A stretch of DNA of 64,000 nt. Origin: Tortispora ganteri (taxonomy: Eukaryota). A program made the position numbers and the translations under genes. Of this stretch, positions 1-64,000 are shown in pieces (within the stretch, counting starts at the first letter, position 1; each line of letters starts with the position of its first letter). The stretch lies in NCBI GenBank assembly GCA_003707115.1, contig PPNB01000020.1:1-64000 (forward strand), given 5' to 3'. Under the pieces are notes generated by a model that was not told where the DNA came from, searched no databases, and saw only the letters and a program-made list of their open reading frames with translations.

Positions 1-589
1 AAAAACTTTATTCAAGGGTATAGGTGTTTGCACGTGATATTTATAGCCAATAGGGGGCGCTGTTTGCTCTCCTTCACTAGGCTTACTCCACCTCTTGTCG
101 ACGACCGTATACATTATTGAGCAACGCACGCGAACAACTTACACAGGATGCGCTCAATCGAAGGTTAACAGCGTCCAGGAATAATAAAATTAGCCATTGG
201 GCTCTTGAGACAACAGCCTGTGGTGTCAAGTCATCGATTTTCTCGCAGTACTGGGCTAATTATTTTGCAGTTGCGATATACATTATTCCGATCGTAACTC
301 CGCTTTATACGAATTCGCCTACGGGAAGTATCAATTATAACAAAATGTTATGAAAGATTATCAAGCATATCAACAAAAGAAATATTGAAGAGGAACTAAA
401 CTGAAGTATAATAAGTAAACAAACACGGAACAAACAATTCAATACCTGTCTGTAAAGTTTGCTGGGTCAACTAGTAACACCACAACATATATGAAAAGTA
501 ATAAGGATGCAGGAGAAACAATATACTAGAGACACTAACTGAAGAAGAATTGAACGGTAAGAATTATTGGTCAGCAAAGACTTAATCCA

Positions 590-1010
590 TTACTGAGTTT
601 TACAGTTCTGTGGATCCTCGGGATTGGCAGAATCTGAAGCACTATTTCCATTTTCACCATTATCAGAATCCTCGTTGCCTTCATCATTTTCGAGGTCCTT
701 AGCCGACGGTGGGGAGAAGAATAAAAAGAAGGAAGGAACAGGTACAACCTTTTGAATCATTCGGATAGCGTTGGTTTTCTTATTACGCTGTTTTCGTATT
801 TCAATTTCGGTAGTGAGATTCTTTTCAGGTGATTTCCAGTCACTCTCGCATCCTTCAGCATAATCATAGACAAAGTCGCCGAAATAAAACACATCATCGT
901 GGTAATGATATGTTTTAGTCAGTACCTCATTGGAGAAAAAGTCATTCTCATCAAAGAAAAGGCTTCGCGGTGTAAGAACTCTGGGGAGCCACATTTGGAA
1001 TCACGCTCAT
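590..1010 (-). pseudogene. Truncated, internally deleted nucleosome assembly protein (NAP1-like) remnant
   Basis: ORF 590-994 matches the NAP1 C-terminal half (FFSNEVLTKTY..GDFVYD.AEGC..DWK...NLT..IEIRKQRNKKT...SFF.FFSPP) and ends in CKTQ, like NAP1 CKQS/CKQQ. It lacks the N-terminal two-thirds and the conserved LELDY..IPRA.DWFTG block. Confidence 0.7.
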
Positions 1011-1313
1011 GATATTTTTATAGCCACCTAGCGTTTCAGGAACCAACCCTATGCTTTTGAAAGCTATTTAGCTATATAGAAACTTATCAAACCATCTCTT
1101 ACCAGACTATAACTGAGAATAAACCAGATAGATGTACATAGTGTATGGCTTCGGGGGCAACAAAGATAGTCTCAGGCTGTCTCTTTAATCGTTAGAGCGT
1201 GCACGATTGGGGGGCGTGGGCAGCAGTGGTAACTATGCGACGCTGGCGAGAAATCTTGCAAACCATCGGCCACATCAACATTCAACCTTTCTTATACTAT
1301 TCAGCTTATACCA

Positions 1314-1949
1314 ATGGTAGATGATCCTATCGATCCTGCTGTGAAAGTTTTATATTGTGGTGTGTGTACTCTACCCGTCGAGTACTGTGAGTTTGGTGCC
1401 ACACTGAAGAAGTGCAAAGCCTGGTTACAATCGAACGACCCAATAGAGTACGCTGCTCTTTATGAATCTGGTATCGGAGCGTTATCTCTGAATGAAGATG
1501 GAAATGACGATGAGGCTGTTGCAGCCAGCGTAGAAAAGAGTAAGCGCGATATCGCTAAACGGCAAGCGAAGGAAGAAGCCAAAGAGGCGCTCGAACAATC
1601 AAAGCTTAAACACATGCAAATATTCATAAAAACCAATGACAGGAATAAAAGGAAGACTATAACGTCGATTTACGGTGCCCTTGAAGTAATGGCTGACAAA
1701 TCAGATTTAAAGAAACTTGCAAAGACGTTTGCTGGAAAGTTTGCTACAGGATCGTCACTCGGTAAAACTACAGAAGGCACACCCGAGATATCTATACAGG
1801 GTGACGTTGCTGACGCTGTTGAGGCGTATCTTCGTGATCAACTGGACACCAAAGGCTTGCAGGACTTAAAAATAACGAGAGTTATCGACAAAAAGAAAGA
1901 GTCTGCTGCTACTACAGCAGCTGGATTTTCTACGGGTGGGTCGAAGTAG
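1314..1949 (+). CDS. TMA22: Translation machinery-associated protein 22 (DENR, SUI1 domain)
   Basis: VLYCGVCTLPVEYCEFG zinc site; C-terminal SUI1 domain (FAGKFATGSS..ISIQGDV). Confidence 0.95.
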   Translation: MVDDPIDPAVKVLYCGVCTLPVEYCEFGATLKKCKAWLQSNDPIEYAALYESGIGALSLNEDGNDDEAVAASVEKSKRDIAKRQAKEEAKEALEQSKLKHMQIFIKTNDRNKRKTITSIYGALEVMADKSDLKKLAKTFAGKFATGSSLGKTTEGTPEISIQGDVADAVEAYLRDQLDTKGLQDLKITRVIDKKKESAATTAAGFSTGGSK

Positions 1950-2017
1950 CTGACAGGCTCATCTCAGGGGTATTTTAATGAAGGAAAGATGTCATGTCTA
2001 ACAACATTAGAATGCTT

Positions 2018-2902
2018 CTATAGTGATAAATTTTTTAAAGACTCGTATACAGAGAAAATTATTGCACTAGACGGCGCAGCTCGGAACACTGTAATTCCAC
2101 ATCCTCTGTAAAGACTCCGTACTCCTCCTGTTTGGTACATTTCTTTCAGCACTCTGAAGAAAGGCTTATCGCTAGCGATAGTGTCTGTTTGCATTTTAGA
2201 TTTGACGGAATCAGCAGGAAACAACGAAATGTTGTATCCAATTCCAGCAGCTGCACCTGCTATCATGCTATCGCTAGTACTTGGCTTCGCTTTATCTTTA
2301 CACAGTAAAGATAAAGTATACTCGTATGCTCCAAACCATGCTGCGGAGCCACCGCATTCCCTAAACAGAGTACCCATCTGTCCCCGCCAAAATCCCTTAA
2401 TTCCCGTCTGATAGTAAATCGCTTTCATAATTTCAAATGGACCAGGAACTGCTACAGCCTGTGTATGCAAAGATCGGCGGCCCTGAATGCTCGCCGTTCC
2501 ACGTAGAGGATCACATAACGTCTGTACTTGCATCTTGCACTTCACTAGCTCTATAGGTGTAATGAAGAAACTAGTAAACACACCAGCAAACGCACCGCAT
2601 AGAACTAACTGAGAAGTGCCAATTTCGGTAAATTCAGATATCACAGACTTTGCAGCGGAGTATGATACGAACAATGCGGCGTTCTCGACACCGGCGCCAA
2701 TGATTGGTGAAGACATACCACGATACAGCCCCAATAACCCTTCATTCTTTATTGTTCGCTTAAAACAGTCAAGTGGACCAGAGAACATATTGCCGAGTGA
2801 TTGAAGTCGTACTTTTACGGTGTCAAATGGATATTCTATAACTTTACCGCTCATACCGGCGATTGATCCGCATACGATGTCCTTTAAAGCGTCATTCGTC
2901 AT
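2018..2902 (-). CDS. ORT1: Mitochondrial ornithine/amino-acid carrier
   Basis: Three carrier repeats (EYPFDTVKVRLQ, TPIELVKCKMQ, FPADSVKSKMQ); GKVIEYP and RECGGSAAWF are typical of the ornithine carrier. Confidence 0.88.
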   Translation of the reverse strand: MTNDALKDIVCGSIAGMSGKVIEYPFDTVKVRLQSLGNMFSGPLDCFKRTIKNEGLLGLYRGMSSPIIGAGVENAALFVSYSAAKSVISEFTEIGTSQLVLCGAFAGVFTSFFITPIELVKCKMQVQTLCDPLRGTASIQGRRSLHTQAVAVPGPFEIMKAIYYQTGIKGFWRGQMGTLFRECGGSAAWFGAYEYTLSLLCKDKAKPSTSDSMIAGAAAGIGYNISLFPADSVKSKMQTDTIASDKPFFRVLKEMYQTGGVRSLYRGCGITVFRAAPSSAIIFSVYESLKNLSL

Positions 2903-3144
2903 TATAGAGCCACAAAATCAAAATTATAGGCTTGAAAACAACCCCACCTGGATATTAGATTACAGATAATTATTGTTGCAAGTCGTTGCGCATTTACTGT
3001 ATATTTAAGACAAAGCAATATCGAAAAAAAGGAAGGTTAGAGTGGGTCTGTGTGTAAGAAAATTAACTCTAAATCCAAAGATGGGCGATGTATGTCATGC
3101 AAACGCCCATAAGAAAATCTCAAACCGAGTTTCAGATCACACAC

Positions 3145-4611
3145 TCAAGCCAGCGATCCCATAGGGTCCCATAGCGGAAGAATATTTGCTTTTTTGGATC
3201 GTGCTCTAACCGTTTCCTTGGGCGCCAATGCGGTAGGCGTAACGATTTGATAAACGTAGTCCTCGAACCATTTATCACTAGCGATAAACCACCCTTTGCG
3301 TCCGCTATTCTCCCCCCATGAGTTTTGCACTCTCCATCTAACAGGTTTTCCATCAACAACATGTACTGCAGTTAGAACCATAGCGTGATTCAATGCAGAT
3401 TCACCAGAGACAAGCTTGTCAGCCTTGTTCATGTTAAACTTGACATTCAATCCGTTCTCATAGTCGAAGAGATCAGTATCAAACGTGCCTTTAGTGCGAT
3501 CACTGAACTTTACACAGTCAGAACCAAAGAAAACTGGCATATCAGACTTTAGCATCGAGATAGCGGTTTCCTTCAGCGCGTCAATACTCGCGGTAACATA
3601 TTGAACTGGTCTGCCATTTACCATGTTGGACAATCGGTCCACTTGATACAAATTTCCATCAGTATGTCTAGGATCGTTGATCATGGAGAAGTGGTCGTTC
3701 AGATCAAATTCGACGTAGGTTTTAAAAAAGTCACGAGGCGTGCTTTCAATGCTCTGGACTTTCTTGTTTTTGTCGACAAAATCCCACACAAATTTGTCCG
3801 TGGGCTTAGGAGGGGGTCCCATAGTAAGTTCAAGGATATTGAAGATTTCCTTTACCATGGCCTTGCGGACACTTTCTACCTTTGCTGGGGTGGATCCAGA
3901 GTTTATCAAGTCACGCAGAACAAGCGCGTCTTCACGGAGCTTGTTAAGAACCACAAAGTTGACTTGTCCAGAAGCAATAGCGACTTCTGGATCAGGGTAG
4001 CAGGAGTGAGGGATAACTCCGTATTTCGACACCAAATTTATGATCATGTCCCACTGGCCGCCGTCAGAAACAGGCTCACTAAGCAATCTCTGGACCAGAC
4101 GACCGTCCAAGGGCTCCGAAGCAGTTTCAATAATATTCTGCAAGAAATAATTAGCTTTCTCTAGCTTATCGTAGAAGAACAAGTACGACTGCGACAGTTC
4201 GCACTCTTCAAGGTTGAGCTTTTTCATCAATTGCACGCGAAAAACATTACATGTGGCAAACAACCAACATCTACCAGACGACTTCTGGTTAGTTATAGGA
4301 GCACCCTCAACAGACAAAGCAATGTTAAAGATATGGATACTGTCTGCGATGACATTATCACGTTTCTTCAGAGCAGCTACAGGTCCGAGATTGGGTAAGA
4401 TACTTGCCATAAGCGCATTCTTGGCGTCAGACAGAAGCTCATCTTCCCACGCTTTTAGAGTAGAGATATCTAGAACGTCTTCAGAAGGCGAGTCAACGGT
4501 TTCGTCAATCGTGAGTCTAGCGAGAGCGGATTCAGTAAGTTCAGAGGTCATTGATTCAACAAAGCTTCTATCGTCGTCGGAGATTGGATTCTTTGAAGAA
4601 TTAGATCCCAT
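3145..4611 (-). CDS. LAP3: Bleomycin hydrolase / cysteine aminopeptidase (peptidase C1B)
   Basis: TNQKSSGRCWLFA catalytic Cys, NHAMVLT His, VQNSWG Asn, C-terminal WDPMGSLA. Confidence 0.96.
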   Translation of the reverse strand: MGSNSSKNPISDDDRSFVESMTSELTESALARLTIDETVDSPSEDVLDISTLKAWEDELLSDAKNALMASILPNLGPVAALKKRDNVIADSIHIFNIALSVEGAPITNQKSSGRCWLFATCNVFRVQLMKKLNLEECELSQSYLFFYDKLEKANYFLQNIIETASEPLDGRLVQRLLSEPVSDGGQWDMIINLVSKYGVIPHSCYPDPEVAIASGQVNFVVLNKLREDALVLRDLINSGSTPAKVESVRKAMVKEIFNILELTMGPPPKPTDKFVWDFVDKNKKVQSIESTPRDFFKTYVEFDLNDHFSMINDPRHTDGNLYQVDRLSNMVNGRPVQYVTASIDALKETAISMLKSDMPVFFGSDCVKFSDRTKGTFDTDLFDYENGLNVKFNMNKADKLVSGESALNHAMVLTAVHVVDGKPVRWRVQNSWGENSGRKGWFIASDKWFEDYVYQIVTPTALAPKETVRARSKKANILPLWDPMGSLA

Positions 4612-4696
4612 TAATAGTAAAAATCAAGTTATAGAGGTCGATAACTTTTAGTTGGCAAAAGAAGGGAAATATCAGAGGAATTCTGGAAAGGGAGGA

Positions 4697-4703
4697 TGAG
4701 TCA
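4697..4703. promoter_or_regulatory. Gcn4/AP-1-type site TGAGTCA in the LAP3/SIR2 divergent intergenic region
   Basis: Exact TGAGTCA about 90 bp upstream of the LAP3 ATG; a single short motif. Confidence 0.3.
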
Positions 4704-4986
4704 ATAAAAGGAGGGGAAGATAACGCCGTGTTATTTTTTAACCTTGGAGGATTTTAGCGGCTTTTTTGGATGTTTCGTGATTTAGATGTGCCTAGCAAAC
4801 TTCGGTATCTTTGTTGATATAGTAGTTCTTACATCTAAAAATGCAGATTTTTATCATAATTATATATTTTATGTTCCAAGTTTCTGTCTTAACGAGAGTC
4901 AATAGTCTACTATGATCTGCGAACAGATGAAGCTTACATTCAATACTTGAACTTTATATCTGATATTTCGATATAACCAATCGCAA

Positions 4987-6468
4987 ATGAAACGAGAGCA
5001 AGAATACGATAAAAAATCAACTATCGAACCAAGCTCTCCTATTGAAGATACTGACACCAGTGATTCTGAAATAGTTGATGAGGAAACAGAATCATCAAAC
5101 CAGATACCTGACTATCTGACAGAGGAGTTCATAACTGATGGACAAAATTTCCTGCTGCGCAATGGCCCCCGCGCATTTCTATCGAAGTACTATATCGAGG
5201 AAGAAATTCACCCTGCATCTATCCTCTGTATTCTAGATCAGAATGTCCCCGCTGCATATTGGTCAATAGATCCTCAAGACCTCATGCCTATAGTGCTGTC
5301 TACCATGTCAGATATTTTTCAGCGGAGACAGAAATTGCAACAGTACAACACTCCCGAGGATGCGGCGGAATTGATAAAAAACGCTAAGAATATAATAGTA
5401 CTTACTGGAGCTGGTGTTTCCACCAGTTTAGGCATACCTGATTTTCGTTCCGATACAGGAATATACACTAAATTGGCACAACTCGGCCTTTCTGAACCCC
5501 AAGATGTGTTTGATTTGAGCACCTTTTTAATCGACCCCTCCATCTTCTATAGGTTTGCCAAAGACGTCCTACCGACTACTGTGTCTTTCTCTCCTACGCA
5601 TCTTTTTGTTAAAGTCTTGGACGACCACCATAAGCTCCTCACCAACTACACTCAGAATATAGACAATCTCGAAGTTAATACAGGCCTCAGCCGGGAAAAA
5701 ATCGTACAATGTCATGGATCATTTGCTACAGCGACCTGTATGAAATGCAAGAAAAAAGTTCCAGGTACTCAGCTGTATAGTTATATACGGAAAGGAGAAG
5801 TCGCTTATTGTCAAAATCCTGACTGTGGGACCACACGTGCAGGCTCCAAGCGCCCATTTCCTGGCACTACCAGCAGTGGCGATGAAGATGACGCAGAAGA
5901 TACCCCAGGAGTAATGAAACCTGACATAACATTTTTCGGCGAGAAGCTCCCCGATGAGTTTGAAAACAGGTTCGAAAAAAGAGATATTAATGAATGCGAT
6001 CTTCTCATATGTATTGGAACGTCTTTAAAAGTGGCCCCTGTCAGTGATATAGTGAGAATGCTACCGAGTAGTGTGCCCCAAATATACATAAATAGACAAC
6101 CTTGTCGTCATTATCAGTTTGATATCACATTACTAGGAAACTGTGACGACGTAGTGGCTCATCTGTGCCATTTACTGGGATGGGAACTAAACCACCCAGC
6201 GCTAAAATCTCTTGAGTTTCAAGATAGAATAATAAAAATAGACGATGGGGTCTATTCATTTGGTGAAGTTCAAGCGAATGATTTCGAGTCGTCTAGTTCA
6301 GTCGATGCCACTAGCAGTGAAGATGAACCGAATGAAAACGGTAGTGATACCAAAGATGATAAAGAGAATACAACAGGCTACAAAGTGACGCCTATAGCTG
6401 TCGTACAAGAAGAAATATCTCACACTTCTCATCATCAGTCAACAGAAAACTCAAATCCAACCCTCTAA
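4987..6468 (+). CDS. SIR2: NAD-dependent histone deacetylase, Sir2/Hst1 (class I sirtuin)
   Basis: GAGVSTSLGIPDFRS, NYTQNIDNLE, QCHGSFATATC, KPDITFFGE, IGTSLKVAPVS. Confidence 0.93.
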   Translation: MKREQEYDKKSTIEPSSPIEDTDTSDSEIVDEETESSNQIPDYLTEEFITDGQNFLLRNGPRAFLSKYYIEEEIHPASILCILDQNVPAAYWSIDPQDLMPIVLSTMSDIFQRRQKLQQYNTPEDAAELIKNAKNIIVLTGAGVSTSLGIPDFRSDTGIYTKLAQLGLSEPQDVFDLSTFLIDPSIFYRFAKDVLPTTVSFSPTHLFVKVLDDHHKLLTNYTQNIDNLEVNTGLSREKIVQCHGSFATATCMKCKKKVPGTQLYSYIRKGEVAYCQNPDCGTTRAGSKRPFPGTTSSGDEDDAEDTPGVMKPDITFFGEKLPDEFENRFEKRDINECDLLICIGTSLKVAPVSDIVRMLPSSVPQIYINRQPCRHYQFDITLLGNCDDVVAHLCHLLGWELNHPALKSLEFQDRIIKIDDGVYSFGEVQANDFESSSSVDATSSEDEPNENGSDTKDDKENTTGYKVTPIAVVQEEISHTSHHQSTENSNPTL

Positions 6469-8112
6469 TGCGTTAATAGCATTGAGAAACCTTCGCTTAC
6501 ATTCTGTATTTTTAGATGGATCAAGACTGATTTCCACTGAAATCTTAGATGCTATATCGAGAAACTGGTCAATGAGTTCTTTATGAGTTTCAGGAATGTG
6601 CAAATTTTCAATTTCTCGCGTAAGCTTTTGCCCCATTTTGGTTCTACCCTCAGTTCGCCTAGAGTGAATAGGTTGAGTGGTACTAGCATGAACGCCCAGC
6701 GAGGATGCTGAGAATGATCTGGGCATATCTCTCGGTCCTTTCACGCCTTCCACTCTAGGAAAGGATATATTTCTGGGTGTTTTGGTCGCTTTTGACTCTT
6801 TCTTAAGAGAGGTTTTTTTAGGGCATAACTGCTCACTCGCAGATCTTTGCGCAGATGTCTCAGGAGATAACTCATTCTTATAATCTCGCTGCCTAGGCAG
6901 AATATTTGGTGAATATTTCGATACCGGAGTACTATGCATAGAGCTCTCAGGAGGAAGTACATTCGGAAGTTTAGGATCCTGACCAGTGAACTCAAGTTCA
7001 GGCTGTGGTTCTTTAATGTCAGAAGCACTAAATGGTTCCAACTTCATTTTAGGAGTAGAAAGAGGTAACACTGTTGTTAACTCTGATTCATCTGTGGGAT
7101 CAAAACTTGCTTGGCTTTCATGTCGAGGTATATCTTCAACGTCCAGGGCACTCTGAACACTCATTTGCGAGATCTTTTTTCTGACGTCTCGTAATGTTTC
7201 CAGTATTTCTTCTGCTTGAGATGACCCCAGGGATTCGCGGTGCTCAAGAGGCTTCTTCAATATTTCTGCTAATTGAGGTTCACTTATTGATTTGCGACCT
7301 CGCGCGAACTGCTTTTGTTGCTCAGCAGACTCGGGGTTGGTAGGGATGTTTTTTGAGATACCAGGCGATCGAGTTATTGACCCAGAACTATCAGTAGACT
7401 TTGGAGATGTCCTAGACATGCTTCTAAGTGATCTTATATCTGCCAATACACCCTGAAGCTCAGTAGTGGACTCTTTGACCTTAGTAATGGAAAGATTGCG
7501 ATTAACTCCACTGCTAGTCTGCTCTTGGAACTCTGTGGCAGGTTCTGGATTGCGCGTAAACTGTTTTACAGGGATTTCAGTAGCGTGTCCTAGAACTGGA
7601 GAATATGAAGAAGAGATGCCAGACATGCTAGAGATAGGTCGATCATATCGTTGCTGAACCGGAGAGGAATCGTCTATATCTTTGCCTTTGTTAGTGTTCA
7701 TGTTTGGAGGATCCAAAGGAACTTCAAAGGAGCCAATACGACGTGACTCATGTAATGGCTGTAATACAGATACAGGAGGAATGTTTAGAGATTGACTCGC
7801 TCGCGGAGAAGAGCCAGATTGTCGGGCGAATGCAGGGGAGGGAGGCTGAAGAGGATTGCTCGATCTGGAGGAGGTAGTTGAGCTAGTATAGAGAGAGGTA
7901 CTTTGAGTGGAGCCACTGCTGTTACTGTGCCTACTAGATGTAGGAATTACGGGATAATCGTGTGAAGTAGGTATGGAGGGAAAAGCAGATGCATTTAGTT
8001 CTGTGGAAGAAGAGGGTACTGGAGCGCTGACGTTCGCTTGTGAGCTCTTGTTTCGTGAATGACCGCGCTTAAAAAGCCTTTTTATGCGAGACCCTTTTTT
8101 AGATGAATCCAT
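6451..8112 (-). CDS. Hypothetical Ser/Pro-rich protein with a short helical C-terminal domain
   Basis: Open frame of about 553 codons, first ATG at 8112; low-complexity body, ordered C-terminus (..RRFLNAINALEGWI). Confidence 0.75.
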   Translation of the reverse strand: MDSSKKGSRIKRLFKRGHSRNKSSQANVSAPVPSSSTELNASAFPSIPTSHDYPVIPTSSRHSNSSGSTQSTSLYTSSTTSSRSSNPLQPPSPAFARQSGSSPRASQSLNIPPVSVLQPLHESRRIGSFEVPLDPPNMNTNKGKDIDDSSPVQQRYDRPISSMSGISSSYSPVLGHATEIPVKQFTRNPEPATEFQEQTSSGVNRNLSITKVKESTTELQGVLADIRSLRSMSRTSPKSTDSSGSITRSPGISKNIPTNPESAEQQKQFARGRKSISEPQLAEILKKPLEHRESLGSSQAEEILETLRDVRKKISQMSVQSALDVEDIPRHESQASFDPTDESELTTVLPLSTPKMKLEPFSASDIKEPQPELEFTGQDPKLPNVLPPESSMHSTPVSKYSPNILPRQRDYKNELSPETSAQRSASEQLCPKKTSLKKESKATKTPRNISFPRVEGVKGPRDMPRSFSASSLGVHASTTQPIHSRRTEGRTKMGQKLTREIENLHIPETHKELIDQFLDIASKISVEISLDPSKNTECKRRFLNAINALEGWI

Positions 8113-8438
8113 CAGATGCAAAAAAATGAACAGTAGAGTGTTTAGCGCGGCGACTGTTAAGCGATCGAAAGGTTAGACTCACATTTGTGTTTTTTGTTTG
8201 TGTATAGTCCCGATCCGGTAGGAGAGACGATCATGGATAAACCTTAAAACTTCGAGTATTTAGGTGGATCAACGATGCAAAAAGCGTACCTCTATAATTA
8301 GATATAAAATATCAAACACTCATTGCATCATTAAATCAGTAGTATCTTTGTTTACTCTAATATTGTAAATTGTTGACAAAAAGCTGGCTGGTTGGTTGCA
8401 TAGCCATTCGGTTGGGCCGGCGAAACTGGGAAAGCGAC

Positions 8439-9104
8439 ATGATTCCCAGTGTCGACGAACTTGCACAACGCGCATTGCATCTCTACAATGACAAGAAAAG
8501 CAGGGTACTGATACTGATTGGAGGTGCTCCAGGATCAGGCAAAACGACGCTAGCAACTGAAGTTGCAGGGGAGGTTTCTAAACTCCTGGGAGAAGGGCAA
8601 GCTGTGGCCTTGCCTATGGATGGTTTTCATTACTATCGGCACCAATTGCTAGCAATGGACAACCCAGATGAAGCAATTGCCCGCAGAGGGGCCCCATTTA
8701 CTTTCGACGTGGAGCGAATCCTGAAGTATACCAGGCTACTGGTCAACTCAAATAAGTCAATATTATTTCCTAGTTTTGATCACGCCTTAAAAGATCCTCT
8801 CGAAGATGCTATTAAAGTCGACGCTTCGGTTAAAATTATATTCTTCGAAGGTAACTATCTGCTCATGAATGAACCTATTTGGACAGAGCTATATAGTTTG
8901 GCAACAGAAACCTGGTTAGTTAAAGCGTCGACAGCAGAAATAAGAGATAGACTTGCTAACCGTCACCTCAGAGCAGGACTTGTTGATTCCCTTGAGGACG
9001 GTTACAACAGAGTAGATATGAACGATATTCCTAATGGAGAGTACATGCTATCTCATCTCGGCAGAGTCGATCTCACTGTGGACAATTCATCATTTGATAG
9101 TTGA
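8439..9104 (+). CDS. YFH7: P-loop kinase, phosphoribulokinase/uridine kinase family (YFH7-like)
   Basis: GAPGSGKTT Walker A, PMDGFH, RRGAPFTFD, PSFDHALKDP, EGNYLL; first ATG at 8439. Confidence 0.85.
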   Translation: MIPSVDELAQRALHLYNDKKSRVLILIGGAPGSGKTTLATEVAGEVSKLLGEGQAVALPMDGFHYYRHQLLAMDNPDEAIARRGAPFTFDVERILKYTRLLVNSNKSILFPSFDHALKDPLEDAIKVDASVKIIFFEGNYLLMNEPIWTELYSLATETWLVKASTAEIRDRLANRHLRAGLVDSLEDGYNRVDMNDIPNGEYMLSHLGRVDLTVDNSSFDS

Positions 9105-9190
9105 TCTAACCAACTGAAATAGCCAGAAACAGCCTCTCAGTACCAGTCGTTGCACATGGTTCCATACTTTCGTAACTATGCAGCCAGGTA

Positions 9191-9262
9191 TCACGTGACT
9201 AATATGGCATGGAGAAGTAGTCGGCTACCGCCCCCCACTTTTACTCCAGCTTTGACCCCCGC
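9191..9262. promoter_or_regulatory. Promoter motifs upstream of BCKDH E1-beta: E-box TCACGTGA and two CreA/Mig1-like GC boxes
   Basis: TCACGTGA at 9191-9198; CCCCAC near 9233 and CCCCGC near 9257. Confidence 0.35.
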
Positions 9263-9377
9263 GGTATGAGCCACTACCCGACTTATTTTTCGATCGTGTA
9301 TTAGGAACATTTTTAATTCGTTCTTTTCTCACCAAGTTACAATTAACCTCATAATATCTGCTTCTGATTTAAGCAGG

Positions 9378-10547
9378 ATGCTCAGCATGCGAATATTTCA
9401 GAGTGGGACATATTTCAGGCAGTTACGCCGCTCAATATTGCAATCCGCGGTCCAAGTTAGGCATAGCTCATCTGCTGGATGGAACAGCTACACAGCTGGT
9501 GATGCCAAATTTCTTGCCAGAACTCCTGAGGAGAGCATTAAGCAAGCGGGACTCACATCAAGTGTCGAAACGACTAATCTTAACTTATACCAGTCAATAA
9601 ACGATGCCTTGAGGATAGCAATGGAAACAGATGATTCCGCGATTTTGTTCGGAGAAGACGTTGCCTTTGGTGGTGTGTTTAGGTGCTCAATGGGTCTCCA
9701 AGAGCAATTTGGCGAAGCTCGTGTATTCAATACTCCATTGTCTGAGCAAGGAATAGCAGGTTTCGCAGTGGGATATGCTGCTCAAGGAGCTACAGCCATC
9801 GCTGAAATCCAGTTTGCTGATTACGTATTTCCTGCTTTTGACCAGATCGTTAATGAAGCAGCGAAGTATCGCTACCGTGGAGGCAAAAACTTTAACTGTG
9901 GGGGTTTGACTATTCGAATGCCTTGTATGGTTGTTGGTCATGGCGCAATTTATCATTCACAATCTCCGGAGGCTTACTTCGCTCACTGTCCTGGCCTCCG
10001 AGTAGTGATTCCAAGGAGCCCCGTCCAGGCTAAAGGTCTCCTGCTAGCCTCTATTAGGGATCCTAACCCTGTTATATTCATGGAACCAAAAGCTCTTTAT
10101 CGTGCATCTAGCGAGATCGTTCCCACTAGCGATTATGAACTGCCTCTTTCCAAAGCCGAAATCGTGCGTCCTGGTTCGGATATCACAGTTGTTGCATATG
10201 GCACTCAAGTGTATATCGCTGAAAAGGCTGCCGAGTTGGCTGAGAAAGAACTTGGTGTCTCAGTTGAGGTGATAGATCTTCGCACGATCTTACCGTGGGA
10301 TTATGAAACGGTATGCGATTCTGTAACAAAGACCGGCAGACTGCTCGTCACTCACGAAGCGCCCAGAACCAATGGTGTAGGCGCTGAAATCGCTGCATAT
10401 GTGCAGAAGAAGTGTTTCTTGAGACTAGAGTCGCCAGTAGAGCGTGTTACTGGATGGGACGCGCCTAACTCTTTGATACATGAACCATTCTTCGTCCCAG
10501 ACGTTACGCGCGTCTTCCACGGCATCAAGAAGTCTATCAACTATTAG
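9378..10547 (+). CDS. Branched-chain 2-oxoacid dehydrogenase E1 beta subunit, mitochondrial
   Basis: [57 protein letters not shown]; Arg/Ser-rich presequence. Confidence 0.95.
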
Positions 10548-10771
10548 ATCAGGTAGTATGTGCCACTGATAAACGACTACAAAATCTATACGAGAACAGT
10601 GAATATACGATAGTATGGTAAAAGACTCAGCACAAAACTTATAAATATAAATTTCCTTCGATCAACAAAATAATCAGATAATAGATAAACTTCACTTAAC
10701 ACGGAATCTTTGCCATTTGAGTCCAATCAAATCCAAGGTTCAAAGACTGACTAGGGCGTATCATATCTAAA

Positions 10772-11800
10772 TTAGCTGCTGATAACGGTCTTCTTGGTAG
10801 TTATTACATGAAGAAGAGAGAGGAGCAAGGGAATGATGCACAACAACGTGAACAAACCATTTCTATGGGTCAAAGCGTGGTAGAGGATACCAATACCACC
10901 AGATACCATAAGAACATCGATAACATTAGCAGAAACAATGCGTTTCAATGCAACTGAGATGGAAAGAAGAGTGATGGCCAAGATCGCACCAAAAGCTGCA
11001 GCCATCACAAACAAGAAAACCAAGGGAATGATACCGCGATAAACGATCTGAATGATGGTGAGAGGAATGGCTGCCAAAACAACGGAGATGGAGAGAGTGG
11101 TCAGCCAGCGATCAGAGTTACCGGAAATATCTTGAGCAAGCCCAGTTGATCTTTGTTCCAGTTGGATCAGCTTAAAAGCCAAGATAACTAGAAGAGCAAC
11201 AAATAAGCCTTCAGCTAGAGTCACAAGCCAGCTGGATAATGTCATGCTGTGTTTCATAATCGGAATCCAATACCATCTGCCGAGAAAAGCAGAAGTAACG
11301 ACTACGACGATGTATAAGAGGAAACGTTGCCAAGTCATAAGATCGCGAGCGGATATATCGCGCTGGAAAATAAGATCGATCCAAGGAAGCCATAAGAGAA
11401 CAGCAGCCAGAGTAGCAGAATCAAATCTGAGGTGAATGTATCTTACCGAGTAAGCAGTGCTGCAGTAAAGAACAAGAAGTATAAAAGCGAGTCCTAGGCA
11501 GCGAAGATAGCGAGCCTTATCTGAAAGGATATCTTTAAGCGCCTGTCTAGTCCAGGGAGCGGGGTTTGGGCGAGAAACGGTAGAATCTAGCTGGCTGAGG
11601 CTGCCCGGAAGTCTTGAGTAGTTTATCTGAGTCAAAAGAGAGAAAATTATGCAGGCAAAGAAAGGTGCCCATCCGACAGCACGATGGCGCACTGAGAGGA
11701 TTCCAGCAGAGGAGATCGCCCCAAAGATTAGGATAATCCATGCAAGAACGCGATCGGGGGCATTGCTTGCTCCCAAAAGTCCAGTTTGTTCGTCAGGCAT
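10772..11800 (-). CDS. Hypothetical multi-pass membrane protein (about 9-10 TM, possibly DMT/EamA-like)
   Basis: 342 aa with alternating hydrophobic segments; N-terminal EQTGLL acidic dileucine motif. Confidence 0.7.
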   Translation of the reverse strand: MPDEQTGLLGASNAPDRVLAWIILIFGAISSAGILSVRHRAVGWAPFFACIIFSLLTQINYSRLPGSLSQLDSTVSRPNPAPWTRQALKDILSDKARYLRCLGLAFILLVLYCSTAYSVRYIHLRFDSATLAAVLLWLPWIDLIFQRDISARDLMTWQRFLLYIVVVVTSAFLGRWYWIPIMKHSMTLSSWLVTLAEGLFVALLVILAFKLIQLEQRSTGLAQDISGNSDRWLTTLSISVVLAAIPLTIIQIVYRGIIPLVFLFVMAAAFGAILAITLLSISVALKRIVSANVIDVLMVSGGIGILYHALTHRNGLFTLLCIIPLLLSLLHVITTKKTVISS

Positions 11801-12220
11801 GTTTTAATCGCTTGTGAACAATCGCTGATGTTTGATTTCGATATATCTAGCTGGTGTGAAAGAAAAGAACAGATTGTCAAGGTAAGGCGTTTTATATAAT
11901 GGGCGAAAAGTATAGCTCTAAAAGAGGTAATACTGGATTTTGGCGCAGGGAATAGCGGAGTTGACCGAAAAACTTAAAAGCTTAAGGAGGATGTATTAAT
12001 TTGATCAACCAATAACGGACAATTACCATACGTAATCCCAAAATTTAGTAGGCGTTATTGGCTAAAAGGACGAAGGAAGGGAGTCATTTCGAATTGTACG
12101 GATGTGACTATGTATGTACCGACTTCACTTGTTTAATGTTAGGGTGAGATGTATTTCGGCACGGACCGAAACGTAGTCGTTGGAAAGAATAGAATAGCAG
12201 CAATGTAAAGTTGTTCATGC

Positions 12221-12255
12221 CACACACTGTGCCCACTCAGTGGACACAGTGTGTG
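12221..12255. repeat. 35-bp near-perfect inverted repeat
   Basis: CACACACTGTG-C-CCACT-C-AGTGG-A-CACAGTGTGTG; 16 of 17 arm positions are complementary. Confidence 0.9.
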
Positions 12256-13951
12256 CGCAGCGCTGATCATGGAATGATTTGCATTCAAGCACTACTTCGG
12301 TAGAACGAGGACTTAGACGAGACTAAATTGTTCCCGTGTCTACCTCTCGTCGCACAACGTATCTATAGAACTACGTAATGGTACATCAGATGTTGAAGGT
12401 GATTTTCATATTTTCAATCGTTTCCGCAGCAATGTACCTAGATTACTAAGCGGATAGCATTGAAAAGTATTGGCCACTCAGCCGACCAAGAAGCGCTAGC
12501 ACATCAGGATCTGCTCAGTGACCACCTTCTAATAGGTCGAGCTAGCTGTACCTCCTTTTCGAACAAATCGGGATAGGGTTAAAAGCTATCAGAATGGGGT
12601 TGGTTGCTATGCAAGCTAAGACGGTGAAATTTTCCGTTTACGGAATTGCGATGCTTATCATGCGCGGTAAACGTGAAAGATAAACGAAAGTAACGGCGTA
12701 AGAGTAATTCCTATAAATGCGATTAATACTTCTTTTTTATCTGACTTACTTTATCATCACGATTATTGGCAAGAAGCGTGCAATTACCTTAGCCATCATC
12801 GCTCGATAGACGCAATCTATACTCATTAAAAAATAACGCTTTTTTGGTTATAACGAAAGTGTTTCCGTGATTTTCAAGCTGCTTAATCGATCAGTCGCAC
12901 TTCGATTCGGATATATCGGATAGCAGCGTTAAACTGGGTAATTTTGAATTAGCATAGTGCTCTTAGGTTTACTTACATCCGAGGATTTTTTTAACATAGT
13001 AAGAAACCATTCGCTTGTTCTTAAATTAAGGCTTTAATAGCGTTCGAACCGATTTTATAAAAACGAAGAATAAGTCTTACCCCACGCTATACGTTTCATT
13101 TAATTGTCAAAGCAGTTACTCATCGTGTTTCAGCATTCTCCGTTAATCTATCACGTCAGAGAATACGAATTAGGCTGCTACTTTTAACTTTACATTACAG
13201 ACAAGTTAACTGACCCGACCTTAGTTTTACGGCTCATTTACACCCTTTTACTCCAGAAAGGTGTTTTAGTAGTACACCCGCGTCCGTTTTTGAGCCCATT
13301 TATCTTGGCAGTTGTTCTAATTAGGCTACAAAGTGGAGTCGCAACCCCTAGTTTGCTACGTCTTGGCACCCATTTGACTGTTCTTGGTTGGTTCAACTCT
13401 AAACCTAGCTACCGGGAACCCGATTCTTCCTGAAACCTTAAAACTAACCCACCTGTCGGCAAGCGGCTCTTGTTCTCCACAGCATCTTCCGTTATATATA
13501 TACAACATAGCCTCTTGCTTTACTCACACTTTTTCCTCTTTTAACTAAAAGAATCCACACTGATATATCGATTATTTCGCGTTTTTCTGAGCTCTAAAAT
13601 TCTCACTTTCTGCAAGTGTATCCGTTTAGGGTGTGTTGCTATACATTTTGAAGAAACCCCGTCAAAGATTTTATCATTTCCGCCTACTGATTGTTGAATA
13701 GATTTGCGAGTTCCACGTTAGATCCCTTTCAACTTCTCGATTGGATCTGTTGGTTCTAAATTTTGCTTTTTCATCCTTGTAAACTGTCATAATTCAATCG
13801 CACCTACTTTTTCATATCATACTTTGACAAATCGCAACTGCGCTTCGCATATCTTGTCTTGTCTAAGACTCTTTTCGATTTTGATTTTTTTTTTTTTTGG
13901 ATTATTTTTAACTGTTGTTTTTCTTACAGACCATACATAACTGACTTGGAA

Positions 13952-13966
13952 ATGGTCTCTTTTTAG
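13952..13966 (+). other. Candidate upstream ORF (MVSF*)
   Basis: ATG GTC TCT TTT TAG; the only + strand ATG between 12720 and the main ATG at 14088. Confidence 0.45.
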
Positions 13967-14087
13967 TTCTTTCGTTACATACCTTGTTACATTTCACGAT
14001 TTATATTCCTCTTCTTTGCATTTTTAAATACTGATACACTTTCAAATTGATCACTGATATAGTTTTTTTTTGATCTGGCACCTCAAA

Positions 14088-15140
14088 ATGACTACTACTT
14101 TTCACTCTAATCATAAATTGGATCCGAACTATTGGCGCAATTTAGCCAAATTCGAAGCAATTGTTGCATTATCAGCTCGCCCTAATTCACGCCACCACTC
14201 ATATTCCAGAGCTTCTTCTCGACAAACATCCTCATCGATAACGAATGAACAGATTGCCCATTCATCTGCTGAACCTTTTACTGGTTCTGCTGCTTATCCC
14301 GAATTTGATGGCCTCGACGAAGATGACTTTCGAGGCAGGCCTCGTAATCCTACCGAGCAGCGCGTGTTTGAGTGGATAAACAACCGAATTAATTCGGAAA
14401 ATAGATCAAAAAATAGAGAAGTTGACCTTCAAATCAAACAGGCACATGAAGTGCAACAAGGAAAATCGAGCGGGTCTGATGCTGCCGCTGCCCTTTTGAA
14501 CGCTCTACACACTCCCCTTCCTATTGATCCGCTGGCATCTGCGATACATAGTGGCACTGAATGTTCTAGTTCTAGGGCTTCGACGCCTCCAGAACTATTC
14601 ATGGTTTCTTCTAGACACAACTCTGATCCTAATGCTAATAGTGGATCATCTTCTTCTGCGTCCTTTAAGCAAGGATATGCAACTCGCCCGCAAGCAGGTC
14701 TCTTGCCTAATAGCAGGCCAGTTTATGAAGATGGCTCTTCCGATACTTTTGCTTGCAATGCAAGTGTGGAACTCGCTACACCTCCTCTTGTTGTTGCGTG
14801 TCAAGAAACACCTTTTTCCAGACGTTATTCTACGTCTTCTATTTCTCGTACTGTAACCGGTACAAAGTTTCCTATTATTACAAGGCCCAGTGCCACAAAA
14901 CCTCGTGTGTTTACAATGTTAACACCCGATGGTCGTGTCGTTGACAAATCTGCTAAAAGAAATCTGTCTCGTTCGGATAGCGCTTCTGCTAATGGTTCTG
15001 GATCTCGATCCAGCAATGATTGCAAATGCACAAAGCAAAGAATGAATTTTGATCAGCTTTACCAGTCTCAAATGCTTGAAGAGGCCTATGCATTTAAGCT
15101 TGCTTCTTTGAGGAACTCGTCGACTGATGATTCCGAATAA
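14088..15140 (+). CDS. Hypothetical Ser-rich, largely disordered protein
   Basis: 350-aa ORF; ATG at 14088 in strong context (CAAAATG); no family recognised. Confidence 0.75.
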   Translation: MTTTFHSNHKLDPNYWRNLAKFEAIVALSARPNSRHHSYSRASSRQTSSSITNEQIAHSSAEPFTGSAAYPEFDGLDEDDFRGRPRNPTEQRVFEWINNRINSENRSKNREVDLQIKQAHEVQQGKSSGSDAAAALLNALHTPLPIDPLASAIHSGTECSSSRASTPPELFMVSSRHNSDPNANSGSSSSASFKQGYATRPQAGLLPNSRPVYEDGSSDTFACNASVELATPPLVVACQETPFSRRYSTSSISRTVTGTKFPIITRPSATKPRVFTMLTPDGRVVDKSAKRNLSRSDSASANGSGSRSSNDCKCTKQRMNFDQLYQSQMLEEAYAFKLASLRNSSTDDSE

Positions 15141-15625
15141 GACAAGCACTTATTTCTTGGGCATTGTCTCGAGTTTCTTTTTCACTACGTTGAATGTTTT
15201 ATGAATCTAGAGTATCATTAGTATTTATATCTATAAGCCTCACTGATGAAAAACTGTAGTAAAAAGTGTAGGAATCCAGAGCAGCCAATCTCGCTAACTA
15301 TTATAGATCACAAATAATTGAAAAACCCTTATGCAACATCGAAGATACTTCTCTATATTTGAATCCACATATTACCACTATTACTAAATACTTTCTCAAA
15401 TTGGCATTTAATGTGGTTGTTTATCACAAATAAAAGTAAATGCAATTATAAATAAGGGAAATGTAGTCCGTCGACAGTTTGATTACCGACGCTTGTGATC
15501 ATATGAAGGGTATGGACCCTTCATGATCCTGATCCTGATCCTTGTAGGGACTGCTACTTGTGTGATATATAACCTCATAACAATACCCGCAATAGCAATT
15601 CTGCGACTCTATTACGGTGCAGTAA

Positions 15626-16360
15626 ATGACAAGAATGGAGAATGATACAAATACCAATGCCGCCGATAATGATGAGCTAGTTAACTTCTCTGGTACACAC
15701 TCAAGCGATCCCCCAGATCCACATAAAGCACAGAAGTCAGATCGCGTACTTAAGGAATACAATAGATCTCTCTTTTTCCAAGAACCAACTGAAAAGATAA
15801 GCACGGAGTCGTCGACTGATAATTTCTACAGACCCCCCATGGAACTCGATGACGTGTTCGCAACATATGGGCTTTATCTTCAGAAAGGGCTGCTACCGGA
15901 CCTTGAATTTGAGCCAATAACTGGATTGCAAGAGGAGGAGGATAAATATGCAAAAAGAAAAACAGCGTTGTATGCTGTTTCAGAAGAGTCAATACTAGGC
16001 AAGATGGAGTCAACGTCTTCATGCGAAAGGGAACAGTTTGCAGAAGAACAGACTACAGAAATGCCTAACAGCAGCAACTATGTAAGTCTGAATTCAGAGA
16101 GCAGTTCCGGAACAGAACCAAATCTAACGGTAAACGAGTCAAAAGACGAGTGGAGTGACTCTGAAACTCTAGTTGGATCAGAGTCATCTGATACTTACAC
16201 CCTAGTATCGCCTGCGCAATCTTTTCCAGCGGAGGTACCAATACTGAGTCATTTGGCGCATGATTGTATTGATGATTCTACTGAGTCATATGAAAATCTG
16301 AACAACGTTTTTGGTGATGCATATGAGACAGCGAGAGCTGTATATGTGTTAACTGTTTGA
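15626..16360 (+). CDS. Hypothetical acidic Ser/Glu-rich protein
   Basis: 244-aa ATG-initiated ORF filling the gap between neighbours; no family recognised. Confidence 0.6.
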   Translation: MTRMENDTNTNAADNDELVNFSGTHSSDPPDPHKAQKSDRVLKEYNRSLFFQEPTEKISTESSTDNFYRPPMELDDVFATYGLYLQKGLLPDLEFEPITGLQEEEDKYAKRKTALYAVSEESILGKMESTSSCEREQFAEEQTTEMPNSSNYVSLNSESSSGTEPNLTVNESKDEWSDSETLVGSESSDTYTLVSPAQSFPAEVPILSHLAHDCIDDSTESYENLNNVFGDAYETARAVYVLTV

Positions 16361-16467
16361 GGGGGTTAAAGCACGCACATACAGGACAACTAGACATTAA
16401 TTCATTTCTATGTACATTTTTATGCATTGCACACTATCTCAAAAACTCCAATTACCATTAAGAATAA

Positions 16468-17232
16468 TTAGCTCTTAACCAAAGTAAGGAACTCGTCCCT
16501 AGTCTTCTGAGCATTCCTGAAGTGACCTAACATACAACTGGTAACTGTCACAGAGCTTGGTTTCTGAACCCCCCGCATGACCATGCACATGTGAGTAGCT
16601 TCAATAACTACACCAACGCCACGTGCATGTAAAATTTCTTCAATTGCAAGAGCAATCTGCTTAGTGAGCCTTTCTTGCACTTGCAAGCGTCTTGAGAACA
16701 TTTCAGCGATGCGTGCAAGCTTCGAAAGTCCAAGCACTTTTGATCGCGGGATGTAGCCGATATGAACTTTTCCCACAAACGGCACAAGGTGGTGTTCACA
16801 CAAACTGAAAATATCTATATCTTTAACGATTACCATCTCATCATGATCCTCTTCAAACACAGCACGTTTAATAACTTGCTTTAAACTCTGCTCATATCCC
16901 TTTGTGAAAAATAGCATAGCTCTTGCATATCGTTCTGGGGTCTCCTTCAATCCGGCCCTATCCGGATTTTCTCCAATCTCTGTGAGCAGTGTCCTTGCCG
17001 CCAACGCAATTCTCTGTTCACGGGCAGAAGCCTCTTCAGGCGTAGACTTCAAACGCAGTCTTGTGCCTACACTCGGCCAGGACAAGCCGTCATGTTCCAC
17101 AGCAGGCGAACGGATAATGGGTATATCAGCAACCTGTGCTGGGATTGCACTCTGTGCAATAGGGGCGCTTAGGGGCTCAAACAATTCAGATGAATTGCTC
17201 GATGATTGGCTAGTGGCTCGACTTGAATCCAT
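16468..17232 (-). CDS. FOL2: GTP cyclohydrolase I
   Basis: [37 protein letters not shown]. Confidence 0.97.
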
Positions 17233-17525
17233 TCTTTTGCACCAAGATGTAGCGTCGTTTGAAGCTATAAATGTACCTTATAGTTCCTTTCTAATACATG
17301 TTAGTAATTTTTTCTTCCCATCCATGTATACTAGCCTCGAATGTGGTTTGGGAGCTTATTCTGATTGGTCTATCGCCTGTGAATGAGCCGCACGGACTAT
17401 ATATGCCTCGAGCACCTCCTTTCCTGCTTCACTGGCTGTGACTTGTCCTCTATTTTCTAGCCTTGTTATCGTACTAGAGACGCCACAATAGTACATTTTA
17501 TCTGTTAGGAACCTAACTAAAGCGA

Positions 17526-20417
17526 ATGATAGATCCGGTATACTCTTCATCCATAGAAGAGCTCCTAAGCAGTTTCGAATCCGATGCTGCACGGGGAATA
17601 CCGTCGAACTCGGTGGAAGCGCGTAAGTTAAAATACGGCGTCAATGAGTTGCCAGAAGATCCACCCACTCCCTTGTGGCGACTTGTACTGAACCAGTTTC
17701 AAGATACTCTAGTACTTATTCTGCTTGGATCTGCATTTGTTTCATTTGTGCTGGCTTTTGTCGATGACACTGACGACTTGACTGCCTTTGTTGATCCCTT
17801 CGTGATTTTAGTCATCCTTGCAGCTAATGCGATTGTGGGCGTCCAGCAGGAACAGAGCGCTGAAAAGTATATATCAGCGCTTTCGAGCTATTCCCCAGAA
17901 ACTGCTACGGTTATAAGGGATGGCAAAACATCTGTAGTGAACGCTGCAGATCTCGTGGTTGGAGATCTCATCCAAGTGACCGTGGGCAACAAAATTCCTG
18001 CCGACTGCCGCATTCTGAAAATAGTCTCTAAATCTCTATCTGTCGATCAATCTATACTGACTGGCGAGTCAGAATCTGTCGAGAAACAGATATCGCCTGT
18101 ATTACCGAGCTCCGTTATCCAAGATCAAATCTGCATGCTGTTCGCTGGTACTGCTGTCACTTCGGGTTCAGCTTTTGCGTTAGTCGTGAGAACCGGATTG
18201 AACACTCAAATCGGCGGAATACACAATTCTATTACTTCTCAAATATCGACTCCGACTCCGTTGAAAGAGAAGCTAGACGAATTTGGAGATAAGTTGGCTA
18301 AGATAATTACCGTTATCTGTATTCTTGTCTGGATCGTCAATATCCCACATTTTAAAGATCCGGCGCACAAAGGCATCATTCACGGCGCTATATATTATTT
18401 CAAAATTGCGGTAGCACTCGCAGTTGCAGCTATTCCTGAAGGACTTGCTGCTGTTATTACAACCTGCCTAGCACTGGGAACCAAAAGAATGGCTAAGCGC
18501 AATGCAATTGTTCGGACACTTTCTTCCGTAGAGACTCTTGGATCGACTTCTGTCATTTGCTCAGACAAAACAGGAACTTTGACGTTAAACAAAATGGTTG
18601 TTACAAATGTTTCCATTCCAACAGAGGAAGGAATGAGAGCAATTGGACTCTCTGCATCTTCTAATGCTATTAACGACCCCAGCAATTTATTATCATTGCC
18701 AGCCACATTTAAAAGTTGTGCTATTGCTTCCTTATGCAATGATTCTAAGGTATACCTGGATCCTGAAACCAAAGTATACAACAGAGTGTCTGGAGAACCT
18801 ACTGAAGCAGGTCTCAAAATTGCTGCTGAGAAACTTTTTGGTAAAACTTTGCAGTCTAAGACAGCCGAGGCGTATTTCAGCGAGCAGTACGATAGACAAG
18901 GGACCTATGAGTTTTCTAGAGATAGGAAAGCAATGTCAGTACATGTCAACAACAAGCATAACAATACGTACAGTCTGTTTATTAAAGGAGCTCCTGAGGC
19001 TATTGTTGAATCTGCCTCTTCTATAATGGTCAACGAAAAGGTACAGCCGATGAGCAAGGAATGGAAAGCGAGCATTATGAAAGATGTGGAATCCATGTCA
19101 AAGCAAAGTCTACGAGTCATTGCCGTTTCTTACAAGCCTATAGAGTCCGACGAAGATTTGAAACTCTTGAAAGAGGCTACTAAAAGCTCAGAATTCCAAG
19201 TACTTGAAAGAAATGCTATATTTGTTGGTTTATTTGCTATGCTTGATCCTCCGCGCCCTGAAGTCGCTAGAGCAATTGCACAATGCAGAGATGCAGGTAT
19301 TCGTATTACCGTGATTACTGGTGATAACAAAGTTACAGCTGAAAGTGTTTGCCGTAGTATTGGAATATTTGGCGCTGATGAAGACGTATCGGGTCTAAGC
19401 TATACAGGCGAAGAGTTCGAGAGGCTGAGTTCTAAACAAAAACAAGAAGCCGCTAAATGCGTGCGACTACTTTCTAGGGTGAATCCCTCGCATAAGCTAG
19501 AGCTTGTTAGCATACTACAGGAGCAGCATGAAGTAGTTGCAATGACCGGTGATGGTGTTAATGATGCACCCGCTTTAAAAAAAGCAGATATAGGTATTGC
19601 AATGGGCACTGGCACGGATGTTGCCCGACAAGCTTCGGATATGGTTCTTGCAGATGATAATTTTGCATCAATTGCCAATGCAATTGAAGAAGGACGTGCA
19701 ATTTACGATAACACTCAACAATTTATTAGGTATCTGATTTCATCTAACATTGGAGAAGTTGTCACTATTTTCTTAACTGCTCTTGTCGGTATGCCTGAAG
19801 TGCTTATTCCTGTGCAATTGTTGTGGGTAAATTTGGTTACAGATGGACTTCCTGCCACTGCCCTGAGCTTTAATCCTATTGGACCGAGCATAATGAAGCG
19901 CCCACCTAAACATAGGAACGAAGCTCTAGTTGGACAATGGCTGCTATTCCGGTATGTCGTTATAGGCGCCTATGTTGGTATTGCCACAGTTGCAGGATAT
20001 GCATATTATTTTCTGATCAGTGCAAATGGCCCTCATTACACGTGGTATGAACTAACACATTTTGCCGGCTTGGGACTTGTTGATTCTGAAGATATGGTTA
20101 AAGGATCTACTATATCGCTGTCTATTCTTGTTATAATTGAAATGCTTAATGCATTGAATGCTGTTTCAGAGACAGAGTCGTTAGTGACGCTTCCTTTTTG
20201 GAGAAACATGTATCTAGTTGGTGCTATTTGCTTATCGGTCGCTCTTCACTGTGGAATTCTATATTCTGCCACCATGAATAGCATATTCTCAGTGGCGCCA
20301 CTTGACGTTAGCGAATGGATAGCAGTAATCAATTTCTCGTTGCCTGTCATTCTGCTTGACGAGATTTTGAAAGCTGTACAAAGAAGTATGAGCGTTTCAA
20401 AACAGAAAATTGAATAA
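17526..20417 (+). CDS. SERCA-type (P2A) Ca2+-transporting P-type ATPase
   Basis: DQSILTGES, KIAVALAVAAIPEGL, CSDKTGTLT, KGAPE, TGDGVNDAPALK, RYLISSNIGEV and LLWVNLVTDGLPATAL, the SERCA wording rather than the PMR1 ILWINI.MDGPPA. Confidence 0.93.
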   Translation: MIDPVYSSSIEELLSSFESDAARGIPSNSVEARKLKYGVNELPEDPPTPLWRLVLNQFQDTLVLILLGSAFVSFVLAFVDDTDDLTAFVDPFVILVILAANAIVGVQQEQSAEKYISALSSYSPETATVIRDGKTSVVNAADLVVGDLIQVTVGNKIPADCRILKIVSKSLSVDQSILTGESESVEKQISPVLPSSVIQDQICMLFAGTAVTSGSAFALVVRTGLNTQIGGIHNSITSQISTPTPLKEKLDEFGDKLAKIITVICILVWIVNIPHFKDPAHKGIIHGAIYYFKIAVALAVAAIPEGLAAVITTCLALGTKRMAKRNAIVRTLSSVETLGSTSVICSDKTGTLTLNKMVVTNVSIPTEEGMRAIGLSASSNAINDPSNLLSLPATFKSCAIASLCNDSKVYLDPETKVYNRVSGEPTEAGLKIAAEKLFGKTLQSKTAEAYFSEQYDRQGTYEFSRDRKAMSVHVNNKHNNTYSLFIKGAPEAIVESASSIMVNEKVQPMSKEWKASIMKDVESMSKQSLRVIAVSYKPIESDEDLKLLKEATKSSEFQVLERNAIFVGLFAMLDPPRPEVARAIAQCRDAGIRITVITGDNKVTAESVCRSIGIFGADEDVSGLSYTGEEFERLSSKQKQEAAKCVRLLSRVNPSHKLELVSILQEQHEVVAMTGDGVNDAPALKKADIGIAMGTGTDVARQASDMVLADDNFASIANAIEEGRAIYDNTQQFIRYLISSNIGEVVTIFLTALVGMPEVLIPVQLLWVNLVTDGLPATALSFNPIGPSIMKRPPKHRNEALVGQWLLFRYVVIGAYVGIATVAGYAYYFLISANGPHYTWYELTHFAGLGLVDSEDMVKGSTISLSILVIIEMLNALNAVSETESLVTLPFWRNMYLVGAICLSVALHCGILYSATMNSIFSVAPLDVSEWIAVINFSLPVILLDEILKAVQRSMSVSKQKIE

Positions 20418-20545
20418 CGAAGAGGCAAAGCGGATAGATTGTTATAAAGAAAAAATAGAATGCCTCAAAGCTGTGACCGGTACGGGGAGACATAAATATC
20501 TATTATTATCAAAATTTAATGTAGAATTATCTAATAGCAGTTTAC

Positions 20546-21222
20546 TTAATCTTGACGGGTCTTTAAAAGACGTTTGACGACATTGTCTTTTGTTATGACA
20601 TAAACGACAGCTCCCCAACCACTGAGTGCATCACGATCTTGAGCATTCAATAAAGCTTGAGAGATAGTTTCAAACAAATCCTCAGGTCCGAGGTTCGGTT
20701 CATATAAACCTTCGCACATACCGTATAACTGATCTGAGGCGGTTCCCGATACTATAAAATCTTGAGCGTAGTCAATACATCCAATAGAATCAAATCCACA
20801 AATGAAAGGTGCACCAGTTCGTGAGTCAAGACCTGCTACTACAGGGCCAACGAAGTACGGGCCAAATCGTCGAGAATATAAAGTGGTCGATACCATTTGA
20901 GCAAAAGTCTTTGGTTCTATGGAATAGTCGTGTTTTAGTTTATACAAGTTAGCTTTAGAAGTCATTAGCTCTGACACAGTTTGCACGTCGGTAGCTAAGC
21001 CAGTGAGGCCAAGAAATACATGACCATAGTTGAATATTTTCTCGAAGTTGTTGGCCACGGTCAGTGCCTGTACTCCTAGACGCATATCGCAGGCAATTGC
21101 AACACAATCTTTGCCAGTCATCGCGACACATGTGCCACCTATTCAAATGTTAGCTATAATTTCTACTTAAAATCACGAAGTGACATGTTATACATACCAT
21201 TTATAGATGAAGGGTCCGACAT
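20546..21222 (-). CDS. PUP3: 20S proteasome subunit beta-3, two exons (21222-21198, 21138-20546)
   Basis: Exon 1 MSDPSSIN(G); intron 21197-21139 (GTATGT..GCTAAC..TAG). The spliced product is 205 aa: MSDPSSINGGTCVAMTGKDCVAIACD..RLLKTRQD. Confidence 0.96.
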
Positions 21223-21272
21223 TGTTAGCGATTCAGTTAGGTGTGAGTGCTAATTGTGGTGGATATGGTGTT

Positions 21273-21292
21273 GGGAGGGGAGGGGGGTGGGG
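21273..21292 (+). other. Potential G-quadruplex in the PUP3/UBX4 bidirectional promoter
   Basis: GGGAGGGGAGGGGGGTGGGG: four G-runs of at least 3 with 1-nt loops. Confidence 0.6.
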
Positions 21293-21367
21293 TGAACCGT
21301 TGAATTTGCCTTCCGCGTTAAACTGCCTGATTGCTGTTTCTGCGTTATTCTTTCGACAATTTCAAAG

Positions 21368-22768
21368 ATGTCACAGTTCACTGTTTACGCGAACTATCAA
21401 AATAGAAGAATACAAGTTAGAATGTTTCCAAATGAGTCAGTACAATTGTTATTAGAGCGCTCTTGTACGGCGTTAGATCTAGATGCAGCCAAGTATGGGC
21501 TTAAAACTGGAAAGTCTATGCTTGACTTGTCTTTACCAATGCGCCTCAGCGGTCTTTTACCTGGTTCCAAAATTGAGGTAGTACCTATGTCGAACAAGCC
21601 ATATAACTTGAATATTGCGCTGAAACTTGAGGATATTGGTTTACGAGTGTCAGTAACCGTCTCATCGTCTGATACCGTCCTGGAGGTGCTGAGCAAAGGT
21701 GGGACGAGCGCCGGTGTAAACATTGTGCAACGAGTATCGGATTCTGGATATTACTACATACCAACTGTAACGTTCTTGAACAAAACTCTTACCTCATTGC
21801 CTGATCTTTCCAAGCCGATATCTTACTATGGTATCAAATCAGCCTCGCTCCTCAGGGTCAAGCTTGAACTATCCGACATCCTTTTCGATGATATAAAGAA
21901 TGATCTCGTATTTCATCGCCCAGAACAAGCCCCAGAAGTTCAACGCCCGACGGAAAAAAATGAACTAACCTCTATTCAATCCAAATCCACTGAGATTACG
22001 AACGGTCCAATACCACAACTGGCTGTAGATACTCCATCAATACCTCTGCCTCAAAGCGACAATGAGACTAAAACAACAGTGCCTCGAAGCGAAGACGAGG
22101 CGAAAACGAACCTTAGGGAAGTTCTAGTCTACAAATCAGTTGAGTCAAATACTTCTCAAAATGCTAATTACGAAGATGATGAAGCTACCTATGAGCTTAC
22201 TCTTGATAGAGCCAAACAATACCAAGCTATGCTATCTAACAAAGCCAGATCCGATGGCCCGTTAATGACCAAGGCGTTAAGAGAGAAACTACAAGAACAA
22301 AAGACTCCCCAAATATCACAAATTTTCATCAGAATAAGACTGCCAGACGAGACGCAGATTCAAAGTGGGTTTCTTCCAAATGAGTCTATCAATGCTGTAT
22401 ATTCATTTGTAAGGTCTACGTTAAAAGATCCTACCATCAGCTTCCAACTATCGGCTCCTAGGCCTGCTAGATCTTTTGATGAATATGATACATCCACTTT
22501 AATCGATTTACTGGGATTATCGTCCCGAGTTCTTTTACTTATGACTCTTGAAGGGAAAGCTCGCGTGCAACGGAATTCGTTACTTAAAGATGAATATCTG
22601 AAATTGGCCCTCGACATATCTACCGCAAATAGAACGTCCTCTGTCGATGATCTCAATAATATAGAAGATCAATCCTCAAAGCATACCGAATGTACAATAA
22701 CCAAACCAACTTCGAAGATAGCGTCTACTAAATCAATGCCGAAATGGTTGAAACTGGGAAAGAAATAG
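21368..22768 (+). CDS. UBX4: UBX-domain Cdc48 cofactor (Ubx4/TUG/ASPL family)
   Basis: N-terminal UBL (LDLSLPMRLSGLLPGSKIEV), UBX (IRIRLPDETQIQSGF), C-terminal PKWLKLGKK. Confidence 0.88.
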   Translation: MSQFTVYANYQNRRIQVRMFPNESVQLLLERSCTALDLDAAKYGLKTGKSMLDLSLPMRLSGLLPGSKIEVVPMSNKPYNLNIALKLEDIGLRVSVTVSSSDTVLEVLSKGGTSAGVNIVQRVSDSGYYYIPTVTFLNKTLTSLPDLSKPISYYGIKSASLLRVKLELSDILFDDIKNDLVFHRPEQAPEVQRPTEKNELTSIQSKSTEITNGPIPQLAVDTPSIPLPQSDNETKTTVPRSEDEAKTNLREVLVYKSVESNTSQNANYEDDEATYELTLDRAKQYQAMLSNKARSDGPLMTKALREKLQEQKTPQISQIFIRIRLPDETQIQSGFLPNESINAVYSFVRSTLKDPTISFQLSAPRPARSFDEYDTSTLIDLLGLSSRVLLLMTLEGKARVQRNSLLKDEYLKLALDISTANRTSSVDDLNNIEDQSSKHTECTITKPTSKIASTKSMPKWLKLGKK

Positions 22769-23073
22769 TAAGTCGCTCTAACAATATTAATACGCATTTT
22801 TTTACAACTGCTTACTTAAAACATAAAAATTTGTTCGATTGATGTTAAATCATTCGTACATAAAATAATCATTTCCATTTTCTAGCTGGATAGAAGCCAG
22901 CAAGACAAGAAGCTTATGCAAAAAATTATGCACAAACGAGAGACATGGCAGGTAAAAGGGCATTCAAGAAAAGATCAAGAGAGAGGAGTCACGAAGAAAA
23001 AGAAAAACGAAAAAATAGAACTAAAAGGATGAGAAGTGGAGTTCTTTTTTAACAGTATTCTTTCTTTTATCTT

Positions 23074-23388
23074 TTAATGAGCACGACGAGACTCAGCGAT
23101 TACACCATTGAGTTCCTCGACTTTGCTCTTGCCACGCTTGAAAGTTCCTAATCTTCTCTTAGCAAGTTTGCGCGCACGCTTGTCCTTGCTGTTACGCAAT
23201 AATTCCATAACACGTCGCTCATAAGGTGCAAATCCTACAACTTCCTTGATTAATCCGCGAACGAATTGAGTGTTCTTGGAGAGCTTGCCCTTAGAGTTGG
23301 AGGGACGGGCAGGAATGGCACGAGGAGTGACCTTGTGTCCCTTGTTAAGACCAACAGCAATACCTGATTTTTGTTCCTTAATAGCCAT
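23074..23388 (-). CDS. RPL36: 60S ribosomal protein L36e
   Basis: [43 protein letters not shown] at 23388, no intron in the CDS. Confidence 0.97.
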
Positions 23389-23682
23389 TGTTGCTTGTGA
23401 ATGTGTATATGAACGGTAAAGTACTAAGTACAGTATTGCTGAAAGGCCAAGTCGTTGATACATTGATGCTTCTCTTCCTCCCAACGTGACCGCTGTTAGG
23501 TTTAGAGTTGTCATACCAACACAACCCTATGAAGTGAAACTGTTTTAAGGTTGTTTCCGGTGGGAAAGGCTTGAAGACCCAATGCACCCAGCGGATTGCA
23601 GGTGCAGGTAAGGGGAAAGCTCAGTTCACATTAGAATTTCAGTTATTTGCATATTGAACTCGTTCTTTCATTAAATTAACCA

Positions 23683-26600
23683 ATGGACCCGCAGTAGTAA
23701 GTATTACTATTACATAGTATTATAGATTGTATTTTACGGTTGCTAACACGTGTAGTTTAGGGCTCGAATGTACCCTCCGAGAGGCGTGTTTATCCAAACT
23801 CTCGTCGGTGGTAATGCCGTCCTCGGATCAAATGTCTACATACTCTGCCTTATTTTCCGAATTGAATCCTGCAAATGGGTCTATATCAAATGGGAAGCAT
23901 TTAAAGAAACCTGAGATGTCTTCATTTTATCAATGCAAGCCTGATGAAGTACTGATGGCACTCTGTTCCTCTGCGGACAAAATTTCGGATATATCACGTG
24001 CCGAAGCATTGTTAGGTAGAATAGTCGAATCTCTCAACGTTTTGGCACTATCGAAAATAGATAGGTCTCCAATTGAATATGTTTGTAACCTAGTATTAGG
24101 GCTCCTGTCTCTGGGGTATAACTTCCCGTCATTGGAAACTCGAATATCTGATGCCTTATTTGACTTTTTAAAGCATACTTTGGATGACATACTACTCATA
24201 AGTCAAGGCTCTTCGGATGATTCTCTGATATCTTTAGAGATCTTACATGGAATACTTATTTCACTTTCGAAGAGTCACGCAAAAATTTCGTGCTCCTTCA
24301 AGATCCATCTCTTGCAACTGATTGAACATATATTCACTGATAATTTTATAAAGGTCGTTACTGATGCTTGCTCTATGTTATCGCAGCCAAAGACCTCGGC
24401 TGATTCTAAGAATTCGGTGTGCTATTCTTTCTGGTTTTTCTCTTACCTCTCCAGCAAGGTTTTATCCTCTTTCGTGCAGGATCTTGTAATTGCATCGCCT
24501 GCCGATACTTCAAGGTCATCTGAAGAAAGCCATCCTTATGCTCTACTCGAAAAATTGGTCACAACTGCCCAGTTTGTAGATGACATAGAAATTGGTGATT
24601 CTAATCGGCTATTAAAATTAGCACAGTCAATTGCGGAAACTGCTCTGAGATTAGCGGAATCTGGATCTTCTTATTGCATGATATCTTCTTTTGAAGATCT
24701 CAAATTTTCTCTGGATACAAAGTCTTATGCGCTTGCTGTAGCTTCTATTTCTTATCAAAATCCGTGTATTTTATCTTCTTATCTACATGATATTGTTAAA
24801 GCGACACTTGATAGCGATGCACAAATGCAAGACTTTGAACTAGCTTCTGTCGTTTACCTTGTCATAGTGATGTCTTCTGCTTCGCACAGTGATTTGGTCA
24901 CTATGTTTGCTAAACAGCTGCCTACTTTTATTTTGCGATGTAACCCATCGGAGGAACACATATTGAATGCGGCCAAATATCTTGGGCTAGCAGTGAAATC
25001 AGTCTCGCAGGATATTATTGTATCCACGCTTTACGTTTTGGCTAACATGATAAGCGAGTTTGATGACACTGCCGATCGAAATGCTAATGCACTTGTTCCT
25101 TTAGCCACCGGTAAAGCAGCCCTGCCCGATACGCAGAATTATCTGGCTCGCTTTTACACAACTAGTTCGAACCTCATGGTCCATAATGGGGATACCTATG
25201 ACATACGAAATGAGATAGAAGACAAGATTGTGTCTTGTATAGTAGGAATGGTCTCGCAGTATAACGATACCGTTATATCTGCACTTACTGCTACTATTCT
25301 TACACAAAAGCTTTCTCCTAGTTCACAGAGAGCTGTCGACTTATATATTATTGAAGGTCTTGCTCGCATCTGCCCTTATCTAACAGTTAGAGAGTTCAAA
25401 CCTGTGATTAAGCTATTCACTAGATTGAGCAGCACTTCATCGATAACGGGGAACAGCAAGCTGATTGATACTATAAAGCGAGCTCGTATCATTGTATCTC
25501 GAGCGTTAAGCCCAGGAAACATTCTTTTCGAACCCTACTTAACCGAGTTGCTATCTTCAATTGTGTCCAAAAACTCCTCTGATTCGCACTCTAAGCATAC
25601 ACAACATGGTTCTAGTAAGAAATTGCGGCGGTCAGCGAATGAACTCATTCATATCATCGCACCTCTTGCTGAACTACTTCCTGATGATAGCCAGCTTGCA
25701 TTCAGAACTACAGATAACCAGCTAAACACTCTCTTCCGTAGCGCTTGGTTTAATTTGGCTGCACATGGATTCACTATAGAGCAAGAAATTGTCAAAGCTG
25801 ATATCGTGTACATGCGTCGAATTGCCCGGAGCTCACCTCCTTTGGTTTCGGAAATATCAGCTTACCAGTTGGACAGCCAGCTGGAACTGAACACTATTTT
25901 GCGCAGAAGCTCTGATGGAAATTTTCATGACCTCAAGCATTACTTGATGAATACACTGCACTTGAACTCTTATGAGATAAAGCAACTATCAGTGTCAAAG
26001 CAAATATTCATAGGGGCTATGCTACTATTGGAAATATTACGAGCACAATCAGGCAGTTGCTCTAAAGCCATTTTGTATTTCCTGGATCCTGGTTTCAAGG
26101 CTGCTGATGGCTCAAAAATTATATACTCGGTCTTGGACATCATACTTAAAGAGTATATTTCCGGATGTGCTGTTACACTTACGAAATCAGCAGTTCCCAG
26201 TGTTACTGAGCAAGCGCGAGAACTTCTGATTTCCTGCTGCCATCGACTTAAGACTGTTCAAGATGCAGCATTTTACGCATTTGATAAACTGCTTAATGCG
26301 TTTCCTTCGGTGCTCTGTTATCGAGAGTGTATGTTTGTGCTCCTTGAACTTATTGATATTATGTGGTCGAGCTGCATGGATATGTACACAGAAGAGTATT
26401 TTCCACATTCCAAATTTCATTCACCAACATATGAATTTGACTTACAGCTGTCAGACTCCTATGAGCAACGCCGAGGTACCTTATTATCTTTTCAGAAGAA
26501 AGCAAAAGAATGGATATTATTTGTGATAAACTCTATGTCTTATAGCATAAAGTCAATATTGCAAAGCTACCTACTCCAAGAAGATGATCATTTCATTGGA

Positions 26601-29411
26601 AAGATATCAGCAGGTAGAGCTTTTGCACTGGAAATGGGCAAGATAGTGTCTCCAAACGACCGTGAGCGTTACCTGGTTGAAACTGCTTCAACCGGATTAG
26701 GGTCATCAGCTGTTTCTGATTTTTTGGCACAATATTCAAGACATCAAATTAGAGTATATATTATGGGTCAAGATAGCGACGAGGCTAAACGATTCGACGA
26801 TGAAAAGCAAGGACTAATCACTGAATTGAAACGAATAGTGAAATTGTATCAAGAGGGAAAAGCAGTGCCTATTTCACATACTCGAGAAGTTATAATGACC
26901 ACAGCCGGGTTAATTATTAGCAATGCGAATCGAAATTGTTATGATCTGGCACGTCTTCTAGTGTCCATTCCTTTTGCCGCTTTCACTCATTCCACTTTTG
27001 AACTCGCGTTTCCTGTGTGGTTTTGGATTGCTTCTCAAAATGTGAATCTTAGAATATTCATATTCTCAAGAGTTTGCTTTGAATTCGATTGGAGTGTTCG
27101 CGAAGGTAAAGGATTGTACTCAAAACATTTTGATAAACCAGCAGTTTTTTGTCAGAAAATGGAGTACAAGCCTTCGAAAGTTGACGAGATCCGCTTTCAA
27201 GAGAAGTTGATATTGAACTCATTTGAGCCGCATATACTTGCTTGTCGAATTTTATACAGTATGTATCACGCCTCTAAAATGATATCTATAGACGTTGAAT
27301 ATATGCTGGTCAGGGCACTTGGTAATGCAATTGATAATTTTCACAGAGCGAGTTTTCACCCGTTAGCTCGATACCCTAGATTCGAAATGATTCATTATGC
27401 TCTGAAGTTTTTCACGCAATCTTCGGCTTTCACCGAAAAGGAGAAGACTCTTTGGTATGAGAAGATTTTTGCTTCTGCATTAATTTGTTATGAAGTATAC
27501 CCATGCTACCCTTATGGCGGAAATCGTTTAAGGTTAATAGCCGAACTTGGTTTACTAAATGATCTGATACTAGTTGTTGAACAAATCAACTGTGTTGGCG
27601 CTAAGCTGCAAAAGTTCCGTACATTACTTGTGCTGTTCTTGGCCAATGATATTACTAAAATTAGTGTTTGGTTAGATCCTGTCTCTATGTCTTATATACG
27701 CGGCTCAAAAGAGGCTGATATAGCAAAACGTGCACTGGACAGAGTACAACCGACTTTTTTTACAGATGTTTGGAAATATAACCCACTCCTTGCAAGAAAC
27801 TTGAGCCACATTTATCCGAATACTTTTCCGAAAGAATTGGTTTCAAAGATAATCCTTTCGACTCCTGAACGGCTAATAAGTTACGCAGAATTTGTGGACG
27901 ACTATCTATTAGCAGCAACCGTTGAAGCCAGGCATTGGCTATTGCTTTGGAAGCCATGTGAGCCTATAACTGCTATTAACTTATTGATGAAATATAGTGG
28001 AGATCCTTACGTCACTCAATATGCTATGCGTTCATTTCAATCTTTTAGCCATGATATAACATTTTTTTATGTGCCTCAGCTAGTGCAAGGACTTCGACAC
28101 GATCCTTTAGGTTATGTTGAGAAATTAATTTTGGAGACCGCTAAGCTGAGCTCACTTTTTGCGCATCAGATTATTTGGAATATTTTGGCTAACCGCTTTA
28201 AAGATGAAGATGCAGAAAAACCGGATACACTTAAGCCAGTATTTGATCGAGTAATGAGCGAGGTGATTGATTCATTCCAAGATGAAGAGAAGGATTTCTA
28301 TTATAGGGAGTTTACTTTTTTTGATGAGGTGACCTCAATTTCTGGGAAGCTGAAGCCATATATTAAGAAATCTAAAGCTGAAAAGAAGGCTAAGATTGAT
28401 GAAGAGATGAGCAAGATTGAATTACTTGATGATGTATATCTTCCTAGTAATCCTGATGGAGTTGTCGTTGGAATTGATCGTCGAGCAGGCAAGCCACTTC
28501 AAAGTCATGCGAAAGCCCCATTTCTGGCCACCTTCAAGATACGATGTGATGAGCAAATTTTGAATATAGATGATATGGATGAAGGAGGTGTACCAGTCGA
28601 AAAGAAGATGAAAGTGACCAAAGAAGTATGGCATAGTGCCATTTTCAAAGTTGGAGACGATTGTAGACAAGATGTTTTAGCGTTGCAGCTGATTTCGGTA
28701 TTTCGATCTATTTTTGAGGCCAATGGGCTTGCATTATATGTTTTTCCTTACCGTGTAACAGCTACTGGACCTGGTTGTGGAGTCATAGATGTACTTCCAC
28801 ATTCAATTTCCCGTGACATGCTTGGTCGTGAAGCAGTGAACGGTCTACACGCATATTTTATCAGCAAATACGGCAGTGAAGAATCTATTGCCTACCAAGA
28901 AGCGCGGATGAATTTTGTTCAAAGTTTGGCTGCATATTCTGTGATTTCTTATCTATTGCAATTCAAAGATAGACATAATGGAAACATTATGTACGACAAT
29001 GATGGACATATTTTGCACATTGATTTTGGATTCTGTTTTGATATTGTTCCCGGTGGGGTCAAGTTTGAAGCTGCACCATTTAAGCTCACTCATGAGATGG
29101 TTCAAGTTCTTGGAGGTAATTCTCGGACGCAGAGCTTTTTGTGGTTTGAGGAACTGTGTATCAAGGCTTATTTAGCGAGTCGGCCATATGCGAATGAGAT
29201 TATTGGAGTTGTTGAAGCGATGCTGGACAGCGGGTTGCCTTGTTTCAAGGGATTAACTACCATAAAGAAGCTGAGACAGAGGTTTCAATTACATAGAAGC
29301 GATAAATCAGCTGCGGAGTTTATGCGAGGACTTATTCGAAAGAGTTACGAGAGCATCTATACGAAAGGGTACGACGAGTTTCAAAGGATTACAAACGGAA
29401 TTCCATATTAG
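23683..29411 (+). CDS. STT4: Phosphatidylinositol 4-kinase type III alpha, two exons (23683-23696, 23756-29411)
   Basis: Exon 1 ATGGACCCGCAGTA; intron 23697-23755 (GTAAGT..GCTAAC..TAG) restores the frame (MDPQYLGLE..). Kinase motifs LQSHAKAPF, FKVGDDCRQD, KDRHNGNIM, HIDFGF; ends TNGIPY. Confidence 0.95.
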
Positions 29412-29550
29412 TGCATCTAATCTCAAAAGCAGGATATACATAAGAAGAAGGGAAGAAATAGTTGCTTATAATGGAAATTGACGAACAAGTGGCATAGAGC
29501 ATTCTAAGAGGAGGAGAAATGATAATAAGGTGAAAGGCATATCGAGTAAA

Positions 29551-30180
29551 TTAGGTGCATAGAGTTGATATGGCCAATTGGACACCCTCAACAATAGCGA
29601 TATGTTCGACAGAATGAATTCTGGATTCGAAGGATTCAAGAGTGTCGTCAGGTAAGAATGGTACTTCTTTTACTACCAAAGGGGTTCCGCGATCGACTTC
29701 TTTTATGACTTGATGTATCATTACCCCTGATTTTCGTATTTCACCATTTTTGCCCGCATTGTAAGCTCTTTCGATAGCATTGATACCATCGAACTGACCG
29801 GGTAGAGCAGGATGTAAGTTGATTATAGGAATTTTTTTCTCGGATATGATATCGAGGAAAGAAGGAGAGAGGATCAGCATCCATCCTGCGCATACGATTA
29901 AGTCAGGATTCAGATTAACAATTATGTTTGCCAGGTCAATATTGAATTGCTTCCTTGCAGCTTTTCTTTTATCCTTATCAGTCAAATCTTTGTAATAAGT
30001 CTGAAGTTCATGTACCGTTGTAGGTATATTTGCATTAGCAGCCCTTTGGAGTCCATAAGCTGTAGAAGATGAAGATATGACGTGGAACAAGTTGATCGGT
30101 AATGAGCCTGACTTTGAGGCGTCAATTAAAGCCTGTAAATTGGTTCCTGAACCTGATATCATTACTAGTACGTTTTTCAT
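29551..30180 (-). CDS. ADE8: Phosphoribosylglycinamide formyltransferase
   Basis: ISGSGTNLQALID, CAGWMLIL, INLHPALPGQFDG, EVDRG. Confidence 0.96.
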   Translation of the reverse strand: MKNVLVMISGSGTNLQALIDASKSGSLPINLFHVISSSSTAYGLQRAANANIPTTVHELQTYYKDLTDKDKRKAARKQFNIDLANIIVNLNPDLIVCAGWMLILSPSFLDIISEKKIPIINLHPALPGQFDGINAIERAYNAGKNGEIRKSGVMIHQVIKEVDRGTPLVVKEVPFLPDDTLESFESRIHSVEHIAIVEGVQLAISTLCT

Positions 30181-30345
30181 TGTGAGATATATAGTCTGCT
30201 TTTTTTTTATCCCGAATAATAATAATATAAACCTGTTTTTTTCTTTCTTAGTAGCAATAAAAGTGTTGAAAAAGCAAATTTAGACTCGAAGTAAGTTCGA
30301 AAGTTTACTTAGAAAACAACAATACCCTTTTATTTCATCGCTGAT

Positions 30346-31947
30346 ATGACAGATATTGACCATGTATTGAACGAAAACAGCGATGATTTTATTTTATGGG
30401 AAGAAGCTATTAAGCAGGTTGAATCGAAAATATCGAAATCCTCAAGTTCTACTGAAATAAAACAGTTCCATGCTTTGTTTGACCAATTTCTAACCAAGTT
30501 TCCTCTTCTATATGGCTACTGGATGAAATATGCCGATATTGAATTCAAAATAAAAGACTCATCATCCTCTGAGCTAATTTATGAACGGGCTGTAGCTTCA
30601 ATACCTACTTCAGTCGATTTATGGGTAAAATATATCGATTTCGAGACATCGATATCGCAGGATCACTCTACACTCAGATCTCTCTATAAACGGGCAACTG
30701 CTTCCTGCGGGAGAGATTTCATGTCTCATACTTTATGGGACAAGTATATTGAATTTGAAACGTCGCTTGGTAATACTGAAGAAGTATACAGTATTCTGGA
30801 CTTCGTTATTCGCTTACCCCTTCATCAGTATGCCAGGTACTTTGAACAATTCTCAACTCTGCTTCCTACCCGACCTTTACCTAATCTGGTTAACGAAGAA
30901 TTAACTGAACAATTTACGCAAGAAATAGATAATGGGGCGAGAAATCCCGACTACGAAAAACTATTCCGCTCGAAAGTTACTGACTATTACAAAGCGATAG
31001 CCTTACGCACCCAGAATGGCACTTCTGCGAGATGGACCTTCGAGTCTAAAATTTCTCGGCCTTACTTCCACATCGCAGAACTCGAATACTCAGAAATACG
31101 TAATTGGTATTCTTACTTGGATTTTGAAGAAGATCAAGGCGATTTTGACAGTATAACTTCACTATACGAAAGGTGTTTGGTCCCATGTGCACTGTATGAT
31201 TCCTTTTGGTTGCGCTACATCCGCTGGTTATCAGGTAAATTGGACACTGAAGAGGAGGTACGAAACATATATAAAAGAGCTTGCTCCGTTTTTGTGCCAA
31301 TAGGTCGTCCATTTATAAGAATATCATTTGCACTATTTGAAGAGTCAAATAATAGGCCTTCTGTTGCAAATGATATATATAATGCTCTGCTACATGCCCT
31401 TCCCGACTCCCTCGAAGTTATTATATCTAAAGCTAACTTCATCAGACGTACCAAAAATATAGAAGCCGCTATTGATTATTATAATACGCTGATCGATTCT
31501 CCTGATACCTCTTATACAGTGAAAGGACCATTGACTGTTGAGTTGGCCAAACTGTATTGGAAACTTCAAGGAAAACCCGAAAAAGCTCGACAGCTCTTCC
31601 AACAAACTGCAACTTGGTACTTGGACTCCCCATACTTCTGGATCAACTACCTTAAGTTTGAAATAGAGCAGCCTCTGGATTCTGAAAACCCACAAAACAA
31701 TCATAAATTGATTGCTGGCGTTCATTATGACATTATAACAAACGCTACATTACCACCGCACATCTCTAAGGACCTTTCGCACGTCTACATGGACTACCTG
31801 CTACAGCATGGGGATTCGAAATCTCTGAAAGAGTACATGTATTTGGACCGTCAAATAAACGGACCTTTTTCTGTACAAGACTTGCATAAAAGAAAGCTCG
31901 ATACTTCAAGTGATCCTACCGATACGGTGAAACGTCAGAAAATATAA
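30346..31947 (+). CDS. PRP39: U1 snRNP HAT-repeat protein Prp39
   Basis: FLTKFPLLYGYW.KYA, SVDLW, GRDFMSH.LWDKYIEFE, RPYFH, LYERCLVPCALY. Confidence 0.9.
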   Translation: MTDIDHVLNENSDDFILWEEAIKQVESKISKSSSSTEIKQFHALFDQFLTKFPLLYGYWMKYADIEFKIKDSSSSELIYERAVASIPTSVDLWVKYIDFETSISQDHSTLRSLYKRATASCGRDFMSHTLWDKYIEFETSLGNTEEVYSILDFVIRLPLHQYARYFEQFSTLLPTRPLPNLVNEELTEQFTQEIDNGARNPDYEKLFRSKVTDYYKAIALRTQNGTSARWTFESKISRPYFHIAELEYSEIRNWYSYLDFEEDQGDFDSITSLYERCLVPCALYDSFWLRYIRWLSGKLDTEEEVRNIYKRACSVFVPIGRPFIRISFALFEESNNRPSVANDIYNALLHALPDSLEVIISKANFIRRTKNIEAAIDYYNTLIDSPDTSYTVKGPLTVELAKLYWKLQGKPEKARQLFQQTATWYLDSPYFWINYLKFEIEQPLDSENPQNNHKLIAGVHYDIITNATLPPHISKDLSHVYMDYLLQHGDSKSLKEYMYLDRQINGPFSVQDLHKRKLDTSSDPTDTVKRQKI

Positions 31948-32051
31948 CTTTTTGATGACAACGTTATTGATTAGGCTCCCAACTGCACCAAACATAACTT
32001 TTGCTGTACTACTCTTAACCCACTGTTAGCAGCACTCTAAACAGATCACTT

Positions 32052-33596
32052 ATGGATTATAATTACTCGTTAATTCCACAAACAATAGCTATAACTGCTT
32101 TTAAATTATTATTATTTCCAGCTTATAAATCTACTGATTTTGAAGTACATAGAAATTGGTTGGCAATAACATATTCTTTGCCTCTGCGGAGCTGGTATTT
32201 CGATAACACATCCGAATGGACTCTTGATTATCCGCCGTTATTCGCTTACTTTGAATACTGCTTATCACATATAGCAAAATTAATTGATCCGAAAATTGTG
32301 CAACTGAACAATCTAAATTATGATTCAACTTCTGTCATAGCTTTCCAGAGATCATCCGTTATCATCTCAGAGTTTTTGCTTGTCTCAGCTCTCTCGTATT
32401 TAGTTAATTCCTTCACACATAAGCCTAATGGTCATGATCGCGCTCGGCGAGCTTTTGCTTCTGCATTAGCTGTGCTATTATATCCCGGTTTCATCATTAT
32501 TGATCACACACATTTCCAATACAATGGGTTTTTGTATGGAATACTTGTTTATTCGATCGCTTTCGCACTGAGAAAACGCTACATTGCTTGCGCTGCTGCT
32601 TTTACAGCTTTGCTTCTATTTAAACATATTTATTTATACATAGCACCGGCTTATTTCATTTTCTTGCTGCGATCTTATGCCTTATCGCAACCCACTTTTT
32701 TATTGAAGATTGCCGCCCTCACAAAAACGGCGTTAACTGTTCTGTTTGTTGTTTTCTTATCATTTGCCCCTATACTTATCGACACCTACCTTAATGATCC
32801 AAAACTAGACTCTATTGTTGATCAACTTACTCAAATCAAAACTCGCTTATTTCCTTTCTCCAGAGGCCTGTGCCATACATATTGGGCTCCAAACTTCTGG
32901 GCCTTATATGCTTTTTCAGACAGAGTTCTGTCATTTTCATGTGAAATCTTAGGAATATCTTATTCTAAAATATCCTCGGCTACAAGAGGTCTAGTGGGTG
33001 ATACATCATTTGCTATATTGCCTCAGATTACTCCAAAAATGACGTTTATAATATCTGCTTCTTTGGAAATGCTAGCTATGTTAAAACTTTTGTTCTACCC
33101 GTCATATGAGCGCTTCTTAGGATGCATGGTCTTCTGTGGCTTTTCATCTTTTCTATTCGGATGGCATGTTCATGAAAAAGCCATTCTCTTGCCTTTTGTA
33201 CCAATGACCTTGCTCTCGTTACACAATCGCAGAATCCTGGAGTCTTATTACCCTCTAGTGTTTTCTTCCGTTTTCTCTTTGTTTCCTCTTTTGTTTGGAA
33301 CAGCTGAAGCTGGTGTCAAATGGGGTTATTCTTTATTCTGGATACTAGCCTTAGTATCATCCTTTAATTTCTTAGCCCCTTCGGTTACTCGTCGACGGTT
33401 CCTGCTCGACAGAGTCAGCCACGTCTATAATATTGGAATGATTCCGGTAGGTTTGTTTTTGGATTTTGGCCCTTCACTTCCTTTTATCAGAAAATACCCT
33501 TTCCTTCCGTTAATGATTGTTTCAATCTATTGCGCACTCGGAGTCATAGCTAGCTGGATCAGCTTTTCATGGCTATATTTCTTTACGAATTTCTAA
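32052..33596 (+). CDS. ALG8: Dolichyl-P-Glc:Glc1Man9GlcNAc2-PP-dolichol alpha-1,3-glucosyltransferase
   Basis: YKSTDFEVHRNWLAIT, SEWTLDYPP, DHTHFQYNG, RLFPFSRGLCH.YWAPN, GWHVHEKAIL. Confidence 0.96.
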   Translation: MDYNYSLIPQTIAITAFKLLLFPAYKSTDFEVHRNWLAITYSLPLRSWYFDNTSEWTLDYPPLFAYFEYCLSHIAKLIDPKIVQLNNLNYDSTSVIAFQRSSVIISEFLLVSALSYLVNSFTHKPNGHDRARRAFASALAVLLYPGFIIIDHTHFQYNGFLYGILVYSIAFALRKRYIACAAAFTALLLFKHIYLYIAPAYFIFLLRSYALSQPTFLLKIAALTKTALTVLFVVFLSFAPILIDTYLNDPKLDSIVDQLTQIKTRLFPFSRGLCHTYWAPNFWALYAFSDRVLSFSCEILGISYSKISSATRGLVGDTSFAILPQITPKMTFIISASLEMLAMLKLLFYPSYERFLGCMVFCGFSSFLFGWHVHEKAILLPFVPMTLLSLHNRRILESYYPLVFSSVFSLFPLLFGTAEAGVKWGYSLFWILALVSSFNFLAPSVTRRRFLLDRVSHVYNIGMIPVGLFLDFGPSLPFIRKYPFLPLMIVSIYCALGVIASWISFSWLYFFTNF

Positions 33597-33681
33597 GCGC
33601 GTATGATCATAATTTATTAAATATGCATGTAAAATGGAGACTAAATGAAATGAAATAATTTGAGGCAAATGACCAGGGATT

Positions 33682-36600
33682 TTATCCCTCAATAACCGAT
33701 ATCTCTTGGTACAAGTCAATGAGACAAGAGGAAGACCAAGCTTGTGTGGTACATGAGTCGCCACAGAATGATCCATCCTTGTTTGTCAATTCAGCTAGCC
33801 CGGCCCATACAGATTCGTTAATATGACGCCTGTGTGCTCTCAATCTCAGATATAGCTGCTGGTATATATCAAGCACTTCGTCGGGTGAATTAGCACGCTT
33901 CATACCAAATTTCAGCATCGCTCTAAAGAAGAAGCCGGAGCACCAAACCCATTCAGGACCTTGGTGATAGTTGCGACCTCTAGAAACTGCAAAATCATCG
34001 TTATCAATTCCATTTATGTAATCCGGTCGATAATTAAAGTCGCTTGGGTCCAATGTTCTCATACCAAGAGGACCTCTAATGTGCTTATCGGCAATGGAAA
34101 TACACTTAATCGCTTTAGATGGATCAAACAATTCAGGAGCAACAGTCATCGCAATAGCAAAATTTGGGCGCAATTGATAGTCTTCATAGAGCTTTCCGGA
34201 GCGGTAAAGATCCTTGTATATTCCCCGGCGGTTAATAATTCCAGTTTCTATGTCATACTCATGATCTTGCGCCGGATCAAGTGGAATGTAATAGCAACGT
34301 TCAAATGATCTCTGCAGTGTGTCATTCCACTTGCTGAATGATATTTTCTCACCGTTAGACTTCGTGACTTCGCTAGTGGAAAACTTTCCTTTCGCGTTCA
34401 TATCAGAAAGCCATCTCAAAGTACTTTTCAACAAACCAGTAATTTCAATTGCTGCTCCGTCTCTTGGAGTACCAGGCCACCCCTTATTACCAGCTCTTTC
34501 AGATTCACCCATCTTATCCATCCAAGTTCCACAATTCCATTGGTTTCCTCCAAAAATTATTCCCGTTTCCCAGTCAACATCAATATCAATATTAAATCCT
34601 TCATCTTTCATCTGAGAGTCAATTGAAGGACCAGCGTGCGCTTCCCTGAAATGAATTCCGGCTGCATGGCGAGACATGATTTCAACAATTATCTCTTCTA
34701 TGCTCGATTCATAGGAATAAGCTTCAGGATCATCGACATCTATCCATCTATCATCCAGCGGAAATCTTCTCTTAACCTTTTCTTGCAAGATACTATATCC
34801 GTCGGGAACAAGTAGACAATAGTCCTGAATAGCTTGGAGGAAGAACCAGACAGAATCACGCGAATTATATCTGGGCCTGTTTCCAGAGTCAAGAAGATTA
34901 GGGATCATCCCGTGCTTTAGAACGCTGGCGAATGCCAATATATGAGCCTTAGCTTCTTCATGTAGACCTGTACAAACCAAAAGGCCTCTGAGAGAAATAA
35001 AAACGTCTCTGCCCCAACATCTCATATAATTCACACTAAAATGTGGTAGACCTGCAGCCAAAGCTCCAGCTTCTGATTTTGGAGTAAGTTTGGCAGACTT
35101 AATCTTACCATGCAGCTGAAAGCTAGTTAGAACCAAAGACCTGTAGAACTCCGTTGGTTCTTTAAAGGGCAGAGTACAAAGTTTGATAGCACGATCAGTA
35201 ATTGCAGAATAAGCAGTCTGAACAATGAGAATAAAAAATCTCGGGCGCAAAAAAGAGGGCAGCTGACTAGCAATACTGAATCGATGCTCAAACCAGTCAC
35301 CAAGTAGCTTCAGCTTCGGGTGAATACTCTCAAGGCGCCGAATTCTTGAAAGGACAAAATCAAAAGCCCAGGTTCCAGCTCTGAGATTGTCACATAGGGC
35401 ATGACCAAGTTGATTGTAACGGATTATCAATCGGAAGACTGATATCCAGCCTTGAAGACCCGCATAAACCAGGCTACCGTAGTTAGGGATGTTATAGACT
35501 CCAAATCGTCCATCTGTAATATCTCGTTCCTCAGCATCAGCCTTGTAAAGGACATCGTTAATAGCGATGGGGTCTAAGTCTTTCACAACTTCAGCAGCAC
35601 CGGTCCTTGCAAGCTGATCGATGTTTCCGTTCTTTTCCATGCTAGGAATTTCCGTGCGGAACAAAGCAATAGAACCCTGAGGAAAATGGGTAGGGAGATG
35701 AACGGTGGCAACGTCTGAATCTGAATATTCAACAGTAGCATCTTCTAGATCTAACAGCTCTCCAGGAACGCCGTTTAGGTGAGTACTGGAGTCCTTAAAA
35801 TCACCAGTAGCATGGAATGTGCAACAAAGAACTTGCTTTAGCTTGGTACCTTGATGAGTTATATTCTCGAGTCTTTGCTCTCCTTCTTGGTGGAATTTGG
35901 TCCTTGCAATCAAAAACCAGCCTTTACCAGTTTTTGCATTAGAGCGTGTGACAGTTATGTATTGTCCTTCATGATGGACAAACATTTCACCAGCACCAGA
36001 AATGCCCATCTCTTCATGCATACGATTCAATATACCCTTTGCACGTGCAATTCCAGGGGGAAAGGTATATTCACGCACTTCGTCAACGACATTCAATAGA
36101 TGAGGATAACCCTCGTCAAATCCAACAACTGAACCAATAGCACACGCGCACATCGCAACCAGAGCGGCATTAGGGAGTGTGTCTCCGAGAGTTCGTCGCT
36201 GATAAGGTGTCTCATTGTCATGAGTACAATCCATAAACAAAGCATGGATTGGACTAGCACGAATATGGACAGGCTTGCCGTCGACTGTACCACGAGAAAT
36301 ACTGCCAATAGGTCTTCCGCCATGTTTATGAACCAAGGTAGAAAGCTCAGCCGGAGTCCAGCATTGCATGGCTTCGCGAATCAAGCTGTTGATACCCAGA
36401 CGTTCCACGAAAATCTTATCCATTGCCTCTGAACCACTGAACAGTTCTGCAACTATGTAGAGATCGGGCCTGACTTCACGGGCTTTGTCTAACAGGTACT
36501 CTCCAACATGAAGAGGAGTAGAATGACAGTTGTCAATGCGGAAACCTTTAAAATGCTTTGCACATATCTGCACGTACTTGGTCATCCTGTCCCACAGGTA

Positions 36601-38124
36601 AGGAGAATCTTCTGGCTTAGCGCCGTACCTTAGCTTTACGCAATCTCCCCACACAATCACTTCGCGGCGAATATAAGCCTTAGACCTGGGACTAGCAAAG
36701 TCAACCAAAGGATTAGCAGCCCAAATCCAACCATTGTTGGCTAAGCCGACAACTTCGCCTGTGTTAGTTGTGACGCGCGTAAAGTAGCTTTCAATAAGAG
36801 GCGAATCAGGCGTGATTTCACCCATTTTAGGTCCATGATCATCAAGGCGAGTATACTTGATTCTGTTGAAAAGCTGTTCAAGCATCACACTAATGTCTTC
36901 ATCAAACTCATGGTAGAACTTAACATTGAGAGCATCTATGACGCGCTGAACCATTTCGCCAAATCGCACGTAACCCATATTGGCATCAACGCCAGGAAGA
37001 CTAACAAAGTAGCCCATAGCTTTCTCAATATCCAGTCTTCTATGGAATCGGCCACCACACATGTCAAACCCGATGCCTGCAACCTCACCAATAAAGTGAG
37101 CTTTATCTTCAAAGGAGCCACTAGTAGGAATTGGGATTGGGGTGATCTGTCCATCAGCTTTTTTCCAGATGTTACGAGCTTCAGCCACAATAGTGAGAAC
37201 ATCCATGACATAGAATTCCCACAATCTAATTGACGGCAGAACATCACGCTTGATTCCTTCCATGATCACCAAAAGATCATCTGTAGAGTTCAGAACGGTT
37301 GGATATCCCAGAAGTTTCATTTCTGCAGAAAATTCAAGAAGTCTAGTGTCCAGTTCATAAGCCGCAGAGAGATGAGGAGAATTTTTAATATTATAGCCGG
37401 AATCAGGATGCTCTTGAAGCCAGGCTGAGTTGTTGGCGGTATGATTAAGCACAACATCAATCAAGGGGATAAGTTCATGCTGTGTTTCCATATGGTCGAC
37501 CAGCTTTGCAATATCATTTTCATTTCCAGGAAACATATCAGGGTCAAAAGTTAGCTGATCATAAATGGAATAAGGAGAGTTTGAGTCACCACGTTGTTGT
37601 AGAGGAGTGAAGTGTACCATATTATAGCCTTTGTTTTTGATAATTTTTAGCTTATCATCCCAGGAATCAAAGGGGCCCATCCATTTAGAGACAACAGTTT
37701 GCATAGCAAGTGCATCTAGTGGCAAGTTTCGGCCTTGGAAAGAAAACCTCGGGTTGACAGTGAAGTAGTAAACCGGAGATTTAACCTTCTCGGTACTCAG
37801 AGGGTCGAGGAAAGGCTTCATAGGATAATATTGAGTGTAGAAAGCGTAGGCACCTGGAGTATGAACTTCGATATCAATACAACAAGTTCCGTTGAACGTG
37901 GCTTTAATTTCATGGCCATAGAATTTGTGACGCATGAATTGCGTGTCTCTTGGAGGGAGATTGGACCATAGCAAGCCGCCTCGAGCGACGTCGGAAGCAC
38001 CAGTTATTTCAAATCGCAAGGTATACGGTTCATGTGGAGGAGGTAGCGCCAAGAATTTACCGTTACCGAGGACAATTGGGGCACCTTCAGCCGTAAGTTT
38101 AATTTCGTATATCTTCTGAATCAT
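33682..38124 (-). CDS. GDB1: Glycogen debranching enzyme
   Basis: HFTPLQ.RG.SNSPYSIYDQ, GFRIDNCHSTP, MDCTHDNE, RCWGRDVFIS, NCGTWMDKMGES, YHQGPEW. Confidence 0.97.
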   Translation of the reverse strand: MIQKIYEIKLTAEGAPIVLGNGKFLALPPPHEPYTLRFEITGASDVARGGLLWSNLPPRDTQFMRHKFYGHEIKATFNGTCCIDIEVHTPGAYAFYTQYYPMKPFLDPLSTEKVKSPVYYFTVNPRFSFQGRNLPLDALAMQTVVSKWMGPFDSWDDKLKIIKNKGYNMVHFTPLQQRGDSNSPYSIYDQLTFDPDMFPGNENDIAKLVDHMETQHELIPLIDVVLNHTANNSAWLQEHPDSGYNIKNSPHLSAAYELDTRLLEFSAEMKLLGYPTVLNSTDDLLVIMEGIKRDVLPSIRLWEFYVMDVLTIVAEARNIWKKADGQITPIPIPTSGSFEDKAHFIGEVAGIGFDMCGGRFHRRLDIEKAMGYFVSLPGVDANMGYVRFGEMVQRVIDALNVKFYHEFDEDISVMLEQLFNRIKYTRLDDHGPKMGEITPDSPLIESYFTRVTTNTGEVVGLANNGWIWAANPLVDFASPRSKAYIRREVIVWGDCVKLRYGAKPEDSPYLWDRMTKYVQICAKHFKGFRIDNCHSTPLHVGEYLLDKAREVRPDLYIVAELFSGSEAMDKIFVERLGINSLIREAMQCWTPAELSTLVHKHGGRPIGSISRGTVDGKPVHIRASPIHALFMDCTHDNETPYQRRTLGDTLPNAALVAMCACAIGSVVGFDEGYPHLLNVVDEVREYTFPPGIARAKGILNRMHEEMGISGAGEMFVHHEGQYITVTRSNAKTGKGWFLIARTKFHQEGEQRLENITHQGTKLKQVLCCTFHATGDFKDSSTHLNGVPGELLDLEDATVEYSDSDVATVHLPTHFPQGSIALFRTEIPSMEKNGNIDQLARTGAAEVVKDLDPIAINDVLYKADAEERDITDGRFGVYNIPNYGSLVYAGLQGWISVFRLIIRYNQLGHALCDNLRAGTWAFDFVLSRIRRLESIHPKLKLLGDWFEHRFSIASQLPSFLRPRFFILIVQTAYSAITDRAIKLCTLPFKEPTEFYRSLVLTSFQLHGKIKSAKLTPKSEAGALAAGLPHFSVNYMRCWGRDVFISLRGLLVCTGLHEEAKAHILAFASVLKHGMIPNLLDSGNRPRYNSRDSVWFFLQAIQDYCLLVPDGYSILQEKVKRRFPLDDRWIDVDDPEAYSYESSIEEIIVEIMSRHAAGIHFREAHAGPSIDSQMKDEGFNIDIDVDWETGIIFGGNQWNCGTWMDKMGESERAGNKGWPGTPRDGAAIEITGLLKSTLRWLSDMNAKGKFSTSEVTKSNGEKISFSKWNDTLQRSFERCYYIPLDPAQDHEYDIETGIINRRGIYKDLYRSGKLYEDYQLRPNFAIAMTVAPELFDPSKAIKCISIADKHIRGPLGMRTLDPSDFNYRPDYINGIDNDDFAVSRGRNYHQGPEWVWCSGFFFRAMLKFGMKRANSPDEVLDIYQQLYLRLRAHRRHINESVWAGLAELTNKDGSFCGDSCTTQAWSSSCLIDLYQEISVIEG

Positions 38125-38754
38125 TTGAGATGGTGGAGTTGGAGTTGGCGGGGGCCGAATTGATCAAGGAAAATAAGGTAGGAGGATGCAATTAGTGCAA
38201 TTGTGTTATATAAATGTACCAAAATAGCTGCAGAGAGGAGAAGAGAAAGGGTATGCAACTAGACTGGCAGATGATCTTTAAGGGTTTAATCTGTATGAAA
38301 CTCTGATCGCTTTAAGCAAGGATATTACATGTAAGGCGGATTAGCAAGTCACTAAATTTTCTCCACAATTGAGCTGTATACTGCAAAATATATTAATAAA
38401 GTAACTCAAAAATAATTACGAAAATCAAGAGGTAAATTAAGGTAATTTTATAAAATGATAGAACGGAACTAACACGGTTTATGTGAACTCCTTATAAACG
38501 ATCTCGAAGGCAGAGTTCGAATTATCCCATCCCATGACCACTTCCAAAGTTCATATTAGAGTTAATATCTGCAGGAACTAGAACTTAGCCTATTGAATTA
38601 AATCCTAGTTGTGTTAAACGTTGAAACTTGTTAATAAGCATGATCTAAAATTTTAATAGTCGCTCAGATAGTCTTTAATACGTGTGTTTCAGAAGTATCA
38701 AATGATTGAAACTTGTTTTGCAAAGATGATGACTTGTGGAGATTATTTGATTTG

Positions 38755-38762
38755 AGCCCTAA
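38755..38762 (+). promoter_or_regulatory. Tbf1-type site AGCCCTAA upstream of U4 snRNA
   Basis: Matches the aRCCCTaa Tbf1 consensus; about 70 bp upstream of U4, with a TATA-like ATAAATA near 38793. Confidence 0.45.
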
Positions 38763-38832
38763 CAGACCTACTACCGTTTATTCCTCAGGAACATAAATAG
38801 TCCCATATCCTGTTGCTTTTCTTTTCTTCTTT

Positions 38833-38960
38833 ATCCTTATGCTCGGGCATTACGCATATCAGTGAGGATTCGTCCGAGATTGTGTATTTGCTGGTTGAAA
38901 ACTATTTTTGACCGCTCTTACAAGGCTTTTATTGTCATGTAAGGAATTTTTGGCCACTAC
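38833..38960 (+). ncRNA. SNR14: U4 spliceosomal snRNA
   Basis: The 5' sequence ATCCTTATGC.CGGG...TACGCATATCAGTGAGGATTCGTCCGAGATTGTGT.TTTGCTGGTTGAAA is nearly identical to yeast U4 (stem II, K-turn 5' stem-loop, stem I). Sm site AATTTTTGG at 38945-38953; 3' end approximate. Confidence 0.95.
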
Positions 38961-39178
38961 TTCGCTTACTGCATATTATCTGCGGTGAGCTCCCACTTTC
39001 TTTAATGTAGACCGATCGTTGTTTATCGATGTAATAACTACTTATTATATGGTTAATTGCTTATAAATGATATTGTAAACCAATTATTCTGTTGATGCAT
39101 AGTCATATGTTCCAATTCTTAAAATACTCAATACTCGTTTTCGTGCTTTCGCTGACCCGCCCAATCTCTGTTTCCGCC

Positions 39179-41167
39179 ATGACTCCTTCACGAGAAAGCG
39201 CCGGCGCTAAACATATCGCATGTGTAGAATGCAGACAGCAGAAAGTCAAATGTGATTCTCATAAAATGCATCCAAATGCTTGTTCTAGATGCGCGCTAAA
39301 AGGAATATCCTGTATAGTTCAACGTGACTATAGGAGGAGAAACAAGCGTGCGCGATTGGAACAGGTAGAAAAGGAATTCCAAGAGTTGAAAAAGGCTATC
39401 GCTTCTACCGATTCAATACCATCAACCTCAAATATTACCTCTTGGGATACACCGATATCTGTAGAGATCTCTAATACCAATGGCCACTCAGATCATAAGT
39501 CCAACCTGATATCTTGGACTGCATTACAAACGCCCTGTGACCAAAAAACGATCTCAGATCTTACTCTTTCAACCGAAGATATTCAGTTCTTGTTTAAACA
39601 CTTTGCAATACATTACCAACACCATATGCCGATCGCTGACCTCACACGACCACCGAGCGATATCTTTGATTTGTCACCCTTGCTCTTCTGGGTCATCATA
39701 TTCACCGCACTACGAAGACTCCCCGATGCTAAATACAGGTCAATATATGACCAACTGGCCGCTAAGATAAAGTCACTTGTCACAGTCACTTTTGTGCACC
39801 CAGATGAGCCCTTCCCACGACTTCCTTCGGTATATTCTGTGCAAGCCCTACTAATATATACATTATGGCCTCCAATGTCATATACAGTAGGCGCAATTAC
39901 CAGTTGGACTACTGCAGGTCTGGCTATGTTTACTGCTGTTAGAATAGGTTTACACCGCCCTGGAAGAGCCCAGGATTTTGACAGAGTGAAAGTATCCCAT
40001 CGGTTACCTGAAGTAATAGAAATAGTGCGAACATGGATCGCGTGCAATATTGTTTCTGAATACACCAGTTTTGCTTTCGGATATCCTTCATTCTCACAAC
40101 ACGAAACTACGGTAGCTTTGCAGTTGCAATTGCCTTCTGCATTTGCTGCTCCGCCTCGAATACAGTTCCAAGCAAAGTGTTTATTGCTCTATGAACAGAT
40201 ACTCACAACAATCACCTATGAAACTCTGGAAAGGATTGATGCCGCGGGATGTGCAGAGAGGGATAGAATCATTCGTTCATTATCTCTCAATATTGATACC
40301 TTCGAGTCCACATACCAGAATATAGATGTAATCGACCAGCTTTCGATACAACTATGTCGCACCTCTTTATTTGGTCTTTACTTGATGGATTACGACTCAG
40401 ATTACCCGAAAATGACTTATGATCGCTACGTTAAGGCATATTCCTCTTCATTGGCTGTTCTAAAACTAGTTATTAGAGCAGAAAGCTTGTACCCTAGCTT
40501 TTTAAGCCATTCGATTATTGCATACTTCTTTGGTCTCGTTATGGCTATGTGCATTATCATGCGTCTCATAGTTCTGCCGTTTTTAGAAGATGATGACTTT
40601 AAATCTGTTAAGCAGATGTTCTACCAATGCATTACACTTATTAGAGATTGTTCTTTCGTGGAAAACGACATGGCTGCTAAGCTGGCACGCGTCCTGGGTA
40701 ATTCATGGAAAGCACAGGATACTCGCAGCAAAGAATTTGGTGCTTCCCCATTTGCAATGCCTACTATGAGCATTCGAACCCGTGGAACAATGAGTGTCAT
40801 TTATGACTCTTTATGGGCTTACAGGAATAAGTACGGTGCGTCAAAGCTGATCGTTCCCGGCAAAAGCGCTAAAGACAGCGTTAAACCAATGCTTCGCGAT
40901 ATTATCACAAACACAGAGTCCAACAAAGAGACACTATATTTTAATGGATCTGAAGTGCAAGAAACAGAACCAGCAACAGCTGCTAACTCTTTCAGCTTGC
41001 TTTCTGATACCAGCGCAGCCGTGATGAATGATCCACAATCACAAGACAACATTGCGCCAATGTGGCAAGATATAGATGCCCTTATGCATTCTATTGGAGA
41101 GTTTTCTGATTTTGGAGATGCAATGGACGTTTCACCTGCCACGGCATCCACAATAGATAACAATTAA
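39179..41167 (+). CDS. LEU3: Zn(II)2Cys6 transcription factor, Leu3-like
   Basis: ACVECRQQK.KCD.H...P..C.RC......C...RDYRR..KRAR.E..EK.F.EL and the C-terminal W.DID.LM activation motif resemble Leu3. Start at 39179 is inferred. Confidence 0.78.
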   Translation: MTPSRESAGAKHIACVECRQQKVKCDSHKMHPNACSRCALKGISCIVQRDYRRRNKRARLEQVEKEFQELKKAIASTDSIPSTSNITSWDTPISVEISNTNGHSDHKSNLISWTALQTPCDQKTISDLTLSTEDIQFLFKHFAIHYQHHMPIADLTRPPSDIFDLSPLLFWVIIFTALRRLPDAKYRSIYDQLAAKIKSLVTVTFVHPDEPFPRLPSVYSVQALLIYTLWPPMSYTVGAITSWTTAGLAMFTAVRIGLHRPGRAQDFDRVKVSHRLPEVIEIVRTWIACNIVSEYTSFAFGYPSFSQHETTVALQLQLPSAFAAPPRIQFQAKCLLLYEQILTTITYETLERIDAAGCAERDRIIRSLSLNIDTFESTYQNIDVIDQLSIQLCRTSLFGLYLMDYDSDYPKMTYDRYVKAYSSSLAVLKLVIRAESLYPSFLSHSIIAYFFGLVMAMCIIMRLIVLPFLEDDDFKSVKQMFYQCITLIRDCSFVENDMAAKLARVLGNSWKAQDTRSKEFGASPFAMPTMSIRTRGTMSVIYDSLWAYRNKYGASKLIVPGKSAKDSVKPMLRDIITNTESNKETLYFNGSEVQETEPATAANSFSLLSDTSAAVMNDPQSQDNIAPMWQDIDALMHSIGEFSDFGDAMDVSPATASTIDNN

Positions 41168-41318
41168 TTCAATACTCTCCGCATCATATATGATGTGTAA
41201 TTGTATTACCGTGGTGGGCTGAAAAATATTCAGTTTACTTAGCAACAGTAGCGGGAATCATATTCTCTCCCTTCTGACCAACCATCGATAGGGGAATTCT
41301 ATCCATACACAGTTAAAC

Positions 41319-41540
41319 ATGGCAGGCCATCTACCATTTAAAAGTGATCCTGCTATTGAAAAGTACTACAATATGCGGGAGTCCTACCCTAAATATTTTC
41401 GATGGACTCCTCGCACGATTGGACTCAGTTTGTTGTTCATTGTAGCGATTCCTGGGGCACTTACCTACGTGGCCTACTCAGTTGAAGGAAAAATCGATAT
41501 GCAAGGCAAGAGAAGAACGGACAGCATATGGAAAAAATAA
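41319..41540 (+). CDS. Complex I accessory subunit B15 (NDUFB4 family)
   Basis: MAGH...DPA..KY..M......YFRWTPRT, one TM helix, then GKRR.D; the fungal B15 pattern. Confidence 0.85.
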   Translation: MAGHLPFKSDPAIEKYYNMRESYPKYFRWTPRTIGLSLLFIVAIPGALTYVAYSVEGKIDMQGKRRTDSIWKK

Positions 41541-41685
41541 TGACTGAATAATGTGGCTATAACTGTTACGAACTCGTTGTCAATATTGGCGATGACTTAT
41601 GTAGAGATACAGAGCGAATATAACTGGAAATAAATGTATAAAATATGTAAAAAGAGGGGGGAAGGATATAGAGAGGGAGTGTCAT

Positions 41686-42327
41686 TTACTTGCGATACCA
41701 CATTCTTGTGATTTTCTGAGCTCGCATCTTTTTCTGAAGTTGGAATACACCGTACATTAGTGCCTCGGCAGTAGGAGGACATCCGGGGACATAAACGTCA
41801 ACAGGAACAATCCTGTCACAGCCTCTTACCACGGAATATGAATAGTGGTAGTATCCGCCGCCGTTAGCGCATGAACCCATAGAAATTACCCATCGGGGCT
41901 CAGGCATTTGATCGTAAACTTGTCGTAGGCATGGTGCCATCTTGTTCGTAAGCGTACCGGCAACAATCATAATGTCACTCTGTCTAGGAGAAGCGCGGAA
42001 AATAATTCCCAGTCTGTCCTGATCGTATCTTGGTGTCGACAGGTGCATCATTTCGACGGCACAACATGCTAAACCGAAAGTCATAGGCCAGAAAGATCCT
42101 TGTCTAGCCCAGCTAGCAATCCTGTCAAGCGATGTCAGGACATAGTCCACAGCGCTGTCTGGCTTCTGCTCACTAGGCAGCGGGTAGTTGGTAGGCATTG
42201 TCGAAGGTGCGTTTAAGGCCTCTTGAACCTGTACTGATGCAGCTGTAGCAGCTGTGCGGCTTGTGTGGACATTGTGGATGCATCCAAATCGCTGAAGCCC
42301 ACGAAATCCTAATCTTGTTCTGAGCAT
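41686..42327 (-). CDS. Complex I core subunit PSST / 20 kDa (NDUFS7, NuoB)
   Basis: [52 protein letters not shown]; mitochondrial presequence from ATG 42327. Confidence 0.97.
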
Positions 42328-42610
42328 AATTGAACCAGAAAAAAGAAGCTCGTTCGTAGGAAAAGAACCGTAGAAGTTGGTTGGTTGGCGGTCGTAGAAA
42401 AAAGAGGGTCCCAGCTTCACTGTTGGTTTTGGCTAGTACCTTTTTCCGTGTCTTCCAATTGGCCAAAGTCAATACACAGCGCAAATTAAAGTTAATACAT
42501 CTGATAAACCTTCTTTGCTGTACATATAATATTATACATTAAATACAAGTATTCTAAAATGCACTTACTATTGTTCAGTAAGAAGCGAGTTACTAGGCTA
42601 TTCAGCTGAC

Positions 42611-44140
42611 TCAATTGAAGATCTTTTTCTTGATGCTTTTCAATAACCCAGAATTTTTCTCTGCAGCAGAATCAGGGGTCGCTGTAGCTCCAGTATCTAC
42701 GATCGTTACAGGCCCAACGCGAGTAACGGCCTGGAGAGTGCTCGATTCTTGTGGGCTCTGCACAGCTTCTTGCGGGCTCTGCACAACTTCTTGTGGGGTC
42801 AAAGCAGCGGGACCGGCAGAATTAGTGATTTTAGAATTATCTCCTCCAGCAGTGTTAGCATTTCTAGAATCCTCTCCTCCACTAGTGATTGCTAAACCGT
42901 TGGCACCGTCATTGATATTAATGTATCCCAGATTGTTGAATGGCAAGTAAGCGATCTTCCTTGGTACCTGACCACATCCACTAGATCTCTTATCAAAAAC
43001 ATGTGCTGATCCTTCCTCGATTGACTCTGCCTCGATAGATGCTTCCTTATCTTGTTCAATCTCATGTTTGTTAAGATCTTTATAGAACTCATCAGACTCA
43101 TTCTCGCTTCCAAAAACGAAATCACCAGCCTCTTCATTCTCATCCAGCTCTCTCTTCTCATAATCATGTTCACTAAGTTCAGCATCTTTGACAGTTGCTC
43201 TCTTGGAGAAATCATCGAACTTATCATTGTGGTCGTCCTCAAGGTGGCCATCAGCGTGATGATGCTGATGCTCATGATGGAAATCCTCTTCTCCTTTGTG
43301 GTGCCATTCCTTGTGCTTGTGCATAGCTCCTGTTTCATGATGCTTGTGCTTTTCGTAGTGGCTATGAGATTCAATTCCCTTGTGTTCTTCTTCATGTTTG
43401 TGTCCGTGACGTTCCTTGTGCAGATGCTTTTCATGCTCGCTGTGTTGGTGATGTTCTTGGTGGTGATGTTTGTGCTCTTCCTTGTGTTTATGGTCTTGAT
43501 GTTCGTGGTGAAGATGTTTCGCATCATAATCATGTTTGTCTTTGTGACCATGGTGAGATTGCTCATGGTGCTGATGACTATCCGTATGCTTATGACCGTG
43601 ATGCTCATCATGACCGTGATGCTCCTTGTGCTCATGATGCTCCTTATGATTATGATGCATCTTGCTATCATGTTTATGATGTTCCTTGTGGTTGTGCATC
43701 TGCTTTTCATCATGGTTATGATGTTCCTTGTGATCATGGTGTTCCTTTTCCTGATGGTCATGATGCTCCTTATGATCATGATGCTCATTATGGCTATGGA
43801 TTTGCTTCTCGTGGTGTTTATCATGGTGTTCATGTCCATGATGTTCCTTGTGTCCATGATGGTCATGGTGTACATGATGATGGTGATGAATTTCCTTGGG
43901 TCCACATTGATGGTGATGATGAGGCTTGTGGTGATGGCCGTGATGGCCATGATGGCCATATCCCCAGTTTCTAGGTTCAAGGTTGTTAAATTTAGCAGCT
44001 GGTTCTCCTGCGCCTGCATCTTTTTTACTCTCATCAAGATTGGCTTCTCTAGCAGCTTCCACTGATGCGCCAAGCGACTGACCACCAAGAACGAACATGG
44101 CCATCCAAACGTAAACGGCTACCTTTCCAACTCCCTGCAT
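42611..44140 (-). CDS. Predicted secreted histidine-rich repeat protein with Kex2-type sites
   Basis: Hydrophobic N-terminal signal peptide; His-rich tract at about 43244-43954 built of HKEHHx-like units; PR/KR sites flank the domains; ATG-to-stop frame of 509 aa. Confidence 0.8.
   Translation of the reverse strand: MQGVGKVAVYVWMAMFVLGGQSLGASVEAAREANLDESKKDAGAGEPAAKFNNLEPRNWGYGHHGHHGHHHKPHHHHQCGPKEIHHHHHVHHDHHGHKEHHGHEHHDKHHEKQIHSHNEHHDHKEHHDHQEKEHHDHKEHHNHDEKQMHNHKEHHKHDSKMHHNHKEHHEHKEHHGHDEHHGHKHTDSHQHHEQSHHGHKDKHDYDAKHLHHEHQDHKHKEEHKHHHQEHHQHSEHEKHLHKERHGHKHEEEHKGIESHSHYEKHKHHETGAMHKHKEWHHKGEEDFHHEHQHHHADGHLEDDHNDKFDDFSKRATVKDAELSEHDYEKRELDENEEAGDFVFGSENESDEFYKDLNKHEIEQDKEASIEAESIEEGSAHVFDKRSSGCGQVPRKIAYLPFNNLGYININDGANGLAITSGGEDSRNANTAGGDNSKITNSAGPAALTPQEVVQSPQEAVQSPQESSTLQAVTRVGPVTIVDTGATATPDSAAEKNSGLLKSIKKKIFN
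42746..42797 (-). repeat. 21-bp tandem repeat (2.5 copies) encoding PQE(V/A)VQS
   Basis: + strand: TTCTTGTGGGCTCTGCACAGC / TTCTTGCGGGCTCTGCACAAC / TTCTTGTGGG. Confidence 0.85.
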
Positions 44141-44571
44141 AGTGATTGAGTGAAGGAATTAATGAAATTGAAAAAAGGAGTATGGTTAAAAAAAATAGGC
44201 CAAATAACTCTAGCTTACTGATATTCCAGTATTTCGTCGCAAAAAGGCTGGAGTAATAATTGAGGGTTTGGCAAAGGCTCTTGTTAATATAATGCTCTGG
44301 GAAGCAACGTCGCATATGCCGCGCCATGATTTTCAAATAAATTTCTCCTAAATGCAATGCAGATATGGTGCGAAAATTAAAGCACAATCATAATAAAACT
44401 CTCGGAGTAAAACTGCAGCTTGCCCTTTACTTGGGCAGACCCTCGAAACCGCAGCGTGAAAAGGAATAAATGGGACCTGAATGATTCGTTTAACCAGTCA
44501 TGTAACTTATTTTGCAAGTTCGCTATGCAGGGATCAATCGCATGTATTCTGCTTGTTTTAATTCTAACTTA

Positions 44572-45906
44572 TCATAAACCAGATTTGTCGGCAAGGTTTT
44601 GAATTAGTCGAGTGAAATCTATCTTTTCAGCATGTAGCATAAATACGGACTTCATGTTCAAGCTGTCCAAGCTACTGTAGTCCTCACTTTTGTTAAAAAT
44701 GTATTGAACAAGAGAGGAATGATTCACTGCTTCAGAATCTAAAGGGTCTGTCTCTTCAGTTGATTTTGATTCCGGACTGTATGGTATAGTTTTAGCGCTT
44801 TTTAGCATTTGAATTATAATTTCAGGTGCCTCGAGATATCTTAGACGATCTATTAGTATAGTGAGACCAGCTAAAGAGAAGGTTAGAGAATTAATCAGCC
44901 TAGTGCTATCTGATTTTCTCTTTTGTGTCATCCCGTCATATGTGATACCAATAATTGTGTTAGCAAACGCTTCAACAACTGAAGATAAATTGCTTGAATT
45001 ACTAGTTGAGCAATGCTTCAACATTAGACGCGTGATTGCTTTGTATGCTTCCTCTTTAGGTAGTTTAAAAGCTCGAGTGGTACTCTGAAGAACTATCGGG
45101 GTGGATGTGCTTGAAGCCGGGGTTAAAGATAACGGTGTTGATTCGTTCATCATACAATTTGAAGTTTGTTGCATGCCGTTGACTGAAAGGTCCCTTTTTA
45201 TGCTTGCACTTCTAGTGAGCATTGCGCAGGAGTTAGAAGGGTTCGAAGACGAATCTGCTACAGCAGAATGTGCTTTTCGCTTGAAGTTCTTAGAAAGGGT
45301 CGTTATCTCGGAGTTCCACTGCGATCTTGTAACTCTGCGGGTAGCTCTTGAAATTTTTCGCCGCTCAATTTCTAAACTTTTCTTAATTCTAGCAGTAGAT
45401 ACTCTCGTATTATTACTTAGAACTGAGACGCCTAATGTGAGTTTATCGACGTTATTATCTTGAATTGAATAAAAATCGTCCGCAGCAATTGCAGGAAGTT
45501 GCTGTTTTTTTTGGTTAGATATTGTTTGCTGGCGGACTTTTCGTAATTTTTGTAAAATATCTTTCCCTCGTGCAGGTATGTCGTAGAACTTCTCAACTGA
45601 AGGTTTGACAGGGTTCTCTTTCACTTCATTATCCTCTCCGCTACATACAGAAATGCATAGCTCTTCTGAATCGCAATTTTCAGTATTTTCAGTCTTGTTG
45701 AAATTATTCTCCAGGGTTACAGATTTATCTGTACCTTTGATTCGCAGCTGAGTTAGCTTTTCTTGAAAATGAGCGTAGTCAACGGAGCATTTAATGGCGT
45801 CGGCGATGGATTGTATGCGATCTATATCTATATTGTCAACTTCAGCTTGTTTGCCATCAATAGATCTTCTAGGAGTATCTGGCACTAGATGCTCCATGAG
45901 CGCCAT
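44572..45906 (-). CDS. Hypothetical protein (basic, N-terminal TPRR CDK-type site)
   Basis: Long open frame; first ATG at 45906 (MALMEHLVPDTPRRS); no family recognised. Confidence 0.7.
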   Translation of the reverse strand: MALMEHLVPDTPRRSIDGKQAEVDNIDIDRIQSIADAIKCSVDYAHFQEKLTQLRIKGTDKSVTLENNFNKTENTENCDSEELCISVCSGEDNEVKENPVKPSVEKFYDIPARGKDILQKLRKVRQQTISNQKKQQLPAIAADDFYSIQDNNVDKLTLGVSVLSNNTRVSTARIKKSLEIERRKISRATRRVTRSQWNSEITTLSKNFKRKAHSAVADSSSNPSNSCAMLTRSASIKRDLSVNGMQQTSNCMMNESTPLSLTPASSTSTPIVLQSTTRAFKLPKEEAYKAITRLMLKHCSTSNSSNLSSVVEAFANTIIGITYDGMTQKRKSDSTRLINSLTFSLAGLTILIDRLRYLEAPEIIIQMLKSAKTIPYSPESKSTEETDPLDSEAVNHSSLVQYIFNKSEDYSSLDSLNMKSVFMLHAEKIDFTRLIQNLADKSGL

Positions 45907-46203
45907 ACTTCGTGAGTCTCTGGCGACCTCGTGTTTAACTAGGCAGTACTGAAAGTTCACGGGTCCCAAAATGAATGGTGTGGTGTACAGGGGGAGGGGG
46001 CCTCCCACTAACTTTAAATGCAACTGCTTTTCTGATGGTAAATAACAAGGTGCACGAAAACACCGTGTCAAAAATTGGTCTTTTATTTTTTTTAGCAAGT
46101 AAGTAATATATTTTAAGGCATCTAAAATCTGTACTACAGTTTTTTAGCGCGTCAAGATTTTGCAAAGGCTGCTTACGGTATGACTCTGGTTCACTATTTC
46201 ATT

Positions 46204-46214
46204 ACGCGACGCGT
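46204..46214. promoter_or_regulatory. Tandem MCB (MBF) element ACGCGACGCGT
   Basis: Perfect ACGCGT overlapping an ACGCGA, in the divergent promoter between 45906(-) and 46373(+). Confidence 0.5.
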
Positions 46215-46372
46215 TAATAAGGTTTATACAAAGTAACCTAATGCAGTAAATTGATTGATTTACATTCTTCATCCTGAATCTCTACCACCTCCTTGATTTC
46301 GCTCGCTACACATTCTCTGCACTTTTGTAGCATTTTAAGTGATTCATACTGTCATATAAAGTATCCGAAGGA

Positions 46373-49300
46373 ATGTCGTTCTCTCAAAATGCTATTCATA
46401 TAGTTTCTCTTCCTGACGCAATTGTAGAAATAACTACTTCCAAAATACTCCTTCATACATCCTTCACGCCATATGCGATATTAACTGAACAAGATTTCTC
46501 TGTCTCTGAAGACTCTTTTGTTTTGGTTCACAGATCGCGTTTTGCCATATTATCTCCGACTCACGTCTCAATTTGGGATACAGAAAAACAGAAATTGTGT
46601 CAACGCTACGCGTTCGATGTAGACGCTCAGTCCCCAGTGAAGGCTGCTACTTGGGATACGGTCGGTGAAGCTCTCTACGTGGCGACTCCCTCAAGTTTCT
46701 ACTTCGTCGATATCCCTGGATCTTGGAAAAGTAGAGTCCCGTTTCCTAATTCAGGATTGCAAGCTATGGATAGTTGCCCCGCAGATGGTAGCATTCTCGC
46801 GTTGGGCTATCAAAGTGGCAGCCTTGTTGTTGCGAAACTATCTTTGTCAGGCATTCAGGTTTTGCTAAACGTCGAACCAGGCAGTTCACGCTTCAAAAGA
46901 TCCTCTGGGGACTCAGCGGAACTTTCTCTTTTGTCTGCGAAACCTTCGAATCATGAAATATTCTCTCTAGCTTGGCATCCTGCGTCTGTAAGCTTATCCT
47001 CTCAGACACTAGCTGTTGCTCGAGCGGACAAAACTGTTGAGCTCTGGAACGTGAACTGTCAAGACTGGGCAAAGAAGAGACGGTCGCTTATACTCTCTTC
47101 CAGCTCTGTTTCGACAAGGGACATGCTATCCTGGTGTAAAGGTGGCCGTATCGTATATTCAGACTACAAAACAGTGGAAGTGCACCATCTTCTTGAGCAC
47201 GATTTGTCGATTTTATTCCGAGGACAAATAAAGTCTTTATCTCTTTCACCAGATCGCACTCAGATATTTCTGTTGCCTGAAGGGTACTCTACCTTGGTTA
47301 CTTTAGATTCGATAACTCAGGCTCCCCTGTCTCCAAATTCTGAAGCAGAAAACGATATTCCAACAATTCCTTTGGTCTCAAATTCTCCAACTGTGCCTCT
47401 AATAAGGCAACCCGTTCCAAAATCTTTTCAAAAACTAAAACGCAGTGCATCTCCTCATACATATCCACCTAATCAATCGCCGCGCTTTGTCGCTCAGTCA
47501 AACTTTCACCGCCCTTCGATTTCTCAAAAGAGTCCCGTGATCTACAATCATTCTGAGCATGCGATATCTCCTAGACCAAATGGAAGACATCGCTCCTCTT
47601 CTCATTCGGCTCCTAGCCAAAGGCGGCCGAGCAATTCTCACCCGCCTACGCCAAACATCGACTACCCTCCGCCAAGAAGAGCATTGAATTCTAAGGCTCC
47701 ATCCACCCCTCCTGTTCCTGCTATGTTTGCTACAACTGAAAAAGAACCAATTCTGGCTGAAGAGATCGTAGCTCGCAAAGATTCCTTTTCCGACAAGATT
47801 GGAATCACTCCGTTGCCCGATATCGGGTCATTTAAGAAAAGCATTACAATGTCGCGTGAAGATAAAATAGAGGCATTCTACTCTATCTCACGTCAAAATT
47901 CTGAGGCACAAGAGTATGTTCCAGCAGCCATTCTGAAATCCCCTGTTAGCTCCTCTCCTGTTGTGATAGGGGTAGTAGCCGAAGATTTGGATGATTCAGA
48001 CGAGTCAGATCACAGTGATCAGGACCTTAATGACTTTGAGTCGCAGACAGAACCTCTCAGGATTCCACAGCGTCTTGCACAGCATAATGAAATTGAAACT
48101 CCCTTGTCAAGTTCACCGATTGAAATAGGCCTGGCTTATGAGGAACCAGTAACCAGTGATATAGCTGTTGGTATTGTGTCAGACAATAGCCATTCTTCAT
48201 CAATGGCTGAAAGTTCCGAACCAGTTTCTCCTGCTTCTCATTCTTCGAGTATTTATGACCTGGCAATTTCAACTGGACTGGCGATATCATGTGATCCCGA
48301 AGTCGGCCACGAAGAGCGCATGGCTGAGCTGAAAGCAGATACTGCAGCTGTCAGCTTAGAAAGTGAAGAAAGTTTTGATCAACTACTCGAAAATTACCAA
48401 GAAATCAATGCTTCTATAGAAAAAACAAGTCCCGAATCCTTCGATAAAGCTGTCTCGAACAATACAACGCAACTAAGAAATATCGATGATCAGCCTGCAT
48501 TAGCTGCAGTTGAAGACGAGACTGTTGATCTTGCTGCTACGTCATTATTTCCTCAATTATTATCCACACTTCTGAAAGAAATGAATGACCATAAATCCTG
48601 TTTAATTGCTTCAGACTCAAATGTGAATATTGCAACTTATTTCTCTGAAGATACTGACAAATCTAGCGCTTGTTTCGAAATGATAAGACAGATCTGGGCA
48701 GGGTCTTATGATCCTGACAATGCAGACGCTTATTTGAGAACTGAAGTAGACAAAGAGATACTCTCACGATGGGCGATATTTACTGTTGGTCTAAATAAGG
48801 AATCTTTGAGAAATCATACATCAGAGCAAGACATAGTCTTAAAAGCTACCCAGTTATTGAATTGGGAATCCGTCGAAAGTGCCGTGGAATTTCTAGCTTC
48901 AAAAGGTTTGTATTTTGACGCATATTTATTGTGCAAGTTGCGAGGTATTGCCACTATTCCCGTGCTCAAAAATTGGTCACATTCGATAAAGGACAAGAAC
49001 TCAAAGGTTTACAATCTCTGCAGGACGCTTATTGCGAACACTATTGATCAGGATAGAGTGAAACCTCCTAACAGACAAGATTCTTTATTGAGGAAAACTC
49101 GGGTGCCTATAGCTGCTTTGCCCGTTGACCTCCCCTCACAGACTTTAAGTCCGGTCACTTCAAACACATCCGAAAACGTCGAAGACAAAAGTTCTGAATT
49201 ATCTTGCGCTTCTGATGGCTGTGCTTTATCGATTTCCAACACCACTGGATTTGCTGATCACGGCAATGAAACGGAAGAAAAGGCAAAGCAGGACTTTAGA

Positions 49301-49654
49301 CGGTCTCAAGACATGGAAAGATTACCTACTATTTTTGGACATGGAGTCGGATTACCGTCTAATCCTAAATCAATGAAGCCCATGCATAACGCAATTGATC
49401 GTCCATCTGTGGTTGAGATACGAGAGCCAGAACAAGCCAAAGAGGTAAGGGACCAGTTAGATATTGCAGCGGAGATCGCTCAGAAAGAGAGAGGAAAAGT
49501 CGACGACAGCATTAAAGAATATCAGCCTACCAAGAAGATGAGATCAAGATCATTTTCATTTAAACTGCTCAAACACAATAGTCACAAGAAGCATGAAGTT
49601 AAAAATCACGAGAGACCGTTGTCCACGGAAGTGCAAACTGGAATTGCTGTATAG
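46373..49654 (+). CDS. Protein with N-terminal WD40-like beta-propeller, disordered middle and helical C-terminal region
   Basis: Beta-rich repeats ending in W/WD-like motifs (HVSIWD, SLAWHP, TVELWN); Ser/Pro/acidic linker; helical segment AVEFLASKGLYFDAYLLCKL. Confidence 0.7.
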   Translation: MSFSQNAIHIVSLPDAIVEITTSKILLHTSFTPYAILTEQDFSVSEDSFVLVHRSRFAILSPTHVSIWDTEKQKLCQRYAFDVDAQSPVKAATWDTVGEALYVATPSSFYFVDIPGSWKSRVPFPNSGLQAMDSCPADGSILALGYQSGSLVVAKLSLSGIQVLLNVEPGSSRFKRSSGDSAELSLLSAKPSNHEIFSLAWHPASVSLSSQTLAVARADKTVELWNVNCQDWAKKRRSLILSSSSVSTRDMLSWCKGGRIVYSDYKTVEVHHLLEHDLSILFRGQIKSLSLSPDRTQIFLLPEGYSTLVTLDSITQAPLSPNSEAENDIPTIPLVSNSPTVPLIRQPVPKSFQKLKRSASPHTYPPNQSPRFVAQSNFHRPSISQKSPVIYNHSEHAISPRPNGRHRSSSHSAPSQRRPSNSHPPTPNIDYPPPRRALNSKAPSTPPVPAMFATTEKEPILAEEIVARKDSFSDKIGITPLPDIGSFKKSITMSREDKIEAFYSISRQNSEAQEYVPAAILKSPVSSSPVVIGVVAEDLDDSDESDHSDQDLNDFESQTEPLRIPQRLAQHNEIETPLSSSPIEIGLAYEEPVTSDIAVGIVSDNSHSSSMAESSEPVSPASHSSSIYDLAISTGLAISCDPEVGHEERMAELKADTAAVSLESEESFDQLLENYQEINASIEKTSPESFDKAVSNNTTQLRNIDDQPALAAVEDETVDLAATSLFPQLLSTLLKEMNDHKSCLIASDSNVNIATYFSEDTDKSSACFEMIRQIWAGSYDPDNADAYLRTEVDKEILSRWAIFTVGLNKESLRNHTSEQDIVLKATQLLNWESVESAVEFLASKGLYFDAYLLCKLRGIATIPVLKNWSHSIKDKNSKVYNLCRTLIANTIDQDRVKPPNRQDSLLRKTRVPIAALPVDLPSQTLSPVTSNTSENVEDKSSELSCASDGCALSISNTTGFADHGNETEEKAKQDFRRSQDMERLPTIFGHGVGLPSNPKSMKPMHNAIDRPSVVEIREPEQAKEVRDQLDIAAEIAQKERGKVDDSIKEYQPTKKMRSRSFSFKLLKHNSHKKHEVKNHERPLSTEVQTGIAV

Positions 49655-49744
49655 TTTAAGTGATATGAATTTTCAGTAAGCAATTTTATGTCATAATATA
49701 CAATACATAACAATACAGAGTTAGCGCGCAAAGTTGGCAGCAAG

Positions 49745-51658
49745 TTAACGAGATTCTGAAGCAAAAACAGGATCGATCGGTGGATCAATTGTAGATGCAG
49801 TAGAAGCAATGTGGGCCGAGTTGTCATTAGGTGCAGCAGTCGAAGCGGGTTCAGAAGGGTCAGTACGAATATCCGTATTTGAGACAGGTGGTGGCTGTAC
49901 AGAATTAGGGACAATGGCAGGATTAGATACGACAGCAGAGGTAGGAGCAGTATCAGGAATAGGATCAGCAGCGGGAGCTGAGGTATCAATAGGATAAGAA
50001 GCAGCAGAACCGTCAGACTCTGAAGGAATAGACGGTTCCTTAGACATTCGAGAGTTAGTTTCTGAGCCATGATGGACCGCAGAAGATGACGCATGAGAAT
50101 CTGGGTCCGCATTACGTTGCCGCCGTAAGTCTCCAGTAACGGTTTCAAAAAATGGAGGTAAAGGGGCTTTGTTGCGAAGATAGCTCATTTTTATATTCCT
50201 GGCTTTGTCCTTTAACTGTACTTGATTTCTGTCCTTCAAGATCTCTGATTTAGTACCTCCAGGCCCATGAAGTGCCAAAATTTGGCTCCAATGTGGCCCG
50301 CGTACTTCTATCACAGCCGCAACCAAAACGTCTTCTTCCTCTTTAGTCCAGTGTTTCCGAGAACCAGTTCCCAATGCGTAGCGAGATTTAGGACGACGCT
50401 GAGGGGTGTGAGTTCGGGGTAAGCCATTCGGACTTAGTGGAAGAGGGACAGGAGAAGCCATAGTTTCAGTAACAAGACTAGGCTGCTGAAATCCAATGCT
50501 TTCATTATCCAGGTTGGGAGACTGATTCCCAATCATAGGACTATGCGTATTAGGAAAATAAATTGGCATGAGAGGATTGCTTCCTAGAAGGATTTGGAGA
50601 TTTCCAGAAACCATATCTAGTACTATTCGAACAAAGTCCTTCCAAGGATATTTAGTTCGTAACTCTTTTCCAATTGCATCATTTGCGGTATCTTCAGAAA
50701 TGTGTTCTTTAGATGCCTCAGTTTCCAGTAAAGATTTCAGTGCTTCCTTGCGCTTCTGACACTGAGATATAAAATCGGATTCAGCAGAACCGAGGTCTCT
50801 AGAGAAAGACTCGGATAAAGATAGATGTTCAATGCCCATGTGGTCAGGAAATAGTTCATCTAAAAGCGACTCATAATTATCAGGAGTCTGATCTCTAGCG
50901 GCAATGAAAGCTTGTGTTTTAAGCTCGAGATACAATAGACCAAGACGCTTAGTTAGTTTACCTCCATATAAGCCCAAAAAAACGTCGATAAAGCTTTCGT
51001 TTAAATCGAAGAAGCCGATGCGACTTATGCCTAAAACAGCTGCAACAAAAGTAACCAAATTGGCACGCCTAAGAGCAGCGATAAAATTTGGGTCATTCTC
51101 GAATTCGGACTTATCAATTACAAAAAATGCATTGTCATCAGCAGTGAGTAAGCCAATTTTAGCTTGTTCGAAGGTGTCATAAAAGAGCTTAAAGTTGCGG
51201 GCATGACCAAGTTTTTCTGTTTCAGAAGGACGGATCGATAGAGCGACCAAATATACAGCATCCACAAAAGCTCGTTGGCCTATACAGTACAAGAACATTC
51301 TCGCAGAAGTGTCCATGAGTGGGATCAGTTCCGCACGGATCGCTTTGATTCCTCGATAAAGTGGCCCACATGGAGGTACTATGTGACGAGGGTACGGTAA
51401 GTTCACAGGTGCTTGGGTTGATGAAGAGGTTGAATTGCGGTTAAATTGAACTCTTTGAGCATCTTGAATATTTGTAGGGAGTTCTGTTTGCTGAGACGAT
51501 TCTGTCTGGTGTTCGAGATGTTTGTCTGTATTAGCTATAGGATTTCTTAAGAACTGAGATATTTTGTTTAGCTCAGCAGCAGCGACAGAGGAGTTCGTCA
51601 AACCGAATTGAGTTCCTATAAAATCGCCATCAATATTAGAGTAATCTTGAGAAGCCAT
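49745..51658 (-). CDS. TBF1: TTAGGG-repeat binding factor (telobox Myb domain with TRFH-like domain)
   Basis: RRANL.TF, GFFDLNE.F, LYLELKTQAFI (TRFH-like); RKHWTKEEE..GPHWSQILALHGPGG..SEILKDRNQVQLKDKARN (telobox). Confidence 0.93.
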   Translation of the reverse strand: MASQDYSNIDGDFIGTQFGLTNSSVAAAELNKISQFLRNPIANTDKHLEHQTESSQQTELPTNIQDAQRVQFNRNSTSSSTQAPVNLPYPRHIVPPCGPLYRGIKAIRAELIPLMDTSARMFLYCIGQRAFVDAVYLVALSIRPSETEKLGHARNFKLFYDTFEQAKIGLLTADDNAFFVIDKSEFENDPNFIAALRRANLVTFVAAVLGISRIGFFDLNESFIDVFLGLYGGKLTKRLGLLYLELKTQAFIAARDQTPDNYESLLDELFPDHMGIEHLSLSESFSRDLGSAESDFISQCQKRKEALKSLLETEASKEHISEDTANDAIGKELRTKYPWKDFVRIVLDMVSGNLQILLGSNPLMPIYFPNTHSPMIGNQSPNLDNESIGFQQPSLVTETMASPVPLPLSPNGLPRTHTPQRRPKSRYALGTGSRKHWTKEEEDVLVAAVIEVRGPHWSQILALHGPGGTKSEILKDRNQVQLKDKARNIKMSYLRNKAPLPPFFETVTGDLRRQRNADPDSHASSSAVHHGSETNSRMSKEPSIPSESDGSAASYPIDTSAPAADPIPDTAPTSAVVSNPAIVPNSVQPPPVSNTDIRTDPSEPASTAAPNDNSAHIASTASTIDPPIDPVFASESR

Positions 51659-51709
51659 ATATTGCCGATCTTTATAGGTTAGCTTGATTGTTTATGAGGA
51701 AGATTTGTG

Positions 51710-51829
51710 TAGGGTTACACGAGAATTTGGCAGGGTTATGTTGTGAAGAGTAAGAAAATGTAGGGATAGTGTGAGGGCTTGGTGTTTTTTGTGAAGTTGC
51801 ATAGGGTAATGTAGGGTGACAGTAGGGTT
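51710..51829 (+). promoter_or_regulatory. Cluster of seven Tbf1-type (T/C/G)AGGG motifs in the TBF1/VPS24 divergent promoter
   Basis: TAGGGTT 51710, CAGGGTT 51731, TAGGGAT 51761, GAGGGCT 51773, TAGGGTA 51802, TAGGGTG 51812, TAGGGTT 51823; all on the same strand. Confidence 0.7.
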
Positions 51830-51928
51830 TTGGGAGGTGTTGTGTGAACCAAAGATAGGAAAAGGCTGACATTAGAGAGAGTGGAATTCGTATTATAAAC
51901 TGATAATTAAAGTGGAATCATAGTCATA

Positions 51929-52579
51929 ATGCAGGCCATCAAGCGAGCAATTTGGGGACCTGACCCTAAAGAGCAGATGAGGACCTGCCAGTCGCTGTTA
52001 AGGAAGAACCAACGTCAACTTGATAGACACATTCAAGATCTGATGGCGGTTGAGAATAAGACTAAAACGCTTATTAAGCAAGCTGCAAAGAGGAATGATT
52101 TGAGTAGTGCTAAAGTGCTTGCTAAGGAGATGTATCATACACGCAGACAGCGTATGAGGATGACGCGATCTAAAGCGCAACTTCAGAGCATTGGCATGCA
52201 GATGAATGAAGCATTTGGGTTACGAAAGATCCAAGGTACTATGAGAACGTCTACGGATATTATGAAAGATGTTAATCTGCTGATTAAGATTCCGGAGTTA
52301 ACTGGAACTATGCAAATGTTGAGTTCAGAGCTGATGAAAGCAGGGATTATAGATGAAATGGTTACAGACAGTTTAGAGGGCATTGAAGAGGACGATGATA
52401 TGGAGGAAGATGCAGAAGCTGAAATATCTAAAATCCTGGAAGAGGTTACGGCAGGCAAGCTAAAATCTGCTAGCGATACTCCTAAAATTGAAATGCCACA
52501 AGTCAACCAAGAAGAACCGCAGGAAGAGACGGCTGTGCTGGACGACATGCGTGAGCGGTTAAAGGCACTGCAGAGTTAA
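51929..52579 (+). CDS. VPS24: ESCRT-III subunit Vps24
   Basis: IWGPDPKEQMR, SKAQLQSIGMQ, ELMKAGII.EM, C-terminal MIM MRERLKALQS. Confidence 0.96.
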   Translation: MQAIKRAIWGPDPKEQMRTCQSLLRKNQRQLDRHIQDLMAVENKTKTLIKQAAKRNDLSSAKVLAKEMYHTRRQRMRMTRSKAQLQSIGMQMNEAFGLRKIQGTMRTSTDIMKDVNLLIKIPELTGTMQMLSSELMKAGIIDEMVTDSLEGIEEDDDMEEDAEAEISKILEEVTAGKLKSASDTPKIEMPQVNQEEPQEETAVLDDMRERLKALQS

Positions 52580-52680
52580 AAATATCAGCGAGTTTATGGC
52601 ACATTTTTGTGTCATTTTTGCGCGAACTAGTTGTAAATTTTGTCTGAAATACGATGTATTTTGATAAATACTTTGCATCA

Positions 52681-53052
52681 TTACTCTAACATGTCATCGA
52701 TCTCTTTATCGCTTTCGGCATCATAACCTTCTTCGAACTTTTTCTTTATATTTTTAATGACTCTCTTTTGTCTTCTTCTGGCTCCCCTGCCCCATGAAAT
52801 ATTTTCTTCATCTTCATCTTCATCATCATCTGAATCGAAATCTTTTCCTTCTAAAGCAGCTTTGACTTTACGTTCTTCTAGTTCCTTCTGTTCCTTGTCC
52901 ATGATTTGGCGTTGTTGTTTGTCTGCCATCTTCTCAAAGATTTTTTGTAATCTAGGCCTTAGCAAAATGTATCCGCCTACTATTATTAGTATTCTCATCC
53001 AATCTTGAGTACCATATTTCTCAAATGTTGCTGTTATCGCTTCTAATCCCAT
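52681..53052 (-). CDS. PGA2: Pga2-like ER trafficking protein
   Basis: WMRILIIVGGYILLRP TM motif, WG..ARRRQ, acidic C-terminus SDKEIDDMLE. Confidence 0.8.
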   Translation of the reverse strand: MGLEAITATFEKYGTQDWMRILIIVGGYILLRPRLQKIFEKMADKQQRQIMDKEQKELEERKVKAALEGKDFDSDDDEDEDEENISWGRGARRRQKRVIKNIKKKFEEGYDAESDKEIDDMLE

Positions 53053-53253
53053 GATTATACGCTGTTGTTGTCGATGGCGTGAATCGTACTTTGACTCTCG
53101 AGGTGTCCCCAGCGTCCTTCCCGCACTGTACCGTGTAACTAACAGGGGTGGGGTTGGGGCCTTTTGTGCTTTTTTACCTTTTATTTTAAGGCAGTATCTT
53201 GAGCGAACACGACCTGCCTTTCAATTCTTAAATTTATTAATTGCCAATTAACT

Positions 53254-53640
53254 ATGGATGATGCAAGAAAATACCAATTAATGGCTGTGGCTGTATCTAC
53301 GCTATCGTTTGCGCTGTCTGTGCGGGCTGCAAGAATTGCCATTAGGTCTAGAGTGTATACGCCCAAACTATTCGATACCAACCATTGTCCTCCGCCAACG
53401 TTATACCAACTAGACCCTTTCCACGCACTTTCAATTGCGTCTTGCGCTTCAGTATCGGGGTTCGCACTTGCAGCATCGTCAGTTTGTTTACTTGCCGATA
53501 TAAGGTCGATGAAAGATCTCGCTAAGAGGTTTCGGGCAGTGCTCAGTATACCCGAACCCGCCGAGAATGTACAGGTTGATCCTGAAACGCAGGAGATCGA
53601 AAACTACTTGAACTCACTTCTTTCATACAGATCTAAATAG
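53254..53640 (+). CDS. AIM11: Aim11-like mitochondrial membrane protein
   Basis: Two TM segments flanking SR.Y.P..F..NH.PP; DI.S..D...R motif. Confidence 0.75.
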   Translation: MDDARKYQLMAVAVSTLSFALSVRAARIAIRSRVYTPKLFDTNHCPPPTLYQLDPFHALSIASCASVSGFALAASSVCLLADIRSMKDLAKRFRAVLSIPEPAENVQVDPETQEIENYLNSLLSYRSK

Positions 53641-53944
53641 CCCTAAAATTTTCTCTTTAAAATATTACAGCTCTTACAGGTTTATTGAGCCCTACCAACA
53701 GTTGACGATACTGACTACCGTAAATAGCCTTTCTCTGACTAGTCTTCGAAAATGGGACAACGCACCGTGCACACATCACTCTCCACCACCTTCTCCGTTC
53801 GGGTTTCAATAGTTAAACCCGTACATTCTGTTCTAATACCGGATTGCGCGCTTTTAAAGTTAGTTCTGGCATTTTAATTATTTTGCCACGTCATTAAGAG
53901 ACTTCTACCGATTCTCAACTCGCCTTTCAATAGGTGTATATGTT

Positions 53945-55624
53945 ATGCCACCAAAACTAAGAACCACCACGTCTCGAAAATCACAAGAACACATGTCAGT
54001 TAAAGAACGCCGTATAGATCACATGCCGAGAGACAACATTGAATTGGCTGAGCTGCCGATCTCAGTGAACGATGAAATGCTTCATACTGATTCATCCAGA
54101 GCTGCACACTCACTAAGTGATCTACCCCCGCAAGATTTCCGCAACTTCTGTCTATTGTGCACCTTATATCTTTTGCAAGGTATACCTGTCGGTTTAGCCT
54201 TTGGTTCTATCCCTTTCCTTCTAAAGACAAAACTTAGCTATGGCCAAGTAGGCGTATTCTCTCTGGCATCCTATCCTTACTCTTTGAAACTTCTCTGGAG
54301 TCCAATTGTCGACGCCATATACTCTCCAACTTTTGGCCGTCGAAAATCTTGGATCGTGCCAATTCAAACTATATCTTCTTTTGTGCTCCTGTACCTTGGA
54401 GGGAGAGTTGACTCGTTTCTTGAAGATGCTGAAAACTCACTAGGAATTATTACTCTGTCTTTTTTCATATTAGTTTTACTGTGTGCGACACAGGACATAG
54501 CTGTTGACGGTTGGGCTCTGACCCTCATGACTAGTCCTAATTTGTCTTACGCTTCTACTGCACAAACAATTGGTCTAAATACTGGGTACTTTTTGTCCTT
54601 CACAATATTTTTGGCTCTTAACTCCCCTGAGTTTGCCAACAAGTATTTACGCGCTCAACCGATAGATCAGGGCGTTCTCTCTCTTAATCAATACTTACGA
54701 TTCTCGGGTTGGGCTTATATGATCACTACAATCCTACTTATAATATTCAAGAAGGAGGACAGAAAATCAGCAAAAGGTGCTGAAACAGGCTGGCGGGGTA
54801 TAATATCAGTTTACAAAACTATGTGGAAAGTTGTACAGCTCCCTGCTGTTAGGTCCTTTATCGTCGTACATCTATTTGCCAAATTTGGATTTCAAGCCAA
54901 TGATGCCGTTCTGAATCTTAAGCTACTTGAAAAAGGATTATCGAAAGAAGATTTAGCTGTAATGGTACTTATAGATTTCCCGTTTGAAATCATTTTTGGA
55001 TACTACGCTGCACGCTGGTCCGTCGGTGACACTCCGTTGCAACCTTGGATGACGGCATTTATTGGCAGACTCGGTTGTGCATTTTTTGCCCAAATTCTTG
55101 TTTGGATGTTCCCGAAAGATGGTCCCTCTTTTTCGTATTTGTTGTTGGTCATTCTACAGCATATTGTCGCATCATTCATGTCGACAGTTATGTTTGTATG
55201 TATAAATGCGTTCCATGCCAAAGTCGCTGATCCGACTATCGGTGGAACATATATGACAACACTCAATACAATCTCAAATCTCGGTGGACAATGGCCTCGT
55301 ATTATTGTTCTTTATTGTGTGGATTGGTTTACGTTTGCGACGTGTCACCCCTCACAGATAGATAAACTCGCAGGCGATGATGATTATGACGATACAAATC
55401 TATTAAGGAGAGATACATTACATTTCGAGCCATTTTCGTGTGCTACAGAGCAAGGTCGTCAGGCTTGCAAAGACATGAATGGGGAATGTTATGTTCATTG
55501 GGATGGGTATTATATGACGAATGTACTCTGTATTACATTAGCGTTAGCTATATTTTTCGCTTGGATGAAGAACAAGGTAATATGGCTGCAGTCTCTTGAC
55601 TTGTCAAAGTGGAGAGTGTCTTAA
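53945..55624 (+). CDS. Acetyl-CoA transporter (SLC33A1/AT-1 family, MFS)
   Basis: LYLLQGIPVGL, YPYSLKLLWSPIVD, GRRKSWIVP, ATQDIAVDGWAL, DPTIGGTYMT.LNT.SNLGG.WP. Confidence 0.95.
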   Translation: MPPKLRTTTSRKSQEHMSVKERRIDHMPRDNIELAELPISVNDEMLHTDSSRAAHSLSDLPPQDFRNFCLLCTLYLLQGIPVGLAFGSIPFLLKTKLSYGQVGVFSLASYPYSLKLLWSPIVDAIYSPTFGRRKSWIVPIQTISSFVLLYLGGRVDSFLEDAENSLGIITLSFFILVLLCATQDIAVDGWALTLMTSPNLSYASTAQTIGLNTGYFLSFTIFLALNSPEFANKYLRAQPIDQGVLSLNQYLRFSGWAYMITTILLIIFKKEDRKSAKGAETGWRGIISVYKTMWKVVQLPAVRSFIVVHLFAKFGFQANDAVLNLKLLEKGLSKEDLAVMVLIDFPFEIIFGYYAARWSVGDTPLQPWMTAFIGRLGCAFFAQILVWMFPKDGPSFSYLLLVILQHIVASFMSTVMFVCINAFHAKVADPTIGGTYMTTLNTISNLGGQWPRIIVLYCVDWFTFATCHPSQIDKLAGDDDYDDTNLLRRDTLHFEPFSCATEQGRQACKDMNGECYVHWDGYYMTNVLCITLALAIFFAWMKNKVIWLQSLDLSKWRVS

Positions 55625-56643
55625 GATGGGGATAATTTGGAATCTTCTTTCGCAGAATCGACGTCTGCTGCTTCTCTGAAAAGCTCAAAAACAATGATAC
55701 CTACACTAGACCCTGGAATTGAAGTGAATATGGAGCGCGCAAATCCGCTATATAGCCATTTGGACGTTCCGCGGATAGAATAATCACCCAGTTTCAAGAT
55801 ATTCTTTAATGTATGATTGTATGCATGTCGGTATAGATGAATAATTGAAATCGGTTTAGTTTTAGCTGTAGCTCCAATGGCGTCGAAATCTACCAGTTCA
55901 AGTGATTTAGTGTGTATGTCTTGTATGCGAGAGAACGGGTAGTGTATAGTCTGGAGCGATACCGCAGCACATACGCCTGCCATCAGGATTGTAAGATTTT
56001 TATGAAAGGCTTGAGATGTGCGTGATGAGTCCTTATACGGGAACAAGGGGGCTGATTTTAAAGATTCAAAGACTGAAAAATAGGCGCCAAAAGCGAGTGA
56101 TTCTTTAGCTGCACTGAGCGTGAATCCCGCGAATATGCCAGACAAGCCGATCTGTTTCAGTTTCATTTGCGCGTATGTCCATAGCGGCATTTTGCCATGC
56201 AGTGCTTCTGCTACAGAGTACCTAGCTGCTACAGCATCAAACGGTGAGGCAGCAAGTGCTTGAGCAAATCCAGCAAATGCGCCTGCTTTGAAATATGTGG
56301 AAAACGTATTATACTGAGACGAAGGCAGAGCGATCAGGTAAGAAGTGTAAAGAACAAGACCGATTGCAGAGTTGGCTATAAATGGCGGCAGTACTTGCTG
56401 TACGAGGAACTGCCACCCATGTAATTTGACTGCGTTCGATATGAGACCAAAACCTGAATGCGTTGTGAAGGACCAAGGCCTTGAGATAGCGGGGCTCAGT
56501 AGGCGAGGAATTGCAAGGTAGTCAAGCCTGGTTGGTCTGAACAGTTTCGCAGGTACACGCAAGTACAATGCTAGTATATTTGAGAAAGCCCTAGCTGATG
56601 CAGATGCAGCAGATACCTGTGTCGATCTTTCATCACTGGACAT
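55621..56643 (-). CDS. Divergent mitochondrial carrier-like protein (fungal family)
   Basis: LYLRVPAKLFRP.R.DY, PPFIANS..G.VLYTSY, degenerate carrier signatures (SPFDAV, YPFSRIQ). Confidence 0.75.
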   Translation of the reverse strand: MSSDERSTQVSAASASARAFSNILALYLRVPAKLFRPTRLDYLAIPRLLSPAISRPWSFTTHSGFGLISNAVKLHGWQFLVQQVLPPFIANSAIGLVLYTSYLIALPSSQYNTFSTYFKAGAFAGFAQALAASPFDAVAARYSVAEALHGKMPLWTYAQMKLKQIGLSGIFAGFTLSAAKESLAFGAYFSVFESLKSAPLFPYKDSSRTSQAFHKNLTILMAGVCAAVSLQTIHYPFSRIQDIHTKSLELVDFDAIGATAKTKPISIIHLYRHAYNHTLKNILKLGDYSIRGTSKWLYSGFARSIFTSIPGSSVGIIVFELFREAADVDSAKEDSKLSPS

Positions 56644-56764
56644 GTAAATTACAGGAGGAAAAGTAGAATTGGGGTAAAGTGGGGGCTAAGCAGACTAGGT
56701 GTATAGCAGAATGTTGCAACTACATTTTATTCAAAAAAGTTCATTTATATTATTCGTACGACAT

Positions 56765-57319
56765 CTACATGATGGCGAGTCCGAAAGAGGAGACGACAGC
56801 AAGACCAAGAACAGTGTAGGCAGTTCTGTAAACACCAGGAAGAGTCAGTTCCTTGGCGAAATCCCAGACAAGGTGGCGGATTCCATTGAATGAATGGAAA
56901 GTCAATGGTAAACTAATTAAGAACTTGCCTAAAAATTTAACGGCAACAGGCAGAGAAGCAATAAGAGAGGAAAGACTAGCAGAATCAACGGTCAATCCAA
57001 TAGCCGGGCCGACGGCGGCACCAATAAGGTATAAGTAGAAGCCAGCACCAAGGGCAACGCCAGTTATGCGATGGGCGCCAGACAAGACCCAAGTAACTTG
57101 CGGTTGGTAGATAGCAAGATCGGGCGAAATAGGACGATTTAAGCGTTGTTTTGCTAAGAGTTCACCAGCTGCAGGCGGAGTCGTAGATTGTGTCTCGAAC
57201 TTGCGTGCAGCCCCAGTGGAAAAAGCGCTAACAGCACTGGCTGTAAATGTACGTGAAATAGTAGAAGCGCCTAAAACGCTGATTTTAGGTCTTAATAAGA
57301 GAGGTCGCAATACTGACAT
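56765..57319 (-). CDS. SDH3: Succinate dehydrogenase cytochrome b560 subunit
   Basis: QRLNRPISP.L.IYQPQ.TW.LS..HRITG, FHSFNGIRHLVWD; ATG at 57319. Confidence 0.95.
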   Translation of the reverse strand: MSVLRPLLLRPKISVLGASTISRTFTASAVSAFSTGAARKFETQSTTPPAAGELLAKQRLNRPISPDLAIYQPQVTWVLSGAHRITGVALGAGFYLYLIGAAVGPAIGLTVDSASLSSLIASLPVAVKFLGKFLISLPLTFHSFNGIRHLVWDFAKELTLPGVYRTAYTVLGLAVVSSFGLAIM

Positions 57320-57551
57320 TGTAGTATAAGTTGAATCGGAATCAAATCTCTCGTTCGGATGGGTGTGGAGATTCAAGCTAAAGTTATAGGGCTACTATGA
57401 TTGGACGACAAAGTACTGTCGTTACCATTCTAGTACACAAACTACGCTGACGAAACTTCTCCGCACTTTGTAGTGCATGAAAGGTTTCATAAGCTCATTT
57501 ATATATAATCAAAATAGATATAAAAATAGAGAGTAGAGTTCATAAATGTGA

Positions 57552-58217
57552 TCATCTTCTCGGATTTAGTTCAAATCCTAGAAAGTTTGTCGAGCTAGCA
57601 GCACGCGATCTCTTCTCAGCGGGTTTAACAATGAATATTCTTGAGCCGCCTTTAGGATCAACGACTAAATAGCGATAATCAAACGATCCAGATTCATCCT
57701 TAACCATTTCGAGTTGAGCCAGCCCCATACCTGAAGGACCTTGAATATGAAACCTCATGAATAAATGATCTTTGCCATCTTTGTCTTTCACTCTTTGTGA
57801 ATGAATCGGACGATCGTGAACCCAAGCACCACCAGGGTTTTCACCGTATGCTTTCATAGGGCTTCCAAATACTCTCTGACATTCAGGGTCTTGTTCGACT
57901 TTTTTAACTGCTTTGTTGAACAACATAGGATCTGCTGACGGTGAAAAGATCTCTGTCACAATGTAATATATAGTCATTCCCGACATTCCGAGACCCACAA
58001 CTACTAAGCTACCATACATAGTAAACGTCAATACTTTACGTCCAGTTAGAATCGCCTTTCGGAACCCGGAATTATCTTTTTTCTCATTGTTCTTTGCTTC
58101 ATGCGCCGTGGTCGTATGTGTAGCGTAGAATCGACTTCTCTCAACGAGACCTATTCTTCGGAAAACATTAACCTTCGCATTAACTCCTTTAACGTTCCTC
58201 AATGCAGACCTTAACAT
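57552..58217 (-). CDS. TIM21: Mitochondrial import inner membrane translocase subunit Tim21
   Basis: Presequence, single TM, EIFSPS...LFN.A, G.PMKAYGE, HLFMRFHIQG, YRYLVVD. Confidence 0.9.
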   Translation of the reverse strand: MLRSALRNVKGVNAKVNVFRRIGLVERSRFYATHTTTAHEAKNNEKKDNSGFRKAILTGRKVLTFTMYGSLVVVGLGMSGMTIYYIVTEIFSPSADPMLFNKAVKKVEQDPECQRVFGSPMKAYGENPGGAWVHDRPIHSQRVKDKDGKDHLFMRFHIQGPSGMGLAQLEMVKDESGSFDYRYLVVDPKGGSRIFIVKPAEKRSRAASSTNFLGFELNPRR

Positions 58218-58661
58218 CACGGATCCTTACAATGCGATACAAATGTGCAAACCGTGCTTGTGTGGTCAAATGCAACGCAGTTTCTTTTTTCACCTAGTTC
58301 CCTGTAAAGCTCCTCCGTTCCACCCCAGATATCTAAGAGTAATGATACCATAGCAACATATACTTCTAGTTACCTCCTACCCTTTATTTGACCCACTTAG
58401 CGCCAAACTATACACCTCATACACCCCTGTTGGTTCGACTACCCTTTTACTATTTCTTTGCCCTTAACATCTTCATCAACACGTGTGAAAACTGAATACT
58501 TATTTCATTTGCAGTTGTGTGGATTGTTTTCTAGTTCTTTTTTTAAATATACGTCTTTATTTGAAACTGGACAGAATCGACTCGTCTCTCTTCTCATTTT
58601 TTGTTTTAGTTTTACTTACATCTTCGACATAATAGTCTTCCCTCGTCCTAAGCCATTCTAG

Positions 58662-60068
58662 ATGTCTGATCTTGCACCGAAGGAAGAAACACAGGCTCTT
58701 TTTAAGGTGCTTAAATCTCAACCCGCGAACAATATATGCTTTGACTGTGGAGCGCGTAACCCTCCATGGGCCTCTATCACGTTTGCTGTTTATGTCTGCC
58801 TGGATTGCTCGGCTAAGCATCGAAATCTCGGAGTCCATGTCACCTTCATTCGTAGCACAACACTTGATCAGTGGACTCGTAACCAACTGCGTCGCATGAA
58901 AGTAGGCGGAAACGAAAACGCTAAAAACTACTTTGTTAAACACGGTGGTGTTACACTTTTAGACACCCCGGATATCAAAGTCAAGTACACTAGTCCGATC
59001 GCTGTTGAATATTCCGAAGAAATAGAACATCGCGCTGATAATGATAGAAAATCTTTCCCCGGACCAGTTATTGCCGGTGATATTGCCGATGACTCAAGCG
59101 AGTCTCAGTCCGAAAAGGACAAAGATTCAGATTTCTTCTCCGGATGGGATAAACCTCTTGTGCGTTCAAGTAATAGCCCTGTTCTTACTCCACTTTCTGC
59201 GTCAAGAACTGCGTCTCCTGCTCCTCAAACTGTATCTACTCCTGCTCCTACTGTCACAGTGAAGAAGGGCTCTTCCCTTGGCGCCTCTTCTCAGACTGCT
59301 AGAAAGTCTGGCCGCTCTATCCTCTCATCGAAAAAGAAACCTGCTGCCAAGAAGATTGGAGGGGATTCTAAAGCTCTTGATATAGACTTTGACGAGTTAG
59401 AGAAGATCGCGAAAGAAGAGGCTGAACAAGCGAAAGCTCTAGGTTACAATCCTAATGCGAAAGACTCTGATACAGGTTTCGAAGATTCTAGTTCAGCCGC
59501 TGTCTCTTCGATACCGCTTCACCGCAAGTCTTCTGTGGAAAGCTCATTGACGAACGACATGTCGAACCTGGGGCTCAGCTCCTCGGAAACCAAATTTGCA
59601 GAACCGGTGATTCCAAAGCTTGGATTCGGTGCTGTTAGAGCCAAAAAGCCGGCTTCCCAACCTAACCAGGCTAGTGCTACACAGCCGACTCAAACCATCT
59701 CTAAATCACCTTCTTACTCTTCCGAAGCTCCAGTATCCAACTCTAGATTTGGATCCCAAAAGGGTATCTCGTCCGATGAGTTTTTTGGTCGCAATGAGTT
59801 TGCACCAGAAGTTCAGGCGGAGGCCAGGACACGTTTGAGAGAGTTTGATGGTTCTCAAGCTATTTCTTCTAGTCAGTATTTCGGTGAGGAAGAGGAAGAT
59901 GAACTGGAACCTGCGCTGGACGATTTTGGTAATTTACAGCGCTCTGCTCGGGATATAGCAAGTAAATTTGTGGGTACGGCGGCCGAAGACTTAGATAGTT
60001 TGAAAGACATAGTCGATGTCGGAAAAGCTCGATTCCAAGATATGGTACGAAACTATTTACGGCAGTGA
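58662..60068 (+). CDS. GLO3: ADP-ribosylation factor GTPase-activating protein, Glo3/ArfGAP2-3 type
   Basis: CFDC.A.NP.W, CLDCSA.HRNLGVH.TF.RST.LD.W; Glo3 motifs [10 protein letters not shown] and AISSSQYFG. Confidence 0.94.
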
Positions 60069-60196
60069 ACGGAATTCTATAAATACGAACATAAAAGTAG
60101 AAAATTTTCAGAAATATTGGCATGTTAGAATTTTTATGCAAGTTAGTTAGGAAAGTAACGTTAGAAAGAAGCACGGTAAAATATGCATTACGGCAT

Positions 60197-61453
60197 TCAT
60201 ACTACGTTTCTCTCAGCATCTTGGCTGTAAGAAGATCTTTCAGGTCTTATCCATGTACCATCGCTATATACAACAGCTCCTGCTTTCATTAGTGCTAGGG
60301 TTAAATCATCAAGTAAGTCATTAGGATTTTCTATTCCCACGCACAGACGGATGAGGTCTTCAGGTAAAGCTCTTGCTTTGCGAGTTTCGGGATCAATTGA
60401 AGCATGCGACATTTTACAGGGCATAGAAATCAAAGAGTTTACGCATCCAAAAGAAACGGAGATACCCCATAGTCTTGTTTGTTCAATAATACGTTCTGAG
60501 AGTTCAACTGAACCGGTTTCGAAGCTAAGGACAGCACCTGCACCTCTAGCTTGGGAATGGTGTAAATCATATTGTGGATGAGATTTGAGTCCTGGGTAAT
60601 TGACAGAAAACCCGTAGGATTCCAGCATTTCGGCAACGAGTTGAGAATTGCGCTGTTGCTTTTCAATGCGAACTGCAAGAGTCTTCACACCTCGCATCAA
60701 TAGCCAACAGTCGAAAGGGGCTAGGCCGCAACCTGTGGAGTTAATATAGAAATATAGTTGTTCAGCGAGCTTGGTGTCGTTAACTGCTATAATGCCAGCC
60801 ATAAGGTCATGGTGACCAGATAAATACTTGGTGGCACTCTCATAAACTATATCTGCACCTAGATCCAAAGGATTCTGAAACATCGGTGACATCATTGTAT
60901 TATCCACAACAACTACACAGTTAGAATTCGCGGCATGTGCGGCATCCGAAATATCCTTGAGTGGAGCTATCTTAATAAGAGGATTGGTCGGACTCTCAAG
61001 TAAAATCATAGCAGTTTTATTGGTAAGAACGGATCTGACTGTATCAACATTTGTGGTGTCCACATGGTGAACCACTACGTTATTAGTTGTGCGTAGATAG
61101 TTAAGCAGCCGATTAGATCCGCCGTATAAGTCATCCCCAGTTACGACGTGATCGCCCGGTTTAAGCATGCGGGTAATGATGTCCAGAGATCCCATGCCAC
61201 TCGTAACGGCTAATGCTCTTGATGCGTTCATAATTTTAGCCATGTGCCTTTCCAAATATGTTCTCGTAGGATTTCCGCTCCTTGTATAATCATATTCGCC
61301 CATTCCTTTGAATGTGGCAGTCTGGTACAATGGGGCGCTCGAAGCGGAATATTGATCATTGTTCTCAGCACTCACTACTTCAGTGTCTAACGCGTATCGC
61401 TTTTCATTCCTCGGAGATGTGGGTGCCGGTGACGGAGGAAATCTTTCTGCCAT
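60197..61453 (-). CDS. STR3: Cystathionine beta-lyase
   Basis: YDYTRSGNPTR, LESPTNP, VDNTMMSP, YESATKYLSGHHD (PLP Lys), SVSFGCVNSLISMPC.MSHAS; ATG at 61453. Confidence 0.92.
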   Translation of the reverse strand: MAERFPPSPAPTSPRNEKRYALDTEVVSAENNDQYSASSAPLYQTATFKGMGEYDYTRSGNPTRTYLERHMAKIMNASRALAVTSGMGSLDIITRMLKPGDHVVTGDDLYGGSNRLLNYLRTTNNVVVHHVDTTNVDTVRSVLTNKTAMILLESPTNPLIKIAPLKDISDAAHAANSNCVVVVDNTMMSPMFQNPLDLGADIVYESATKYLSGHHDLMAGIIAVNDTKLAEQLYFYINSTGCGLAPFDCWLLMRGVKTLAVRIEKQQRNSQLVAEMLESYGFSVNYPGLKSHPQYDLHHSQARGAGAVLSFETGSVELSERIIEQTRLWGISVSFGCVNSLISMPCKMSHASIDPETRKARALPEDLIRLCVGIENPNDLLDDLTLALMKAGAVVYSDGTWIRPERSSYSQDAERNVV

Positions 61454-61699
61454 GTTAAGTAACAAAAACAACGACTACAAACAACCGAAATGTAAGGGAA
61501 ATTTGTCGAAGATGACGCTAAATTAGGGACACGAACTTAGTATATGGGAAAAAGTACTACTTCCCAATGGCGCAATTGCAACATCAGTACCCATAGCAAC
61601 TTGGAAGTAGCCATTACTATTTCTGGTCAGTATTGGTACATGTTTATTTTTCTTCCCAAAGTAGCTATACGTACACACTTAACTTCCACCATAATACAA

Positions 61700-64000
61700 A
61701 TGTCTTCATCGCCTTCCAGAGGCCGTATAGGCCCTAGAGATGCCCCTCCGGGCTATTCCCGTGATAGACTGTTTGCGCAAACTAGACGCCTGTCTACATC
61801 ACCAGTCAGATTGAACTCTTCCCCGTCACCTGTCCGCCAACACTCTCCGCAGCATCTTGATAGACCTACCTTTTCCCCCTCCACAAACGCATTCCTAGAC
61901 TCAGATATAGGTCTAGGTATTAGATCTGAACCTTTTGAAGAAGATTCTGTTGAGTATGTGTCGCCGAATCTGCCACCACATACTCATGAAGCTGACCTAC
62001 ACCTCGGATCGCATCTTCCAGCAGCACGTACTTTCGACCATCACGACTATTCACCGGTTTTAGACGCTGGAAGCTTTGATGACGCAAAATCGAAATATGC
62101 TGCTTCTTCAGTTTTATCTGCAGAATCTGCACCGTCGCTCTATCGCTTGTATACCACAGAATCAGACGATTTAGACGGATTGCCTGCCTCAGATCATGTG
62201 AGACGTAATCGAAACTATGCCCGCAAGCAGGTCAAACTCACTCATGGAAATTTAGTTTTGAACTGCCCGGTTCCTAGCAAACTTCTTAGTTTTTTGCCGC
62301 GAAGAGACAGCGAAGAATTTCGTTCCATGCGATACACTGCTGTCACTTGCGATGCGAACGACTTCAATGCTGCCGGATTCACTTTGAGACCTTCTGAATG
62401 TGGAAGAGAGATCGAGATAGCAGTGTGTATCACTTTATACAATGAAGACTACATATCTCTTTCACGAACGCTTTATGCGGTAATGAAAAATGTTGCGCAC
62501 CTTTGTTCGAGAAATCGATCTAGAATTTGGGGCCCGGACGGCTGGAAGAAAGTGGCCGTAGTTATTATTGCCGACGGTAGGAAGCTTGTTAATCCTAGAG
62601 TGCTTGACATACTTGCAGCAATGGGAGTATACCAAGATGGTGTAGCCAAAAGCTTTGTGAATGGCAAAGCTGTGCAAGCGCACATCTATGAATATACTAC
62701 TCAGGTGTCAATTGATTCTGATCTTAAATTCAGAGGTCCAGAAAAAGGAATTGTACCTGTTCAAACCATGCTTTGCATAAAAGAACATAACCTCAAGAAA
62801 ATAAACTCTCATCGATGGTTTTTCCGAGCTTTTTGCGGTAATATTCAACCTAATGTTTGCATTATGATAGACGTCGGAACAGTGCCTAGTATCTCTTCCC
62901 TATATCATCTATGGAAAGCCTTCGACAGAGATTCTAATGTTGGAGGTGCCTGCGGCGAGATTTTGGCTATGAAAGGTAAAGGGTGGAAATATCTTTTAAA
63001 TCCTCTAGTGGCGTCGCAAAATTTTGAGTATAAGATTTCTAATATTTTGGACAAACCAATGGAAAGCGCTTTTGGATATATCACAGTCCTTCCTGGAGCA
63101 CTTTCAGCTTATCGTTACATTGCGCTGCAGAGTGAAGATGGCATTGAAGGGCCTTTGGATAAATATTTTCGCGGAGAAGTGAGTCATTCCGATATGTGCA
63201 ACGTTTTTAACGCCAATATGTATTTAGCTGAAGACCGCATTCTTTGCTGGGAATTAGTCGCTAGAACTAATGCAAGATGGGTCTTAAAGTATGTACGCGC
63301 TGCCACAGGAGAAACGGATGTGCCTTATTCAGTAACTGAGTTTGTGAGTCAACGAAGACGATGGCTGAACGGCTCATTTTTTGCTGCTCTCTATGCTCAG
63401 ATCTCTGCTAGGCGATTATGGAGCACTGACCATTCAATGGGTAGAAAAATTATGCTCCAATTTGAGTTCATTTATCAATTTTTCAATTTGCTCTTCAGCT
63501 TTTTCAGCATTGGTAACTTTTACTTATCTTTTTATTTCATTGCTGGTGCCTTTGCGTCATCTGATAACTCTGTTCTTGGGGCATCAATGACCGGTAAAGT
63601 ATTTTTCTATATCTTCCAGGTCCTTATTATTCTTCTTCTGGCTTGGCAGTTTATAATTTCTCTAGGGAATAGACCTCAAGGTGCTAAGTGGCTATTTCTA
63701 GCTAGTATGATTGCGTTCAGTGTTATAATGGCGTATACAACTGGCTGTGCCCTTTATTATGTTGTGAAATCCCTTATGTCAATCAAGGATGGAGAATCTA
63801 TAATTGGAAATAATGCATTCACTAACATCATTTTGTCAATGTTGGCTACTTTTGGTATATATGGGGCCATGTCTATTCTTTACTTGGACCCATGGCATAT
63901 GCTTTCTTCCATTCTTCAGTACTATTTATTACTTCCAAGCTACATTTGTGTGCTACAAGTCTTTGCATTTTGCAATACTCATGATATATCGTGGGGTACG
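61700..64000 (+). CDS. CHS2: Chitin synthase, division 1 (probably class II), 3'-truncated by the window end
   Basis: Missing from the ORF track because there is no stop in the window. ATG 61700 is in frame with [66 protein letters not shown] (63350) and NTHDISWGT. The N-terminus has SPxR sites. Class II versus class I is uncertain. Confidence 0.9.

Follow-up and report, generated by a model that had tools for sequence, protein, structure and literature searches.

What does the open reading frame (ORF) at 42611..44140 on the minus strand encode, whose predicted 509-aa product carries 107 histidines, and does it look like a gene at all? In the window, i.e., the whole stretch of 64,000 nucleotides analysed here, histidine accounts for 2.2% of the 13,085 codons of 20 other ORFs, and a six-frame scan placed all 25 stop-free 60-aa segments with at least 12 His in one single frame, at 43151-44050. 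An earlier note, made from the letters of the DNA, had read the locus as a secreted, Kex2-processable polyprotein that releases a His-repeat domain. The features relevant to this reading are collected in Table 1.

Table 1. Features of the His-rich ORF and of the regions flanking it (positions are those of the window).
Feature	Residues	Positions	Strand	Characteristics
Whole CDS	1-509	42611..44140	minus	509 codons plus TGA stop; ATG start, without interruption
Signal-peptide-like N-terminus	1-25	44066..44140	minus	K6, uncharged core 7-20, small residues 22-25
Pro-piece ending L-E-P-R	26-57	43970..44065	minus	Candidate Kex2-type site, P4 Leu, P2 Pro
His/Glu/Lys-rich low-complexity domain	58-312	43205..43969	minus	104/255 His, single Cys79, 1 Arg only
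First dibasic site (F-S-K-R)	313-314	43199..43204	minus	K313-R314
Short acidic peptide ending Y-E-K-R	315-330	43151..43198	minus	Second dibasic site, KR 329-330
Acidic spacer ending F-D-K-R	331-385	42986..43150	minus	Third dibasic site, KR 384-385
Non-His tail	386-509	42614..42985	minus	Net charge 0, single Cys389, 23/124 Ser+Thr
Cationic amphipathic C-terminal helix	497-509	42614..42652	minus	Not a GPI-type hydrophobic tail
Upstream intergenic region, presumed promoter		44141..44571	minus	431 bp
Downstream intergenic region, presumed terminator and promoter of the complex I 20-kDa subunit gene		42328..42610	minus	283 bp

The reality of the gene was addressed through codon usage, scoring the non-repetitive flanks of the His tract (residues 1-57 and 313-509) in all six frames by log-odds. 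In the ORF frame residues 1-57 scored +0.388 and residues 313-509 scored +0.315, the mean in-frame value of the 20 other ORFs being 0.176, and in all five other frames the flanks scored negative; the 57 + 197 flank codons are open and gene-like in the frame of 42611..44140 only. Furthermore, the signal-like N-terminus coincides exactly with the first ATG of the ORF, and the gaps of 283 and 431 bp to the two neighbours are normal for the window. Within the His tract, the same test did not discriminate (ORF frame 0.065, one antisense frame 0.22), and two other frames are open across the repeat, 42892-44034 on the minus and 43064-44065 on the plus strand. The corresponding 380-aa minus-strand and 333-aa plus-strand ORFs were considered as alternative readings and rejected: they are Met/Ile/Val/Thr-rich mirrors of the CAT/CAC repeats, stop at the repeat edges and have negative flank scores.

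Across the locus, a sister organism's contig that spans positions 42300-44500 has an identity of about 90-92% (47 differences over 477 bases and 123 over 1646). Among the 40 differences listed, the length changes inside the ORF are of 15, 3 and 9 bases plus a replacement of 78 bases by 24, all multiples of three, whereas the five outside the ORF are all single bases. The 15-base change, at 43015, lies inside the acidic spacer, and the 78 replaced bases are positions 42777-42854 of the tail. Also among the differences listed, coding divergence is about 7%, only slightly below the intergenic value of about 10%, and five of the eight listed for the last 36 codons were read by hand as amino-acid changes, suggesting that constraint on the protein is weak.

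Outside this sister organism we detected no relative. A Pfam scan of the protein (E≤1) returned no family, PDB sequences queried with residues 306-509 (E≤10) no match, and an exhaustive phmmer search against 1,835,955,588 representatives (E≤0.001) none either; word-index searches gave 5842 candidates for the full length and 1010 for residues 310-509, of which none passed, and none of 264 pattern matches was confirmed in a metagenome scan with residues 313-509. An exact-sequence look-up found none of five proteins of the window. In the Atlas the C-terminal part had no usable match, and the whole protein retrieved a compositional look-alike only, an arthropod 'His-rich glycoprotein-like' cluster whose score of 0.80 is within the range of shuffled proteins. 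Within the window no paralogue was found, the remaining tblastn matches having E = 0.75 and 4.8, and literature searches on secreted fungal His-rich proteins and on the motif HKEHH returned, within their scope, no described relative. By these searches the protein is an orphan, in agreement with the earlier note, whose author did not recognise the family and had proposed a homology search with the non-repetitive C-terminal part. A neighbouring gene, in contrast, matches an annotated Tortispora caseinolytica protein with 77% identity; since no homologue of the His-rich protein was found despite this annotated relative, its gene may be young.

These data bear directly on the possibility that the ORF is open by chance in repeat-derived DNA, or is a young proto-gene that lacks expression or a selected function. 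Such a reading gains from the orphan status of the product next to a gene with an annotated 77%-identical match, from the divergence near intergenic level, from the two further open frames and from the uninformative codon usage of the His tract. Against it stand flanks that are gene-like in one frame only, length changes that keep the frame inside the ORF as opposed to single-base ones outside, a signal-like segment placed exactly at the first ATG, the non-random cleavage motif described below and the normal spacing to both neighbours. On balance we consider it quite unlikely; judged from its sequence, the ORF looks like a real gene.

The N-terminus has the properties expected from the signal peptide that had been proposed: a hydrophobic, signal-like segment peaks at residues 11-16 (9-residue Kyte-Doolittle mean 2.14; best 19-residue window 1.51) and is not followed by a second hydrophobic segment anywhere in the protein. 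It was called by hydropathy only, with a presumed cleavage site near residue 25, and AlphaFold2 (AF2) modelled a helix at residues 5-25. The pro-region was correctly described as ending in LEPR, at residue 57; its acidity was overstated, the net charge of residues 26-57 being -2.

The tract of about 240 residues with 40-50% His reported before was confirmed by counting, 103 of the 239 residues between 62 and 300 (43%) being His. The HKEHHx/HxEKQxH units are present too (HKEHH six times, H.EKQ.H twice), in a less regular arrangement than had been described. Tandem Repeats Finder identified degenerate repeats with periods of 9, 18, 24 and 42 nt, each divisible by 3. The six HKEHH units are encoded by three DNA versions with synonymous differences only, the longest run of identical codons is 3, and His is written as CAT 66 and CAC 41 times in the ORF (194 and 96 in the other ORFs). 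By these measures the repeats are old and codon-based and not a microsatellite. The net charge of the domain would shift from -22 with neutral His to +82 with protonated His.

No folded domain was modelled by AF2 in any part of the protein (mean pLDDT 44; 388 of 509 residues below 50). The His domain has a pLDDT of about 40-54 with one helix, at 225-244, and the tail a pLDDT of 33-37. Because the run used a single sequence, these low values are weak evidence of disorder; in a charge-hydropathy analysis residues 26-385 fall on the disordered side.

Downstream of the His domain, the succession FSKR, YEKR, acidic spacer, FDKR and C-terminal domain given in the earlier note was found as such, with KR at 313-314, 329-330 and 384-385 and a net charge of -17 for spacer residues 331-383. 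The number of KR dipeptides in residues 301-395 (three) was reached in 57 of 20,000 shuffles, and that of hydrophobic-x-[K/P]-R sites ([L/F/Y]-x-[K/P]-R; four, including LEPR) in none of 20,000. The form of these sites agrees with Kex2, which is described as preferring Arg at P1, Lys or, alternatively, Pro at P2 and Leu or another aliphatic residue at P4, with LxxR as a search motif (excerpt of PMC8528282). P4 is aromatic (F, Y) at the three KR sites, unlike the aliphatic residue preferred by Kex2, and the Asp at P3 of FDKR is a residue described as unfavourable in the same excerpt (PMC8528282). The sole N-x-S/T sequon of the protein, N347-E-S, lies within the acidic spacer, and Cys occurs twice only, as Cys79 of the His domain and Cys389 of the last domain, in keeping with the earlier note. 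The tail contains short repeats (GG[ED][DN]S[RK] and PQE.VQS, each twice) and a 21-nt repeat with 2.5 copies at 42746-42797; the copy number of the tail repeats differs between the sister organisms. At the very end, where hydropathy is low and Lys frequent, the highest helical hydrophobic moment of the protein is found at residues 499-509 and AF2 modelled a helix at 497-507.

Several secreted fungal protein classes share parts of this layout. Kex2-processed repeat proteins (KEPs), among them alpha-factor, Rep1 of U. maydis and Ece1 of C. albicans, combine a signal peptide with several KR sites and have no membrane span; the hydropathy of the His-rich protein fits a cleavable signal, with no other hydrophobic segment. 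The first filter of the KEP pipeline asks for at least four fragments after in-silico cleavage at KR/RR (excerpt of PMC6339444), and KR cleavage of the His-rich protein gives four, namely 26-314, 315-330, 331-385 and 386-509 (289, 16, 55 and 124 aa). KEPs need, however, at least three similar repeats, each flanked by Kex2 sites (excerpt of PMC6339444). Here all repeats lie inside the 289-residue fragment, itself free of internal KR and RR, and the other fragments are unlike one another in length and composition; Ste13-type X-Ala or X-Pro dipeptides do not follow the cleavage sites in the sequence. We rejected KEP membership on these grounds. The 'secreted Kex2-processable polyprotein' of the earlier note holds as far as precursor anatomy goes, with an N-terminal hydrophobic segment and four non-random sites, and not as a polyprotein in the strict KEP sense, as its repeated units are not bordered by KR sites and the three KR-bounded pieces are unlike in length and composition. 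Secreted proteins with a Kex2-processed pro-domain (K2PP) are similar in having a short disordered pro-piece that ends in an LxxR-type site, here LEPR, right after the signal peptide (excerpt of PMC8528282). The K2PP effectors of plant pathogens, however, are cut once and have a folded, usually Cys-rich structure; in the His-rich protein LEPR is followed by three more sites, and no folded domain was modelled.

In the order of its parts, the layout matches that of the killer preprotoxins. In the K28 scheme (excerpt of PMC5666379) a signal and a pro-piece removed by Kex2 are followed by an alpha chain with a single Cys, an N-glycosylated gamma piece that Kex2 also removes, and a beta chain, with one inter-chain disulfide. 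The likeness to K28 and K1 exists at motif level only: the pre/pro/alpha/gamma/beta order with sites after R57, R314, R330 and R385, the sequon N347 within 331-385, and C79 and C389, one available per putative mature chain. This raises the alternative that the locus encodes a disulfide-linked, two-chain secreted protein of antimicrobial or competitive function, from which Kex2 would remove the pro-piece and an acidic, glycosylated 'gamma' (315-385), leaving the His chain as 'alpha' and the tail as 'beta', linked through Cys79-Cys389; under the acidic conditions usual in yeast habitats this chain would be strongly polycationic (up to +82) and might damage the envelopes of competitors or starve them of metal. 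Apart from the order of parts, exactly one Cys per putative chain, the sole sequon in the excised spacer, the charge switch of the His domain and the cationic amphipathic helix ending the tail are consistent with it. However, the searches revealed no similar sequence, not even among killer toxins, and the protein lacks the HDEL(R) end of K28; its gene is chromosomal, among housekeeping genes, and not on a dsRNA satellite; the His chain carries a net charge of -22 at neutral pH and, as a disordered polymer of 255 residues, is unlike any known killer toxin subunit; and the presence of two Cys in a protein of 509 residues may be fortuitous. We regard this alternative as unlikely.

The sequence upstream of the ORF and the C-terminus are both relevant to a further alternative, in which the protein is a structural, pH- or metal-responsive matrix component of the cell wall or the ascospore wall, hardened or glued by His-metal cross-links or by pH-triggered condensation as in animal His-rich structural proteins. 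In the presumed promoter, a TATA-like hexamer lies at about -151, and a single MSE-like (mid-sporulation) heptamer, a match expected 0.34 times by chance, at 44238-44244. The consensus motifs tested besides (ZRE, CuRE, Aft1, Rim101/PacC, STRE and URS1) are those of S. cerevisiae. None of them was matched in 44141..44571, and S. cerevisiae motifs may not apply here. In addition to the MSE-like element, the wall hypothesis is in line with the low-complexity, His/Gly/aromatic-started polyampholyte nature of the domain and with a tail that is moderately rich in Ser/Thr and has short repeats of variable copy number between the sister organisms. The protein has no known covalent wall anchor, because both a GPI-type hydrophobic C-terminus and a Pir-type DGQ repeat are absent, so that membership in the GPI-anchored or Pir wall proteins was rejected (low C-terminal hydropathy, Lys-rich end, no DGQ); moreover, KR cleavage would separate His domain and tail if they were not kept together by the disulfide. 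A wall function appears rather unlikely.

Instead of being exported, the protein might stay in the lumen of the vacuole or Golgi and store or buffer metal there. Its signal-like N-terminus and pro-piece recall those of vacuolar hydrolase precursors, and its metal capacity would be large. Retention is at odds with the lack of an HDEL end and of a membrane anchor, with the failure to identify a known sorting motif, and with the KR processing, typical of proteins that pass on through the late Golgi; we consider it very unlikely.

As for metal binding outside the cell, the obvious reference is the Pra1/AspF2/Zps1 zincophores, which are alike in being secreted fungal proteins for which metal capture by His ligands is proposed. 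Pra1 has flexible His-rich C-terminal arms, and these tails bind zinc (excerpt of PMC12663325). It is characterised by the zinc triad HRXXH+H and by the C-terminal motif CHTHXXGXXHC (excerpt of PMC12663325). Pra1 is a folded, metalloprotease-derived hexamer, and the gene of its ZIP receptor lies next to its own. The His-rich protein, in contrast, has no Pfam match, no HR..H or CHTH by regular expression and no modelled fold, and more than an order of magnitude more His. The ORF is flanked by the complex I 20-kDa subunit gene (41686-42327) and by an unknown, CANCADRAFT_115707-like gene, and in a Pfam scan of the 64 kb neither a ZIP transporter nor another metal-uptake gene was found among the 34 other ORFs of the window. 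The Pra1/AspF2 family (Pfam HRXXH-type) was thus rejected for want of a profile match, of the triad and CHTH motifs and of an adjacent ZIP gene, and the 'zincophore-like' proposal of the earlier note does not hold if it meant this family.

Histatins are short, cationic salivary antimicrobial peptides of some tens of residues that are His-rich, secreted, proteolytically released and metal-binding; the His domain differs in its length of 255 residues and in its net charge of -22 with neutral His, and we rejected this class by length and neutral-pH charge. Hpn and Hpn-2 of Helicobacter pylori are comparable by composition only, His making up 28/60 residues of Hpn and 104/255 of the domain studied here. 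Hpn is cytoplasmic and bacterial, has 60 residues and contains Cys pairs, whereas the present protein is a 509-residue eukaryotic predicted secretory precursor. Metal sequestration is proven for Hpn, each monomer of which, with 28 His in 60 residues, binds 5 Ni (excerpt of PMC4671568).

Taken together, the explanation that we favour, and hold tentatively, is that a lineage-restricted gene of a budding yeast related to T. caseinolytica encodes a disordered precursor of the secretory pathway, from which a Kex2-type protease releases a high-capacity, pH-switchable metal-binding domain. The precursor would enter the secretory pathway and be cut by signal peptidase near residue 25; a Kex2-type protease of the late Golgi would then cut after R57, R314, R330 and R385, freeing the His domain and the tail, possibly still joined via Cys79-Cys389. 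In the acidic secretory pathway the acidic spacer may shield the positively charged His domain, much as cationic peptides are masked by anionic pro-pieces. Once exported, the disordered domain could bind Zn, Cu or Ni as an array of ligands with high capacity and low selectivity, taking up roughly 15-20 ions at the Hpn ratio; these would be loaded above about pH 6.5 and released on imidazole protonation, with metal scavenging or metal buffering in the habitat as the role of the domain. Speaking against this explanation are the lack of Zap1-, Mac1-, Aft1- or Rim101-type consensus matches upstream, of a metal-uptake gene among the ORFs scanned and of any homologue in the searches, together with the weak constraint, the aromatic P4 residues and the Asp at P3.

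A more specific proposal goes further than this processed metal-binding precursor. The protein would be a proteinaceous metallophore unrelated to Pra1 and invented by codon-repeat expansion, a pH-switchable sponge of ~100 imidazoles made as a killer-toxin-like pre-pro-alpha-gamma-beta precursor, in which the acidic gamma piece chaperones the His chain through secretion and the disulfide-held tail tethers or targets it. In this full form we find it doubtful, about as much as the antimicrobial two-chain alternative.

If the ORF were unexpressed, it would be a mere curiosity of repeat evolution. As it stands it offers a clean case of a lineage-restricted codon-repeat gene with a complete predicted secretory layout, i.e., signal, pro-piece, four non-random cleavage motifs, a spacer with putative glycosylation and one Cys per chain, and, combining codon-repeat origin with this layout, it is a useful test case for the origin of new secreted proteins. 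In practical terms, the protein would, if the reading is true, provide a natural IMAC binder as well as a metal-binding polymer that switches with pH. Provided that it is made and exported, it would number among the secreted fungal proteins with the highest His density described and represent a second way, structurally unrelated to the Pra1-type zincophores, of extracellular protein-based metal handling in fungi; should the metallophore proposal be true, protein-based extracellular metal capture would have had a second, independent origin in fungi.

The earlier note had described, within the His-rich ORF, a His tract, cleavage motifs and a two-Cys pattern, and this observation is real. His accounts for 107 of the 509 residues, for 103 of the 239 residues between 62 and 300 (43%) and for 104 of the 255 residues of the His domain (58-312), while the mean His content in 20 other ORFs of the window (13,085 codons) is 2.2%. 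In a six-frame translation of the 64 kb, all 25 stop-free stretches of 60 residues containing at least 12 His fall in this frame. Since composition and motif counts were confirmed, the description holds with two adjustments: the pro-region does end in LEPR, as stated, but its supposed acidity amounts to a net charge of only -2, and the proposed repeat units are present but degenerate, HKEHH occurring six times and H.EKQ.H twice. The strongly acidic part of the protein is the spacer 331-383 (net charge -17).

Coordinates of the features discussed (nucleotide positions of the window or residues of the His-rich protein)
Feature	Position	Strand	Remark
His-rich ORF	42611-44140	minus	509 codons, no interruption; starts at the first ATG past a stop
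LEPR	ends at residue 57		
KR dipeptides	residues 313-314, 329-330, 384-385		FSKR, YEKR, FDKR
Cys	C79, C389		the only two
N-x-S/T sequon	N347		the only one
ORF overlapping the His tract	42892-44034	minus	380 aa; repeat artefact
ORF overlapping the His tract	43064-44065	plus	333 aa; repeat artefact
Upstream neighbour	44572-45906	minus	444 aa; no Pfam family
U4 spliceosomal snRNA gene	38833-38964	plus	Rfam RF00015, 96.8 bits, full model length
ORF without Pfam family	46373-49654	plus	
ORF without Pfam family	6451-8112	minus	
ORF without Pfam family	8439-9104	plus	
ORF without Pfam family	10772-11800	minus	
ORF without Pfam family	14088-15140	plus	
ORF without Pfam family	15626-16360	plus	
Segment without ORF of at least 120 aa	11801-14087		about 2.3 kb, either strand
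L36e ribosomal protein ORF	23074-23514	minus	Pfam match only from residue 50 of 146
NAP ORF	590-994	minus	profile positions 133-235 only

The reading frame was assessed by codon-usage log-odds trained on the 20 other ORFs, whose in-frame mean was 0.176. Residues 1-57 and 313-509 scored +0.388 and +0.315, respectively, in the His frame, and the other five frames were all negative in both segments. Within the His tract itself the test does not discriminate (0.065 for the His frame versus 0.22 for one antisense frame). Two further long ORFs overlap the tract because CAT/CAC repeats are stop-free in several frames; we rejected both as genes, their Met/Ile/Val/Thr-rich products being mirror images of CAT/CAC (ATG/GTG on the opposite strand), although such artefacts could misdirect gene callers. 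Tandem Repeats Finder returned 13 rows for the locus, with periods of 9, 18, 21, 24 and 42 nt and 60-94% matches. The repeats are no recent microsatellite: the longest single-codon run is three, the CAT:CAC ratio (66:41) is close to that of the other ORFs (194:96), and the six HKEHH units are encoded by three DNA versions that differ only synonymously.

Contigs from public sequencing runs provided a line of evidence for the reality of the gene that is independent of codon usage. The locus is nearly unchanged in two runs of organism A, one of which may be the source of the window. At 42820 and 43880 the two runs share a base that is not the window's; read by hand, one change is a synonymous His codon and the other a Ser to Ala substitution at residue 441, and the cause is either variation between strains or a difference in assembly. 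In each of these runs a second contig matches 37 bases of the His tract (43752-43788) with five mismatches and then continues into unlike sequence rich in His and Asp codons, so that at least one other His-codon-rich locus exists in the genome. In the sister organism B, one contig spans all of 42300-44500 and shows 47 differences over 477 bases and 123 over 1646. The length differences inside the ORF (15, 3 and 9 bases, and 78 bases replaced by 24) are all multiples of three, whereas the five outside it are of one base each; read by hand, the former correspond to whole units gained or lost, namely a GHH unit, a single His, five spacer residues and copies of the tail repeat. Divergence is roughly 7% in the coding part and about 10% in the intergenic stretch downstream, and five of the eight differences listed for the last 36 codons were read by hand as amino-acid changes, which suggests a modest constraint.

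The earlier note did not recognise the family, and our searches likewise returned no relative: no Pfam family at E≤1, no match at E≤0.001 in an exhaustive phmmer search of 1.84 billion representatives, and no usable match in PDB sequences, a metagenome scan or the Atlas. The homology search it had proposed with the non-repetitive C-terminal part gave nothing for residues 310-509 among 5.8 billion clusters of the word index, nor did the full length. The protein of the upstream neighbour has a single homologue in these clusters, annotated as hypothetical in Tortispora caseinolytica NRRL Y-17796 and 77% identical across 99% of the length; the neighbour is thus another lineage-restricted gene, and the orphan status of the His-rich ORF does not merely reflect an unsampled lineage. 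By exact-sequence look-up, none of five window proteins was present in the searched collection, which points to an unannotated relative of T. caseinolytica as the origin of the window. Most Tortispora species are known almost only from cacti, according to an excerpt of PMC11449361.

Four of the nine Arg of the protein follow a Lys or Pro and have a hydrophobic P4 (L-E-P-R57, F-S-K-R314, Y-E-K-R330 and F-D-K-R385). When residues 301-395 were shuffled, three KR were reached in 57 of 20,000 trials, and in 1017 of 20,000 for residues 26-509; the P4 motif count was reached in none of 20,000 in either case. This pattern is in line with the Kex2 preferences given in the available part of PMC8528282 (Arg at P1, Lys or, as an accepted alternative, Pro at P2, Leu or an aliphatic residue at P4), from which it departs by an aromatic P4 at three sites and by an Asp at P3, counted there as unfavourable. 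With 32 Lys but only one Arg and no KR dipeptide, the His tract would remain intact. If all four sites were used, the predicted products are a pro-piece of 32 residues, the His domain (58-314), two acidic products of 16 and 55 residues, the longer one bearing the sequon, and a tail of 124 residues. An unexpressed or functionless ORF would be in keeping with the orphan status and weak constraint, but codon usage of the flanks, in-frame length changes and cleavage-motif statistics make it decidedly unlikely. The ORF is probably a real gene, an orphan of extreme composition that is confined to a narrow yeast lineage and whose secretory-processing layout is coherent.

The sole hydrophobic segment, residues 1-25 (Kyte-Doolittle peak at 11-16, best 19-residue window 1.51), looks more like a cleavable signal peptide than like a membrane anchor. 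AF2 in single-sequence mode gave a mean pLDDT of 44 and a pTM of 0.20, with helices only at 5-25, 27-30, 225-244 and 497-507. By charge-hydropathy, residues 26-385 plot as disordered and the tail (386-509) as just barely folded, in contrast with the AF2 confidence, which is lowest in the tail (pLDDT 33-37). The helical hydrophobic moment of the protein peaks in the last 11 residues, which are Lys-rich. Hydropathy and a motif search revealed no GPI-type tail, HDEL end or Pir-type DGQ repeat. The protein could be pH- or metal-responsive wall or spore-wall material, as the low-complexity tail of variable copy number and one MSE-like heptamer in the 431-bp upstream region (chance expectation 0.34) might suggest; with no known wall anchor, this is a rather unlikely reading.

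The neighbours of the ORF are housekeeping or unrelated genes (glycogen debranching enzyme, Zn2Cys6 factor, complex I 20-kDa subunit, TRF-type telomere factor, Snf7 and others), and Pfam scanning of 34 other window ORFs found no ZIP transporter or other metal-uptake gene. The 431-bp upstream region contains no match to the metal- or pH-responsive consensus motifs of S. cerevisiae, which may not apply here. The U4 snRNA gene lies between the genes for the debranching enzyme and the Zn2Cys6 factor, and ARAGORN found no tRNA gene in the 64-kb window. For six more ORFs (221-1093 aa) Pfam gave no family at E≤1e-5, and one segment is devoid of ORFs in an otherwise densely coding window. The L36e and NAP ORFs each resemble one exon of a gene with introns, or an ORF with a 5′ extension.

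Composition, motif statistics, frame conservation and lack of relatives are established; that the precursor enters the ER, undergoes Kex2-type cuts, is exported and binds metal is an inference. A chain of 104 imidazoles should almost by necessity bind Zn, Cu and Ni in vitro. By analogy with the Helicobacter pylori Ni-binding protein Hpn, for which a portion of PMC4671568 gives 28 His in 60 residues and five Ni per monomer, the His domain might hold roughly 15-20 ions. Its net charge is -22 when His is neutral and may rise to +82 on protonation, so that a switch between metal binding and release is expected around pH 6; inside the acidic secretory pathway, the His chain may be neutralised by the acidic spacer. 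Extracellular metal scavenging or buffering is tentatively put forward as the physiological role; an internal lumenal metal store is very unlikely. A two-chain protein like a killer preprotoxin would resemble yeast K28 in the order of its parts, in having one Cys in each chain and in a glycosylatable spacer that is cut out (scheme in an excerpt of PMC5666379), yet is unlikely in view of the chromosomal context and the absence of toxin similarity (phmmer, 1.84 billion representatives) and of an HDELR end.

In its proposed working the protein is closest to a zincophore or an Hpn-type His sponge and in its build to a Kex2-processed precursor, while belonging to no such family. The family profile, HRXXH triad, CHTH motif and ZIP synteny of the fungal zincophore Pra1, as described in part of PMC12663325, were all looked for in the protein and its locus, and none was found; unlike the Kex2-processed repeat proteins of PMC6339444, as excerpted, it does not carry its repeats between KR sites, and it lacks the anchor motifs of GPI or Pir wall proteins. 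As it stands, the ORF makes no long-standing question newly testable. It is akin to known secreted His-based metal binders and Kex2-processed precursors, and would be a striking case if expressed and exported.
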